A DNA stretch of 59,535 nt, counting the filler, from Nitrospinae bacterium RIFCSPLOWO2_12_FULL_45_22 (lineage in GTDB: Bacteria; 2-12-FULL-45-22): NCBI GenBank assembly GCA_001803565.1. It is 6 parts of 6 records of this genome, joined end to end, with 100 filler letters (N's around TTAATTAATTAA, not from the genome) between each part and the next. Parts side by side here need not be neighbours in the genome. Positions count along the whole stretch, not along the records: positions 29,913 to 37,823 come from MHDQ01000244.1; 5 more parts are not named here. One strand, given 5' to 3'. Below, in pieces: positions 1 through 59,535 of this stretch. A model generated the notes under the pieces. It was given only the letters and a program-made list of their open reading frames with translations. It was not told the DNA's origin and did no database searches. Both the position numbers and the translations under genes were made by a program. Position 1 is the first letter of the stretch. Every line of letters begins with the position of its first letter.

Positions 1-37
1 CTTTCTTTCGGCCGTTTTATTCACTGACGTAAGGGTA

Positions 38-718
38 TTGCTTTCTGCCCTCCAGGCTCAGGATACCATATTCGCCATAAAACTTACTTTAATAACTGCC
101 ACCCTGGCCACGCTCCTGGCTTTAATTCTGGCAGTACCAGCCAGTTATGCCCTTTCTAAAGTAGAATTTTATGGCAAGAGCCTGGTAGATACCTTTCTGG
201 ATATCCCTATCGTCATATCACCCATAGCCTTAGGGGCTGCCCTTCTAATCTTTTTCAATACGCCCCTAGGTAGGTTTATCGAGACATATGGGATAAGGTT
301 TGTCTTCGAGGTCCCGGGGATTGTGCTGGCCCAATTCGCTATCATCACTGCCCTAGCGATCCGGCTGATGAAGGCGACTTTTGACAGTATGGGGACGCGG
401 TATGAGATTGTAGCCCGGACCCTGGGTTGTAATAAGTGGCAGGCCTTCTTTAAAGTAACCCTCCCTCTCGCCAAGAATGGCCTGCTAGCAGCCAGTATCA
501 TGGCCTGGGCACGGGCAGTAGGCGAGTTTGGCGCTACTATAACCCTGGTAGGGGCTACTAAGATGAAGACCGAGACCCTTCCTATCGCTATCTATTTAAA
601 CCTGGCTACCGCGGATATTGAAAAGGCCATGGCTATCATTATAATCTTAATTGGTCTCTCCCTATCCACCCTTATATTTTTGCGTAAGATCACTGGCCGA
701 GGTTATCCCATTGATTAA
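38..718 (+). CDS. modB: Molybdate/tungstate ABC transporter permease (5' probably truncated by window edge)
   Basis: Hydrophobic TM protein; EAA-like loop (ARTLG) and ARAVGEFGAT motif; upstream of an ABC ATPase and mobB. Confidence 0.85.
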   Translation: MLSALQAQDTIFAIKLTLITATLATLLALILAVPASYALSKVEFYGKSLVDTFLDIPIVISPIALGAALLIFFNTPLGRFIETYGIRFVFEVPGIVLAQFAIITALAIRLMKATFDSMGTRYEIVARTLGCNKWQAFFKVTLPLAKNGLLAASIMAWARAVGEFGATITLVGATKMKTETLPIAIYLNLATADIEKAMAIIIILIGLSLSTLIFLRKITGRGYPID

Positions 719-1799
719 GATTAAAGATTTATCACTCCAATTAGGTGGTTTTTCCTTGAAGCAGATCAATTTGGAGATCGAAGCAGGGGACTATTTTGTT
801 ATCCTGGGCCCTACCGGAATTGGCAAGACCATTCTACTGGAGGCAATTGCCGGTATCCATAAAATAAGAGGGGGGGAGATCTGGATAGATGGAACAAATG
901 TTACCTGGCTGCCACCAGAACACCGGAAGATTGGCTATCTTCCGCAGGACTATGCCCTTTTTCCTAATCTAAAAGTCTCTGAAAATATAGCCTTTGGTTT
1001 GCATTTACAAAAAGGGCTTACCCCAAGAACAATAAACCGGACAGTAGAAGAGCAAGCAGAAAAACTGGGCATAAAACATATCTTAACCCGTTATCCGGCT
1101 GGGCTTAGTGGAGGAGAGAAGCAGCGGGTAGCACTGGCCCGGGCCCTTATTATTAAACCCCGCCTGCTTTTACTGGATGAGCCGTTAAGTGCTCTGGATC
1201 GAGTGACCAAGACATCCTTCTGGATGGAATTAAAAAGGGTTCAGGAAGAAAATCGGGTCACTATTCTTCACGTCACCCACGACCTGGAAGAAACCTTTAC
1301 TCTAAGCAACAAGGTAGCTATTCTGATGGATGGGGGTATTGAACAGAGCGGGTCTACGAGAGAGGTATTTTATCAGCCAAAAAACCGTAAGGTAGCAGAA
1401 TTTGTCGGGGTAAAGAATATATTTCCCGCTAAAGTAATTGGTCTGGAGCCCGATAAGAACCAGCTTTCTCTGACTATGGATAACTTTATTATTCATACCC
1501 CATATTTCCCCCGTCAGATGGGAGAAGAAGTATCCTGGTGTATCCGGCCGGAAGAGATCATGCTCCTCAAACCTGACCGGCCCCTAAAGAGCATATTAAA
1601 AGAGAATAAAATTGCGGGCCTGGTAACGCAGATGCTGGGGAGAGACTCTGCTCATCTACTCCAGGTGAAACTCACAGATTCCTCCAAAGAGCTCTTTGTC
1701 CAGATCCCTAACCATGTAGCCCATAAATGGGGAATTACCAAAGGGGCTACCCTTATGTTATCTTTAAAAAAATCAGCTATCTGGCTCCTTGAGCCTTAA
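711..1799 (+). CDS. modC: Molybdate/tungstate ABC transporter ATP-binding subunit with C-terminal TOBE-like region
   Basis: Walker A GPTGIGKT, LSGGE signature, LLLDEP; TTG start at 711 overlapping the modB stop is inferred. Confidence 0.8.
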   Translation: MIKIKDLSLQLGGFSLKQINLEIEAGDYFVILGPTGIGKTILLEAIAGIHKIRGGEIWIDGTNVTWLPPEHRKIGYLPQDYALFPNLKVSENIAFGLHLQKGLTPRTINRTVEEQAEKLGIKHILTRYPAGLSGGEKQRVALARALIIKPRLLLLDEPLSALDRVTKTSFWMELKRVQEENRVTILHVTHDLEETFTLSNKVAILMDGGIEQSGSTREVFYQPKNRKVAEFVGVKNIFPAKVIGLEPDKNQLSLTMDNFIIHTPYFPRQMGEEVSWCIRPEEIMLLKPDRPLKSILKENKIAGLVTQMLGRDSAHLLQVKLTDSSKELFVQIPNHVAHKWGITKGATLMLSLKKSAIWLLEP

Positions 1800-1800
1800 T

Positions 1801-1873
1801 ACAGCTATCAGCCGTAAGCTTTCAGCTAAAAACAACGGAAAAGCTGAACGCTGATAGCTGAGTGCTGAACGCT
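1801..1873. repeat. Intergenic imperfect palindrome of ~7-bp periodic units (CAGCTAT.../GCTGATA...)
   Basis: agctatcagc..agctttcagc followed by gctgaacgctgatagctgagtgctgaacgct. Confidence 0.6.
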
Positions 1874-1893
1874 TATTTGCAAGAGGAGATACT

Positions 1894-2559
1894 ATGGTGC
1901 CAATTATTTCTATTGTAGGGAAGTCTGATAGCGGTAAGACCACTTTCATAGAAAAACTTATCGCGGAGCTAAACCGTAGAGGATATAGCGTAGCTACCAT
2001 AAAACACGATACCCACGGTTTTGAGATAGATCGGGAAGGTAAGGATACCTGGCGACATGCCCAGGCTGGCGCACTGTCTGTTATTATTTCCTCAAGGGAC
2101 AAGCTGGCCTTAATAAAGAGGGTTGAACAAGAGCTTTCGTTGGATGATTTATCCCGGCTGATAGAGGGTGTAGACCTGATCCTTACCGAGGGATACAAGC
2201 GGGCAAATAAACCCAAAATAGAAGTCCTGCGCACACAATTAGACCCTGAGCCACTTTGTAGCAAGACCGATAACTTATTGGCCCTGGTAGTAGATAAGAT
2301 AGATATAGACGAAGGTATTAAAGCCGGGGTTGGAGTACCTTGTTTTTATTGGGATGATGTGGCTGGGGTAGCCGATTATATAGAAAAAAAATATTTAGGG
2401 ACTTTGGACTCTAAACCCCAGGTTGAGTTGCGGGTAGATAGTGTTGATATACCCCTTACTCCTTTTGTCCAGAGTATAATAGAGAGGACCATCCGGGGTA
2501 TGATCTCTTCCCTGAAGGGTCTTACGGGACAGGGACGGATTGAGATAAAAATTTTTTAA
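1894..2559 (+). CDS. mobB: Molybdopterin-guanine dinucleotide biosynthesis protein B
   Basis: GKSDSGKTT P-loop, IKHDTH, GKDTWRH, EGYK motifs; AGGAG RBS. Confidence 0.92.
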   Translation: MVPIISIVGKSDSGKTTFIEKLIAELNRRGYSVATIKHDTHGFEIDREGKDTWRHAQAGALSVIISSRDKLALIKRVEQELSLDDLSRLIEGVDLILTEGYKRANKPKIEVLRTQLDPEPLCSKTDNLLALVVDKIDIDEGIKAGVGVPCFYWDDVAGVADYIEKKYLGTLDSKPQVELRVDSVDIPLTPFVQSIIERTIRGMISSLKGLTGQGRIEIKIF

Positions 2560-3910
2560 TCTTACCCAATTTTTCTTCTGCCTGTCGTAGCTCCTCTAAA
2601 CTCTCTAGAGGACGATAAACGGGCCTACCTATTTCATCGGTCTTATCCTGATATAGCTGCGGGTGTTTCTTTAACAGGCCGCCTAATATCCGGGCGATCT
2701 CTCGGCGTATAGCCTTATCGGCGGGGTCATTAGCTGGCTGGACCCTCTGCAGCTCAGAGCGGGCTTTTTTTGCCTCCCTCTGTAACTGCCTTATAAGGCT
2801 GAAGCCCAACTGGAATATCTTTTGCCACCTCACCTCCTTCAATATCTCTTTTCCTTTTGATACATCATCCCCGCATATATACTCTAAACCAATATTCAGG
2901 TAATGATGGCCTAGCTCAAAGGCCCTTCTTACCTCCTCCATCCGGGAAAAATCTATTACCTCGACCAACAAGACCTTATTAAACAAGACTATTAGTTCCT
3001 GTTGGCAGAGGGGGAAAATTGGGTCAGCTTGTAGATTAGCTAGCGATTCTATAAAAAAGGAATCTTTTACTATTGGCGAGAGATAAAATCGGGAAGAGAT
3101 AATAGCTTCGGTTGTTTCAGGAACAGAAACATCTTTATAAGCATAGTCCGACAGGGCCAGGGATTTTTTGTGTACCTGGGGATTAAAAGTATCAGGGTTT
3201 ATATACTGATATATTGCCGTTGCTTCATCTAATGGTGGGAACCCGGCATCCTCTAAGCGGGCTTGCCGCCAATGCCTGGCCTCCTCTTCCAGTCCCATAT
3301 TTAGTTCCCATATGACCCCTTCCATGATAGTAAAGTAGAGATGTTGATCTACCGGGAAAATCAGGTCTAGTATCTGATAAATCAACTCTTGGGCTTCAGC
3401 CGGGCCAATAAACTCTATAAAGTATTGATTATCCAGAGTAAAATAGAATTCCCTGGGTAGTCCTCCAAAGGCGGGGTCATCCGGGTTCGACGGATCATCT
3501 GGTTTTACAACTTTGATATGCCTCTTGAAGAAGTATATAATGAGCTCTGGATCGGCCTTTTGCAGCCAGGTGAGCAGTTTCCTTGGGCTGCATTCTCTCA
3601 ATGTTTTGATCCATTCCCTGACCTTATCCAGGTCTATCTCGTCCCGCTTCCAGCAGTCCAGGTCTAGCATAAAATTTATCTGCTCAAGGGAGGCCCGGGC
3701 AATAAGCTCTATAGCCCCTTCTTTGCCGAGTTCCTGGACTGCAAAGAATAGCTCTTGTTTAGGTAGGGCCCTTACTAGCCGGATGCGGTCTTCAGCCAGT
3801 TCTACCAAATCTAGCTTATCCTTAGCTGAGACCTGACACATTAGTTCCAGTCTGGCCTGGAAAGAAAGGCTGGTTATGAGTCCCCTTGCCCGTTCTGGGT
3901 CATCCTTCAT
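2522..3910 (-). CDS. Conserved hypothetical protein (DUF6178-like)
   Basis: 462-aa ORF with LDLDCW and RLEDAGFP motifs recalled from this family; overlaps the mobB 3' end convergently. Confidence 0.65.
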   Translation of the reverse strand: MKDDPERARGLITSLSFQARLELMCQVSAKDKLDLVELAEDRIRLVRALPKQELFFAVQELGKEGAIELIARASLEQINFMLDLDCWKRDEIDLDKVREWIKTLRECSPRKLLTWLQKADPELIIYFFKRHIKVVKPDDPSNPDDPAFGGLPREFYFTLDNQYFIEFIGPAEAQELIYQILDLIFPVDQHLYFTIMEGVIWELNMGLEEEARHWRQARLEDAGFPPLDEATAIYQYINPDTFNPQVHKKSLALSDYAYKDVSVPETTEAIISSRFYLSPIVKDSFFIESLANLQADPIFPLCQQELIVLFNKVLLVEVIDFSRMEEVRRAFELGHHYLNIGLEYICGDDVSKGKEILKEVRWQKIFQLGFSLIRQLQREAKKARSELQRVQPANDPADKAIRREIARILGGLLKKHPQLYQDKTDEIGRPVYRPLESLEELRQAEEKLGKIKKFLSQSVPVP

Positions 3911-3963
3911 TAAAGCGGCAATCGCCCGTTGGTTTTCTGGTTCCGTAGGAGACCACCCCCTTA

Positions 3964-4116
3964 GTAACAGTTCACGGGATTCAGTTAACAGGGCTCAGGA
4001 AAAGACTTCAAGTTAAAAGTGAGCCGTGAGCAGTAACTGCTAATTCCTTACTCCTCACTGCTCACGAAGGGAAAAGATTGCCTGACAACTGATCCCTGAC
4101 CCCTGTGAACTGTTAC
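3964..4116. mobile_element. MITE, GTAAC-end family, with 8-bp target site duplication
   Basis: Perfect 12-bp TIRs GTAACAGTTCAC / GTGAACTGTTAC; flanked by CCCCCTTA at 3956-3963 and 4117-4124. Confidence 0.85.
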
Positions 4117-4121
4117 CCCCC

Positions 4122-5405
4122 TTACTTCTTCCGTTGGGCATCAAGCATATTAAAGAACTCTGTTATCCTACCTTTCATCTGGCTAATAGAAACTACCCGC
4201 TTGTCACAATAATCACCATCCAGGATAAGGGTAGGTACACCAACTTCTTCACTCATACAATCCCGTAATAGCCGGGTAAGGAGGGCCAGTTGCTTACAGG
4301 TAAAAGAGGCAAAGATAATAGAGGCATTAACCTGGCGCTCTTTAGCTGCCTGGACGATCTTGGGCCTGATATCTTCAAATTGCGAGCTGAGCAAGGTTAC
4401 CGGATAAGCCATATTTTTCCTTGCAACATACTCTACCGGGTCTTTGGGGTCACCAATGAGTTCTAAAGTGCCAAGAGTAGCCATATCAAAACCATCTTGT
4501 ACCGTAGTAGCTCCAAATTCCTTTGCCATCCAGTCAAATAAGCTCAGCTCAAAAAAAGGAAACCCTACCCACCATGCCAGGCGGTATCTTTCTTTGGCTG
4601 CTGCCCCTTGCTTATTAGCCACCCGAGAGGCCAGCTCAGCGCAATGGGCCTCCAGGAATCTACTGGCAGCTTCTGTACCAATACCCAGGACAATAATCTC
4701 CATATCCTTGAAATATTCTGCCATCGTCGCCGGTCCCGGCTCAGCCCCTTTTAACAGACTTATCTGATGCCAGTATTGTAATGTCTGCTTAGAACGTTCC
4801 ACAATCTCTTCCAGTTTATCATAGTTCATTTTATGTTTAGTATAGCCTTCAAGAGATCTGATCAAGTCCTTTATCTGGGCCTTATGATAGCTCACTCCTT
4901 CCTCAGAAAAGCCGTAGGGGCAGTCATAAGAAAATACTGGTATATGGCCCAATTCACCCATATGGTCTAACATCATATGGTTGCCCGTGCAATAAAGGTT
5001 AGTCACAGCAATCAGGTCAGGCGAAGGTAAGCTATTGGCGAGGGTCATACCCAGACGTAACCGTTCATAGGAGCAGATTTCTGATGGTACGCCATGACCC
5101 TTAGCCAGGTCATAAAACTCTTCACAGTCCCTAATGGCAGGAGTGATAAGGTTCAAGTGCCCTTGCATATAAGGGACTAAGTCCATCGCCAGGAATATCT
5201 CTGGCGAAGAGTAGATATTATAAAGGATTAATGGTTTGCCCTCCTCTTTTGCCTGAAGGATATTTTTATAATAATCCCGCAAAAAAGTAAAATAATGAAT
5301 ATCGCTCTTGGGAGCCGCGGGATTGGCCTGGGTACCCATAATCCCCAATTCGTATAACTGGATTAGTTGCTCCACCATGTTGCTTTCCTGTACTGTATTA
5401 ACCAT
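4122..5405 (-). CDS. 2-hydroxyacyl-CoA dehydratase / benzoyl-CoA reductase-like subunit (HgdB/FldB/BcrB family)
   Basis: EICSY, NLYC, FTCK Fe-S cysteines; VPTLILDGDYCD..RITEFF C-terminus; ATG 5405 with GGAGGGAG RBS. Confidence 0.8.
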   Translation of the reverse strand: MVNTVQESNMVEQLIQLYELGIMGTQANPAAPKSDIHYFTFLRDYYKNILQAKEEGKPLILYNIYSSPEIFLAMDLVPYMQGHLNLITPAIRDCEEFYDLAKGHGVPSEICSYERLRLGMTLANSLPSPDLIAVTNLYCTGNHMMLDHMGELGHIPVFSYDCPYGFSEEGVSYHKAQIKDLIRSLEGYTKHKMNYDKLEEIVERSKQTLQYWHQISLLKGAEPGPATMAEYFKDMEIIVLGIGTEAASRFLEAHCAELASRVANKQGAAAKERYRLAWWVGFPFFELSLFDWMAKEFGATTVQDGFDMATLGTLELIGDPKDPVEYVARKNMAYPVTLLSSQFEDIRPKIVQAAKERQVNASIIFASFTCKQLALLTRLLRDCMSEEVGVPTLILDGDYCDKRVVSISQMKGRITEFFNMLDAQRKK

Positions 5406-5509
5406 GGTTGCTCCCTCCCTCTGCTGAAAAATTTTTCTCCCCGTCTCTATCTTGACCTTGCCCCATCTAACCACACGGATTTATCCGTGCCTTAAATAGC
5501 TGCTTTACC

Positions 5510-5538
5510 ATATTAGGGCATAGAAACAACTATGTCAA
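5510..5538 (-). promoter_or_regulatory. Putative sigma70 promoter for the dehydratase gene
   Basis: Minus strand TTGACA-17 bp-TAATAT. Confidence 0.55.
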
Positions 5539-5572
5539 TTTGTAATACCGGTGTTACCTGGGTCCTTTGTGT

Positions 5573-5978
5573 CTATTTAGTATGTTCTGAGCGGATTAGG
5601 ATGGTAAACTCACCCTGGATTTTCTCCGCTTTTAATTTCTCAAGGATGGTTGAGATGGTACCCCGGTAGACCTTCTCGTAGAGCTTGGTGACTTCTTTCA
5701 CTATGACCATCTCCCGCTCTCCAAAAATAGTCTGGATTTCTGCTAATAGTTTTAAGAACCGGTGTGGGGCTTCATAAAGGATTATGGTACGCTCTTCTGA
5801 CTTTAAGCCCTCTAACCGCTTGCGCCGTTTCCCGGACTTGACAGGTAAGAAACCTTCAAAGACAAACCGGTCTGTAGGGAGTCCCGATATACTTAGGGCC
5901 GCTATCAGGGCTGTAGGCCCCGGGATAGGCGTAATACGGATATCGTCTTCTATAGCCAACTGGAGAAGATAATAAGCC
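5573..5978 (-). CDS. rsmI: 16S rRNA C1402 2'-O-methyltransferase, C-terminal part (cut by contig end)
   Basis: PIPGPTA, FEGFLP, YEAPHR, KEVTKLYE, GEF motifs. Confidence 0.9.
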
Positions 5979-6078
5979 NNNNNNNNNNNNNNNNNNNNNN
6001 NNNNNNNNNNNNNNNNNNNNNNTTAATTAATTAANNNNNNNNNNNNNNNNNNNNNNNNNNNNNNNNNNNNNNNNNNNN
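5979..6078. other. Artificial contig linker
   Basis: Ns flanking TTAATTAATTAA (stops in all frames); same at 23297-23396, 29813-29912, 37824-37923, 43492-43591. Confidence 0.97.
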
Positions 6079-7908
6079 CATATCCGCTCTTTCGATCCTA
6101 GAGCCAGGACTGCCCCGATGATAGTTGGCAGGGGTCTTTCCGCCAATTATATTACCGAGGAGAATGCCTCGCCGTTTAATATAGAAGATTCACCCCTCTA
6201 TACCTCTCTTTGTCAAGGTAATTCCCTTGTTATAGAAAATTTCGAGCAAGACCCCAGGCTCCCCCGAAGGAAGCTCTTACGGGAAGGGGTAAAATCAGCG
6301 GTCTATGTGCCAATAAAATCGCGGGAAAGAAGCCTTTTAGGATTTTTAGCCCTGGCCAGCCGGGAGTATAACTATTTTAAACCCGAGATACTGCCTTTCC
6401 TGGAGAGCATTACTAGCCAGATGGGGATAGCTACCGAGCGGACCCTATTCCAGCAAAGGCTTGCCCGCGCCAAAGAAAAATACCAGCATATCTTCACCTA
6501 TGCCAATGATTTAATTTATCTGTTTGATTTAGAAGGAAACTTCATAGAGGCTAATCTCGCGGCCCGCGAATTCACTGGTTATGGTTTAAGCGATAGGATA
6601 CATATAAGGGATGTTCTCCCTCCCGATAAGCCCGAGGAACTCATTAAGCTTGAGAGGGTCGTACAACAGTTGCTCCAGGGAGAGACTACTCAGGCCAGTT
6701 TTGAAATTGAGATAGTAAAGACAAATGGTGAGCGGGCTATCCTGGAGACCCGGGGGGTATTACTTAGAGACCATTCTGGCAAACCTATGGGTTTTCAGGG
6801 CATTTCCCGGGATATCACCAAGCGGAAGAGATTAGAAAAAGAGCTAAGAGATAATAAAGAATTCCTGGACAATATTATCCAAAATATTGCGGACCCCATC
6901 ATAATGACCGACATCCATGGCATAGTTACTTTCTATCACCCTGGGCTTATGACAGAGACAAGGTATAGCCCGGCAGAGATGCTAGGGCAGCCTCCTTGGA
7001 AGTTCTACCGCGAAGGCGAGAAAGAGGCCAAAAAGATAATGGCTATCCTTAAAAAAGAAGGTAGGTTGATGAACTATGAGCTGGAACTAGTAGAAAAAGG
7101 AGGAAAGGTCGTCCCTTACTTGATCTCAGCTATTCTTTTGCGGGATGACAGGGGAGAGATAGTGGGAACCTTAGGGATAGCGAAGGATTTAACCGAGAAG
7201 AAGGCCTTAGAGAGGCAGGTATTCCAGAGTGAAAAACTGGCCTCTATCGGTATGCTGGCGGGCGGTGCGGCCCATGAGATATTTAACCCCATGCAGGTCA
7301 TCCTGGGCATTAGTCAACTGCTGATGCAAAAGCAGAAATGGGATGATAGCGTGATAGAAAAGTTGAAGAAGATTGAGGATCAAGTCAAGCGGGTGACGAA
7401 TATTATAAATGGGTTGCGCCAGTTTTCTCACTCTTCTCTCCAGGAAAAGACCATGTTAGACCTAAATGCTACTCTAAAAGAAGCCCTATCTTTAATAGAG
7501 TACGATTTTCCCAAGGAAGGGATAGATCTAATTGTCAAACTAGATCCCCAGCCTTTAATACTCTATGGCGATAGTGCAGAGCTTATCCAATTATTTGTTA
7601 ATATCCTTATCAATGCCAGAGATGCTATGCCCAAAGGGGGAAGGGGTACAATTACTACTGCCCCATATATAAACCAGGAGAGGAATTGGGTAAGAATTGT
7701 TATTTCTGATACCGGGTGTGGCATCCCTCCGGAACTGCTGCCCAAAATCTTTGACCCCTTCTTTACCACTAAAGCTGCCGGTAAAGGCACCGGTTTAGGG
7801 CTGACGGTCTGCCATGGCATCGTAAAGAGGCATGATGGGCTAATCTCCGTAGAGAGCCAGCCCAGGCAAGGGACTACCTTTACTATTGACCTGCCCCTTG
7901 CTACCTGA
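6079..7908 (+). CDS. GAF-PAS-PAS sensor histidine kinase, NtrB-like (5' truncated)
   Basis: H-box AHEIFNP, N-box NARDA, DTGCG, FFTTK, GTGLGL; two PAS/PAC segments. Confidence 0.9.
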   Translation, partial: HIRSFDPRARTAPMIVGRGLSANYITEENASPFNIEDSPLYTSLCQGNSLVIENFEQDPRLPRRKLLREGVKSAVYVPIKSRERSLLGFLALASREYNYFKPEILPFLESITSQMGIATERTLFQQRLARAKEKYQHIFTYANDLIYLFDLEGNFIEANLAAREFTGYGLSDRIHIRDVLPPDKPEELIKLERVVQQLLQGETTQASFEIEIVKTNGERAILETRGVLLRDHSGKPMGFQGISRDITKRKRLEKELRDNKEFLDNIIQNIADPIIMTDIHGIVTFYHPGLMTETRYSPAEMLGQPPWKFYREGEKEAKKIMAILKKEGRLMNYELELVEKGGKVVPYLISAILLRDDRGEIVGTLGIAKDLTEKKALERQVFQSEKLASIGMLAGGAAHEIFNPMQVILGISQLLMQKQKWDDSVIEKLKKIEDQVKRVTNIINGLRQFSHSSLQEKTMLDLNATLKEALSLIEYDFPKEGIDLIVKLDPQPLILYGDSAELIQLFVNILINARDAMPKGGRGTITTAPYINQERNWVRIVISDTGCGIPPELLPKIFDPFFTTKAAGKGTGLGLTVCHGIVKRHDGLISVESQPRQGTTFTIDLPLAT

Positions 7909-7914
7909 GGAAAC

Positions 7915-7985
7915 GTAAAACACAAAACTAAAAGCGCAAAGCTAAGGAATACATTACCTCAGTTTTACACTTTACATCTTGCGTT
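7915..7985 (-). repeat. Stand-alone copy of the internal segment of the 53054 and 57775 MITEs
   Basis: gtaaaacacaaaactaaaagcgcaaagctaaggaatacattacctcagttttacac is the reverse complement of the interior of those elements. Confidence 0.7.
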
Positions 7986-7993
7986 GATTTATT

Positions 7994-8746
7994 ATGCCGG
8001 TATTTTTTATCCCACCAGAGAATTTTCTTCCTGACAAGGTATTAATAACCGGTCCCGATGTCAGACATATAACAAAAGTCTTACGCCTGGGCATCGGGGA
8101 TAAGATAAAAGTTTGCGATCAACCGGGAAATAGATATCAGGCTAAGATAGATGTTATCGAAAAGGGGTGGGTAATAGCTGGTTTAGAGCCGGAGATGTTA
8201 ACAGAATACGGCCGAGAACCTCCCAGGCAGCCCATGATCACAATAGGGCAGGCCCTACCCAAGGGTTATAAGATGGACCTAATCGTGCAAAAGGCCTCAG
8301 AGTTAGGGGCATCTGAATTAGCACCATTATTGACTCAAAGGACTTTAGTGCGTCTTAATTCTAAAACTACTAGCTTCAAAATAGCCCGCTGGCAGAAAAT
8401 AGCCCAGGAATCTGCTAAACAATCAGGGAGCAGGAAAATCCTTCACATCGGCAATATAGCGGGTCTAGAGGAGTTCTGTTCGTTATCCGCTAAAGCTGAC
8501 TTAAAGCTAATTCTTTGGGAAGAAGAAAAGCTCAGGCGCTTAAGGGACGTCTTACCTAAAGATACCTCCCCTGAAACCATAACCCTGATTATTGGCCCCG
8601 AAGGGGGTCTTACCCGGCAAGAAATAGGACAGGCCCAGGATTATGGTTTTTTACCTACCGGCTTGGGCCCCCGCATACTCCGGGTAGAAACCGTTGCCCT
8701 GACCCTCCTTACTATCCTGCAATATCAATATGGCGACTTAGGCTAA
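7994..8746 (+). CDS. rsmE: 16S rRNA U1498 N3-methyltransferase
   Basis: HITKVLR, QKASELG, IGPEGGL, LGPRILRVET. Confidence 0.93.
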   Translation: MPVFFIPPENFLPDKVLITGPDVRHITKVLRLGIGDKIKVCDQPGNRYQAKIDVIEKGWVIAGLEPEMLTEYGREPPRQPMITIGQALPKGYKMDLIVQKASELGASELAPLLTQRTLVRLNSKTTSFKIARWQKIAQESAKQSGSRKILHIGNIAGLEEFCSLSAKADLKLILWEEEKLRRLRDVLPKDTSPETITLIIGPEGGLTRQEIGQAQDYGFLPTGLGPRILRVETVALTLLTILQYQYGDLG

Positions 8747-8821
8747 TCTGTAAGGGGTAAGGAGTGAGGCGTAAGGAGTAAGGCGTAAGTGGTTTTTGCC
8801 TTGTACTGCTCACTCCTTACG

Positions 8822-10066
8822 TCAATAGGCCAGGGCAATTAAATGGGCCAAATAATGGGGCGACCTGCCTGTGCCAAGGCAGACAGGTAATTTTGTCACT
8901 GGAATCCAGGTTATCCATGAAAAGGGATAACTTTTTCGTGGGGTTTGTCCTGTGCAAAAAACAAATGTTTTTATCCCTTGTTTTTCAAGAAATTCCCATA
9001 CTCCTTTTGGCAATGAGTCGTCCAGGAGGATGGTCTTATTATGTTCCAGGAAGGGGATTAACTGGCCTGGGTCCCAATCCTTACCGGGAGCAATCCCAGG
9101 AGAGAAATCAGAAAAGGAAAAGGGTTGAAAGCCATAATGGTCAATGATCTTTTCCATTAATGGTTCTCCGAGTTGATTAGCCAGTCCCTCAAAGCATATG
9201 AGGCAAGATTTCTGGTCAAAATATCTCTGTCTCAAGTTAATGACCAACTTATAGTTTAACCTACCATAGTCTTCGGCGGCCCCGAAACGATCCTCGGGTT
9301 CTTCATCACCATGATAATCTGAACCACCTGTCAATATGAGATCATATTTCTGACATAAATACTGGTAAAACTTTAGATCCGAATAGGCTAGACCGGGGTA
9401 TATCCCTTCCAATCCATCCAGGCCATACCCTTTAAATTCAGCCACTATCTCTTCGAGGAGTTTTTGGTCGGGAGTTATTAACCGGGGATGAGCCAATACC
9501 GACAGCCCGGCTACTCCTTTTATAATAGCAACAGCTTCCTGAACCGTGCATCTCGCCTTTGGGATATTGCAGGGGTTAAGATACCTACTGAAGGCCTCAT
9601 TAATATCTGCCACATAGCCATGGCCTACTAATTCTCTGGCTAAATGCATCCGGCCCAACGAACCCCTGGCCTCCCGCAATATACTCTCATAATCTAATGG
9701 CCTTTTACCTTTATTCTTAAGGCATTGGTTTGTCTTTGCCAGGATCTTTTCTCCCCTCTCTAGCCGCCTCTGCTGAAATTCCAGCAAAGTATTGACTAAT
9801 TCACCTTCTCTCCAGCGAATGTAATAGCCCAGAATATGGATATCTTTATAATCCTTGTACTGCACACTAAGTTCCACACCAGGTATAACCTCCACGCCCA
9901 GGGATTCTCCTTCTACCAGGGCCTCTTCTATCCCTGACAGGTTGTCATGATCAGTGATAGCAATAGTCGCGAGGGCATGGGCCTTAGCTTTAGAGACTAT
10001 TTCCCTGGGGGCCTTCTTACCATCTGAAGCCCAGGTATGGATATGCAAATCCACCTTACTGTTCAT
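8822..10066 (-). CDS. PHP-family phosphoesterase (TrpH/YciV-like) with a C-terminal extension
   Basis: DLHIHTWASDG, ITDHD, GVELS, HILGY, LAHP, GGSDYHG. Confidence 0.88.
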   Translation of the reverse strand: MNSKVDLHIHTWASDGKKAPREIVSKAKAHALATIAITDHDNLSGIEEALVEGESLGVEVIPGVELSVQYKDYKDIHILGYYIRWREGELVNTLLEFQQRRLERGEKILAKTNQCLKNKGKRPLDYESILREARGSLGRMHLARELVGHGYVADINEAFSRYLNPCNIPKARCTVQEAVAIIKGVAGLSVLAHPRLITPDQKLLEEIVAEFKGYGLDGLEGIYPGLAYSDLKFYQYLCQKYDLILTGGSDYHGDEEPEDRFGAAEDYGRLNYKLVINLRQRYFDQKSCLICFEGLANQLGEPLMEKIIDHYGFQPFSFSDFSPGIAPGKDWDPGQLIPFLEHNKTILLDDSLPKGVWEFLEKQGIKTFVFCTGQTPRKSYPFSWITWIPVTKLPVCLGTGRSPHYLAHLIALAY

Positions 10067-10466
10067 TGTGTATCCAAAGCCCTACGAATCTTTAAAGTTA
10101 ATTTCCCTCTAAATTAAATTTAGCATTACCATAGCACAAACCGTGCTTTATGGAAATACAATATTTGCCTTTAAACTATAAATAGGCTATTTTTATCTTA
10201 ATTCCGACATTCGAGAGGTTTTTATTATAGTTGAAGCAACAGTTTAGCCAAATAAAGTATCCCAAAGACTTGCCACGGATAGACACAGATGAACACGGAT
10301 CACCTGGCTAACCCTTCGGGCTTGAGCCCTCAAGGGCGAAGCCTTTCCCTGCCACTAAGGCTCAAAGACACCAATGGCACCTCATTTACTACTCCTTAGT
10401 GCCTTGGTGGCCTAATCTGCGTCTATCTGTGTCCAAGAAGGAAATTCATATACTATCAAGGTAAAT

Positions 10467-11579
10467 ATGGCACAGGAGGCACTAAATAGCTGGGATTTTT
10501 TTAGATCGGTCCTGGATGGAATCCAGGATATGATAAAGATTCTGGATAGAGATTATAAGATTATCTATGCTAATCGGTCAGCCCAGGAATACCTGGGCAA
10601 GCCTTTAGAAGAGTTAATAGGAAGGCATTGCTACCAGGAATATCACCAGTCTCCCCTACCTCCTGAACATTGTGTTACAATGGATACCTATCAGACAGGA
10701 GCCCCTCAAAATTCTGCCTTTACCACTTTAGAGCCTGACGGTTTAGAGAGGCACTGGGAGATAGCTACCTTCCCTTTAAAGGACGATGAGGGAAACGTAA
10801 AATATATTATTGAGATAGTTAAAGATATTACCGAGCGGAAGATACTACGATATCAATTGGTGGAAGCGGAGAGATTAGCCAGTTTAGGCCACCTAGCAGC
10901 AGGAATAGCCCATGAACTCCGCAACCCATTAGTAGCTATTGGCTCAATAACTCAACTCCTGGATGAAGATACTGATGAGAACGACCCCCGTAAAGGAGAT
11001 ATTCAGACCCTTATACGGGAGATAAAGAGGCTGGATAAATTTATCCATGAGTTTTTGGACTTCTCTGCCCCCAAAGGCCCTCACCCCTCCCTTTGTGACC
11101 TGGCAGACCTAATAGAAGATACTCTGGTCCTATTGGATAAGCAGATAAGTTCTAACAAGATAAAGATAATAAAAAAATTTCCCAAAAACGTCCCTAAACT
11201 CCTTTTGGATAAAGACCAAATAAAACAAGTCTTTCTGAATATTATTGTCAATGCTATGGAGGCTATGCCTGATGGAGGAGAGCTAGGGATAACTGTAACT
11301 GCAGCCCCGCCCGGAGTTTATGACCAGTCAACGAAAGACATTAAAGGCAAAAGCCTTTCATCTGCCAAAGGAGTTGTGATAGAATTCCGTGATACCGGCT
11401 GCGGTATCCCACCCGATAAGCTAAAAAAGATTTTTGACCCCTTCTTTTCCTATGGGAAAAAAGGTACGGGCTTAGGACTATCTATATGTCACAAGATTGT
11501 CCAGAGTCATTTAGGAAGGATAGAAGTAGAAAGCCGGGTTAATCAGGGGACCCGGGTAAATATCTGGCTGCCCGTTTAA
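10467..11579 (+). CDS. PAS sensor histidine kinase
   Basis: PAS_4-like N-terminus; AHELRNPL, NAMEAM, DTGCG, GTGLGL. Confidence 0.9.
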   Translation: MAQEALNSWDFFRSVLDGIQDMIKILDRDYKIIYANRSAQEYLGKPLEELIGRHCYQEYHQSPLPPEHCVTMDTYQTGAPQNSAFTTLEPDGLERHWEIATFPLKDDEGNVKYIIEIVKDITERKILRYQLVEAERLASLGHLAAGIAHELRNPLVAIGSITQLLDEDTDENDPRKGDIQTLIREIKRLDKFIHEFLDFSAPKGPHPSLCDLADLIEDTLVLLDKQISSNKIKIIKKFPKNVPKLLLDKDQIKQVFLNIIVNAMEAMPDGGELGITVTAAPPGVYDQSTKDIKGKSLSSAKGVVIEFRDTGCGIPPDKLKKIFDPFFSYGKKGTGLGLSICHKIVQSHLGRIEVESRVNQGTRVNIWLPV

Positions 11580-11892
11580 GTGGGGCGTGCAATTCCACCC
11601 TTCTATCGGTGCGCTATTGCACATATGGGGTTTCCCGGGTTCTTCCCCGCCTGCCAGCGGACAGGTAGCAAAAGACTTAAAATCTAGGTATAATTTTAAT
11701 AGAAATTTAGGTAAAGAGATACTCTTTTAAGAATAAACCACAAAGCCACAAAGAGCACTAAGAGAGGAGTAAAAGGTCATTAGGTGATTTAATTACCTAC
11801 CTGCCTGTGCGTTGCACGCAGACAGGATAACTCAATAACCCAATGACCTACTAACCTAATGATCCAAATTACCTTTGTCTCTTTGTGGCAAC

Positions 11893-12021
11893 GTAACTAT
11901 TCAGGTAGGCACAGAGGCACAGAGAGCCAAAGGCACAAAGTAGGAAAAAAACAATGAAACGACCCTGCTCCGCTCTGCTTTGTGCCTATGTGCCTTTGCC
12001 ACTTTGTGCCTGAGTAGTTAC
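11893..12021. mobile_element. MITE, GTAAC-end family, with 8-bp target site duplication
   Basis: TIRs GTAACTATTCAG / CTGAGTAGTTAC (11/12); GTGGCAAC at 11885-11892 and 12022-12029; interior GGCACA(A/G)AG / CTTTGTGCC palindromic arms. Confidence 0.85.
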
Positions 12022-12057
12022 GTGGCAACAAACTTAACTAAAATGGAGGAATTTTCA

Positions 12058-12282
12058 ATGAGAGAAAGAGTAGAGAAGGCTTTAGAAGAGCTAAGATCTT
12101 TTCTCCAGCAGGATGGTGGCGATGTAGAATTAGTAGATGTGGAAGATGGAGTGGTTAAGGTCAAATTGACTGGGGCATGTGCTGGCTGTCCAGGGGCACA
12201 GATGACCCTTACTATGGGTATAGAGAGGAGACTAAAGGCAGAGGTGCCAGAGGTCACTCAGGTAATAGCAGTGGAAACTTGA
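12058..12282 (+). CDS. NifU C-terminal domain (Nfu) Fe-S carrier protein
   Basis: DGGDVEL, GACAGC; ATG 12058 after GGAGGA. Confidence 0.92.
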   Translation: MRERVEKALEELRSFLQQDGGDVELVDVEDGVVKVKLTGACAGCPGAQMTLTMGIERRLKAEVPEVTQVIAVET

Positions 12283-12523
12283 TAGCATAGGAATTTCCTT
12301 TTTAATAACCCGGTTTTTCAGTATGCTTGTGGTGAGCGAAGCGAATCCATCAATTCCGAAAGGGCAAGGCTTGTCCTGAGTGAAGCGAAAGAAAGGGAGA
12401 AGCAAAGCAGGTAAGATAAACCACAAAGCCACAAAGAACACTAAGCAATTTAGTTAAGAGTAAGGAGTAAATAGTTACTCCTTACTGCTAACGGCTTACT
12501 GCTCACTTTTATCTGGAGGTAAG

Positions 12524-12871
12524 ATGGGGAAGAAGAGTCTTGTTTTAGTTTTCCTGGCGGTTATTCTGCTCTATCCAATATCCATAACAGCACCCCAAGA
12601 ACCTCCCGACAAACTCTTCCTGGAAAAATGTGCCCCTTGTCATGGCCCTCAGGGTAAAGGCGATGGCCCAGCGGCTACTGCTTTAAACCCTAAACCGCGA
12701 GATTTTACCTCCGGCCAATGGAAGTTTGGTGGTAGCAAGGAGCAAATAATAAAGACTATTACTGGGGGGGTTCCGGGGACAGCTATGCCAGCCTGGAAAG
12801 CTTCTTTATCGCCCGAACAGATAGGGCAATTAGCTGGCTATATCCTTACTCTCTCCCAAAAAGCCAACTAG
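12524..12871 (+). CDS. Monoheme c-type cytochrome
   Basis: Signal peptide, CAPCH heme motif, GDGP, GTAMP distal Met. Confidence 0.9.
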   Translation: MGKKSLVLVFLAVILLYPISITAPQEPPDKLFLEKCAPCHGPQGKGDGPAATALNPKPRDFTSGQWKFGGSKEQIIKTITGGVPGTAMPAWKASLSPEQIGQLAGYILTLSQKAN

Positions 12872-12968
12872 AATAATCCTCTGATTCCGGGTGGTATGAA
12901 TATTGCTTCTATTAGTAACAGAATAACAGCAAATTAAGATTAGCCATATTTTTTTGAGGAGGTATGCT

Positions 12969-13214
12969 ATGACTACAGAGCAACAAAGTACTCTTATATG
13001 CAGGAGCTGTGGTAAACAATCCAGTGATAGGGGACATCTGTGTGACCCGGTATCGGTAGAGAAGTTGTGCTGCAATTATTGTGGCGGTCAATTCCATGAT
13101 GTGCGATACCATATATGTCGGGAGGCGATGAAGCATATAGAATATGTTTGTAGTAAATGTGGCAGGGTATCGGTAGATAACGCTACTATATGTTATCCCG
13201 AAAAGATCCAATAA
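12969..13214 (+). CDS. Small Cys/His-rich putative metal-binding protein
   Basis: GAGGAGG RBS; three CxxCG units each followed by (H)xC. Confidence 0.75.
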   Translation: MTTEQQSTLICRSCGKQSSDRGHLCDPVSVEKLCCNYCGGQFHDVRYHICREAMKHIEYVCSKCGRVSVDNATICYPEKIQ

Positions 13215-13395
13215 TTAACTCCATAAGTAGAATGATCTAAATTCAAAACAGTTGACTATTTGGGCCTTGGATTTAGATATTGTTTAAGATTTAGGATTTC
13301 GAATTTAGGGTTTATTTTATTGCCCTTTTTGGGCGCAGATGAACGCAGCAAAAGATGCATGAATCTGCGTAAATCTGCGTCCCAAATAGAGAGTC

Positions 13396-15111
13396 ATGGC
13401 TCAATTAGACCAAATATTGTGGCAGGAATGGGGAGAAGAGGCCTTTAATAAAGCTAAGGCCGAAGATAAGCCTATACTATTAGCCATTGGTGCGGTATGG
13501 TGCCACTGGTGCCATGTAATGGATCAAACCTCCTATTCCGACCCAGCGGTTATAGAGCTAATAAACAACGAATTTGTCCCTATCAGGGTAGATAATGATA
13601 GACGGCCAGATATAAATGAGCGCTATAACCTGGGTGGGTGGCCTACTACGGCCATTTTAACCCCTGAAGGGCATCTGCTTAGCGGAGGAACTTATATACC
13701 CCCGGCTCAACTCCAGCAACTGCTCCTTCAAGTCGTCCAGGTATATCACCAGCGAAGGGTAGATCTCTATGCCCAAATTCTGCAGCAAACTCAACTAGAA
13801 GATATTGTTCCCCGTTATCATCCCGGCCAGGATGGTATTATAGATACATCATTCCTTAAAGCTGGCTTAAGGAAGTTGGAGGAGGCCTTCGATCCGTTTC
13901 ATGGTGGTTTTGGCCGGGAGCCCAAGTTTCCTAACCTGGATGCCCTTACCCTGGCCCTGTACCATTATTTTTTGACCGGAGATGATGTATTTGGCCAGAT
14001 AGTCTTCACCAGCCTGGATAAAATGGGCTGGAGCGGTATGTATGACCAGGAAGAAGGGGGGTTTTTCCGCTATTCTACTAGCCGGAATTGGGGCATTCCC
14101 CATTTTGAAAAGATGCTAGAAGATAATGCCGGCTTTATAAAGCTCTATCTCGAAGCCTATATGGTTAGCGGCGATAATAAATACCGTGATAAAGCCCAAC
14201 AGATAATTAACTACCTTAAGAATACTTTGTCTAACCCGGAGGCGGGGGGATTTTATGGGAGTCAGGATGCCGATGAGGAGTATTATAAGTTAAACCAGGT
14301 GGACAGACAGCGGGTTTCTGCACCAACGATAGACCGAACTATATATACCAATTGGAACGCCAAGACAATAAGCAGCTACTTATATGCCTATAGCATCCTG
14401 GGAGACCCTTATCTGCGGGATTTTGCCCTGACTACCCTCACTTTTATCCTCACCCATTGCTATACCGAAAGAGGGGTCTTATGCCACTATTTTAAGGAAA
14501 GCCCACAAGTGCCGGGACTCCTCACCGATGCCGTTTATCTAGGCCAGGCCTTGCTAGATAGCTTTCAACTCACTCAAGACAGTGCCTATCTAACCCGGGC
14601 CATTAATCTCGCCCAGACCATAAAAACCAGCTACGCCGACCTTGAAGGCGAAGGTTTTTTTGATACTATTAAGGATGTCGCCAGGTTGGGTTATCTGGCT
14701 AGACCGATCAAGCCCCTGGAGCTTAATGCCACAGCCGTTTTATTCTTCCTGAATCTTTATTCCTTGACCGATGAAGAAGAGTATCACCAGTTGGCAGAAA
14801 AGACCCTCCTGTCCTTCAAACTATCTATTCACCAGCATGGTTTTCTGGCGGTCAGGTATTTCCTGGCGGTGCAAAGATATCTAACCCCCTTGATGAGCAT
14901 CACGGTCGAGGGAGGAGACTCAAGGTTATGGGAAGAGGGCCTTAGGGTGTTTTATCCCTGGAAGGGTATCCGGCATGCGGATCGAGATAAGGATAAGGCA
15001 GTCCCTACCCTCCTTGTTTGCTTAGGTAACAGTTGCTGGGAGCCCATTACTGATCCCCATACTTTAGCCAGGTTGATCAGAGAACGAGTACGCAATGAAC
15101 ACTCTACCTGA
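13396..15111 (+). CDS. Thioredoxin-domain DUF255/YyaL-family protein
   Basis: WCHWCHVM, RRPDI, GGWP, PKFP, PHFEKML. Confidence 0.9.
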   Translation: MAQLDQILWQEWGEEAFNKAKAEDKPILLAIGAVWCHWCHVMDQTSYSDPAVIELINNEFVPIRVDNDRRPDINERYNLGGWPTTAILTPEGHLLSGGTYIPPAQLQQLLLQVVQVYHQRRVDLYAQILQQTQLEDIVPRYHPGQDGIIDTSFLKAGLRKLEEAFDPFHGGFGREPKFPNLDALTLALYHYFLTGDDVFGQIVFTSLDKMGWSGMYDQEEGGFFRYSTSRNWGIPHFEKMLEDNAGFIKLYLEAYMVSGDNKYRDKAQQIINYLKNTLSNPEAGGFYGSQDADEEYYKLNQVDRQRVSAPTIDRTIYTNWNAKTISSYLYAYSILGDPYLRDFALTTLTFILTHCYTERGVLCHYFKESPQVPGLLTDAVYLGQALLDSFQLTQDSAYLTRAINLAQTIKTSYADLEGEGFFDTIKDVARLGYLARPIKPLELNATAVLFFLNLYSLTDEEEYHQLAEKTLLSFKLSIHQHGFLAVRYFLAVQRYLTPLMSITVEGGDSRLWEEGLRVFYPWKGIRHADRDKDKAVPTLLVCLGNSCWEPITDPHTLARLIRERVRNEHST

Positions 15112-16111
15112 GGCTAATTGGAAACATATTATTGATCTGATCAGGCGAGGGGAGAGGTTCATGCTTACTACCCACATTAATCCCGATGGAGATGCCATTG
15201 GCTCAGAAATGGCCCTCAACTATCTCCTGAAGGGTCTTGGCAAAGAGGTACGGATTATTAATGATAGCCCTCTGCCATATTACTTAACCTTTCTAGACCC
15301 TAATAGCGAGATAGAGACCCTGGCTAATACCCCCACTGTACCCCTAAAACTACCATCCCTGGATGGCATATTTATTCTGGATATCAGTGACTGGCAGAGG
15401 CTCGGCAGGCTAAAAGAGATGGTTAAAGATAGCCCGGCCCTGAAAATCTGCCTGGATCATCACCCCGCCCAGGATAGGCCGGGTGATATAAATATGGTAG
15501 ATGAGGGGGCGTCTAATACTGGCATATTAATATTTGAGCTTATAAACCGCTTAGAGGTCAAGCTAACCAAGCCCATGGCTGAAGCCCTCTATGTTTCTCT
15601 CTTGACCGATACCGGTTCTTTCCGCTTTTCTAATACTAATGCTAAGGCCCATGAAATGGCAGCCCAATTAATAAGAGCCGGGGTAGTAAGTCATGAGATA
15701 TATTCTAAGGTTTATGAGCAGGGATCCTGGGATAGGATGAGACTCCTGGGCAAACTCCTCTCCTCTATTGAATCGTGTTGCCAAAATAAGGTAGCATATC
15801 TCGCGGTTACCCAGGAGCTATTAAACACCTATCATGTACACCCCGATGAGGTAGAGGGTTTTGTCGAATTCCCCCGGGTTATCGAAGGGGTGGAGGTAGT
15901 TATCCTGTTCCAGGAGATAGGCCAGGAAAAGACCAGGATCAGCCTCCGCTCTAAAGGGAAAGTAAATGTTCAAGAGATAGCCCATATATTTGGCGGTGGC
16001 GGCCATCCTTATGCTTCGGGTATCAGGCTAGATAAGTCTTTGCCAGAGTCCATTTGCTCTCTACTGGGAGTGCTTGAAGAAAAATTATATGGATTGAGAA
16101 GTGAGCAGTAA
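15095..16111 (+). CDS. nrnA: DHH/DHHA1 oligoribonuclease / PAP phosphatase
   Basis: HINPDGDAIGS, DHH, TDTGSF, SLRS, GGGH. Confidence 0.9.
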   Translation: MNTLPEANWKHIIDLIRRGERFMLTTHINPDGDAIGSEMALNYLLKGLGKEVRIINDSPLPYYLTFLDPNSEIETLANTPTVPLKLPSLDGIFILDISDWQRLGRLKEMVKDSPALKICLDHHPAQDRPGDINMVDEGASNTGILIFELINRLEVKLTKPMAEALYVSLLTDTGSFRFSNTNAKAHEMAAQLIRAGVVSHEIYSKVYEQGSWDRMRLLGKLLSSIESCCQNKVAYLAVTQELLNTYHVHPDEVEGFVEFPRVIEGVEVVILFQEIGQEKTRISLRSKGKVNVQEIAHIFGGGGHPYASGIRLDKSLPESICSLLGVLEEKLYGLRSEQ

Positions 16112-16161
16112 GCAGTTACCTGCTCACTTACTCACTCCTTACTGCGAACTGGGTAAAAGAT

Positions 16162-17004
16162 ATGCTCTTAGGTGCCCATGTATCTATTTCCGGGGGGATT
16201 TTTTATGCTCCACTGCGGGGTCAAGAGATCGGTTGCAATACTATCCAGATATTCACCAAGAATGCTAACCAGTGGAAGGCCAGAAGAATCTTACCTGATG
16301 AGATAGAAAAATTTCAAGAAAGCCGAACTAGCGCCAATATTTCACCTGTAGTAGCCCATGACTCTTACCTGATAAATCTAGCCTCACCCGATAGCGAACA
16401 ATGGGAAAAATCTCTACAAGCCTTCCTGGAGGAGATGGAAAGAGCAGAGTCTCTGAAGATACCCTATCTAGTTACCCATCCTGGCGCCCATAAAGACGCC
16501 GGAGAAGAAGGGGGCCTCAGAAAACTAATAGAAAGCTTCAATATCTTGCACCGAAAGACCAAGGGCTTCCAACTAAAGATCCTTTTAGAAACTACTGCCG
16601 GCCAGGGCAGTGCCCTGGGTTACCGCTTCGAACATATAGCCCAGATAATAAAGTCTCTGGAAGAACCTCACCGGATGGGGGTATGTTTCGATACTTGTCA
16701 TGCCTATGCGGCTGGTTATAATATAAAAGAGGAAAAGGGTTATTATCAAACCTGGGAGAATTTTGACCGGCTTATTGGCCTACCACAGCTCAAGGTCATC
16801 CACCTTAATGACTCCAAGAAGGGGTTAGGGAGCCGTATAGACCGGCATGAACATATAGGCAAAGGGGTCCTGGGCTTAGAATTGTTTAAACGCCTGTTGC
16901 ATGATCAGCGATTCCAAAATATATCTATGATTTTAGAAACCCCAGGGGGCCAACCGGAAGATAAGATGAATCTGGATACCCTTAATGCCTTGCTCAATAA
17001 TTAA
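16162..17004 (+). CDS. nfo: Endonuclease IV
   Basis: GAHVS, HDSYLINL, HPG, ETTAGQG, DTCH, HLNDS, DRHEHIG, LETP. Confidence 0.95.
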   Translation: MLLGAHVSISGGIFYAPLRGQEIGCNTIQIFTKNANQWKARRILPDEIEKFQESRTSANISPVVAHDSYLINLASPDSEQWEKSLQAFLEEMERAESLKIPYLVTHPGAHKDAGEEGGLRKLIESFNILHRKTKGFQLKILLETTAGQGSALGYRFEHIAQIIKSLEEPHRMGVCFDTCHAYAAGYNIKEEKGYYQTWENFDRLIGLPQLKVIHLNDSKKGLGSRIDRHEHIGKGVLGLELFKRLLHDQRFQNISMILETPGGQPEDKMNLDTLNALLNN

Positions 17005-17181
17005 ACGGAATTATTCATCACTGCAGAAACGCAAAGCCGCAAAGGACACAAAAAGGCATAAGGCGATAACTCCTCATCCCCTTACCCCTAACTCCTCACT
17101 CCTTACGATGTGGATATCTTTGCGTCTTTGCGGTTGTTATTATGAATAATGCTCGAAAAAATTTAGGCAAAAACCCGGGCC

Positions 17182-18246
17182 TTATGCGAGATATTTCTCC
17201 TGGGCCTCGGGGTTGAGCCAACATTTTGGGTCTGGACCAGCTAGATCACCGGTATAATGCAGGGCCGCCGCACGACAACCCACGCAAATATCATTATTCT
17301 CACACTGGGCGCACTTACCTTTTACCGAGATATCTCGCATGGAGATGGTCTCTTTATGCTGCTGGTAGATATCATAGAAGCGCTGCTGATAAACGTTACC
17401 TGAAGCCATCTCCCGGGGCATCTGGCCACAGCGCATGACCAAACCATCTACCGTCAGATAGACATTAGTGCGGCACTGAATAGTAGTACATTCCGTAGAG
17501 CCCATCCGAGCCCAGTTGGGGCTATTAAATTTCTTGGCCCGGTACTCAAAAGCCCGTTTTACATCAGAGAGGCTGGGCTCTAACGCACGCTTGATGCTAC
17601 CACTGCCCATGGGCTTAAATACCGACATCTCTACGAATCTTGCCCCCATCTCATCAACATACCAGTCAATAGTTTCCTCAATAGCCTCCGCGGCTGGGCC
17701 GGTCAGGGTGATACAGGGCAGGATGCGCTCCCGGAGAAACCCGGCCTCAAGGAGGTTTTTATATCCTTGTATTCGAGCGGAGAGTTCTTTGGGATTAGAA
17801 TGGAGCCGGGCAAAGACTTCGGGGTTGATACTATCTATATGGATACCAAAGACATTGAGATACCTCTTCTGATAAGCTTCTACCACCTTCTTGCTCATAG
17901 ACCTGGTTAGGGGTAAACCACCAGAAAATGCCCCACAGCCTATACCAACATGAGAGGCATAGGCCAGGATCTCAAAAAAATCTGGGTGCAACAAGGACTC
18001 CCCACCATCCCAATAAATCTGACAAAAACCCAGAGTAGCCAGGTCATCCAATACCTCAAATACCTTTTCCTTTGGCATATATTGCGGGTTGGGGTTAGCA
18101 TCTGAATTGCTAAAGCAAAACTTACAAGTATGGGGGCATTTAGTAGTCAATTCCCAATCAATATAATAAGGCCGTTTCTCTTTCCAGGCCCGTACTTTCC
18201 TCGGACTGATATATTTATCAAAGATATCTTCCCGATATGTCGCCAT
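17182..18246 (-). CDS. Radical SAM protein with SPASM domain
   Basis: CPHTCKFC (CxxxCxxC), GGES, C-terminal CAQC..ICVGCRA..DPKCW; ATG 18246 with GGAGGGAG. Confidence 0.9.
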   Translation of the reverse strand: MATYREDIFDKYISPRKVRAWKEKRPYYIDWELTTKCPHTCKFCFSNSDANPNPQYMPKEKVFEVLDDLATLGFCQIYWDGGESLLHPDFFEILAYASHVGIGCGAFSGGLPLTRSMSKKVVEAYQKRYLNVFGIHIDSINPEVFARLHSNPKELSARIQGYKNLLEAGFLRERILPCITLTGPAAEAIEETIDWYVDEMGARFVEMSVFKPMGSGSIKRALEPSLSDVKRAFEYRAKKFNSPNWARMGSTECTTIQCRTNVYLTVDGLVMRCGQMPREMASGNVYQQRFYDIYQQHKETISMRDISVKGKCAQCENNDICVGCRAAALHYTGDLAGPDPKCWLNPEAQEKYLA

Positions 18247-18373
18247 AATTCTCCCTCCTAAAATATCTCCTGCCTTAATCAAAGATTTTAATTACCGGGA
18301 ACATAGATTTATGCAACCTTTTACCCATCTTTCTTTGCATCATATCATCCTAATCTTCACCTTATACTCGCTC

Positions 18374-19477
18374 TCATTTCATATCCATCTGCCAGACATA
18401 TTGGGGTGACTCAGGATTCTTCCAGCACTTGGGGTCACTGGCTTCTACATCGCCCAGGTAGCGCCAGGCATTGCCCCGACAGCCAAAACAGACATCATTA
18501 TGCTCGCAATCAGCACACTTTCCCTTTATCTTGATGGTCTTAAAATGGAGCATCTCTTTATTGGGCTCATGGATATCAATAAAGCTCTTCTCATGAATAT
18601 TCCCGGCCGACATATGAGTGAGCCAATTACAGGGTGCAACTTCACCATCAATGTTAATATAGCATTTGTAAATACAATGAATATGTGGGGTATCGAGGGT
18701 AGCAATCCTGAGCCATTCCGGAGAGAGCCTCTTTGCCCGATACTCCATGGCCCGCCGTACCTCATCTAAGCTGGGCTCCCACTCACGTTCCAAATGAGTG
18801 AGAGAGGTTGGCCCCTGTGGCTTATAAGGGAAGAGGAAGACATGGGCAACCTTCATCTCATCCACAAAATAATCTATGGTCTCTTCTATGGCCTCTGCAA
18901 CCGGCTTGGTAAGGGTAGTAGAGACAAAGACCCGGCTAGAAGGGAAACCGGCATCTAATAAACTTTTCCAGTTATCTAACTTCTTTTTTAAGGTTTTCGG
19001 ATGATCATGGATCCTGGCAAAGACCCGCTCATTGGTAGTCTCAATATTGAGGCCTACATATTGCAAGCCCCCCCACTTCACGATCTTTTTGCACATCTGC
19101 TTAGTTAAAGGGATGCCGCTGGTAAAGACGCAGCACTCTATCCCCTTTTCTGCGGCATATTCTGAGGCCTCAAATAGCCAGGGATAAAACAAGGGCTCAC
19201 CACCCTGCCACTCAATGGATACAGTACCTAATTGAGCGGCCTCATCTATGAGATTAAACAGCCGCTCCCTGGGCAGTACCTTTTGGCCTGACGGGGTAGA
19301 ATAATTCCAGCAAAACTTACAACCCCCGGTACAGCGATCCAGGAGCTCAATATCTAAATGCCGGGGGATATTCTCTTCCGCCAGCTTTTTCCTTTTAGGG
19401 TTGAAATAGCTCAAGAAGATATACTCAGAAGACAACTCCTTTTTACCCACAGTCTTTGCTTTCACTACCTGTACCAT
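18374..19477 (-). CDS. Radical SAM protein with SPASM domain (paralog of 17182-18246)
   Basis: CTGGCKFC, GGEP, CADC..VCFGCRG..DPKCW. Confidence 0.9.
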   Translation of the reverse strand: MVQVVKAKTVGKKELSSEYIFLSYFNPKRKKLAEENIPRHLDIELLDRCTGGCKFCWNYSTPSGQKVLPRERLFNLIDEAAQLGTVSIEWQGGEPLFYPWLFEASEYAAEKGIECCVFTSGIPLTKQMCKKIVKWGGLQYVGLNIETTNERVFARIHDHPKTLKKKLDNWKSLLDAGFPSSRVFVSTTLTKPVAEAIEETIDYFVDEMKVAHVFLFPYKPQGPTSLTHLEREWEPSLDEVRRAMEYRAKRLSPEWLRIATLDTPHIHCIYKCYINIDGEVAPCNWLTHMSAGNIHEKSFIDIHEPNKEMLHFKTIKIKGKCADCEHNDVCFGCRGNAWRYLGDVEASDPKCWKNPESPQYVWQMDMK

Positions 19478-19693
19478 TGTTTTCCTACCTCCCTCCGCAA
19501 TTTTACAAAATTGATTCTAAAATCCGAAAAAATTAGCTGATAAATCCGACTTCATGCACTTTATGCTCATTCGGTTTTATTCGTTTTTATTTGTGCTCAT
19601 TCGTGGTTATTTACGCCACTGATAATTTTGTTAAACCATTTTTTCAGAAACAGGTTGAAATAATTATCATTAGCATGTTATATTCAGGCGAAT

Positions 19694-19722
19694 ATTTTAC
19701 CTACCGATAGGTTTAATGTCAA
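19694..19722 (-). promoter_or_regulatory. Putative sigma70 promoter for the radical SAM pair, with a palindromic operator in the spacer
   Basis: Minus strand TTGACA-17 bp-TAAAAT; spacer contains ACCTA-CCGA-TAGGT. Confidence 0.6.
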
Positions 19723-19938
19723 ACATTTTCCTCGGCGCCATTTATTACCTGGAATGACTTACGAATAGGATAGAATGGGATGCCCAGCAGATAAAATGGC
19801 TGGCCGAACTAGAGCTCCGTTATAATATAAACGACCATAAAATTTACCTGCCCGGTAGGTGTTCACTGTGCTGCTGGTGGTGTTACCCTGCACTGGTAGG
19901 AACTGGAAGGGTTCCTGGAGTAAAGAGGCAGATAATAC

Positions 19939-19967
19939 TTGAAGTTAGATTTACCGAGCGGTAGAAT
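19939..19967 (+). promoter_or_regulatory. Putative sigma70 promoter for the SDR/acyl-CoA dehydrogenase operon
   Basis: TTGAAG-17 bp-TAGAAT overlapping TACCG-AG-CGGTA. Confidence 0.5.
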
Positions 19968-20078
19968 AATAAGGATTTTGTGTGCCATCATTTTCAAGAA
20001 GCGGCCACCCAACCCCCGGACGGGAAACAAGTGGGACCGCCTGGTAACTATTCTTAATCGTAATAGGAGGGAAGAGCA

Positions 20079-20996
20079 ATGACAGACAGACTAAAAGACA
20101 AAGTAGCAGTTGTCACGGGAGCGGGCAATGGCATTGGGCGGGCCATCGCCCTGGCCATAGCGGCTGAGGGGGCAAAGGTGGTAGTCAACGATCTGGGCTG
20201 CTCCACGACGGGCGAGGGAGCATCGAGCGGGCCGGCTGACCAGGTAGCTGAGGAAATCCGTCGGGCCGGGGGGACGGCTGTAGCCAACTATGACAGCGTG
20301 GCCACCATGGCTGGTGGGCAGGCCATCGTCCAGACAGCCATCAACCAGTTCGGCCGTATTGATATCCTGGCCAATGTAGCCGGCAACGACCGTGGCCGGA
20401 TGGTCTTCAACCTCACCGAGGAGGAGTGGGACATAGTGATCGCCGTTCACCTTAAGGGGACCTTCATTACCACCAAATTTGCCTCCCAGCTTATGCGCCA
20501 GCAGAAGAGTGGCCGTATCATCAACTGCACCTCAGCAGCGGGTCTTATCGGAGAACCGGGCCACTCCAACTACTGCGCTGCCAAGGCAGGTATCGCTGGC
20601 TTCACGCGGGCCGTGGCACGGGAGCTGGGCCGATACGGGATTACAGTGAATGCCTTTATGCCCGGGGCGGCCACTCGCATGGCAGGTCTAGTTACCGAGG
20701 AGATATGGAAAAAGCGGGTGGAGGAAGGGACAGCCCTGCCGGGTATTAGCTGGCCCCTACCACCTCCGGAGGACGTGGCCCCCGTGGTAGCTTACCTGGC
20801 CACCGACGAGGCCGCCCATATCAACGGCCAGATCATCGGGGTTATCGGCCCGCGGGTCTTCCTCTACAACCATCCGACAGAAGTCAAGACGATCTATAAG
20901 AAGGAGGGACGGTGGACAGTGGAGGATCTGATCGAGCTGGTACCCCTAACGCTAGGCCAGGGTTTGGTCAACCCGGCCCCCCCGAAGACCCAGTAG
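20079..20996 (+). CDS. SDR-family oxidoreductase (3-hydroxyacyl-CoA dehydrogenase/MFE-2-like)
   Basis: TGAGNGIG, VNDLG, NYCAAK (YxxxK). Confidence 0.9.
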   Translation: MTDRLKDKVAVVTGAGNGIGRAIALAIAAEGAKVVVNDLGCSTTGEGASSGPADQVAEEIRRAGGTAVANYDSVATMAGGQAIVQTAINQFGRIDILANVAGNDRGRMVFNLTEEEWDIVIAVHLKGTFITTKFASQLMRQQKSGRIINCTSAAGLIGEPGHSNYCAAKAGIAGFTRAVARELGRYGITVNAFMPGAATRMAGLVTEEIWKKRVEEGTALPGISWPLPPPEDVAPVVAYLATDEAAHINGQIIGVIGPRVFLYNHPTEVKTIYKKEGRWTVEDLIELVPLTLGQGLVNPAPPKTQ

Positions 20997-21195
20997 GCAG
21001 CCTATTATTTTCCAAGTTGGAGTTTCCCCAAAAATTTCTAAAACCAGGTATCATCCTTTTCAAAATTTCACCGCATAGATGCGGCCCAGGGCATCACTGG
21101 CAATTTCAATTCTGGCACGCCCCTCTCCCAGATTGTCCAGCATATCCAGCAACGGGTAGCAGAGAGTAGAAAGGAAAAAAGATAAGGAGGGCATT

Positions 21196-22344
21196 ATGCA
21201 GTTAGGAATGACAGATGAGCAGAAGCTGTTGCAGCAGACGGTTCGGCGGGCCGCGCAGGAGAAGATGGCCCCGCTGGTTGCCGAGATTGATCGGAAAGAT
21301 CATGAATATTATGATACTATCCGCAATTTTGTCCAGGAACTGGGCTTACTGTCTCTGATTATCCCTAAGGAGTGTGGTGGCCCCGGTGGAAACCTCACTA
21401 CCGCTTGCATTGTCGTGGAAGAATTAGGTAAAGTGATCCCGGCTGCCGCGGCTATTCTGGGCGGACATTACCTGGCGATAGATTGTATAGAAGCCGGGGC
21501 TAAGGAGGATATACGGAGCCGGTATCTGACCCAGTTTGCTACGGGCAAGTATCTGGCTGCGATCTGCCTCACAGAGCCCGAAGCCGGTTCTGATGCTGCC
21601 GCTATAAAGACCAGGGCAGTGAGACAAGGGGACAATTATGTCTTAAATGGCCGCAAATGCTTCATTACCAGTGGTGGCATGGCGGATATCCTGTCGGTAT
21701 TTGCTGTTACCAACCCAGGTAAAGGGGCCAAAGGCGTCTCTCTCTTTATCGTTGAGAGGGATACTCCAGGTATCTCTACCGGCAAGATCGAGGATAAGAT
21801 GGGTATGCGGGGCACCCAGACCGCAGAAGTGATCTTTGAGGATGCCATTGTGCCAGCCCAAAACCTGGTCGGCGAAGAAAACAAAGGATTTGTTATGGCC
21901 CTGGATGGTTTTGATAAATCCCGGCCTCTGGTTGGGGCCTTGAGTGTGGGCTTAGCCCAGGCTGCGCTGGATCAGGCAGTAGAGTATGCCAAGGTACGGG
22001 TAACTTTTGGTAAACCCATTGCCCAGCACCAGGCGATCCGCTTCATGATCGCAGATATGGCTATGCAGGTTGAGGCAGCCCGCGCCCTGGTCTATAAGAC
22101 CGCTGCTATGGCCGACTCAGGCCATAAAGCAGAGCTGAGAAAATTCGCCTCTATGTCCAAATGTTTTGGGTCAGATGTAGCCATGAGGGTCACCACCGAT
22201 GTAGTACAGATATTTGGTGGTTATGGCTATATGCGGGATTATCCGGTAGAGCGGATGATGCGGGATGCCAAGCTCACCCAGATATTTGACGGCACCAACC
22301 AGATCCATCGGATGGTAATTGCCTCCAGCATCTTCCACGATTAG
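21196..22344 (+). CDS. Acyl-CoA dehydrogenase
   Basis: LTEPEAGSD, NGRKCFIT, KMGMRG, GGYGY, RDAK..IFDGT. Confidence 0.93.
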   Translation: MQLGMTDEQKLLQQTVRRAAQEKMAPLVAEIDRKDHEYYDTIRNFVQELGLLSLIIPKECGGPGGNLTTACIVVEELGKVIPAAAAILGGHYLAIDCIEAGAKEDIRSRYLTQFATGKYLAAICLTEPEAGSDAAAIKTRAVRQGDNYVLNGRKCFITSGGMADILSVFAVTNPGKGAKGVSLFIVERDTPGISTGKIEDKMGMRGTQTAEVIFEDAIVPAQNLVGEENKGFVMALDGFDKSRPLVGALSVGLAQAALDQAVEYAKVRVTFGKPIAQHQAIRFMIADMAMQVEAARALVYKTAAMADSGHKAELRKFASMSKCFGSDVAMRVTTDVVQIFGGYGYMRDYPVERMMRDAKLTQIFDGTNQIHRMVIASSIFHD

Positions 22345-22387
22345 ATATGTAGTGGCAGAGCTTGCTCTGCAAATAGGAGAGGGAGCA

Positions 22388-23296
22388 ATGGACGAGTTAT
22401 TCCTTACCCCAGAGCATTTACGTTTCAAGGAAGAAGTAAGGGCCTTTGCCCAAAAAGAGATTGCACCGAGGGCAGTTGAGTTGGACCGGGCTGGCCCCAA
22501 GAGCTTCCCCTATGAGCTTATGAGGCGCTTAGGTGAGAAAGGACTCCTGGGTATCACTTACCCGAAGGAGTATGGCGGGTTGGGGAGAGATTTTACCAGC
22601 TACGTAGTAGCCATGGAAGAGGTGACCCTGGCCTATGAGGCCTTAGGACCGAACTGCCAGGGCCACCTGGTAGGACTACTGCCCATCTATTTGCGGGGTA
22701 CCAAGGAACAAAAGGAAAAATATTTGCGCCCCGGGGTAAAAGGGGAAAAATTATCTGCCTTTGCCCTGGTAGAACCCCAGGCCGGTTCAGATGCTGCCTC
22801 TATCCAGAGCCATATAGTGAAAGCTGAAAGTACCTATATCCTCAATGGCAAGAAGGCCTTTATCTCCAATGCCGGCGCCGCGGAGATATATGTGGTCATT
22901 GCCCGTACCAAAGGCACCCAGCGACACCAGGGGGTACATGCCTTTATTGTCGAGAAAGGGACTCCGGGATTTACTATCGGCAATATTGATGAGTACCTTG
23001 GTATGTATGGCCATATCACCGGTGAATTGCTCTTTGAAGACTGTCGCATTCCCAGCGACAACCTCTTAGGAGATGAAGGAGATGGTTTTAAGATCGCTAT
23101 GGAGACGCTGGATAGGGGCCGGGTAGGCGAGTGTGCCCAGGCCCTCTCGATTGCCCAGAATTCCTTGCAAGAGGCCATAAGGTTTGCCAGGGAGCGGGAA
23201 CAGTTCGGCAAGAAGATTGCCGAGTTCCAGGCTATCCAATTCATGCTGGCAGATATGGCCATGAATATTGATGCCGGCAGACTCCTGGTCTATAGG
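22388..23296 (+). CDS. Acyl-CoA dehydrogenase (3' truncated by contig end)
   Basis: LVEPQAGSD, NGKKAFIS, REQFGKKIAEFQ; ATG 22388 after GGAGAGGGAG. Confidence 0.9.
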
Positions 23297-23398
23297 NNNN
23301 NNNNNNNNNNNNNNNNNNNNNNNNNNNNNNNNNNNNNNNNTTAATTAATTAANNNNNNNNNNNNNNNNNNNNNNNNNNNNNNNNNNNNNNNNNNNNTC

Positions 23399-23500
23399 CC
23401 CATTACTCAAGTTTATGCCGATGAGATAGGGGCTGATGCATACGGCCGGGATGCCCTCGATGCCTTAGAGAAAGCCCATAAGCTTATCAATAACCACTAA
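23399..23500 (+). CDS. C-terminal fragment of a cobalamin-binding corrinoid protein (MtaC/MtbC-like)
   Basis: Translates as PITQVYADEIGADAYGRDALDALEKAHKLINNH*; IGAD motif; not in the ORF track. Confidence 0.75.
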   Translation, partial: PITQVYADEIGADAYGRDALDALEKAHKLINNH

Positions 23501-23580
23501 CCAATCACTGATAACTAGATTGTAAAGGGTTATTAAGATCTATCCCTTCGGTCGAGATGACATGCTAATTAAGAAACGTT

Positions 23581-24558
23581 CTAGATATGGAATTCTATAA
23601 TGTCTCCCTCTTGAAGGATATAATCTCTATGGACCATTTGACCGGCATATTTATCTTTACCCCATATCCTGGCAAATTTTAATCTTTCAGCAAAATCTTT
23701 ATGGATAGATTGGCCCACATCAACTACATTACTTCCTTTCTTCATTGCCAGCGGTTCATTGTAGTTTGCCTCTTTACCCGGGGCCCTGGTATATACCCGG
23801 ACAATATCCAGTGCGTTATATATTTGATTTTTTAGCTCCTCCAGGTTAATGCCTTTCTCAGCAGAAACAGGAACGATAGAATATCTTTCCCCATATAATT
23901 CCTGCAGGACGGTTAAGTTTTCCTGGCTCCCTGGTAGATCAGCCTTGTTAGCCACTATTAAGGTCTTTTTATAGCTTGCTCCTCCTTGCGTACCTTTTCC
24001 TTCCAATTCTATCCTTGCTTCCCTCAGTATTTCTTTAACCGTCTCTATCTGTTCCAGAAGGTCTTCTGCGCTTAGGTCTATAACAAGTAATGTCAGATCA
24101 GCCTGCTTAATGATACCTGGCAGCCATGATTCCATATATTCTCTAGATATAGGGGGGAGGTCTACCAGTTGGATCTGAACATTCTCATACTCTATCATAC
24201 CCGGAAGAGGGGTGCGGGTGGTGAAGGGATAATCGGCTACCAAGGGATTGGCCTTGGTCAGCCGACTTAGTAGCATTGATTTGCCAACATTAGGCGGCCC
24301 TATCAGGACTACCTGGCCTATCCCTTCCCGCTTCAGATGCCCAGGGCCACTTTTTCTGCTAGTGGCCTTTTTCTTTTGTAACTCTGCCCTTAGCTTTGAT
24401 AGCCTTTTCTTTAAATCGGCCTGGAGTTTCTCGGTGCCTTTATGCTTTGGCATAATAGCCAGCATTTCTTCCAGGCTGGCTATTTTATCGGGAGTGGTCT
24501 TGGCCTCGCGGTACCGCCTTTCAGCCTCCAAATATTGCGGTGGTAAATTTGCTGGCAT
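23581..24558 (-). CDS. OBG/DRG-like GTPase with TGS domain
   Basis: MPANLPP, PKHKGT, GPPNVGKS, YPFTT, NKAD, C-terminal TGS domain. Confidence 0.9.
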   Translation of the reverse strand: MPANLPPQYLEAERRYREAKTTPDKIASLEEMLAIMPKHKGTEKLQADLKKRLSKLRAELQKKKATSRKSGPGHLKREGIGQVVLIGPPNVGKSMLLSRLTKANPLVADYPFTTRTPLPGMIEYENVQIQLVDLPPISREYMESWLPGIIKQADLTLLVIDLSAEDLLEQIETVKEILREARIELEGKGTQGGASYKKTLIVANKADLPGSQENLTVLQELYGERYSIVPVSAEKGINLEELKNQIYNALDIVRVYTRAPGKEANYNEPLAMKKGSNVVDVGQSIHKDFAERLKFARIWGKDKYAGQMVHRDYILQEGDIIEFHI

Positions 24559-24580
24559 ATATTCCCACATCCCTAATTGG

Positions 24581-25534
24581 CTATAACATATCCAACGGGC
24601 TTTGTACCTCCATCCCGCCTTTCTTGATCACATGGGTATAGATCATGGTACTGGACAGGTCCTTATGGCCGAGCAATTCCTGTACCGTCCTGATGTCATA
24701 CCCTGCCTCCAGCAAGTGGGTGGCAAAACTGTGTCGAAACGTATGGGGGCTGACCGGCTTTGATAAACCGGCTGTCCGGGCACCATTATGGACCGCTCTT
24801 TGCAGCCCACTCTCATTAATATGATGCCGGCGCATCTTGCCGCTGCGGGGGTCCCTTGATATTCGCTCCGATGGGAAGACATATTGCCAGCCCCATTCTT
24901 TTGCTGCGTTAGGATATTTCCTTTCCCGCGCAAAAGGTAGATAGACTTCTCCCAGGCCATTTCGGAGGTCCTGTTCATGTAGTATCTTGATCCGGGCAAG
25001 ATGTTCCAAGAGAAAGGGTTTCAATTGCTCAGGGAGCGGCGTTGAACGATCTTTCATCCCTTTTCCATCATGCACGATCACGTGATTTCGTTCGAATTCG
25101 ATATCCTTGACTCGTAAACGAACGCACCCCATGAGCCGTAGCCCGCAACCATAAATAAGCTTTGCCATCAACCCATAGGTTGATGGTATAGCTGCCAGTA
25201 CCCGGCTGACTTCTGTCTTGGTCATCACCGTCGGTAACCTCTCCGGCCTCTTGGCGCTCTCCATATGGCCGAAGTCACCCAGCTCGATTTCAAGCACATG
25301 CTTATAGAGAAAGACAATGGCATTGAGGGCCTGGTTTTGCGTGCTGGCCGCAACCTTCTGCTCCGTTGCCAGGTGGGAAATATACTGCGAAATCTCCTTT
25401 TCCCCCATATATTGCGGGTGGCGCTTATTATGGTAGATGACAAATCGTTTTACCCATTCAACATAGGCATGTTCAGTACGAATCGAGTAATGTTTTTTGC
25501 GGATTACATCCCGGACTTGATCAAGCAGATTCAT
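24581..25534 (-). CDS. intI: Integron integrase (tyrosine recombinase)
   Basis: HYSIRTE N-terminus; catalytic GLR, K, HTFRH, LGH, TMIY; integron-specific patch [25 protein letters not shown] end. Confidence 0.96.
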
Positions 25535-25778
25535 ATACCAGGCTCCTTTCAGTATTTTGAGGTTTCAATATTATATCTTTCCCCTGTATTATAGCTAACT
25601 TAGGAAAAATAACAAAAAAATTAGTATTGTACTAATATAAAACTGCTGATAGAGAATATAGCCCAAAATTTTATATTATTTTCAGCATTACCTTTCCCCA
25701 TATGACAATTATCCTTTACCAAATATTTTATCTATGTGATAATGAATACAGCATATTTTTTGTCACAGTAATATATCT

Positions 25779-25810
25779 CTGCAGATAGACAATATAATTA
25801 AAGGTTAGTG
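25779..25810 (+). promoter_or_regulatory. attI recombination site (core GTTAGTG at 25804-25810)
   Basis: Lies between the divergent intI and the first cassette; core is the exact complement of CACTAAC in attC1; ctgcagatagacaatata is repeated upstream at 25643-25660. Confidence 0.8.
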
Positions 25811-25827
25811 TCCGAACGGAAATCACC

Positions 25828-26802
25828 ATGTTTGATGATGAGAAATTTGACAAATATGAGTATAAGAACATACCTCTAAATCGAGATTGTTATCTCGTTG
25901 ATGAAAAATACGCCGCAGAGTATGAATCTATGTATATAGGGGTCTTTCAAGGTCAAGACTGGAAACCTATTGGATATGTGAGCTTTATTGCTGTAAGGGC
26001 GGTACATGAAAAATCGATTGAACTGTCGTGGTACCCGAATACCTATGATCGTTTTCATGAGATGTGTATCTTTTTGCCAAAAAGCAAAATCAATCAATGT
26101 ATTGGATGCTGGCAGTGGGAATGGAAACCTACTATATTTGTTGAATCTAACTGGCTAAATGATCTCCACGCAAAAGCCTTTTCGGTTTTCGGTATAGTGG
26201 ACGCTGTCGGAGTAAGGAAAGCAATACAAGATGAACTACTTTCAAGAGAGAAATTGCTGGAACTAAGATTCAAAATCGACCACCTATCTTCAAAATATCT
26301 AGACATCTCATTCATTTCATTTGCCGATAGTATCTTGATCAAGAGCAATTGGACAGTTGGTTCAGTACACAATGATCTATCTTACACATATCGGCCAGAG
26401 GCTTTTATTGAGGTCGCACAACAATTCCAGATAATTTTTCGTGAAACCCTTGGTTTGGACTGCTATACGATATTGACCCAAGGGTATAACGAATATTACG
26501 ATGATGATCTGCTACATATTTCGGAAACGAAAAATCATATTTCGCTCAATAGCCTCGGCGTTCCATTCGCTCAGCTCCTGTCAATCGAAAAATCAGTTCG
26601 GGAAGCAATAAAAAACGGTATTCATCCACCCTCTGAACTCTATCTCGATCAGACATTTTATCATTCTCTTCATCTACGGCATGACTACAATAAAAATAAT
26701 CGTCCTAAAGCAGCATATAAACCTATCATGTCAGAAAAACCAGCTCACTATTTTTACGCAGATTTGCAGACAATTGTAAATAATCTTAAAGGGGAGGAAT
26801 AA
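25828..26802 (+). CDS. Integron cassette 1: unknown protein with a probable class III nucleotidyl-cyclase-like C-terminal domain
   Basis: Bounded by attI and attC1; motifs VFGIVDAVG (D125), FISFADSIL (D167), TILTQG, LGVPFAQLLSIEK, LYLD. Confidence 0.7.
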   Translation: MFDDEKFDKYEYKNIPLNRDCYLVDEKYAAEYESMYIGVFQGQDWKPIGYVSFIAVRAVHEKSIELSWYPNTYDRFHEMCIFLPKSKINQCIGCWQWEWKPTIFVESNWLNDLHAKAFSVFGIVDAVGVRKAIQDELLSREKLLELRFKIDHLSSKYLDISFISFADSILIKSNWTVGSVHNDLSYTYRPEAFIEVAQQFQIIFRETLGLDCYTILTQGYNEYYDDDLLHISETKNHISLNSLGVPFAQLLSIEKSVREAIKNGIHPPSELYLDQTFYHSLHLRHDYNKNNRPKAAYKPIMSEKPAHYFYADLQTIVNNLKGEE

Positions 26803-26820
26803 GCACCAAATTAGTTAAAA

Positions 26821-26880
26821 CACTAACCCTGGGTTCAAGGCGGACCCAAACTACCGGGCCGCTTAACCCAATCGTTATGC
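26821..26880 (+). repeat. attC site 1
   Basis: CACTAAC...GTTATGC; arms GGGTT(C)AAG(G)CGG(A)CCC vs GGGCCGCTTAACCC with extrahelical bases; 60 bp. Confidence 0.92.
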
Positions 26881-26901
26881 ACGCCCATAAAAAATTTCCG
26901 C

Positions 26902-26930
26902 TTGACATATTACGTGTAACGTAATATCAT
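26902..26930 (+). promoter_or_regulatory. higBA promoter with overlapping autoregulatory operator
   Basis: TTGACA-17 bp-TATCAT; perfect inverted repeat ATATTACG-N5-CGTAATAT at 26907-26927. Confidence 0.85.
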
Positions 26931-26936
26931 CCATGT

Positions 26937-27215
26937 ATGATAAAATCATTTGCCTGCCGAGATACTGAAAAATTGTTTAACGATAAACGAGTTCGCCGTT
27001 TTCAATCTTTTGAACGGCAGGCAAGAAAAAGGCTTATGGTTCTTCATGCTGCTCCAAGCCTTAAAGCACTGATGCTGAATCCAGGTAATAGATTTCATGC
27101 CCTAATGGGAGATCGAAAAGGACAATATGCCATAAGCATTAATAAGCAATGGCGTGTTTGTTTTGGGTGGCATGAAGGCAATTCATATAATGTACAAATA
27201 ACCGATTATCACTGA
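26937..27215 (+). CDS. higB: HigB (RelE/ParE-family) toxin, integron cassette 2
   Basis: MIKSF, PGNRFHAL.GDRKGQYAISINKQWR, DYH end. Confidence 0.93.
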   Translation: MIKSFACRDTEKLFNDKRVRRFQSFERQARKRLMVLHAAPSLKALMLNPGNRFHALMGDRKGQYAISINKQWRVCFGWHEGNSYNVQITDYH

Positions 27216-27221
27216 GGTGCC

Positions 27222-27560
27222 ATGATGAGTACGAAAAAATTTCTTGATCCAATTACTCCGGGTGAAATACTGCGTGAGGACTTCATGGAGCCATTGGGCA
27301 TCACTATCAATCAGCTTTCTCGGGATCTGGCTGTGCCGCCGAATAGAATAAGTGAAATTGTTAACGGTAAACGAGCCATCACGGCTGATACGGCTTTAAG
27401 ATTACAGCGCTATTTTGGAGTTGAAGCTCAATTTTGGCTCAATTTGCAGTCTGAATATGATCTAAGAATCGTGAGGCGAAAGATTTGGAATGAGCTTGAA
27501 CAACGAATTATTCCAGTACAAAATCCGAAGGCAGAACTTGTTCATAAGGATATTGCATAA
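27222..27560 (+). CDS. higA: HigA antitoxin (HTH), integron cassette 2
   Basis: PGEILREDF, RISEIVNGKRAITADTALRL, FWLNLQ; stop codon lies in the attC2 inverse core. Confidence 0.93.
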   Translation: MMSTKKFLDPITPGEILREDFMEPLGITINQLSRDLAVPPNRISEIVNGKRAITADTALRLQRYFGVEAQFWLNLQSEYDLRIVRRKIWNELEQRIIPVQNPKAELVHKDIA

Positions 27561-27612
27561 CCTTGCTCTTTCAGCCGATAGCTAACCGCTACGGCTGAAG
27601 AGCCTGTTGGGC
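27555..27612 (+). repeat. attC site 2
   Basis: GCATAAC (complement of the cassette-start GTTATGC)...GTTGGGC; arms GCTC(T)TTCAGCCG(A)TAGC vs GCTACGGCTGAAGAGC; 58 bp. Confidence 0.92.
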
Positions 27613-27855
27613 CGCTTGCCACAATTTGTAGTGGCCCGCAAACTCGCAATCACCGCGCAAATAGAGCGAAGAGTGCGGGGTAGCTTAACCGTCTGATATA
27701 GCGCTTGACGATGTAATAGCGGCTCAACATCCAAAGAGAAAATACTCGGTTCCATCTTTTCTGGGTGCGGCGGAGGCGGTCACTAGAGCAACCGCCTCCT
27801 TGCGTTAATTGACCAAGAGATCACAACAGGGGATTCCAGGAAGGAGATATTCGTC

Positions 27856-29812
27856 ATGGACCACAGCCCAACCCATTCAACCATCAATCGCATTGCCTTT
27901 ATCGGCAACTACCTGCCGCGCCAGTGCGGCATCGCTACGTTCACCACCGACTTGTGCGAAGCCATCGCGACCGAATACGGTGACACAACGTGCATCGCCC
28001 TGCCCGTCAACGACGTCGAGCCCGGCTACGCCTATCCGGCCCGCGTTCGATTTGAACTGACAGAGAAGGACATCGACTCTTATCGCCGCGCCGCCGACTT
28101 TCTGAATATCAACAACGTCGACCTCGTGTGCCTGCAATTCGAATATGGCATCTTCGGTGGGCGGGCAGGTAGTCATATCCTGGCCCTCTTGCGCGAATTG
28201 CGCATGCCCATCGTCACGACCCTGCATACCATTCTGCAAGACCCTGACCCCGATCAACGCCGGGTGTTGGACGAAGTCGCCGCCCTGTCCGATCGGTTGC
28301 TCGTCATGAGTGAGCGCGGCGCGGAATTCCTGCAGGAGGTCTATGGGGTGCTGCCAGAGAAGATTGATCTGATCCCGCACGGCATCCCCGATTTGCCGTT
28401 TGTGGACCCGAGTTTCCACAAAGACCTGTTTGGCGTCGAGGGCAAAATCGTCTTGCTCAGCTTTGGATTGCTCTCGGCGAACAAAGGGATCGAAAACGTC
28501 ATCGCCGCCCTGCCCACCATTTTGGCCCGCTATCCGAACGTGGTGTACATCATCCTCGGCGCGACCCATCCCCACGTCAGGCGGCTCGACGGCGAAACGT
28601 ATCGGCTGTCCCTGCAATGGATGGCCCAAGAGAAAGACGTGGAAAGTCACGTGATCTTCTACAACCGATTCGTCAGTCTGGAGGAGCTTGTTGAGTTCAT
28701 CGGCGCGGCGGACATTTACATCACGCCTTATCTGGACGCGGCGCAGACCGTCTCTGGCACACTGGCCTACACACTGGGGGCAGGCAAGGCGGTGATTTCG
28801 ACGCCGTATTGGTATGCGGAAGAGATGCTGGCCGAGGGACGGGGAGCACTGGTGCCGTTCCGTGATCCCGCGGCGTTGGCCGAGCAAGTGATAGACCTGT
28901 TGGACAACGAGGCCAAGCGCCACGCCATGCGCAAGCAAGCCTATTTGTTTGGGCGGGAGATGATCTGGCCGCAGGTGGCGCGCCGCTACATGGAGAGTTT
29001 TGAGCGCGCCCGAGCCGAACGCCGCCATTTCACGCCCCCCGGCTTCACGGTCAAAGCGCTGGACGAACGTCCGGGCGAACTGCCCCCCCTCAAACTCGAT
29101 CACTTACGCTACATGACGGACGAGACGGGCATATTGCAACACGCCATTTTCACTGTGCCCAACTATCGTGAGGGCTACACCACCGACGATAACGCCCGTG
29201 CCCTCATGGTGAGTGCCCTCCTGGAGGAACTGGGCAACGGCGAGGCCTTCGAACTGGCTTCCCGTTACCTCGCCTTCATCTGGTATGCCTTCAATACCGA
29301 GACCGGACGCTTTCGCAACTTCATGGATTACCAGCGCCACTGGCGGGAAGATCGCGGTTCCGACGACAGCCACGGCCGCACGTTGTGGGCATTGGGCACC
29401 GTGTTGGGCCGCTCTAGCACGCCAGCTCTTCCCAGTATGGCTGGCCGGTTGTTCGAGCAGGCCTTGCCCGCCATTCTCGGCACGACCAGCCCACGGGCCT
29501 GGGCCTTCGCCCTCATCGGCATCCACGAGTATCTAAGGCGGTATGCCGGTGACCGCAGGGCCAGCCAGGTCCGGGAGGAATTGGCCGGGCGGCTGGTGAC
29601 GTTGTATCAAAGCCATCGCTCGGACCAATGGCGCTGGTACGAAGAAGGGCTGACCTATTGCAACGCCGCGCTGCCTCATGCCTTGCTCATGTGTGGCCAA
29701 TCGATACCGAATAAAGCAATGGCCGAGGCCGGGCTGGAGTCGCTCAGTTGGCTGGCCGACTTGCAGCGCGCTGAAGAGGCTGGGGGTCATTTTGTCCCCA
29801 TCGGATCCAACG
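27856..29812 (+). CDS. GT4 glycosyltransferase fused to a C-terminal glycoside-hydrolase-like domain (3' truncated)
   Basis: YLPRQCGIATFT, EYGIFGG, SGTLAY, STPYWYA, then GILQHA, GYTTDDNARA; visibly GC-rich. Confidence 0.85.
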
Positions 29813-29912
29813 NNNNNNNNNNNNNNNNNNNNNNNNNNNNNNNNNNNNNNNNNNNNTTAATTAATTAANNNNNNNNNNNNNNNNNNNNNNNNNNNNNNNN
29901 NNNNNNNNNNNN

Positions 29913-30592
29913 ATAACAATAAGGGTGTATCACTGGCATTACTGGGAAAAAGTGACGAAGCGATTTCTGCATATAAAGAAGCCTTACAAAATAAAGAAGA
30001 CTTTAAGGAGGTATATAATAATCTCGGCGCCGTCTATGTCGACAAAGGGATGATTGACGATGCGATTGCCGCATACAAAAAGGCAATTGAAATCAATCCG
30101 AATTTTGGAGAGGCTTATAATAACCTCGGAGTTGCCTTCACAAAAAAAAAGAATTACGATGAAGCCATTTCCGTATTTAAAAAGGCGCTGTCTTTAAGTA
30201 AAAATCATGCAGGCGCTCATTTTAATCTGGGAGTAGTTTACTCAGAAAAAGGAATGACATCGGAAGCAATAGATGAATACAATGAAGCTTTGCGGCTGAC
30301 CCCAAACGATCTTTCATCGCTGTACAATCGAGGCGTCCTTTATATACAAAGTGGCAGGTTAAATGATGCCACAGCGGATATGAAAAAAATAATCGAGATT
30401 AATCCAAAGGTGTCTGCAGCGTATCACAAGCTGGGAACAGTCTATCAAAAGCAGGGTCAGATCAATGAGGCAATTGCCGAATATAAACGAGCATTAGAGA
30501 TAACACCTGATCTTAAAGAGGTGTTAACCAGTCTTGAGGATGCTTATCGGTTAAAAGAAAAAAAACAAAAAATCAAGGAAGCAGGGGAATAA
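29913..30592 (+). CDS. TPR-repeat protein (5' truncated)
   Basis: Repeated AYNNLG..EAI..YKKA.EINP 34-aa units; frame is open back to the contig start. Confidence 0.88.
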
Positions 30593-30717
30593 GAAAAAGA
30601 TAAGTTGTATATTCAAGGAATTTCAAAGTTATGTAATTGTAGAGCGAGATTTATTTCGCCTGAAGCGACTAAAAAGGTAATCAACAGAAATGGGCGACTT
30701 GAAAGTCGCATTACACT

Positions 30718-32217
30718 ATGCTGCGCTATGGTATGAATAACAAAATCAAACTATTTTTTTTGTGCCTGGGTTGCCTCTTCATTCTTAGTTTTAACGATAA
30801 AGCCTCTTGCGAAGAATACAAGCTGTTTACCGGTGTTGTTCATCTCGATTCCACCATTAGCGGCGGGAAATTACCTCCTGAGGAGATGGCCAGGATTGCC
30901 CATGATGCCGGGGTAGAAATTGCCATCTTTACCGACCATGATACCATGCGATGGGAATATGGCATACCACCGCTCAGAAAATTTATCAGAAAGGTTGTAG
31001 AAAAAGGCTCCATTCATAATTACGGTGAGGCAAACTATATCAATACGATCTCCGGATTAAATCAAAAGTATCCTGATATGCTGATTATGCATGGGGCGGA
31101 GGCAATTCCATTTTATTGGTGGAAAGGAAGCTACTTTACTAAGGATTTGGAGATGATGGATGGGCACAAGCACATTCTGGTAATGGGATTGAATAACGTC
31201 TCAGATTATGAAAACCTCCCTTCGATTGGGAAGGGTTATTCCAGGGAGTTTGCATTTGATACCTTGGTCAGCCTCTGGCCTCTCTGTTTTTTTGTCTTTG
31301 GCTGGCTTCTGTTTTCGTCGGCAAGGGAAGGTGGTATTGCTACGTTGCTAAAAATTGCAAGTACGATTTGCCTCCTGCTGGGGATAATTTTTACGCTAAA
31401 CAATTTTCCCTTCGCATCGCCCCGGTATGATCAATATCATGGCGATCGTGGAATAGCGCCGTATCAGACGGTCATTGACTACGTCAACTCGCGAGGTGGC
31501 GTGACTTTTTGGGCACATCCCGAAGTAGAAGATGTGAATAAAGAAGCAGGTGGGGTTAAACTTATTACGAAGCCTTACCATGAAGACCTGTTTAAAGTGC
31601 GGAATTATACAGGTTTCTCAGTATTTGCAGAAGGGATTAAGTTCATGGCTCCACCGGGTGGTGTATGGGATCAAATCCTCGCTCAATACTGCAAAGGGGA
31701 ACGTGAACGACCCGTCTGGGCTATCGGGGAAGTGGACTTTGGGGATGAAGACACATTTTCTATCAAGGACTCACAAACCATATTTCTGTTAAAAGAAAAG
31801 AACGAAAAAGCCGTAATCGAGGCGCTTAAGGCTGGCCGTGTCTATGCCCTTCATTTATACACCGAAAAGACCCCGACCTTAATCCTGGATACATTTATAA
31901 TCGAAGATACTACCCAACCCGCTAAGGCTTACATGGGAGAGGAATTAGAAACGGATAAAAATCCACGGCTAAAGATTCACGTGTCCCTTCCAGAAATGGC
32001 GAAGGACGTAAAATATAGAGTAGACATTATTAGAAACGGAGAGGTGATACATCGGTTTGAATCTACCGGAAATACGGAGATGACCTATGAAGACAAATAC
32101 GTCAAACCAGGCGAAAAGATTTATTACCGACTGGATATCGACGGACCTTCGCGCATCCTGTCCAATCCAATATTCGTGAAATTTGGTTCACCTTCCGGGA
32201 ACACGAAGGGAGAATGA
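30718..32217 (+). CDS. Membrane-anchored PHP-like metallohydrolase
   Basis: Signal-like N-terminus, VHLDS, FTDHD, AHP motifs, two internal TM helices. Confidence 0.7.
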   Translation: MLRYGMNNKIKLFFLCLGCLFILSFNDKASCEEYKLFTGVVHLDSTISGGKLPPEEMARIAHDAGVEIAIFTDHDTMRWEYGIPPLRKFIRKVVEKGSIHNYGEANYINTISGLNQKYPDMLIMHGAEAIPFYWWKGSYFTKDLEMMDGHKHILVMGLNNVSDYENLPSIGKGYSREFAFDTLVSLWPLCFFVFGWLLFSSAREGGIATLLKIASTICLLLGIIFTLNNFPFASPRYDQYHGDRGIAPYQTVIDYVNSRGGVTFWAHPEVEDVNKEAGGVKLITKPYHEDLFKVRNYTGFSVFAEGIKFMAPPGGVWDQILAQYCKGERERPVWAIGEVDFGDEDTFSIKDSQTIFLLKEKNEKAVIEALKAGRVYALHLYTEKTPTLILDTFIIEDTTQPAKAYMGEELETDKNPRLKIHVSLPEMAKDVKYRVDIIRNGEVIHRFESTGNTEMTYEDKYVKPGEKIYYRLDIDGPSRILSNPIFVKFGSPSGNTKGE

Positions 32218-33410
32218 GCAATTATAAATCTGCAGAAAAGATCAGGGTATTGCACGTAATTACACGCCTTGAAAGGGGTGGCGCACCGGCCGTCCTTCTT
32301 GAAGTGTTGCGACGCTGTGATACTTCACAGTTTGAACATCATATCGCGACAGGATTGTCGCAAGTGCCTGACGATGATATGATTTCATTCGCAAAAGATA
32401 CAGGTTTCAGAGTAGTGGTTATTCCTTCCCTTATTCGAGATATCCACCCGTTTTTAGATATATATGCACTTTCAAAACTTTATTTTTTGATTCTCCGGGG
32501 CAGATATGATATTGTTCACTGTCATACATCGAAAGGTGGTTTTCTTGGCCGTTTGGCGGCACGGCTGGCAAAGGTAAGGGTCATTATTTATTCCCCCCAC
32601 GGTGATATCTTTGAAGGGTACTTTGGGAAGATAAAAACCTGTTTATTTACAGGGCTCGAAAGATTTTCTGCCAGGTTCACAGACAAAATTATTACGTTGA
32701 CAAAAAGCGGCATCGAGCCTTACATAAGGGCTGGAATTGGCCAAAAACCTCAGTTTGATTATATTTACAACGGAATTGACGTTGAAAGCTTTGAGAAAAG
32801 AAAGGTCGATAGGATACAGAAACGACAGGAAATCGGGGTTGAAAACGATTGTTTTCTGGTTGTAACGGCAGGCAGACTCGTGCCCGTAAAAGGACATACC
32901 TATTTGATTACGGCCTTTGCTCAGGTAATTACAGAGATACCAAATATACGGTTGGTTTTCCTCGGCGATGGGGAACTGAGAGGAGAACTTTCAGAACAGG
33001 TAAAAACCCTTGGATTGGAAAAACATGTATTATTTCTGGGAATGCGCAGCGATGTCCCGGAAATCATCTCATGCAGCGACCTGTTCGTCCTGCCCTCCGT
33101 CAACGAGGGATTTGGTGTCGTATTGTTAGAGGCGATGGTCATGAAATGTCCCATCGTTGCGACGAATGTGGGTGGTGTGCCTGAGGTCGTTCTGGATGGA
33201 GAAACAGGAATACTCGTACCATTAAAAGACCCTGTCCAATTAGCCGGAGGCATTATTCAACTCTTAAAAGATACCTCTCTTGCTAAACAGATGGCCGAAT
33301 GTGGATACCAACGATTGAAGGCGTGTTTTGATATCAGAGAAACGGTATCAAAAACAGAACAGTTGTATAAGGAATTGTTAGAAAGGAAATTGTGTGGAGA
33401 TGTCAATTAA
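32214..33410 (+). CDS. GT4 glycosyltransferase
   Basis: VLHVITRL..GGA, HCHTSK, GRLVPVKGH, EGFGVVLLEA. Confidence 0.9.
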   Translation: MSNYKSAEKIRVLHVITRLERGGAPAVLLEVLRRCDTSQFEHHIATGLSQVPDDDMISFAKDTGFRVVVIPSLIRDIHPFLDIYALSKLYFLILRGRYDIVHCHTSKGGFLGRLAARLAKVRVIIYSPHGDIFEGYFGKIKTCLFTGLERFSARFTDKIITLTKSGIEPYIRAGIGQKPQFDYIYNGIDVESFEKRKVDRIQKRQEIGVENDCFLVVTAGRLVPVKGHTYLITAFAQVITEIPNIRLVFLGDGELRGELSEQVKTLGLEKHVLFLGMRSDVPEIISCSDLFVLPSVNEGFGVVLLEAMVMKCPIVATNVGGVPEVVLDGETGILVPLKDPVQLAGGIIQLLKDTSLAKQMAECGYQRLKACFDIRETVSKTEQLYKELLERKLCGDVN

Positions 33411-34597
33411 AGAAAACTTAGAGCAAGTAAAACAGAACATTGCTAATGCAGCCGTGAAAGCAGGTAAAAGGCCGGAAGACATTGTCCTGGTTATGGCAAC
33501 CAAGACGGTGGATACTGAACGAATACGCGAAGCCATTAAGGTAGGCGGCCGTATCATCGGAGAAAACAAGATTCAGGAGGCGCTGAAAAAATATGAGGCG
33601 CTAAAGGACGAGGGAGCGGAATGGCATTTCATCGGACACCTGCAGACGAACAAGGTCAAGGACGTGTTGAAATTCGCAGACATGATTCACTCTGTGGATC
33701 GTCTATCTCTGGTAGAAAAGTTAGACCAGCGGCTCCAGCAGGAGGGACGCTCCATGGATATTCTGGTACAGGTCAACACCTCTCATGAGGAAAGCAAGTA
33801 TGGTGTCTCGCCCGAAGAGGCGATTCCTTTGGTCAGGCAGACAGCCAAATACGACACATTAAAGATATATGGGCTTATGACCATTGGCCTCTTTACGAAG
33901 GACGAAGTAAAGATTCGAAAGTGTTTTAAGGTGCTAAAAGAAATAAACGACAACATTATCAAAGAGGGCATCGATAGGGTACAGATGAAATATCTCTCTA
34001 TGGGCATGTCGGGAGATTACCAGATAGCGATTGAGGAAGGTGCAAACATGGTGCGCATCGGTACGGCGATCTTTGGCGCCCGTAATACCCCCGACGCCTA
34101 TTACTGGCCTTCAGAGAAAACCGATGCGGACCGGGCTAAGCCAGCAGATAAGAAGGTTGAAAACAGCACTGGAATAGCAGCGGGTAGAAATGTAAACATT
34201 GGTAATGTTAGCGGTCAGGTTGCAATAGGGAAAAATATTATACAAACCCAATCTATAGGGCAAGTCGATCTTGAAGAGCTCAGGAAGAGCCTTCTTGACT
34301 TCCAAAAGAGGATAGCTAATCTCGGTCTTTCCTCTGAAGACCAAAGTATTATTAACGGTGATATAAACGCTGCCATCAAAGAAGCTAATAAGGAAAAGCC
34401 TGTTCTGTTAAAAATTAAAGAGAGGTTTGAAAGCAGCGTTAATACTATTAAAGAAGCGGGCAAGACAATAAAGGATATTTCAGAACTTTATGAAACAGCA
34501 ACAAAAATAGCAAAATTAGTTGGCATAGGTCTNNNNNNNNNNNNNNNNNNNNNNNNNNGCAAAATTAGTTGGCATAGGTCTCTCATTCCTGTTCTAA
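33400..34597 (+). CDS. yggS: YggS/PLPBP fused to an amyloid-like motif plus ~95-aa helical domain
   Basis: ATKT, GENKIQE, HFIGHLQTNK, LSMGMSGDY, VRIGTAIFG. The 34533-34558 gap has duplicated flanks (gcaaaattagttggcataggtct); collapsing them gives the end ...KIAKLVGIGLSFLF* at 34597. Confidence 0.82.
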
Positions 34598-34612
34598 GTA
34601 AAGGATATTAAA

Positions 34613-37255
34613 ATGACACCGGGTGAGTTTTCCGTTCCTAAAATACAGGTAAGCGGGGATTTTAAACTTGGAGATGTCTCTGGACAGGCGGCTATTGGTG
34701 AAAATATCACACAAACCGTTTATAAAGATTGTACTTTTATTCTTCCGGATGGTTCAAACGTACACGGCAAATCATGGCTCTATACTCAAGGTATCAGACC
34801 CACTACCGATCCAACTAATATATTCGGCAGAGAGCGGGAACTGGACAAAATTGACGAGTTTTTCAAAGATATCCCAGCTCTGGTTATCACAGGTTACAGA
34901 GGTACTGGAAAATCTACTCTAGCAAGCATGTATTTAGATAGATTGGGGAAAAGGGGCACATTTGTTGGTATGTATTGGCGGAAAGTAGATGAAACCATTG
35001 ATATTAGCGACGTGGTGGGCGGTTTTTTGACAGTTGTAGGCAAGCCAATTAAAGACCTTGGGCAATATAAAATTGGAGATCAGCTTAATTTACTCTTTCG
35101 AGAGCTAAATGCAGCACCTTACTTTTTAGTACTCGACAATTTCGAGATCGTCCTTGACTCCCAGACGAATGTATCCCAGAAGCCTGGTTTTTCAGAATTG
35201 ATCGAGAAGGCAAACGAGAGTGCTGGTAGAAGTCGAGTTCTATTTACAAGCTGGGAATACCCTGCAAGTGAACGCGGAATCAGGCCGAAATGCTACCCTA
35301 TTGGTGGCATTGATGAGGCCGCAGCCATCCAGCTTTTAAGGAAAAGTGGTTTAACTGAGCATGATAATGAGCTTAAAAAAGTTATAGAGCTTTCTGGCGG
35401 TCACCCTCTCGCCCTTATTCTTTTGGTGCAGATTGTCAAAGAAGGGGCGGAAACGCTTTCGAGCATCCTGGATGATAATACTTTGTGGCTTGGAGAAAAA
35501 GGCGAAGTGGCAGAAAGAATCCTGGATAAGGTTTATACAGAAAGGTTAAACACGGAAGAATGTAGGCTGCTCCAGTATCTATCATTGCTTAGAGAACCAT
35601 TACCAACAAGGGCAATAGCCACCATTGCGAATGATCCTGGCTGGACCGATATTTTTATTAAAAAGATAGCATCAAACCTTATCAGGAAATCTTTGTTGCA
35701 AAAAACAGGAGAAAATTACTGGGAAGAGTCTTTAATACAAAACTATATGTACATCAAGATGTTTGACAAAGCGAAACGTCATGGATTTGCTTATCAATAC
35801 TATCTTTCCCTTCCAATGCCCAAAAAACGTACAAACAAGGAAGATTTGCGCTTCTTAATAGAAGCATATTATCATGCATGTATGGCCAAAGAATATGATA
35901 AAGCAGCAAGTATTATCCTCGACTATAATCTGCACGAAAATTTGGAGAGATTTGGAGAGTATAGGACACTTGTTGAAATTTACCATAAAATTCTGCCAAA
36001 AGATCCGTTAAGAGAGACTCCTCTAATAAGCAACATACAAACCCATTGTTCTATCCTTGGAAACCTCGGTGTTGCATACAGCACTTTAAGCCAAGAAAGG
36101 ATTGCTATTGAGTACTATGAAAAAGCTTTAGAGATTTCTCAAAAAGTTGGTGACAAACACAATGAGAGTGCGTCGTTTGGGAATCTTGGCCGTGCACATA
36201 TACTTTTAGGCAGGCCAAAGGATGGTATTATTTATTATGAAAAAGCACTTGAGATTGCTCGGCAAATAGGGGATAGAAAAGCAGAAGGTATAAGGATTGG
36301 GAATATAGGTAATGCTTATAGTGATTTAGGAGAAAAAAGAACAGCTATCGAGTATTATGAAAAGGCCATGAAGATTGCTCAAGAAATTGGAGAAATAAGG
36401 AATCAAGGTGTGTGGCTGGGAAATATTGGCAATGCTTACAGTATTTTAGGAGAACAAAGAAAGGCTATCGAGTGTTATGGAAAAGCGAAAGAAATTGCTT
36501 TACAAATAGGAGATAAACAAAGTGAATGTGCATGGCTCGGAGGTCTTGGTAATGCTTATAATAATTTAGGAGAGACGGAAGCGGCTATAGAGTATTTCAA
36601 AAAGGCTTTAGAGATTGCACAGAAAATTGGTGACAAACGTAACGAGGGTGGGTTGTCTGGAAATATTGGTTGTGCTTGCTACGCACTACGTGATATAAAA
36701 AATGCTATTACATATTTTGAAAATGCGTTAAATATTGCACAAGAAATTGTGGATAAACTAGGAGAATTAACGTGGCTCGGAAACATTGGCAATGTCTATC
36801 GCACTATGGGTAAAAGACTAGAAGCTGTTAAGTATTACGAGAGAGCCGTTAAAATTGCTAAAGAAATTGGAGATAGACGTGGTGAAGGTACATGGCTTGG
36901 GGGTCTTGGTAATGCTTATCGTGATCTAGGAGAGATGGGAAAGACTTTCGAGTACTATGCAAAAGCCTTGAAAATTGCCCATGAAATTGGTGACAGAGGA
37001 AATGAAGGCGTATGGTTTAATAATCTAGGCAATATCTTCAGGGATAAAAAAAAATACAAGGAGGCGCTGTCGTTTTACCTACTTGCTAAAGATATATTCA
37101 CTCAGATAGAAGACCCAGATATTGAAACAACTGAATCAAGCCTCAAAAATCTTAAAGAAGAACTCGGAGAAAAAGAGTTTGAACAACTTGAAGCTGAAGT
37201 GGGACCAAAAAAAGAAGAGATTATAAAAAAAATGTTGAAAGAAATTGATGAATAA
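34613..37255 (+). CDS. NLR-like STAND (NB-ARC) ATPase with C-terminal 40-aa TPR repeats and a short N-terminal amyloid-like motif
   Basis: Walker A GYRGTGKS, Walker B LVLDNFE, GHPLAL; about nine LGNIG.AY..LG...AIEYYEKAL.IA..IGD repeats. Confidence 0.9.
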   Translation: MTPGEFSVPKIQVSGDFKLGDVSGQAAIGENITQTVYKDCTFILPDGSNVHGKSWLYTQGIRPTTDPTNIFGRERELDKIDEFFKDIPALVITGYRGTGKSTLASMYLDRLGKRGTFVGMYWRKVDETIDISDVVGGFLTVVGKPIKDLGQYKIGDQLNLLFRELNAAPYFLVLDNFEIVLDSQTNVSQKPGFSELIEKANESAGRSRVLFTSWEYPASERGIRPKCYPIGGIDEAAAIQLLRKSGLTEHDNELKKVIELSGGHPLALILLVQIVKEGAETLSSILDDNTLWLGEKGEVAERILDKVYTERLNTEECRLLQYLSLLREPLPTRAIATIANDPGWTDIFIKKIASNLIRKSLLQKTGENYWEESLIQNYMYIKMFDKAKRHGFAYQYYLSLPMPKKRTNKEDLRFLIEAYYHACMAKEYDKAASIILDYNLHENLERFGEYRTLVEIYHKILPKDPLRETPLISNIQTHCSILGNLGVAYSTLSQERIAIEYYEKALEISQKVGDKHNESASFGNLGRAHILLGRPKDGIIYYEKALEIARQIGDRKAEGIRIGNIGNAYSDLGEKRTAIEYYEKAMKIAQEIGEIRNQGVWLGNIGNAYSILGEQRKAIECYGKAKEIALQIGDKQSECAWLGGLGNAYNNLGETEAAIEYFKKALEIAQKIGDKRNEGGLSGNIGCACYALRDIKNAITYFENALNIAQEIVDKLGELTWLGNIGNVYRTMGKRLEAVKYYERAVKIAKEIGDRRGEGTWLGGLGNAYRDLGEMGKTFEYYAKALKIAHEIGDRGNEGVWFNNLGNIFRDKKKYKEALSFYLLAKDIFTQIEDPDIETTESSLKNLKEELGEKEFEQLEAEVGPKKEEIIKKMLKEIDE

Positions 37256-37358
37256 CCAACCGTCTCGTAAAAAGAACATAAGAAATGATGCTGGCATCAC
37301 AGCTAATGGTAATGTCTCTTTTGGAGATATTTCAGGGTAGCTTGCTATTGCACAGCAC
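37248..37358 (+). pseudogene. Disrupted remnant carrying a third copy of the shared motif
   Basis: ATG overlaps the NLR stop; MNNQPSRKKNIRNDAGITANGNVSFGDISG*LAIAQ, with TAG (37338-37340) where the other two copies have CAG (Q). Confidence 0.7.
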
Positions 37359-37434
37359 AAGTATGGTGGGTTAAGTAAGGTGACTCCATCATTAATTTCG
37401 TTAATGATACTCCGCTTTACTCAATTTTATATGT

Positions 37435-37823
37435 TTATGCCCTTAGCAGTAAGGCATGTGCGCAAAGACCCGCGCCAAAGGCGACCATCACGCACCAATC
37501 GCCAGTCTTCATGCCGCCATTATTCAAAATCTCCTGCAAAACAAAATACACCGTCGGCGATGACATATTCCCGTATTTAGCCAACACATTACGAGTAGCC
37601 TTAATGTGCGACTCAGGAAGACGCAATTCATCCCTTATTGCATTAATCACCTTTTCGCCTCCAGGGTGAAATGCCCAGTGGCTTATATCCCTGGTTCCCA
37701 ATCCCGCAGATTCCAGAAGGTCATTAACCACGGTGGCAACCGCCTTGCTTGCCACCGCAGGTAATGATATTGATAGTTGGTTGTGAAGCTGTCCATTTTT
37801 ATATACATACCTTATATCTTCAC
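37435..37823 (-). CDS. Type III polyketide synthase, C-terminal part (cut by contig end)
   Basis: HPGG, YGNMSS, AFGAGL. Confidence 0.88.
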
Positions 37824-37923
37824 NNNNNNNNNNNNNNNNNNNNNNNNNNNNNNNNNNNNNNNNNNNNTTAATTAATTAANNNNNNNNNNNNNNNNNNNNN
37901 NNNNNNNNNNNNNNNNNNNNNNN

Positions 37924-38486
37924 CAACGCCGTTCGAAAGATGCATACATCAAATGGCTCACCGATATGAAATTAGGGGCTGCCGATTGGATGAAAGATGT
38001 CCTGGAAGCTAATTATGCCTGTGCACGAGATCCCAAGGCTGCGTGGATACCTGTAGACGCACCAGCCTGTGAGATAAAGGGAACAATGTCACCAGGTGTT
38101 AATGAGCAACAAGTTCCGACTATTTCAGTAGCAGAAGTCAAACGCCGTATCAAGGGTAATCTGGTAGACGGTACAGTAATACTGGACGTTAGAGAACCCG
38201 CGGAACTGAAGGGCGAGTTGGGCGTTATTCCCGGTGTCGTACACATACCTGTCGGACAAATATCGCAGCGGTTATCCGAATTAGAAAAATACAGAGAGAA
38301 GGAATTTATTACCGTATGCCGCAGCGGAGGCCGCGCGCATACTGCAGCGGCTATTTTACTGCAGGCAGGGTTCAGAAAGGTCTTCAATATGGCCGGCGGN
38401 NNNNNNNNNNNNNGCAGGCAGGGTTCAGAAAGGTCTTCAATATGGCCGGCGGCATGAAAGCCTTTCAGGAAGCAGAAAAATCGTAG
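37924..38486 (+). CDS. C-terminal part of an MBL-fold persulfide dioxygenase-rhodanese fusion
   Basis: ETHE1-like tail (..LEANYAC), LDVRE, CRSGGR; the 38400-38413 gap has duplicated flanks, and collapsing gives ...NMAGGMKAFQEAEKS*. Confidence 0.72.
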
Positions 38487-38566
38487 CAATTTAGTTTTTT
38501 GAAAAATTAAACACTGTTAAGAGCATACTGTTTGTCGCTACTATATAAACTTAACCGGGGAAGGCT

Positions 38567-39430
38567 TTGAGAAGGAAAAAATTAACAAAAAAAATTATTA
38601 AAAAAGGCAAATATTTTTTTAGGAGATATACCTGTCATTTGAGGATATTGCCTGATTTTCTTATAGTCGGAGCCCAAAAATGTGGAACAAGCTCTCTTTA
38701 CAGGAACTTGGTCAGACATCCGTCAATTGTTCCCGCATTCGTTAAAGAAGTGCATTTTTTTGATAATAGCCGTAATTACTTTCAAAAAGGAGTCGGGTGG
38801 TACAAGGCTCATTTCCCTTCTTTACTGTATAAATACTATATTACGCATATCTGTAAAAATGATTTTATCACCGGAGAGGCAAGTCCATTTTACCTATTTC
38901 ATCCGCATGCGCTTAGGAGAATATCAGAACTGCTACCGGAAGTTAAGATAATCGTCATTTTAAGAAACCCTGTTGACAGGGCTTATTCTCACTACCACCA
39001 TGAAGTCGAAAAGGGGCGTGAAACACTATCTTTCGAAGACGCCGTAAGAATGGAAGAAGAGAGGCTCCGCGGGGAATTTGATAAACTTATGGCAGACGAG
39101 AAGTACACAAGCCTGAATTACAGTTGTTATGCATACCTTTTGCGGGGAATATATGTTGACCAGCTAAAACGTGTGTACAGCTACTTTGAAAAGAGCCAGG
39201 TCCTTATTTTGAAGAGTGAGGATTTTTTTAAAGATTCACAATCCACTATTGATAAAGTATTTCAATTCTTAGGCTTGCCTGGATGGCAGATGGAGCATTT
39301 CAAAAAGGCCAATGTCGGTTCTTATCAAAAAATGAATAGCGCCACAAGAAATCGGTTGCTCAATTATTTTGAGCCTCATAACCACAAGCTCTATGAATAT
39401 CTGGGCATTAATTTTGGCTGGGATAAATAG
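38567..39430 (+). CDS. PAPS-dependent sulfotransferase (heparan-sulfate sulfotransferase-like)
   Basis: 5'-PSB GAQKCGTSSL, KEVHFF, GEASP, 3'-PB RNPVDRAYSHY. Confidence 0.9.
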   Translation: MRRKKLTKKIIKKGKYFFRRYTCHLRILPDFLIVGAQKCGTSSLYRNLVRHPSIVPAFVKEVHFFDNSRNYFQKGVGWYKAHFPSLLYKYYITHICKNDFITGEASPFYLFHPHALRRISELLPEVKIIVILRNPVDRAYSHYHHEVEKGRETLSFEDAVRMEEERLRGEFDKLMADEKYTSLNYSCYAYLLRGIYVDQLKRVYSYFEKSQVLILKSEDFFKDSQSTIDKVFQFLGLPGWQMEHFKKANVGSYQKMNSATRNRLLNYFEPHNHKLYEYLGINFGWDK

Positions 39431-39510
39431 CAAACCGACCATGTTAAAATTCAGGCAGCGATTTTTTCGCCATTCTTTTTAATTTTATTTTAAATTTAAC
39501 AGGAGAAGGT

Positions 39511-40380
39511 ATGACAGGTGGAAAAACCAAAAAAAATTTTATTAAAAAAAGCAGATTTCTTTACAGACTATCAACCTGCCATTTGAGGATATTGCCTGAT
39601 TTTCTCATAGTCGGAGCTCAAAAATGTGGGACAACTTCTCTTTACAGGAATTTGGTCAAACATCCATCAATTGTCCCCGCATTCGTTAAAGAGGTACATT
39701 ATTTTAATAATAGCCGTAATTACTTTCAAAAAGGCTTAGGCTGGTATAAGGCGCACTTCCCTACTTTACTGTATAAATATTATCGCAAACATATAGGTAA
39801 AAATGATTTTCTCACCGGCGAGGCAAGTCCATTTTACATGTTTCATCCGCATGCACCCAGAAGAATTTCAGAACTGCTACCGGAAGTTAAATTAATCGTC
39901 ATTTTAAGAAACCCTGTTGACAGGGCTTATTCTCATTATTACCATGAAGTCGAAAGGGGACGTGAACGTGAAACAGTATCTTTCGAAGACGCTATAAGAA
40001 TGGAAGAAGAGAGGCTTTGCGGGGAATTTGATAAACTAATGGCAGACGAGAAGTACACAAGCTGGCATTACAATCATAATTCATACCTTTTGCGGGGAAT
40101 ATATGTTGACCAACTAAAGCGTGTGTACAGCTACTTTGACAAGAGCCAGATACTTATTTTGAAGAGTGAGGATTTTTTTAAAGACTCACAATCCACCATT
40201 GATAAAGTATTGCAATTCTTATGCTTGCCTGAGTGGCAACTGAAGGATTTCACAAAGGACAACGTAGGTTCTTATCAAAAAATGGATCCCGCGACAAGAA
40301 GCCGATTGCTCGATTATTTTAAACCTCACAATCAAAGACTGTATGATTACCTGGGTATCAACTTTGGATGGGAAAAATAA
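39511..40380 (+). CDS. PAPS-dependent sulfotransferase, tandem paralog
   Basis: Same motifs; long identical DNA stretches shared with 38567-39430. Confidence 0.9.
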   Translation: MTGGKTKKNFIKKSRFLYRLSTCHLRILPDFLIVGAQKCGTTSLYRNLVKHPSIVPAFVKEVHYFNNSRNYFQKGLGWYKAHFPTLLYKYYRKHIGKNDFLTGEASPFYMFHPHAPRRISELLPEVKLIVILRNPVDRAYSHYYHEVERGRERETVSFEDAIRMEEERLCGEFDKLMADEKYTSWHYNHNSYLLRGIYVDQLKRVYSYFDKSQILILKSEDFFKDSQSTIDKVLQFLCLPEWQLKDFTKDNVGSYQKMDPATRSRLLDYFKPHNQRLYDYLGINFGWEK

Positions 40381-40418
40381 AAATTCAATGAAGTGCATCG
40401 TGCCATTGGTTATAAGAC

Positions 40419-42230
40419 TTGAATAGATTCATAGAAACAATTTGTCAATACAGCGCTACGCTCAGGCTGATAGCCACCGATTCGGTCTGGAGATTTAAGA
40501 AGGGGTCTGCCTTTATTCTCCTAACAGGCTTTCTGGGGACTTCTTTTCAATTGCTGACTATCGGTCTCGCTATCTATTATGCGCGTGCGCTGGAAAAAGG
40601 TGAACCTGTTAAGTTGCTTGGATACGAATTTCAGGCACGGACCTCGGTTGCCCTTCTTTTCCTTTTAGGCGCCGGGGTTTTTTTCTTTCTTTTGCTGTCC
40701 GCATGGTTGATCTATTTTTCAAAGACAAAGACTATTGCATTGATGAGGAAGTACGAAACGTTTTGTTCAAAAAGGATATTCTCCCTGTTTGGCTCCAGTG
40801 TGAAAATATGGACTCCCCCCCACCAGAACTTTTGTGATGACAGAACTATTTTCAGAATTGTACGCTTCGACTCCAGGCATAACAGCAAGGCACTGGGAAT
40901 ACTTCTGACGACGATTGTTCCCGCCGTAACGTTACTGGTGTCTGTCTGCACGCTGTTTTACACCAACGTTTCGTTAACGTGTCTCATGATGGTTTTTTTT
41001 GGAATAGCTTCATTTTTTCAATACAAAATAAATATTATTGGTATCAGAGATTCCGCCCGGTTGGAAAATTGTATAAGAGGATGTGCGTTGGAATATAGAC
41101 AGATTATTCAACGGCAAAAAAGTATAGCTATGCCTTTGCCGAAAAATGAATCATGGTTTGAGAAGATGCTTTTCTCTTCAGGCAAAATCAGGCAATATAA
41201 AGATGCTTACACAGGCCGCCTGAAGGTGCTGGAAACCAGCCACCTTGTCAGCAACATATTATTTGCAATTACTATTTTTGTGCTCCTCCTGATTATGGGC
41301 TCCCGCATTATCTTCAGGGCGGATAACTGGAGCAGCTTGATTGTTTATCTGATTGCCTTACGCTTTTTTCTGGTTAATATAAGACAATTGAGCAGGCAAA
41401 TTACCCATCTCAACAGGTTTTATCCGCAAATAAAAAGATATTTTCAATTTCTGAATAATACGAAGGCATTGCAGGGAAACGGCGATCTGCGTTCGACACC
41501 CTATATGATACTCGCGGAGAAACCCATTGAAAATTCACTGAAAAATTGGCAATTACGCAAGGGAAGCAGGATCGGGCTAATCAGCGCGGTGAAGCTTAAT
41601 CGTTACACCCTCGCATTTTTTATTCACTGCCTGCTTGGACATTCAAAGCAAGCCGCAGAAAATGCCCTTAGTTCTGCATGGTTCATGACATCGAATTACG
41701 GGAATGTGTATACTTCATTAAGGGAGTTTCTGTGTCTTCCCTCCGGATATTCCTGGCAAGACCTCCGGGATGAATTGAAAGAGACAGAGATGTGCGATAG
41801 GCTCGAACAACAACTTTCCGGTGATTTAGACAGCTACATTTCACCAGAAAAATGGAACCAGGCGGACGCTGACCTGAAAGTTGCACTGGCGTTGCTCGGC
41901 GCAATGCATTCTGATAAGTATTGGATACTGCTTGAAGAGAATGTATTGCAGCACCTTCCCGATGCGGCGCTAAAATATTTCATCAATCGTCTTTCTGACA
42001 GAATTCTGGTGATAGTTTCTTGTCCAAACACAAAAACACCGGGAAAGTACGGTGAAGAGGTAATTGCGGTGCTTTCAGATAATGGCGTTGCAGGGTTGGG
42101 ATCTGCTGCGTGGTTTGAGGAAAACCGGCACAAAATCTTTGATACCCCGAAGCATATTCAACAGAATGATTCTTATATAAGTGACAGTGGTGCCGATAGC
42201 GAAGATTTGTTTGATGACGAGGATATTTAA
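40419..42230 (+). CDS. ABC-exporter transmembrane-like protein with an apparently degenerate C-terminal NBD
   Basis: About six TM helices in the N-half; no intact Walker A or signature; acidic tail. Confidence 0.55.
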   Translation: MNRFIETICQYSATLRLIATDSVWRFKKGSAFILLTGFLGTSFQLLTIGLAIYYARALEKGEPVKLLGYEFQARTSVALLFLLGAGVFFFLLLSAWLIYFSKTKTIALMRKYETFCSKRIFSLFGSSVKIWTPPHQNFCDDRTIFRIVRFDSRHNSKALGILLTTIVPAVTLLVSVCTLFYTNVSLTCLMMVFFGIASFFQYKINIIGIRDSARLENCIRGCALEYRQIIQRQKSIAMPLPKNESWFEKMLFSSGKIRQYKDAYTGRLKVLETSHLVSNILFAITIFVLLLIMGSRIIFRADNWSSLIVYLIALRFFLVNIRQLSRQITHLNRFYPQIKRYFQFLNNTKALQGNGDLRSTPYMILAEKPIENSLKNWQLRKGSRIGLISAVKLNRYTLAFFIHCLLGHSKQAAENALSSAWFMTSNYGNVYTSLREFLCLPSGYSWQDLRDELKETEMCDRLEQQLSGDLDSYISPEKWNQADADLKVALALLGAMHSDKYWILLEENVLQHLPDAALKYFINRLSDRILVIVSCPNTKTPGKYGEEVIAVLSDNGVAGLGSAAWFEENRHKIFDTPKHIQQNDSYISDSGADSEDLFDDEDI

Positions 42231-42253
42231 TTTAGAGAAAGATTAAAAAAAGT

Positions 42254-43054
42254 ATGAATAACCGCTATTCTTTTGAAGAAGTTAAAGCTTCAGCCAAGCT
42301 CATAGACGCCTGGTGGACCGTTAAAGTTATTGACCCCGTTGCCTTTCGGCTTACCTACCTTCTTGCCAATTACACCAGACTTACTCCCAACCAGATTAGT
42401 TTCTGTGCCCTGATCCTTGGGTTAGCAAGCGCCTATTTCTTCCTGAAAGGCGATTACATGCACCTTGTGCTGGGCGCAATAGTCATGGAACTGTCTTTTG
42501 TCTTTGATTGCGTGGATGGCAAGATTGCGCGTTTGAAGAAAGCGGGAACCAAATTCGGAGCTTACTGGGATTTTATTCAGGACAGGTTAGTACAGTTTGC
42601 TGCCCTCTTTGCCTTAATTTGGAGTCAGTGTCAGCATACAGGCAATACGGATTTTTGGATGCTGGGGATGACCTACGTTTTTGCAGACGCATTCCATCGC
42701 ACAACCTCGTTCCATATGCAAAATTTGGTTGCGGAAGAAGAGGGCAGGATTCCTAGGAAGCGTACGAAAAAGGAAATTGAGGAAATTCTGGCCAAATATG
42801 CAAAAACCCACAGCACCTGGAAGTCCTTTATCAAACGCTGGATGGTTAAAAACCGGCTGACAAGCTTTCCTACAACAATTGAAACCAGGGTGCTGCTGTT
42901 TTTCGTCTCCACCACCCTTAACCAAGTTTTCTGGGGTCTGGTGCTGGCAGTCGCTGCACTGGCATTCCTTACCGTACTCAAAAGTATAATGTCCCTGCGT
43001 CACCTTTACAATATTTCTTCAAATAAGGAAAGGGATTTTCCTAATATTGACTGA
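42254..43054 (+). CDS. CDP-alcohol phosphatidyltransferase family protein
   Basis: TPNQIS, DCVDGKIAR..G..WD...D signature. Confidence 0.9.
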   Translation: MNNRYSFEEVKASAKLIDAWWTVKVIDPVAFRLTYLLANYTRLTPNQISFCALILGLASAYFFLKGDYMHLVLGAIVMELSFVFDCVDGKIARLKKAGTKFGAYWDFIQDRLVQFAALFALIWSQCQHTGNTDFWMLGMTYVFADAFHRTTSFHMQNLVAEEEGRIPRKRTKKEIEEILAKYAKTHSTWKSFIKRWMVKNRLTSFPTTIETRVLLFFVSTTLNQVFWGLVLAVAALAFLTVLKSIMSLRHLYNISSNKERDFPNID

Positions 43055-43114
43055 TAGATTAGGTGACTTTAGGATTTCCTTGAAGTCAACAAACTATAAT
43101 TATATAATCAAAAC

Positions 43115-43491
43115 ATGAAAGTACTATTTCTAGCCGCCGGACTTGCCAACCGGCTTCGCCCCCTGACAAATAAAAAAACCAAGACCCTAATTGATTTAGG
43201 TGGAAAATCTATTATGGAACATTCCCTGGAATCGCTGACAAGTCGTGGTTTTAGGGATTTTGTCGTTGTTTCAGGACACGGACACGAGTTCCTGAAAGAA
43301 GAGACCGAATCCCTTTCCAGGAAACTGGATTTTAAATACACCATTATCTTTAATCCGGATTTTGAAAAGAAAAACAATTGTAGTTCGGTTTTATTGGCCA
43401 TTGATCATCTTGATGACCACGTGCTGCTTATTAACTCTGATGTGGTTTACGACCCGGTAATTCTGGATGAAGTAGTTGATAAGTTCGATAC
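43115..43491 (+). CDS. NTP transferase, LicC/phosphocholine cytidylyltransferase-like (3' truncated)
   Basis: LAAGLANRLRPLT..K.L, NPDF..NN..S, INSD. Confidence 0.82.
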
Positions 43492-43748
43492 NNNNNNNNN
43501 NNNNNNNNNNNNNNNNNNNNNNNNNNNNNNNNNNNTTAATTAATTAANNNNNNNNNNNNNNNNNNNNNNNNNNNNNNNNNNNNNNNNNNNNAGAGCAAGC
43601 TCTGCCATTACAACCAAAAAATAATTTGTAGTGATCGAGCCTTCGGGCTGAGGCCCTCTAGGCCGAAAGCTTGCTCGCCTCTATCCAGGTCCTTTGCCAT
43701 TCTTTAGTGACTTTGTGCCTTGGTGGCTGAACGATTATCGAAAATGAA

Positions 43749-43825
43749 TGTCATTCCGACCAAAGGGAGGAATCTTTATTTACCTCCGGTCTCGGAAAGA
43801 TTTCTCGCTGCGCTCGAAATGACAA
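43749..43825. repeat. REP-like inverted repeat
   Basis: TGTCATTCCGAC...GAATCT then AGATTTCTC...CTCGAAATGACA; a related half copy lies near 23537-23562. Confidence 0.6.
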
Positions 43826-44016
43826 AGAACCTGAACTGTTACATTCTTTTGATATTCTTACAGCGGTGGCCATTTTTAATACCTCCAATTGTGATTAAGT
43901 TGCATTTTGTTATATCTTATATCTAATCATACGCAACGATGTTGCTTGTCGGGCAGATAGAGACACCAGGGCAATAGGGCTAAAGATAGTTTACTTTGGT
44001 GAAGGAGAAAGGGTAT

Positions 44017-45438
44017 ATGGACTTGAGCGGGATTAAGTATATTCATCTGATTGCGGTATGCGGTATGGGTATGGGTTCTCTGGCGGGGTTGCTAAAATCT
44101 TCTGGCTATCTGGTCTCGGGTTCAGATGAGCAATTTTATCCACCCATGAACCTTCAGCTCCAGGAATTAGGGATTGACCTTAAGCTGGGTTACAAGCCGG
44201 AAAACCTCCACCCTAATCCTGATTTAGTTATAGTAGGTAATGCGGTCTCTAAAGGGAATCCCGAGGTAGAAGAGACGCTGGCTAGGGGACTGCCTTATAT
44301 GTCCCTCCCCCAGGCCCTGGCAGAGTTTTATCTGAAAGGCAAACACCCTATAGTCATTGCCGGTACTCATGGTAAGACTACTACCTCTGCCCTTATAAGC
44401 TGGTTACTGGAAGTGGGTGGTATGGAGCCAGGGTTTATGATTGGTGGTATAGTGAAAAATTATGATAGAAGTTATAAAGTTGGCCAGGGAAAATATTTTG
44501 TGGTGGAAGGGGATGAGTATGATAGTGCGTTTTTTGATAAGAGGCCCAAATTTTTCCATTATCAAGCCAGCATTGCAATAATAACTGGCATAGAGTTTGA
44601 TCATGCCGATATTTATCAAGATCTGGCAGAAATCAAAAAGGCCTTTGCCCAATTTATCCTCTCCCTACCTGAACAAGGGCGTATGTTGGCCTGTGGGGAT
44701 GATAATAATTTAAGGGGATTAATCGAGCAGGAGCTAGCGGGTAAGGTTCGGTGCAAGATAGAGAGCTATGGATTAGACGCGAAAGACGGATGGCAAGCCA
44801 GGGATATCCGTTTTGACCAGAGTGGTGGTCATTTTGTCATACTCAGGAATGGAGAGCCAGTATGCGAGCTGCATAGCCCCTTATGGGGTAGACATAATAT
44901 TCAAAATATTGTTGCTGCTATTGGGGTTGCTCATGGCGTAGGTGTAGCCTGGGATAAGATAGAAGAGGGGCTCAAGACTTTTAAAGGGGTTAAGCGGAGG
45001 CAGGAGATTGTGGCTGAGACAAATGGTGTAATTATTGTGGACGATTTTGCCCACCACCCTACGGCAGTACGAGAGACTATCCGGGCTATTAATGCCCGCT
45101 TCCCTAACCGGAGGCTCTGGGCAGTCTTTGAACCCCGTACCAATACCAGCCGGCGTAATATCTTTCAGGAGGCTTATCGGCAAGCCTTTGATGGCGCAAA
45201 AAAGATAATTATTGCCGATGTATATCGCCCGGATAAGATTAAAGACGAAGAGAGGTTTTTACCGGAAAAGCTGGCCGAGGATTTGCGGAACAAAGGGAAA
45301 GAGGCCCTGCATATATCCGGCATCTCTAATATCCTGGCCACCCTCTGTCAGCATCTCATCCCAGGAGATGTGGTGCTGATAATGTCCAATGGCAGCTTTG
45401 ACCATCTACCTTATAAATTAGCGGCTGAGCTTGCCTGA
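44017..45438 (+). CDS. mpl: Murein peptide ligase
   Basis: HLIAVCGMGMG, YPPM, GTHGKTTT, EGDEYD.AFFDK, DHAD, DDFAHHPT, FEPRTNT, MSNG. Confidence 0.9.
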   Translation: MDLSGIKYIHLIAVCGMGMGSLAGLLKSSGYLVSGSDEQFYPPMNLQLQELGIDLKLGYKPENLHPNPDLVIVGNAVSKGNPEVEETLARGLPYMSLPQALAEFYLKGKHPIVIAGTHGKTTTSALISWLLEVGGMEPGFMIGGIVKNYDRSYKVGQGKYFVVEGDEYDSAFFDKRPKFFHYQASIAIITGIEFDHADIYQDLAEIKKAFAQFILSLPEQGRMLACGDDNNLRGLIEQELAGKVRCKIESYGLDAKDGWQARDIRFDQSGGHFVILRNGEPVCELHSPLWGRHNIQNIVAAIGVAHGVGVAWDKIEEGLKTFKGVKRRQEIVAETNGVIIVDDFAHHPTAVRETIRAINARFPNRRLWAVFEPRTNTSRRNIFQEAYRQAFDGAKKIIIADVYRPDKIKDEERFLPEKLAEDLRNKGKEALHISGISNILATLCQHLIPGDVVLIMSNGSFDHLPYKLAAELA

Positions 45439-45560
45439 AGATACCCCGCCATTGAAAAAATCGTGCCATTATGTTAAGTTAAGGATAAAAATTTATCCTC
45501 TACCCCTACCCTTCCCCTCGAGGGGGAGGGATAGGGATGGGGGAAAAGGGGGAATCAATA

Positions 45561-47357
45561 TTGAACCAATTTTATAAGAATCTAGCCCTCTGGCTGATAA
45601 TAGCCTTGATAATGATAGCCCTTTTTAATCTCTTCAATAAGCCCTACGAACCAAAAGAGCAGTTGCCTTTTAGCGATTTTGTGGCGGCTGTAGAGAATGG
45701 CAAGGTGATAGAAGTCAAGATTAAAGGGAACAGTATTAGCGGTAGACTTAAGAATGGTAAGGCTTTCAGGACTTATTCCCCGGACGATCCCGAGGTGGTG
45801 AAAATATTACGGCAGAATAAAGTCAAGATATTTGCTGAGCCATTGGAGGAGTCTTCCTGGTATGTCAATTTACTATTATCCTGGCTCCCCATGCTGTTGC
45901 TTTTGGGGCTATGGGTATTCTTTATGCGCCAGATGCAAATAGGGGGTACCCGCGCCCTTTCTTTTGGTAAGAGCCGGGCCCGACTCCTTACCCAGGATAA
46001 GAAAAAAGCTACTTTTAAAGATGTAGCGGGGATAGATGAGGCCAAAGAAGAACTGCAAGAGATCATTGATTTCTTGCGCGACCCGCAAAAATTTCAGAAA
46101 CTGGGAGGGAAAATACCAAAAGGAGTCCTGCTAATGGGACCTCCTGGAACCGGCAAGACATTGTTAGCCAGGGCTATAGCTGGTGAAGCCGAGGTCCATT
46201 TCTTCACCATAAGTGGGTCAGACTTTGTCGAGATGTTTGTGGGGGTAGGGGCATCGCGGGTCAGGGACCTCTTTGAACAGGGGAAAAAAAGTGCCCCTTG
46301 CATTATCTTTATTGATGAGATAGATGCCGTAGGCAGACATCGTGGAGCCGGCTTAGGTGGGGGCCATGATGAGAGAGAGCAGACCCTTAACCAGTTATTG
46401 GTAGAGATGGATGGTTTTGAGTCTAATGAAGGCATAATTTTAATAGCCGCAACTAACCGGCCTGATGTGCTGGACCCAGCATTATTGCGGCCCGGTCGGT
46501 TTGATCGCCAGGTAGTAGTGCCACGTCCCGATATTAAGGGAAGGGAAGGCATTTTGAAAGTGCATGCGGAAAATATCCCCTTAGCTGACGATGTAGACCT
46601 GACAGTCTTGTCCCGTGGTACACCCGGTTTTTCTGGGGCTGATTTAGCTAATCTGGTCAATGAGGCAGCCCTGATAGCGGCCCGAACCGATAAAGAGTCG
46701 GTAGATATGAAGGATTTTGAAGAAGCCAAAGATAAGGTAATGATGGGAAAAGAGCGCCGGAGTTTGATTATTAGCGATGAAGAGAAAAGGAACACCGCCT
46801 TCCATGAAGGGGGACATACCCTGGTAGCCAAGCTAATACCTAATGCCGATCCTATCCATAAAGTCACTATTATACCCCGGGGGGTCGCTATGGGCCTCAC
46901 ACAACAACTGCCTATTGATGAGAAGCACAATTATTCCAAAGAATATCTGTTGGATACCCTGGCGATATTGATGGGTGGGAGGGCAGCCGAAGAGCTCTTT
47001 TTAAATAGCATTACTACTGGGGCCGAGAATGATATAGACCGGGCAACAGAACTGGCCAGAAAAATGGTCTGTTCCTGGGGGATGAGTGAGAGAGTAGGCC
47101 CACTCTCGTTTGGCAAGAGAGAGGAGCAGATATTTTTAGGCCGCGATCTGGTGCAGCATAAGGATTATAGTGAACATACTGCTATTGAAATAGATGATGA
47201 GATCAGGAAATTAGTGCTGGAAAGTATGGATAGAGCAAAAGCCCTGCTGCAAGAAAATAAAGATAGGCTCCTTGATCTGGCTCAGGCCCTATTAGAAAAA
47301 GAAGTCCTGGATGGGGCTGAGATTGACCAGATTATCCAAAAACCTCGTGAGGAGTGA
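45561..47357 (+). CDS. ftsH: ATP-dependent zinc metalloprotease FtsH
   Basis: Two TM helices, [31 protein letters not shown] start inferred. Confidence 0.97.
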
Positions 47358-47453
47358 GGAGTAAGGCGTGAGAGCGTGAGGGAGATATTTCTTACCCCTC
47401 ACGACTTAACTGACGGAGCTTTTATTCCTTACTACTCACCCCTTACTTACTCC
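47348..47453. repeat. Heptamer-periodic palindromic repeat (GTGAGGA/GTAAGG ... CCTTAC/CTCAC)
   Basis: Related copies near 8750-8821, 12452-12506, 16100-16145, 17068-17106, 53704-53780 and inside the 3964 MITE. Confidence 0.65.
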
Positions 47454-47480
47454 CGGTATTCAACGGTGGCAATAGATTAA

Positions 47481-48038
47481 ATGGGTATTGACCGAGCGAA
47501 GATTGAAAGGGGTGTCCGGCTGATTTTAGAAGCTATTGGCGAAGACCCCGAGCGGGAGGGGCTCAGGGAAACCCCCCATCGGGTTGCCCGGATGTGGGAG
47601 GAGCTTTTAGGGGAACGAGAAGAGGGCCTGGATAAAGCTACCAGGTTATTTCAGGTAGATACCGGGGATCAATTAACCCTGATTAAAGATATCCATTTAA
47701 TTGGTATCTGTGAGCACCACCTATTGCCTTTTATAGGCAAGGCCCATATCGCCTATTTACCAGAAGGGGGTAGGGTAGTTGGGTTAAATACTATAGTACG
47801 CTGGGCTAATGCCCTGGCAAAGAGACCCCAGCTCCAGGAGCAACTAACCCGGGATTTGGCTGAAAAGATCATGCAAGAAATGAATCCCAAAGGAGCGCTG
47901 GTCATTATAGAGGCAGAACATGTCTGTATGATGATACAAGGAATGAGGCGCCCCGGTTCAATATTTGTTACCTATACTAAGCAAGGACCAGTAGATATCA
48001 CTGCCGAGGTGTGGTCCTTGATAAAGGGTTTGGGATAA
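47481..48038 (+). CDS. folE: GTP cyclohydrolase I-like protein (divergent)
   Basis: REGLRETP.RVAR, CEHHLLPF.G, HVCM; upstream of folP. Confidence 0.8.
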   Translation: MGIDRAKIERGVRLILEAIGEDPEREGLRETPHRVARMWEELLGEREEGLDKATRLFQVDTGDQLTLIKDIHLIGICEHHLLPFIGKAHIAYLPEGGRVVGLNTIVRWANALAKRPQLQEQLTRDLAEKIMQEMNPKGALVIIEAEHVCMMIQGMRRPGSIFVTYTKQGPVDITAEVWSLIKGLG

Positions 48039-48041
48039 AGG

Positions 48042-48896
48042 TTGGCGAGGAAATTTGGCCCTTTGAAGTGGAAAGGGTATGAGCTCCCCTTGCACAAGAG
48101 AACTCTTATCATGGGGGTTCTTAACCTAACCCCAGATTCTTTTTTCGATGCTGGCCGGTATTATGATCCCGACGAGGCAATAGTGCGGGCCCAGGAGATG
48201 GTTGAGCAAGGGGCTGATATTATAGATATAGGGGGTGAATCTACCCGGCCTGGGGCTGAGCCAGTTCAGGAGGAGATAGAACTGGCCCGTATCCTCCCGG
48301 TAATCCGCCGGTTGGTGGGGGAGATTGAGATCCCGCTATCTGTAGATACTTATAAATCTGGAGTTGCATCCCGGGCCTTAAGGGAAGGGGCGGCTATGAT
48401 TAATGACATTAGTGGATTCCATTTTGACCCCCAGATGCCCCAGGTAATTGCTGAATTTCAAGTACCAGTGGTAGTAATGCATACTGCGGGCAAGCCTAAA
48501 ACTATGCAGCAGCACGCCTGTTACCAGGAGTTGATCAATGATATAATTGCCTATCTGGAGGAGGGTGTCCAGGTAGGTCTCGCCGCAGGAATAAGTCCAG
48601 ATAAGTTCATTATTGACCCCGGTTTAGGCTTTGGTAAAACCCGGGCAAATAATCTAAGAATCCTTCGAGAATTGCCCCAGTTTCAAAGCCTGGACAAACC
48701 TATCATGATCGGGGCATCCAGGAAGTCTTTTATTGGTAAAGTCCTGGACCTTCCTTTAGAAGAGAGGCTAGAGGGTAGTCTAGCTGCTGCAGCAGTAGCT
48801 ATTTTTAATGGGGCAAATATAATCAGGACCCATGATGTAAAAGAAACCAGGCGGGTAGCAATGATGGTAGATGCTATCCTGGGTTGGGCAGTGTAG
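48042..48896 (+). CDS. folP: Dihydropteroate synthase
   Basis: NLTPDSF, GGESTRPG, DPGLGFGK, SRKSF, RTHDV. Confidence 0.95.
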   Translation: MARKFGPLKWKGYELPLHKRTLIMGVLNLTPDSFFDAGRYYDPDEAIVRAQEMVEQGADIIDIGGESTRPGAEPVQEEIELARILPVIRRLVGEIEIPLSVDTYKSGVASRALREGAAMINDISGFHFDPQMPQVIAEFQVPVVVMHTAGKPKTMQQHACYQELINDIIAYLEEGVQVGLAAGISPDKFIIDPGLGFGKTRANNLRILRELPQFQSLDKPIMIGASRKSFIGKVLDLPLEERLEGSLAAAAVAIFNGANIIRTHDVKETRRVAMMVDAILGWAV

Positions 48897-48969
48897 CCGC
48901 AGGCTTTAGCCTGAGGAAATAACGCAACCTTTCACTTCGTTCAAGGCAGGCTCTGAAGGTTGCGGCTAC
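48893..48969. repeat. Palindromic intergenic repeat GTAGCCGCA...TGCGGCTAC
   Basis: Terminal inverted repeat; left arm recurs at about 58046-58066. Confidence 0.6.
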
Positions 48970-49020
48970 CCCACATAACTGAGGCATTGCGCTTGTCCTT
49001 ATCTGTTTAGGGGGTTAAGG

Positions 49021-49845
49021 ATGCTAAATTTCTTGCTCCAGGTCTTTCAGACACCACCCTTTTATGGTACCTGGCGTTTTCTGTTAGACCTATTAGATAT
49101 TGGGATTATAACCTTCATTTTTTATCGCCTGTTTCTCTTGATCCGGGGAACCAGGGCCCTGCAAATGTTGATCGGCCTCGCTATTTTAGCAGCCGCTACC
49201 GTTATATCCCAGGTGGTAGAACTTCATACTACCAGTTGGCTCTTACAGAATTTTTGGACTATATGGGTATTGGCCATAATAATCCTTTTCCAGCCAGAAT
49301 TACGCCGCGCCCTGGCCCAGGTAGGGCGGAGTTCTTTATTTAACTGGTTTTACCCGGTAGAAAAAACCCCGGTACTGGATGAAGTAGTAAAGGCTACCCT
49401 ATCACTAGCAGCTAAAAAAATTGGGGCTTTAATCGTCTTTGAGCGGGATACGCCGCTAGAGGACTTTATGGAAGGGGGTATTGCTGTTGATGGGGAAGTT
49501 AGTCAAGAACTCTTAACCAGTATTTTTCTTCCTTATTCACCCCTGCACGATGGTGCTGTGGTTATATCCGGGAAAAGAATAGCGTGGGCTTCTTGTTATT
49601 TGCCACTTACCTTGAATCCCCAGTTGAGTAATACCCTGGGGACCAGGCACCGGGCAGCCGTGGGGTTGACCGAAGAAACTGATGCCATTGCTATTGTGGT
49701 TTCTGAAGAGACAGGGGATATATCTCTGGCTGCCCAGGGTACCCTTACCAAGCACGTGGAGCCATTAGGCCTAAAGATAGCCCTGACCCAACTTTTTGAG
49801 TCGCGTAGGGAACAGAATAGATATGTTCACGAATTTAGGCATTAA
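49021..49845 (+). CDS. cdaA: Diadenylate cyclase
   Basis: Three TM helices, FQPELRRAL, PLHDGA, GTRHRAA, VSEETG. Confidence 0.95.
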   Translation: MLNFLLQVFQTPPFYGTWRFLLDLLDIGIITFIFYRLFLLIRGTRALQMLIGLAILAAATVISQVVELHTTSWLLQNFWTIWVLAIIILFQPELRRALAQVGRSSLFNWFYPVEKTPVLDEVVKATLSLAAKKIGALIVFERDTPLEDFMEGGIAVDGEVSQELLTSIFLPYSPLHDGAVVISGKRIAWASCYLPLTLNPQLSNTLGTRHRAAVGLTEETDAIAIVVSEETGDISLAAQGTLTKHVEPLGLKIALTQLFESRREQNRYVHEFRH

Positions 49846-50722
49846 GTTCCTATCGTTTATACTGGCCTTGGCCTTGTGGTTTTATGTAACCAATCAGGGA
49901 AAGTACGAGATAAGCTTTTCTGTGCCTTTGCAATTCACTAACATCCCTAAGGGCCTGGAATTATTACGGAGTTCTGCGGAATATATCACCTTACGGGCAA
50001 GGGGGTCAGAGGATAAGATGAGGAATCTTTCTCCCCAGAAGATCCAGGCCTCTATTGATCTCTCTAGCTCGAAAAAGGGAGAGAGTATCTTTTATCTTAC
50101 CATGGATAATTTTAATCTTCCTAAAGGGATATCAGTAGCTAAAATAGCTCCACCTAATATAAAAATAAAGCTGGAAGAGACCCTGGCCCGGGAAGTTTCT
50201 ATTATCCCCAAGCTTAAGGGTAAAGCGCCTTACGGTTATAGAGTAAAAAAGGTCAGGATCACCCCGGCTATGGCTAGTATAGCTGGGCCTAATAGCATAG
50301 TTAAAAAGGCCTCTGAGATCCATACCAATCCCATTGATGTCTCAGAGATAACGGAAGATACGGTCCAGACAGTCTCTCTTCAATTGTCCCTACAACCCCT
50401 CCGCATTATCCAGACTACTCCTTTCTATGCCCACATTACTATAGAAGAGATATTAGGGACCAGAGATTTTCCAGGGCTCCCGATAACCATAAATAATCCA
50501 ACCGATAATGTAATCCTGGAGCCACCAGAGATAAAGGTAGTCATTAAAGGGCCTTTAGCTATTTTACAGAGTTTAAAAAAGGAGGATGTTATAGTAAAAT
50601 TAGACTTACCGAAAAAAAAGGCAGGCACTTATCACCTGCCCGCCTCGATAGAGCTTCCCGATCGCTTGCTATTGGTAAATAGTGAGCCAAAACTCGTAAC
50701 CGTAAAGATTGGTAGAAAATGA
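49823..50722 (+). CDS. cdaR: CdaR/YbbR-domain protein
   Basis: N-terminal TM (LALALW), repeated YbbR-like beta domains, follows cdaA. Confidence 0.85.
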   Translation: MFTNLGIKFLSFILALALWFYVTNQGKYEISFSVPLQFTNIPKGLELLRSSAEYITLRARGSEDKMRNLSPQKIQASIDLSSSKKGESIFYLTMDNFNLPKGISVAKIAPPNIKIKLEETLAREVSIIPKLKGKAPYGYRVKKVRITPAMASIAGPNSIVKKASEIHTNPIDVSEITEDTVQTVSLQLSLQPLRIIQTTPFYAHITIEEILGTRDFPGLPITINNPTDNVILEPPEIKVVIKGPLAILQSLKKEDVIVKLDLPKKKAGTYHLPASIELPDRLLLVNSEPKLVTVKIGRK

Positions 50723-50792
50723 AGCTGAGCTAAAAAAGTAAAGCGCATGGGGTAAAAACAAGTTTTACATTTTATTTTTGGAGGAGGAGCTA

Positions 50793-51509
50793 GTGGCCAG
50801 ATTGTCTCTCAACATAGACCATGTAGCCACTTTACGCGAAGCCAGAAAAGCCAGGGAGCCAGAACCTATAGGTATAGCCTTGCTGGCTGAGCTAGCGGGA
50901 GTGGATGGTATCACGGTCCATCTCAGACAAGACCGACGACATATCCAGGATAGAGACTTGCACTGGCTACGGGAGCTTATCAGGACTGAGCTTAATCTGG
51001 AGATGGCCCCCGTGCCAGAAATGGTTGGTCTTGCTACTAAGATAAAGGTAGATAGAGCAACTTTAGTGCCAGAAAACCGAGAAGAGATTACTACCGAAGG
51101 AGGAATAGATTGTGTCTCACACAAACAACTGCTGGCTGCCGTGATAGATCAACTCCACTCAACCGGTATCCCGGTTAGTCTATTTATAGACCCAGACCCG
51201 TTACAGGTGCAAGCGGCTAAGGAAATAGGCGCTGATTGTATAGAGATTAATACTGCCAGGTATTCGGAAGCTCGATCCCTTAAAGCCGAAGAGGCCGAGG
51301 GGAAAAAGATACAGGAGATAGCCTCCCTGGCAGCTAATACCGGCCTGAGAGTCCATGCTGGCCATGGCCTTAATTATAGAAATGTTACCCCGATAGTCCG
51401 AATACCAGAGCTCCAGGAGCTGAGCATAGGGCATAGTATCATTGCCCGGTCCCTCTTTGTAGGTATATGGGTAGCGGTACAAGAGATGTTGAAGCTAGTA
51501 AAAGGATAG
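50793..51509 (+). CDS. pdxJ: Pyridoxine 5'-phosphate synthase
   Basis: NIDHVATLR, TVHLRQDRRHI, TTEGG, HAGHGL, IGH; GTG start after GGAGGAG inferred. Confidence 0.95.
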   Translation: MARLSLNIDHVATLREARKAREPEPIGIALLAELAGVDGITVHLRQDRRHIQDRDLHWLRELIRTELNLEMAPVPEMVGLATKIKVDRATLVPENREEITTEGGIDCVSHKQLLAAVIDQLHSTGIPVSLFIDPDPLQVQAAKEIGADCIEINTARYSEARSLKAEEAEGKKIQEIASLAANTGLRVHAGHGLNYRNVTPIVRIPELQELSIGHSIIARSLFVGIWVAVQEMLKLVKG

Positions 51510-51513
51510 AGCG

Positions 51514-53115
51514 ATGAAGGTTGTAACTGCCCATCAGATGCGCCAGATTGACCAGGAGGCCATCAATTATTATGGCATTCCCGGAATAATCCTGATGGAG
51601 AATGCTGGGTTGCAAGTAGTCCGGGAAATAGAAAAGCATTTTTCTCCTCTAACCACTAAAAAAGTTGCTATTATGGCCGGCCGGGGCAATAATGGCGGGG
51701 ATGGATTTGTTATCGCCAGACATCTCTGTAACTGTGGTAGCAAGGTTAAAATTTATCTCCTGAGTGCCCAGGATAAGGTTCGAGGTGATGCCCGAATAAA
51801 CCTAGATATTATTGCTAAAATGGGTCTTGAGATAAAAGAAGTTCTTTCCCTGGACCAGTTGGATGATCTCGGTTCTTTTGATCTCTTAGTAGATGCCATC
51901 TTTGGTACCGGCTTGACTACAGCCGCCGAGGGCCTTTATCAAGAAATTATCTCTGCCATGAATACCGCTGGGAAACCTATTATCTCGGTAGATATACCGT
52001 CGGGCCTTAGCTCTGACAGTAGCGAGTTGATAGGCCCCCATATAAAGGCTGACTTTACGGTAACTTTTGGTTTGCCTAAACTAGGGCTATTACTTTACCC
52101 GGCGGCAAACCAGGTAGGTAAGCTGACTATTGGCGATATAAGCCTACCAAAACCCTTATTGGAAAAAGAAGAGATAAGAGTAAATCTGCTTACTAAAGAA
52201 ATGGTACGGCCTTATATCCCTGAGCGCCGACCAGAGGCCCATAAAGGCGACTTTGGCCATGTAGTAATAGTAGCAGGGTCGTGGGGTAAGACCGGTGCTG
52301 CCGCTATGGCTAGTTATGCTGCTTTGCGGGCTGGCGCCGGGTTGGTTACCCTGGCTTTGCCCCGGAGCTTGAATATTGCTATGGAGACGGCTATCCCCGA
52401 GGTTATGACCTTGCCTTTGCCTGAAACCTCTGAGGGGACTATTGATCTGGAAGCCAAAGAAGAGCTCCGGGATTTTTTGAATAAGTTAAAAATAGAAATC
52501 CTGGTCATCGGGCCCGGGTTAACTACCCACCCCCGAACCGGGCAATTAGTAAGAGAGTTATTGGATGAGGTTTCCTTGCCGATAGTAATAGATGCTGACG
52601 GTATTAACATCTTATGTACTTATCTTGATATTCTTAAGAGAAGAAAATGGCCGTTGATACTAACACCCCATCCAGGAGAAATGGCCAGGCTATTAGATGT
52701 GTCAGTACAGGAAATACAAAGCGATAGGGTGGGTATTGCTCAGCAGTTTGCCCAGGCATATCAACTCTTTTTGGTTTTAAAAGGGGCGGTTACGGTAATT
52801 GCTGACCCTGAAGGTAACGTCTTCTTAAACCCCACGGGTAATCCGGGCATGGCTACGGCCGGTATGGGGGATGTATTGACTGGTATGCTGGGTGGCTTCC
52901 TGGCCCAACGATGGCCTCTATTAAAAGCTATAACGGCTGCGGTTTATCTCCATGGTTTATCCGGTGACCTGGCAACCCAGGCAATAGGGCCGGTTGGTAT
53001 AACCGCTACCGATCTCCTGGATAGAATCCCTTTGGCAATAAAGTCGGTATTGGAACCAGTTCACGGGATTCAGTTAATGGGGTTAAAAATAGCGCAAAGC
53101 GTAGAACTAAGGTAA
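51514..53115 (+). CDS. nnr: Bifunctional NAD(P)H-hydrate epimerase/dehydratase
   Basis: LMENAG, GNNGGDG, DAIFGTG, HKGDFG, TPHPGE, GMGDVLTG; last ~20 codons come from a MITE. Confidence 0.93.
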   Translation: MKVVTAHQMRQIDQEAINYYGIPGIILMENAGLQVVREIEKHFSPLTTKKVAIMAGRGNNGGDGFVIARHLCNCGSKVKIYLLSAQDKVRGDARINLDIIAKMGLEIKEVLSLDQLDDLGSFDLLVDAIFGTGLTTAAEGLYQEIISAMNTAGKPIISVDIPSGLSSDSSELIGPHIKADFTVTFGLPKLGLLLYPAANQVGKLTIGDISLPKPLLEKEEIRVNLLTKEMVRPYIPERRPEAHKGDFGHVVIVAGSWGKTGAAAMASYAALRAGAGLVTLALPRSLNIAMETAIPEVMTLPLPETSEGTIDLEAKEELRDFLNKLKIEILVIGPGLTTHPRTGQLVRELLDEVSLPIVIDADGINILCTYLDILKRRKWPLILTPHPGEMARLLDVSVQEIQSDRVGIAQQFAQAYQLFLVLKGAVTVIADPEGNVFLNPTGNPGMATAGMGDVLTGMLGGFLAQRWPLLKAITAAVYLHGLSGDLATQAIGPVGITATDLLDRIPLAIKSVLEPVHGIQLMGLKIAQSVELR

Positions 53116-53223
53116 TTATTCCTTAGCCTGGCACTTTTAGCTTTGAGTTTTACGCTTTCATTATTGAGGTCTTGGAGGAAAGGCTTGCCTGATAACTGAT
53201 CCCTGACCCCGGTGAGCTGTTAC
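53054..53223. mobile_element. MITE, GTAAC-end family, inserted at the nnr/tsaE junction
   Basis: (AAC)CAGTTCACGGGATTCAGTT ... AACTGATCCCTGACCCCGGTGAGCTGTTAC; flanks GGTATTGG / GGTGTTGG (7/8). Confidence 0.75.
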
Positions 53224-53231
53224 GGTGTTGG

Positions 53232-53735
53232 ATGGTAGAAATTAATCTTGTTTCGCCTACCCCAGATACTACCAGGGCTATCGGTGAGACCATGGGTAGA
53301 TATCTTAAAGGTGGGGAAATAATCTGTCTATATGGAGAACTAGGTGTTGGGAAGACCTGTCTGACCCAGGGGATCGCCCAGGGATTGAAAGTAGAAGACC
53401 CCAGGAGAGTAAAAAGTCCAAGTTTTATCTTAATAAGGGAATATAATGGTAGCCTTCCTCTTTACCATATTGACTTGTTCCGCCTATCAACTCCCCAGGA
53501 GATGGAGGAATTAGGTTATGAAGAATATCTCTATGGCGAAGGGGTTACTGTTATTGAATGGGCCGACAAGATGGGGCAATATTTACCCCGCAAGAGAATA
53601 GATATCTTCCTTTCTTATCGGGAGGAAGGTAAAAGAGAAATCAGGATCAATTGGCCAGACTTACCAGAACCTCTATGGGCTGGAGAATTATCAATCATCA
53701 GCCGTGAGGCGTTAGTCGTAAGGAGTGAGGAGTGA
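53232..53735 (+). CDS. tsaE: tRNA threonylcarbamoyladenosine biosynthesis ATPase
   Basis: GELGVGKT, SPSF, HIDLFRL, IEW. Confidence 0.93.
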   Translation: MVEINLVSPTPDTTRAIGETMGRYLKGGEIICLYGELGVGKTCLTQGIAQGLKVEDPRRVKSPSFILIREYNGSLPLYHIDLFRLSTPQEMEELGYEEYLYGEGVTVIEWADKMGQYLPRKRIDIFLSYREEGKREIRINWPDLPEPLWAGELSIISREALVVRSEE

Positions 53736-53812
53736 GGATAATTTTTCTTACCCCTTACCCGCTCATGCCTTACTCCTCACGATTTTTTAGCTGAAGGCTA
53801 ACGAGAAAAATA

Positions 53813-54391
53813 ATGAGGATGAGGAAGATCCAATGGATTAGGACAATTTTAGCGTTGGCAGTCGTACTCTCTGCTACCTCTATTGTCTTGTTCTTTAATC
53901 TTAGTCCATCCCAGAGACCGCTGGGAGCGAATTTAGATTTAGGATTATTCAAGAAAGAACGAGACTTGCAGGCAAGATTAACCGGGATTTATATGATTGA
54001 AGAAGACGAGGGGAAACGGGCCTGGGAGTTATGGGCGGATAATGCCCAGGTATATGGCAAGGGGGATAATATACTATTAGAAAAGATCAAAGCCTTCTTA
54101 TATCTGGATAATGCGGTGAAGGTTCAGATCAGGGGACAAAAGGGTAAAATAAACGGCAAAACCAAAGATATGGAACTGACTGGACAGGTAATAGTTGTGA
54201 ATAATGATGGGACTTCACTCTTAACAGATTATCTGAAGTGGGATGCCCAAAAGAGAGAGATGCATTCTCCCAGTTCCGTTACTGTCAAGGGAGGAGGGAT
54301 GGAGATTAAAGGGGAAGATATGGTTACTTATTTAGATAGTCAGACCCTGGTATTAAAGAGAGACGTAGAGGCTGTGCTAGAGCAATGGTGA
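53813..54391 (+). CDS. lptC: LPS export periplasmic protein LptC
   Basis: N-terminal TM, WELWA, beta-jellyroll-like pattern; synteny with lptA and lptB. Confidence 0.8.
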   Translation: MRMRKIQWIRTILALAVVLSATSIVLFFNLSPSQRPLGANLDLGLFKKERDLQARLTGIYMIEEDEGKRAWELWADNAQVYGKGDNILLEKIKAFLYLDNAVKVQIRGQKGKINGKTKDMELTGQVIVVNNDGTSLLTDYLKWDAQKREMHSPSSVTVKGGGMEIKGEDMVTYLDSQTLVLKRDVEAVLEQW

Positions 54392-54882
54392 AATCGTTGC
54401 TTATAAAAATAATCATCATCTCTTTTTTGTTAGGAGCTTCGGCAACCAGTTGGGGCTTTACCCTGGGAGGAGGAACCGGCCAGGCAGAACTACCCGTCTA
54501 TATCACTTCGGACGAAATGATGGCGAATCAAAAAGAAGGGAAGATATCTTTTGCCGGCAATGTAGTTACCAAACGAGGAGATATGATAATAAATTCTGAT
54601 AAATTAGAAATATTGAATCGGGAAAAGGGTAGGAGTGTCATTATTGCATCCGGCCATGTTAAAATGAACCAGGGTAATCGAGCAGCGGAGGCAGAGATAG
54701 CTGAGTTTTATGAAGCGGAGCAAAAGGTTATTTTGAAAGGCAATCCGGTTATTCAGGAAGAAGGCCGCATAATTAAAGGATTAGAGATGACCTTTTATAT
54801 AAATGAAGATAAAAGCCTGGTGAAAGGGGATAAGCAGAACCGGGTAAATGTTACTTTGTACCCCAGCAAGGGCCAAAAATAA
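54385..54882 (+). CDS. lptA: LPS transport periplasmic protein LptA
   Basis: Signal peptide, PVYITSD, FAGNV, ILKGNP, RVNVT. Confidence 0.85.
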   Translation: MVKSLLIKIIIISFLLGASATSWGFTLGGGTGQAELPVYITSDEMMANQKEGKISFAGNVVTKRGDMIINSDKLEILNREKGRSVIIASGHVKMNQGNRAAEAEIAEFYEAEQKVILKGNPVIQEEGRIIKGLEMTFYINEDKSLVKGDKQNRVNVTLYPSKGQK

Positions 54883-54887
54883 AAATC

Positions 54888-54968
54888 GTTATTAGGGCAT
54901 TACGTAATTGGGTTATTAGGTGATTCTCGATACGCAATAACCCAGTAACCTAATAACCCAATTACCTA
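54888..54968. repeat. Palindromic 8-bp periodic repeat (GGTTATTA / TAATAACC type)
   Basis: Related copy at about 11775-11872. Confidence 0.55.
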
Positions 54969-54989
54969 TTTTGAGATCTTTAGTAGCAA

Positions 54990-55709
54990 ATGTTACTACA
55001 AGCAAATAATCTGGTTAAGTCATTTAAGGGACGGCGGGTAGTAGATGGGGTAAGTATAAAAGTTGAACCCGGGCAAGTAGTAGGATTATTGGGGCCTAAT
55101 GGTGCGGGGAAGACTACTACCTTCTATATAATTACTGGATTGATAAAACCAGAGCAGGGAGAAATTTTCGTTAATGGAAAGGATATAACCAGATTACCTA
55201 TGTACCTACGGGCCCGCGAGGGGATCGGCTATCTACCTCAAGAACCCTCCAGCTTCCGGAAGCTCTCAGTGGAAGAAAATATCCTGGCTATCCTGGAGAC
55301 CATCCCCCTTAATAAGGGGGAACGAAAAAAGAAGGCTGAGGCCTTGATGAAAGAGTTCGGGGTTTACCAATTAAAAAACCAGAAGGCTTACTCCCTTTCT
55401 GGCGGTGAAAGGCGTCGGGTAGAGATTGCTCGGGCCTTAACTACTTCTCCTAATTTTATCTTGATGGACGAGCCTTTTACCGGGATTGACCCTATAATGG
55501 TGGCTGATATCCAGGATGTTATCTTCAAGCTCAAAAAGAAGGGCCTAGGGATTGTTATAACCGATCACAATGTTCGGGAGACTTTACAAATAACCGATAT
55601 AACATATATTATAAGTGATGGGAAGATACTAGAGATGGGATCGCCAGAAGAAATTATAAAGAGTGAAAGGGCTAAGCAAGTCTATTTTGGGGAAAAATTT
55701 ATCTTTTAA
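54990..55709 (+). CDS. lptB: LPS export ABC ATPase
   Basis: GPNGAGKTT, YLPQE, LSGGERRR, DEPF, ITDHNVRETL. Confidence 0.96.
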   Translation: MLLQANNLVKSFKGRRVVDGVSIKVEPGQVVGLLGPNGAGKTTTFYIITGLIKPEQGEIFVNGKDITRLPMYLRAREGIGYLPQEPSSFRKLSVEENILAILETIPLNKGERKKKAEALMKEFGVYQLKNQKAYSLSGGERRRVEIARALTTSPNFILMDEPFTGIDPIMVADIQDVIFKLKKKGLGIVITDHNVRETLQITDITYIISDGKILEMGSPEEIIKSERAKQVYFGEKFIF

Positions 55710-55727
55710 GAGATTTAAGGGACCCTC

Positions 55728-57209
55728 ATGGCTGATGTAAGAGGCAGGTTAGAATTAAGGCAAGCCCCAAGGCTTATGATGACGACAGTATTGCAGCAAG
55801 CCTTGCAACTATTGACTCTCCCCCGCTTAGAGCTGTGCCAGCTTATCCAACAACAAATGCTAGAAAACCCCTTATTAGAAGATGCCGCTTCTGAAGAAGA
55901 ACAGGAAGAAGATATCCAGGTTAATGGTATCACTGATGGGGTTGAGGAAGGGGCTGGAGAATTTGATATAGACTGGGAAAACTACGTATGGGATAAGTTA
56001 GATTTGGGATATACCGAGGAACACTTAGAAGAATATATTTCACCCGGCGAAACCTTGAGCAAACGCCCTACCCTTATGGAATATCTACTCTGGCAACTGA
56101 ACCTGTCTTCCAGGGATGAGATGGAGAAACGTATTGGAGCCGCTATAATAGGGGAGATTGATGAAGATGGCTATTTTAGGGATGACCTCCAGGAAATAGC
56201 CAACCAATTTGGGTTAAAGAAGGCAGAAGCCGAAAAAGTCCTCAAGCTAATCCAAACCTTTGACCCTCCTGGAGTAGGGGCCAGAACCCTAAAAGAATGT
56301 TTGCTCCTCCAGGTAAAAGATCTAGAGCAGGATAAATGGTTATTAGAAAAGATCATAAAGAAATACCTGGAAGGATTTGAGCCCAGGAATTATGCCAGGA
56401 TCGCCAGGGCTTTAAAGGTCCCTTTAGAAGAGATATTGCGGGCAGCCCAGCTTATCCGTTCACTTAATCCGGTGCCAGGAGCAAAATTCCAGGATCAACC
56501 CACAGAATATATTGTCCCGGATGTCTTTGTAATAAAGAATTCTGGTGAATATCAGGTTATTATCAATGACGATGGGGTACCGAGGTTGAGGATTAATTCC
56601 TTTTATAAGAGTGTTTTGAGAAGTGACCGGGATAAGGGGAATCCTACCAGACAATATATTGAAGACAAATTCCGCTCGGCCCTCTGGCTCCTCAGAGGGA
56701 TAGAACATCGCCGCAGAACCATCTATAAAGTAACTAATAGTATTGTAAAACTTCAGCGGGATTTTCTCGATTTCGGGATAAACTACCTTAAACCCCTGGT
56801 CCTGAACGATGTAGCCCAGGATGTAGGATTACACGGGTCTACCGTGAGCCGGGTCGCTAACAGCAAGTATATGGATACCCCCCAGGGACTTTTTGAGTTT
56901 AAATTCTTTTTCCATAGCGGTTTAGAATCGGTAGTGGGCGGGCCCAGGTCTTCTGTGGTCGTGAAAAATATGCTAATGAAATTCATTGGTACTGAAGACC
57001 CTAATGACCCCCATACTGATGACCAACTAGTAGAGCTATTCAAAGAAAATAATATTGTGATTGCCCGGAGGACGGTAAATAAGTACCGCAGGAAATTAAA
57101 GATCCCTGACTCCAGCGAGCGGAAGAGATCAGCCCAGACTAAGGCCTCCGGGCGTATGGCTCAATCATGTCTTTCGGTGAATGAGAGGGTTAAAGACCAT
57201 GTTTATTAA
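55728..57209 (+). CDS. rpoN: RNA polymerase sigma-54 factor
   Basis: Q/L-rich region I, ENPLLE, DPPGVGAR, STVSR, RpoN box ARRTVNKYR. Confidence 0.96.
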   Translation: MADVRGRLELRQAPRLMMTTVLQQALQLLTLPRLELCQLIQQQMLENPLLEDAASEEEQEEDIQVNGITDGVEEGAGEFDIDWENYVWDKLDLGYTEEHLEEYISPGETLSKRPTLMEYLLWQLNLSSRDEMEKRIGAAIIGEIDEDGYFRDDLQEIANQFGLKKAEAEKVLKLIQTFDPPGVGARTLKECLLLQVKDLEQDKWLLEKIIKKYLEGFEPRNYARIARALKVPLEEILRAAQLIRSLNPVPGAKFQDQPTEYIVPDVFVIKNSGEYQVIINDDGVPRLRINSFYKSVLRSDRDKGNPTRQYIEDKFRSALWLLRGIEHRRRTIYKVTNSIVKLQRDFLDFGINYLKPLVLNDVAQDVGLHGSTVSRVANSKYMDTPQGLFEFKFFFHSGLESVVGGPRSSVVVKNMLMKFIGTEDPNDPHTDDQLVELFKENNIVIARRTVNKYRRKLKIPDSSERKRSAQTKASGRMAQSCLSVNERVKDHVY

Positions 57210-57768
57210 CCTTACCGCCAGAAATATTGACATAACTGAAGCCCTGAAGTCTTATATAGAGAGCAAGATTAAGAGGCTGGAAAGATATGTAGATAGTAAT
57301 GCAGAAGCACAACTGGTCTTGTCGGTTGAAAAATATCGTCATTCGGCTGAGATCAACCTGGTGGGGAAGCGGATAAATATTCATAGTAGAGAAGAGAGCC
57401 CGGATATGTATCTCTCTCTTGATAAAGTGATAGAAAAGGTTGAACGACAACTGAGAAAGAGAAAGGAGAGGATAAGGGCCTTAAAGGCCAAACAAAGAGC
57501 CAAAGAAGCCAATTACCGGCTGCAGATAATTGCCAGAACCACCCCTATCAATGAAGGGAATCCACCAGGCAATTCCGAAATTATTAAGTCCCAACGCTTT
57601 GCTATTAAGCCTATGTCGGTTGAAGAGGCGGTTATGCAGATAGACCTGTTAGGTAATGAATTTTTGGTATTCAATAACTCTCGTACAGACAAGGTTAATG
57701 TACTTTATAAGAAAAGGGATGGGAATCTTGGCTTAATTGAGCCAGAATATGAAGCGGATCTGGATTAA
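57199..57768 (+). CDS. hpf: Ribosome hibernation promoting factor (long HPF)
   Basis: RNIDITEAL, DMY.S.D, KPMSVEEA, VLYKKRDG. Confidence 0.93.
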   Translation: MFINLTARNIDITEALKSYIESKIKRLERYVDSNAEAQLVLSVEKYRHSAEINLVGKRINIHSREESPDMYLSLDKVIEKVERQLRKRKERIRALKAKQRAKEANYRLQIIARTTPINEGNPPGNSEIIKSQRFAIKPMSVEEAVMQIDLLGNEFLVFNNSRTDKVNVLYKKRDGNLGLIEPEYEADLD

Positions 57769-57774
57769 TCCGAG

Positions 57775-57949
57775 GTAACAGTTCACGGGGTTCAGTTAAC
57801 CGGGCTAAAAATAGCGCAAAGCGTAATGTGCAAAGCGTAGAACTAAGGTAATTATTCCTTAGCTTTGCCCTTTTAGCTTTGAGTTTTACACTTTCATTAT
57901 TGAGGTCTTTGAGGAAAAGCTTGCCTGACAACTGATCCCTGACCCCTGT
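57775..57949. mobile_element. MITE, GTAAC-end family, right end truncated
   Basis: Starts GTAACAGTTCAC; closely similar to the 53054 copy; ends ...CCCTGACCCCTGT without GAACTGTTAC. Confidence 0.75.
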
Positions 57950-58071
57950 CATTAGAAAATAGTTATCTGTGTGTATCTGCGAAAATCTGTGTCCTAATTA
58001 ATTTAATCGTATAGGAATTTTCATTTTATTAATGCGGTTTTGTGGTAGTCGCAGGCTTTAGCCGGCGTTAA

Positions 58072-59346
<1,275 letters not shown>

Positions 59347-59535
59347 TCCGGTAACCGTTCGGCCACTAAGTGCTCTAATCCATAATTACAGTGACGTATT
59401 TGAGAGAAAGTGCTTATGATAAGGAAACCAGGAATACAGGAGATGTTAACCCCGCTTAGGCGGGGTTAATTTCCTGGCCTCTTGGCTTCCTAATAAAAAA
59501 GAAGGCAAAAAATAGGCATAATACGTAACTGTATT

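Follow-up and report, generated by a model that had tools for sequence, protein, structure and literature searches.

A candidate two-component NLR-type module with a shared amyloid-like motif on the N-terminal side of its helical effector in a Nitrospinae bacterium

In the genome of Nitrospinae bacterium RIFCSPLOWO2_12_FULL_45_22, an extended yggS gene is followed by a gene for a large STAND NTPase, and three copies of a motif of ~30 residues are packed into 3.2 kb. Does this locus encode a receptor and a neighbouring effector that communicate through the shared motif, and is the motif amyloid-like? The window analysed, 59,535 nucleotides of concatenated contigs, carries the module on positions 29913-37823 (MHDQ01000244.1). 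No recognised known defence system was seen near the module within the window.

Table 1 Features of the module (window positions)
Feature	Positions	Strand	Basis
YggS core, PLP-binding TIM barrel, complete	33394..34092	+	Pfam Ala_racemase_N residues 8-230; NCBIfam TIGR00044
Native YggS C-terminal tail for the host clade	34093..34140	+	relatives' homology stops at 34136-34145
Junction, remnant of the effector's own N-terminal region, in the yggS frame	34141..34164	+	
Effector-side motif copy, ~33 residues	34165..34263	+	motif HMM i-E 6e-16
Four-helix-bundle domain with conserved hydrophobic C-terminal tail	34264..34611	+	helical-domain HMM E 2.4e-46
Assembly artefact inside the bundle region: duplicated 23 nt + 26 N	34510-34558		
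STAND NTPase receptor (NB-ARC + TPR), 880 aa	34613..37255	+	Pfam; 120 homologues
Receptor-side motif copy, NLR residues 11-35	34643..34717	+	motif HMM i-E 9e-9
TPR sensor region, hypervariable between alleles	35903..37120	+	window vs L001 comparison
Relic of the 5' part of a second receptor gene, class B	37248..37352	+	class-B alignment; motif HMM i-E 9e-7

A motif HMM was built from 35 members of the effector family and searched against six-frame ORFs of the whole window. Three matches were obtained, the two intact copies of Table 1 and a third at 37287-37337, all where the first-pass annotation had placed a common motif; there were no further matches at i-E < 0.01. Longer motif patterns matched only these copies, and the 5-residue core pattern was found in the same three places and at 18230-18244 (-), the latter in a stop-broken frame. 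Over 1195 motif residues the composition was 23.3% G, 13.8% I, 10.1% Q, 9.5% V and 6.9% N, with little K (1.8%), L (0.9%) or P (0.5%). BASS motifs are ~25 residues long, rich in Q, N, G, V and I and poor in K, P and L, according to the accessible text of Dyrka et al. 2020 (bioRxiv 10.1101/2020.01.06.895854), and the motif shows the length and residue bias stated there. Four short motif strings retrieved nothing relevant in a full-text literature search.

A likeness to RHIM had also been proposed. Ten motif-containing pieces were scanned at E <= 10 against a Pfam library that we take to include RHIM and HET-s prion-domain models; eight matched no family and two gave weak unrelated matches, in a scan whose HMMER filters discard most matches above E ~0.1. 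The RHIM comparison thus yielded no match, and the RHIM core tetrad, judged by eye, is presumably missing from the window's two intact copies.

The extension of YggS arose secondarily, when a gene that normally stands alone became fused in frame to yggS. The YggS core matches TIGR00044 with residues 2-228 on profile positions 3-229 of 229 (202.2 bits; cut-off 106.25). YggS orthologues of relatives, in open frames of ~247-262 aa, align to query residues 1-243..255; blastn alignments with six close relatives end at 34136-34145, and loose contig ends lie at 34130-34139. What follows belongs to a family of free-standing proteins of ~140 aa, in which a disordered motif leads into a four-helix bundle and a short hydrophobic C-terminal tail (~10-14 residues). 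The motif had been correctly placed before a helical domain, but the supposed YggS extension is a captured gene. Free-standing homologues begin with a Met ~12-15 residues ahead of the motif; here the effector's own start has been lost, since the stretch from the YggS core to the motif offers no ATG, GTG or TTG in frame, and a fusion to the C-terminus of YggS is apparently the only form in which the effector can be made. Contigs of runs X1, X3 and X5 span the junction, and the fused ORF is also called in independent assemblies (L001, P0094 and P0095). The 26-N gap at 34533-34558 is flanked by the duplicated 23-nt stretch; in L001, in protein P0094 and in contigs from three runs the sequence continues across it with 49 nt skipped, and with the gap so collapsed the hydrophobic tail quoted earlier is right. 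The motif stands ahead of the helical domain in 35/35 aligned members and library-wide profile matches extend to the protein C-terminus, in keeping with the earlier remark that the usual order is reversed.

In the 880-aa protein downstream, repeat sensor domains follow an NB-ARC-type P-loop NTPase module, which is the STAND or NLR-like layout. Pfam NB-ARC covers residues 85-277 (25.6 bits; cut-off 23.5), AAA_16 scores 32.4 bits, slightly under its cut-off of 32.6, and TPR_12 matches seven stretches (E 1.2e-68). The protein has no enzymatic effector domain, in line with the first description of an NLR that carries only the motif at its N-terminus. The motif is kept in the N-termini of such class-A receptors, with a conserved linker of ~35 residues behind it. 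Among 120 homologues of the NOD it is present in 80, and within the first 30 residues in 64; in other homologues this N-terminal position is taken by a protease domain (Trypsin_2), a phosphoesterase domain (Metallophos) or DUF4062 together with the motif, which puts the motif in the slot that effector domains fill in related NTPases. When the window was compared with L001, the TPR region had an amino acid identity of 0.54 and a pN of 0.28, against 0.83 and 0.077 for the NOD; its nucleotide identity was 0.58-0.69, and the TPR region was less conserved than the NOD in 41/44 homologues.

The third motif copy aligns from Met1 with the N-termini of seven class-B receptors, and L001 has it in identical form. 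A TAG at 37338-37340 stands in place of an invariant Gln codon of the motif core, and similarity ends a few codons after it. Judged from this alignment, the third copy is what remains of a second receptor gene cut short by a nonsense codon. The start of this relic overlaps the NLR stop, as had been noted for a small ORF there; of the three adjacent motif genes first described, three copies are real, but the third gene survives only as this truncated stub.

Is the pairing of effector and receptor general? A co-directional motif-bearing ORF, with its motif near the N-terminus, lies within ~260 bp of 21/23 effector-family genes. In 20 pairs that were measured the gap was <= 24 bp in 16 and the effector preceded the receptor in 19. 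The exceptions to close pairing are L006, whose partner is 2.5 kb off, and L008, in which the effector is fused to an NTPase. NB-ARC was found in 23, AAA_16 in 21 and TPR_12 in 19 of 32 motif-bearing partner ORFs. Many loci in Archaea and Bacteria keep this pairing, and the idea of an effector-less NLR paired with its neighbour through a shared motif holds well beyond this locus.

The motif also heads other proteins. It stands in front of TIR_2 in P0240, and in front of a second helical family of ~145 aa with the receptor directly upstream in 11/16 loci. By hhalign the two small-protein families are linked only through the motif and first helix (42 columns; probability 97.8%, E 1.3e-12). A stretch resembling the RHIM tetrad was seen in the upstream receptors of this second family. 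All-in-one fusions keep the motif as well, as NTPase-motif-bundle (L008), TPR-motif-bundle (L019) and HEAT-repeat-motif-bundle (P0097-P0099), which counts against a pure receptor-to-effector relay, where the motif would be dispensable. Pair-specific covariation of the motif was sought in 18 pairs, L001 being left out as a near-duplicate of the window, and none was found: identity was 0.493 within pairs and 0.487 between non-partners, and the observed within-pair value was reached by 6821/20000 permutations.

These observations bear on a reading in which the motif acts as a homotypic adaptor, a docking tag that works by strand exchange and is comparable to Death-fold or EAD adaptors. Within a resistosome-like assembly it would form a defined, finite beta-structured oligomer and recruit the effector stoichiometrically, without amyloid templating or prion-like propagation. 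Family-wide conservation without pair-specific covariation, persistence in all-in-one fusions, the several unrelated domains headed by the motif (bundle, TIR, TPR, NTPase) and the conserved linker in class-A receptors are all compatible with it. The composition and length of the motif nevertheless fit the published bias of amyloid signalling motifs, and the AF2 monomer model (35-sequence alignment) gives the motif no fold; on balance we regard such an adaptor as rather unlikely. Composition, predicted disorder and analogy suggest instead that the motif may form amyloid.

The structure prediction advised at the outset was carried out with AF2 on a 92%-identical homologue. Residues 1-41 had pLDDT < 50, and a bundle of residues 46-140 was predicted with helices 46-66, 70-87, 94-110 and 119-139 (pLDDT ~87-95; pTM 0.64); the model therefore places a motif without fold beside a confidently folded four-helix bundle. 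A Foldseek search with the bundle returned nothing at E <= 0.001. The look-alikes in VIA-align were four-helix bacteriocin immunity proteins, namely PedB (Z 11.3), EntA-im (8.9), PisI (8.2) and LciA (7.1), and even the best of these lies below the tool's stated noise level for helical bundles. Because the bundle is without a specific structural relative, pore formation rests on analogy. These look-alikes, and a receptor without a recognisable effector domain of its own, might point to a regulator: the small helical protein would be an inhibitor, immunity-like partner or guardee, with killing done elsewhere or with no cell-death system at all. We hold this to be very improbable, given Z-scores under the noise level, the position of the bundle at the C-terminal, effector-like end of HEAT, TPR or NTPase sensor fusions, the sister architecture in which the same N-terminal motif heads TIR, an established immune effector domain, and the enzymes that take the motif's position in homologous receptors.

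The module differs in composition from the gene to which it is joined. Its GC content is 0.37-0.39 and its GC3 0.30-0.32, compared with 0.47 and 0.57 for yggS. The family occurs in 3/92 genomes of the host's order and in 17/201 Methanosarcinales-order genomes; in another genome of the host's order PIN-domain genes surround the module, and the module is missing from the closest relatives. Phage, plasmid and viral-contig collections gave no match. Composition, patchy occurrence and close relatives without the module all agree with the initial view of an AT-rich, acquired block, and on this comparative evidence the module is horizontally acquired.

The local copy may be partly decayed. Could the whole module then be a decaying passenger, inactivated or deregulated by fusion to yggS, its shared motif a sign of ancestry and not of present function? 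The effector has lost its own start, none being left in frame ahead of the motif once the YggS core ends, and a nonsense codon has cut the second receptor to a stub. In metagenomes that contain the module the summed contig depth is ~100-500 over yggS and ~5-7 over the module, which marks it as a minority variant. Yet two lineages between which yggS synonymous sites are saturated (pS 0.82) both keep the two long ORFs intact, and since the allele split (window vs L001) pN/pS has been 0.021/0.101 in the effector and 0.077/0.360 in the NOD, ~0.2 in both. The same fused ORF recurs in P0094, P0095 and L001, and natural family members bear N-terminal extensions of ~95 to 480 residues. A passenger of this kind therefore seems improbable to us. 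The in-frame capture by YggS is an unusual natural experiment in how much N-terminal cargo the motif tolerates.

In HET-S/NWD2 of Podospora and in the RHIM necrosome, an N-terminal motif of the NLR serves as template for the corresponding motif of a helical executioner that targets the membrane. The module follows the same logic, with a receptor N-terminal motif that matches the motif of a helical protein; those systems, as summarised in the accessible part of PMC13506858, belong to other kingdoms and have the effector before the motif.

Bell/BASS-NLR pairs are closer. They are described from filamentous bacteria and Methanosarcinales in the accessible text of Dyrka et al. 2020, whose Table S2 includes two Methanosarcinales pairs outside BASS1-10. 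A receptor and a neighbour with a common motif, the arrangement of a BASS pair, are found in the window and at 21/23 related effector genes. As far as that text describes them, the likeness extends to the gene layout, in which the two genes are neighbours, mostly collinear and set apart by very short spacers; to a receptor of NB-ARC/TPR type that lacks an effector domain and bears a ~25-30-residue G/N/Q/V/I-rich, K/P/L-poor N-terminal motif; to a small helical protein of ~140 aa with the same motif; and to all-in-one relatives and aggregate-forming hosts. In Bell, by the same account, the hydrophobic helix is N-terminal and the motif C-terminal, whereas here the motif is N-terminal and the hydrophobic segment C-terminal. 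Fused forms of the module family retain the motif, and among its hosts are anammox-order Planctomycetota, a group absent from that text. A Bell-type effector, with a C-terminal motif after the Bell domain, does not fit the order seen in 35/35 members. Papers of 2025 and 2026, including PMC13506858, likewise put effector motifs at C-termini in their accessible parts.

Two further systems resemble parts of the module. Bab/Agp, an antiphage system of E. coli described in the accessible text of Ibarlosa et al. 2024 (bioRxiv 10.1101/2024.11.07.622273), places a small helical death protein beside a TPR-containing sensor with an amyloid motif in both, and is the experimentally supported precedent for the mechanism proposed here; compared by description, Bab has its motif C-terminal and its hydrophobic helix N-terminal. 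In PADLOC, profile positions ~151-263 of 261-275 of the candidate defence protein PDC-M14B align with the motif and bundle (E 1e-7 for P0003, 5.7e-11 for P0173). The match is confined to the last ~110 positions of the profile, and its first ~150 have no counterpart here. The window's receptor had no match to PDC-M14 models, and a literature search found no paper naming PDC-M14.

Taken as a whole, the locus is a real module of the NLR/effector shared-motif type, with an inverted effector topology. We judge it reasonably probable that it came in by horizontal transfer and is an NLR-type immune or cell-death system of two components, working by amyloid-like motif templating. Several results weigh against this: the lack of pair-specific covariation, the motif kept in all-in-one fusions, a bundle with no specific structural relative, a hydrophobic tail of only ~10-14 residues, the signs of local decay, and the failure to find matches in phage, plasmid or viral-contig collections or a known defence system nearby in the window. 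We infer the amyloid fold and its templating, membrane targeting, the trigger and immune function, which would combine as follows. The NB-ARC/TPR protein would be the sensor, its hypervariable TPR domain binding a ligand; binding would cause the NTPase to oligomerise and bring the N-terminal motifs together. Once clustered, these motifs would convert to a beta-rich and probably amyloid-like fold, by which the identical motif ahead of the four-helix bundle in the partner protein would be templated or recruited. As the partner polymerised, its hydrophobic C-terminal helix would be freed for membrane attack, and the cell would be killed or arrested.

A wider proposal is put forward tentatively, as a possibility short of even chances: that this is an undescribed family of amyloid signalling motifs on the N-terminal side of effectors, a common currency of multiple STAND receptors and effectors, with the bundle an inverted Bell/HeLo analogue that fires a C-terminal hydrophobic helix. 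Because all-in-one fusions retain the motif, the function of the amyloid would be effector polymerisation itself and not signal relay alone. The effectors concerned would be the four-helix-bundle membrane killer, the second helical family, the TIR protein and unnamed domains, and the hosts ANME/Methanosarcinales archaea, anammox Planctomycetota, Omnitrophota, Chloroflexota and others.

Fungi and animals and, recently, antiphage defence of E. coli provide established cases of NLR signalling by amyloid templating. The accessible published descriptions have the effector motif C-terminal, and the module family has the opposite polarity. If a widespread family has this polarity, genome mining restricted to effector C-termini misses whole families, and a mirror-image case becomes available for testing how fold conversion at one end of a helical bundle frees a membrane-active helix at the other. 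Amyloid-templated systems would then reach the archaea of methane-cycling consortia and anammox bacteria, dwellers in dense aggregates whose immunity is poorly known.

Three places in the window, and no others, were matched when a motif HMM built from 35 homologues was searched against the six-frame ORFs (Table). The HMM, together with a pattern scan of the window, shows that the first-pass annotation had located and described the three motif copies correctly. That annotation had also taken the receptor to lack an enzymatic domain, and Pfam indeed finds NB-ARC and TPR alone in the 880-aa protein; the small ORF reported to overlap the receptor stop was likewise recovered. The window comprises six contigs, with 44 N on either side of a 12-nt all-frame stop linker at each joint, and synteny is interpretable only within a contig.

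Features of the module-bearing contig and of the rest of the window (empty cells, no value reported)
Feature	Position	Strand	Remarks
Contig joints	5979-6078, 23297-23396, 29813-29912, 37824-37923, 43492-43591		Filler
Module-bearing contig	29913-37823		7.9 kb
499-aa ORF	30718-32217		Upstream of glycosyltransferase; no Pfam family at E <= 1e-4
Glycosyltransferase gene		+	Module contig; Pfam Glycos_transf_1
ORF with YggS and effector	33394-34611	+	
Motif, first copy	34165-34263		i-E 6e-16
Receptor ORF, 880 aa	34613-37255	+	NB-ARC and TPR STAND NTPase
Motif, second copy	34643-34717		i-E 9e-9
31-codon ORF	37245-37340	+	Start overlaps stop of 880-aa ORF
Motif, third copy	37287-37337		i-E 9e-7
Chalcone-synthase-type C-terminal fragment			Convergent; leaves contig at its end
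Second intra-contig N run	38400-38413		14 N, within rhodanese-like ORF (by eye)
Sulfotransferase genes, two tandem paralogues	38567-39430, 39511-40380		Next contig; Pfam Sulfotransfer_1, E ~1e-24 each

The third copy had been assigned to a third adjacent gene of the module, a reading that did not hold. Receptor N-termini fall into two classes, and the intact receptor of the window belongs to class A. When the small ORF was read through its TAG as X, its alignment to seven class-B receptor N-termini began at the first Met. The TAG occupies the invariant glutamine codon of the motif core, similarity stops a few codons further on, and the stub is identical in L001, the related locus of Ca. Subterrananammoxibius californiae. 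The small ORF is what remains of a second receptor gene and does not represent a third partner.

YggS is complete in the ORF that carries the effector (Pfam Ala_racemase_N, residues 8-230; TIGR00044, 2-228 of 229, 202 bits). Its orthologues in 85 of 92 same-order genomes align to query residues 1-243 to 1-255 and have open frames of ~247-262 aa, indicating that the 15-20-residue tail past the YggS core is native. In six close relatives YggS is 91-96% identical and the effector family is absent; their similarity to the window ends at 34136-34145, and the loose ends of metagenome contigs fall at 34130-34139. Past the junction GC drops from 0.47-0.51 to 0.37-0.39 and GC3 from 0.57 to 0.30-0.32, in agreement with the earlier impression that the module is more AT-rich than yggS. 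Between the YggS core and the motif the reading frame contains no ATG, GTG or TTG, and the effector can therefore apparently be produced in this genome only as a 382-aa YggS fusion. The same fusion is found in L001 and in P0094 and P0095, two proteins called independently, and contigs of the public sequencing runs X1, X3 and X5 span the junction. In the metagenomes whose contigs span it, summed contig depth is ~100-500 over yggS versus ~5-7 over the module, as would fit a module that is a minority variant there. Junction-bearing runs belong to 11 studies and comprise groundwater, soil and aquifer metagenomes. The pS of 0.71 and pN of 0.016 in a 26-codon 'linker' are not taken to demonstrate translation of the fusion, because most of this stretch is native YggS tail.

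Within the effector, a 26-N run at 34533-34558 is flanked on either side by the same 23 nt. The sequence is continuous in L001, P0094 equals the product of the window once the gap is collapsed, and contigs from three public runs omit 49 nt at 34510-34558. Given the duplicated flanks and the stretch skipped by these contigs, 34510-34558 is an assembly artefact, namely an unmerged overlap. A contig from an aquifer metatranscriptome (X19) covers 34169-34519 at ~95% identity, with different upstream sequence, so that its effector allele is free-standing; because DNA carry-over is possible, it was not counted as evidence of effector expression.

A search with the 131 residues after YggS returned 91 proteins, almost all of 130-145 aa, from Planctomycetota, Methanosarcinales/ANME, Euryarchaeota and metagenomes, none of which contains a Pfam domain. 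What had been called the YggS extension belongs to a family that is normally free-standing and has here been fused in frame. The alignment has a mean column identity of 69% and a constant layout of Met plus ~12-15 variable residues, the motif, a helical domain and a conserved hydrophobic C-terminal tail, so that the order first noted in the window, with the motif N-terminal to a helical domain ending in a hydrophobic tail, is that of the whole family. Against 1.84 billion representatives the effector profile matched only 154 clusters at E <= 0.001 and 48 at 1e-10; almost all of the full-domain matches listed extend to the C-terminus of the protein, and some have N-terminal extensions. In longer natural forms, HEAT repeats, TPRs or an NTPase precede the motif and bundle.

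Whether the motif segment folds as part of a globular domain was assessed by AF2, run with an alignment on a homologue 92% identical to the effector of the window. Residues 1-41 were modelled at pLDDT < 50 and residues 46-140 as a four-helix bundle at pLDDT ~87-95. Because predicted disorder adjoins a confident bundle, the model places the motif outside the globular domain of the effector. Foldseek returned no match to the bundle at E <= 0.001, and fold searches yielded generic four-helix bundles without a specific relative, the best VIA-align match being PedB (Z 11.3, below the noise level of the tool for helical bundles). The effector profile found nothing below E 0.1 among PDB sequences, and neither Pfam nor NCBIfam returned a family for the small helical protein. 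Two candidate assignments, a weak match to DUF4404 (E 0.004-0.009) and an ESM-Atlas lead to TCAD2 (score 0.90), were not confirmed by Pfam scan. The C-terminal ~110 profile positions of the PADLOC candidate PDC-M14B match motif and bundle; a full-text literature search found no paper naming PDC-M14.

Pairing was assessed for 23 effector genes, comprising 20 in the related loci L001-L019, one in the window and two more. The expectation that the motif would recur at NLR N-termini and in adjacent genes elsewhere was confirmed: 21 of the 23 have, within ~260 bp, a co-directional ORF bearing the motif close to the N-terminus. Among 20 measured pairs, spacers are <= 24 bp in 16, the effector precedes the receptor in 19, and the motif begins at receptor residue 8-18 in 18. 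Exceptions are L006, whose partner lies 2.5 kb off, and L008, in which an NTPase is fused directly to motif and bundle. The 32 motif-bearing partner ORFs carry NB-ARC (23), AAA_16 (21) and TPR_12 (19). In the Methanoperedens locus L014 the genes run effector, receptor, receptor, effector, receptor, and one Methanoperedens genome of this locus has four effector copies. Pair-specific covariation of the motif was absent, with a within-pair identity of 0.493 versus 0.487 for non-partners (6821 of 20000 permutations reach the observed value).

Among 120 receptor homologues retrieved with the first 430 residues of the receptor, 80 have the motif, including homologues from the cultured Methanosarcina barkeri and M. 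vacuolata; in 64 it falls inside the first 30 residues. In 11 an unnamed ~115-residue domain without a Pfam match comes first and places the motif at about residue 122-129, giving the order domain-motif-NOD-TPR; this domain might be an executioner resembling Bell, the BASS effector domain, fused in the classical order. It is conserved and includes a hydrophobic stretch (P0258, P0260, P0262, P0263, P0268, P0269, P0275, P0282, P0284, P0301; loci L010 and L013). Other homologues include N-terminally truncated entries, entries with degenerate motifs, and proteins in which Trypsin_2 (four) or Metallophos takes the motif position; one protein has DUF4062 and then the motif. The motif takes up the effector slot of these NTPases. 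Ten 'motif-only' profile matches comprised five STAND fragments, one TPR protein, three proteins without a Pfam family and one motif-TIR_2 protein (P0240, 270 aa, motif N-terminal). P0155 and P0163 (241 and 313 aa) have an N-terminal motif and no Pfam family. These two and P0240 may represent additional kinds of effector that use this signalling currency.

A second family of ~145 aa shares the N-terminal motif but differs in its helical part, and its C-terminal region is hydrophobic and rich in glycine. Its hosts are Chloroflexota, Gemmatimonadota, Dadabacteria, Rhodothermales, Acidimicrobiales and Pirellulaceae. A large co-directional ORF whose N-terminus bears a related motif ends directly upstream in 11 of 16 loci (seven by HMM, four by eye), and in four of the remaining five the small gene lies <= 1.4 kb from a contig end. 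By hhalign the two small families are joined only via the motif and first helix (probability 97.8%, E 1.3e-12, 42 columns). Just after the shared core, the second-family receptors (large ORFs upstream of the small gene in L021-L028, L032, L037 and L038) have a stretch, picked out by eye, which we take to resemble the RHIM core tetrad; three of these receptor N-termini matched no Pfam family.

In the anammox-containing order 3 of 92 genomes have the effector family, and among Methanosarcinales-order genomes 17 of 201 sampled do so at E <= 1e-10; no relatives turned up in phage, plasmid and viral-contig collections. In L002, another same-order genome, the module is free-standing among three PIN-domain genes (5873-6265, 7274-7705, 12348-12761), with no yggS nearby, and its neighbourhood is a toxin-antitoxin-rich accessory region. 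Between the window and L001, synonymous sites of yggS are saturated (pS 0.82), pS is 0.10 in the effector and 0.04 in the receptor tail and relic, and the TPR region has an amino acid identity of 0.54 and pN of 0.28. Nucleotide identity is 0.58-0.69 over the TPR sensor region (35903-37120), 0.73-0.75 over adjoining yggS and 0.91-0.98 at the two ends of the module. This mosaic suggests recent exchange of the module ends and cassette-like replacement of the sensor part; the insertion common to both genomes may be ancestral with later losses, or may reflect transfer between lineages.

The composition of the motif (1195 residues; G 23%, I 14%, Q 10%, V 9.5%, N 7%; K 1.8%, L 0.9%, P 0.5%) matches the bias published for BASS motifs in the accessible parts of Dyrka et al. 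2020 (10.1101/2020.01.06.895854), and its length fits their published description, on which this comparison is based. Monomer disorder and genomic logic also fit amyloid signalling. Ten motif pieces searched against Pfam at E <= 10 matched no family, apart from two unrelated weak matches. The missing covariation, the retention of the motif in all-in-one fusions and the Pfam outcome argue against a strict relay, or at least do not favour it. Amyloid templating is what we infer as the best-supported reading, rather than a result.

The feature is real and conserved. Very probably the motif is what links these receptors to the effectors; the fuller reading, in which an NLR-type sensor would act through a shared, probably amyloid-forming motif on a helical executioner, is favoured with less assurance. 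In this genome YggS has captured the effector by fusion, and the second receptor is decayed. The family is absent from the accessible parts of Kaur et al. 2020, Kaur et al. 2021 and a 2026 STAND survey preprint, and a full-text literature search with short motif strings gave nothing relevant. Two Methanosarcinales pairs outside BASS1-10, listed in Table S2 of Dyrka et al. 2020, may be relevant to how novel the motif itself is. In the available text of that study, of Ibarlosa et al. 2024 (10.1101/2024.11.07.622273), of a 2025 ASM deep-learning paper and of a 2026 review, effector-side motifs are C-terminal and receptor-side motifs N-terminal, whereas here the effector motif is N-terminal. Set against these sources, the NLR/shared-motif coupling follows a known logic, and its effector polarity is the reverse of that described.
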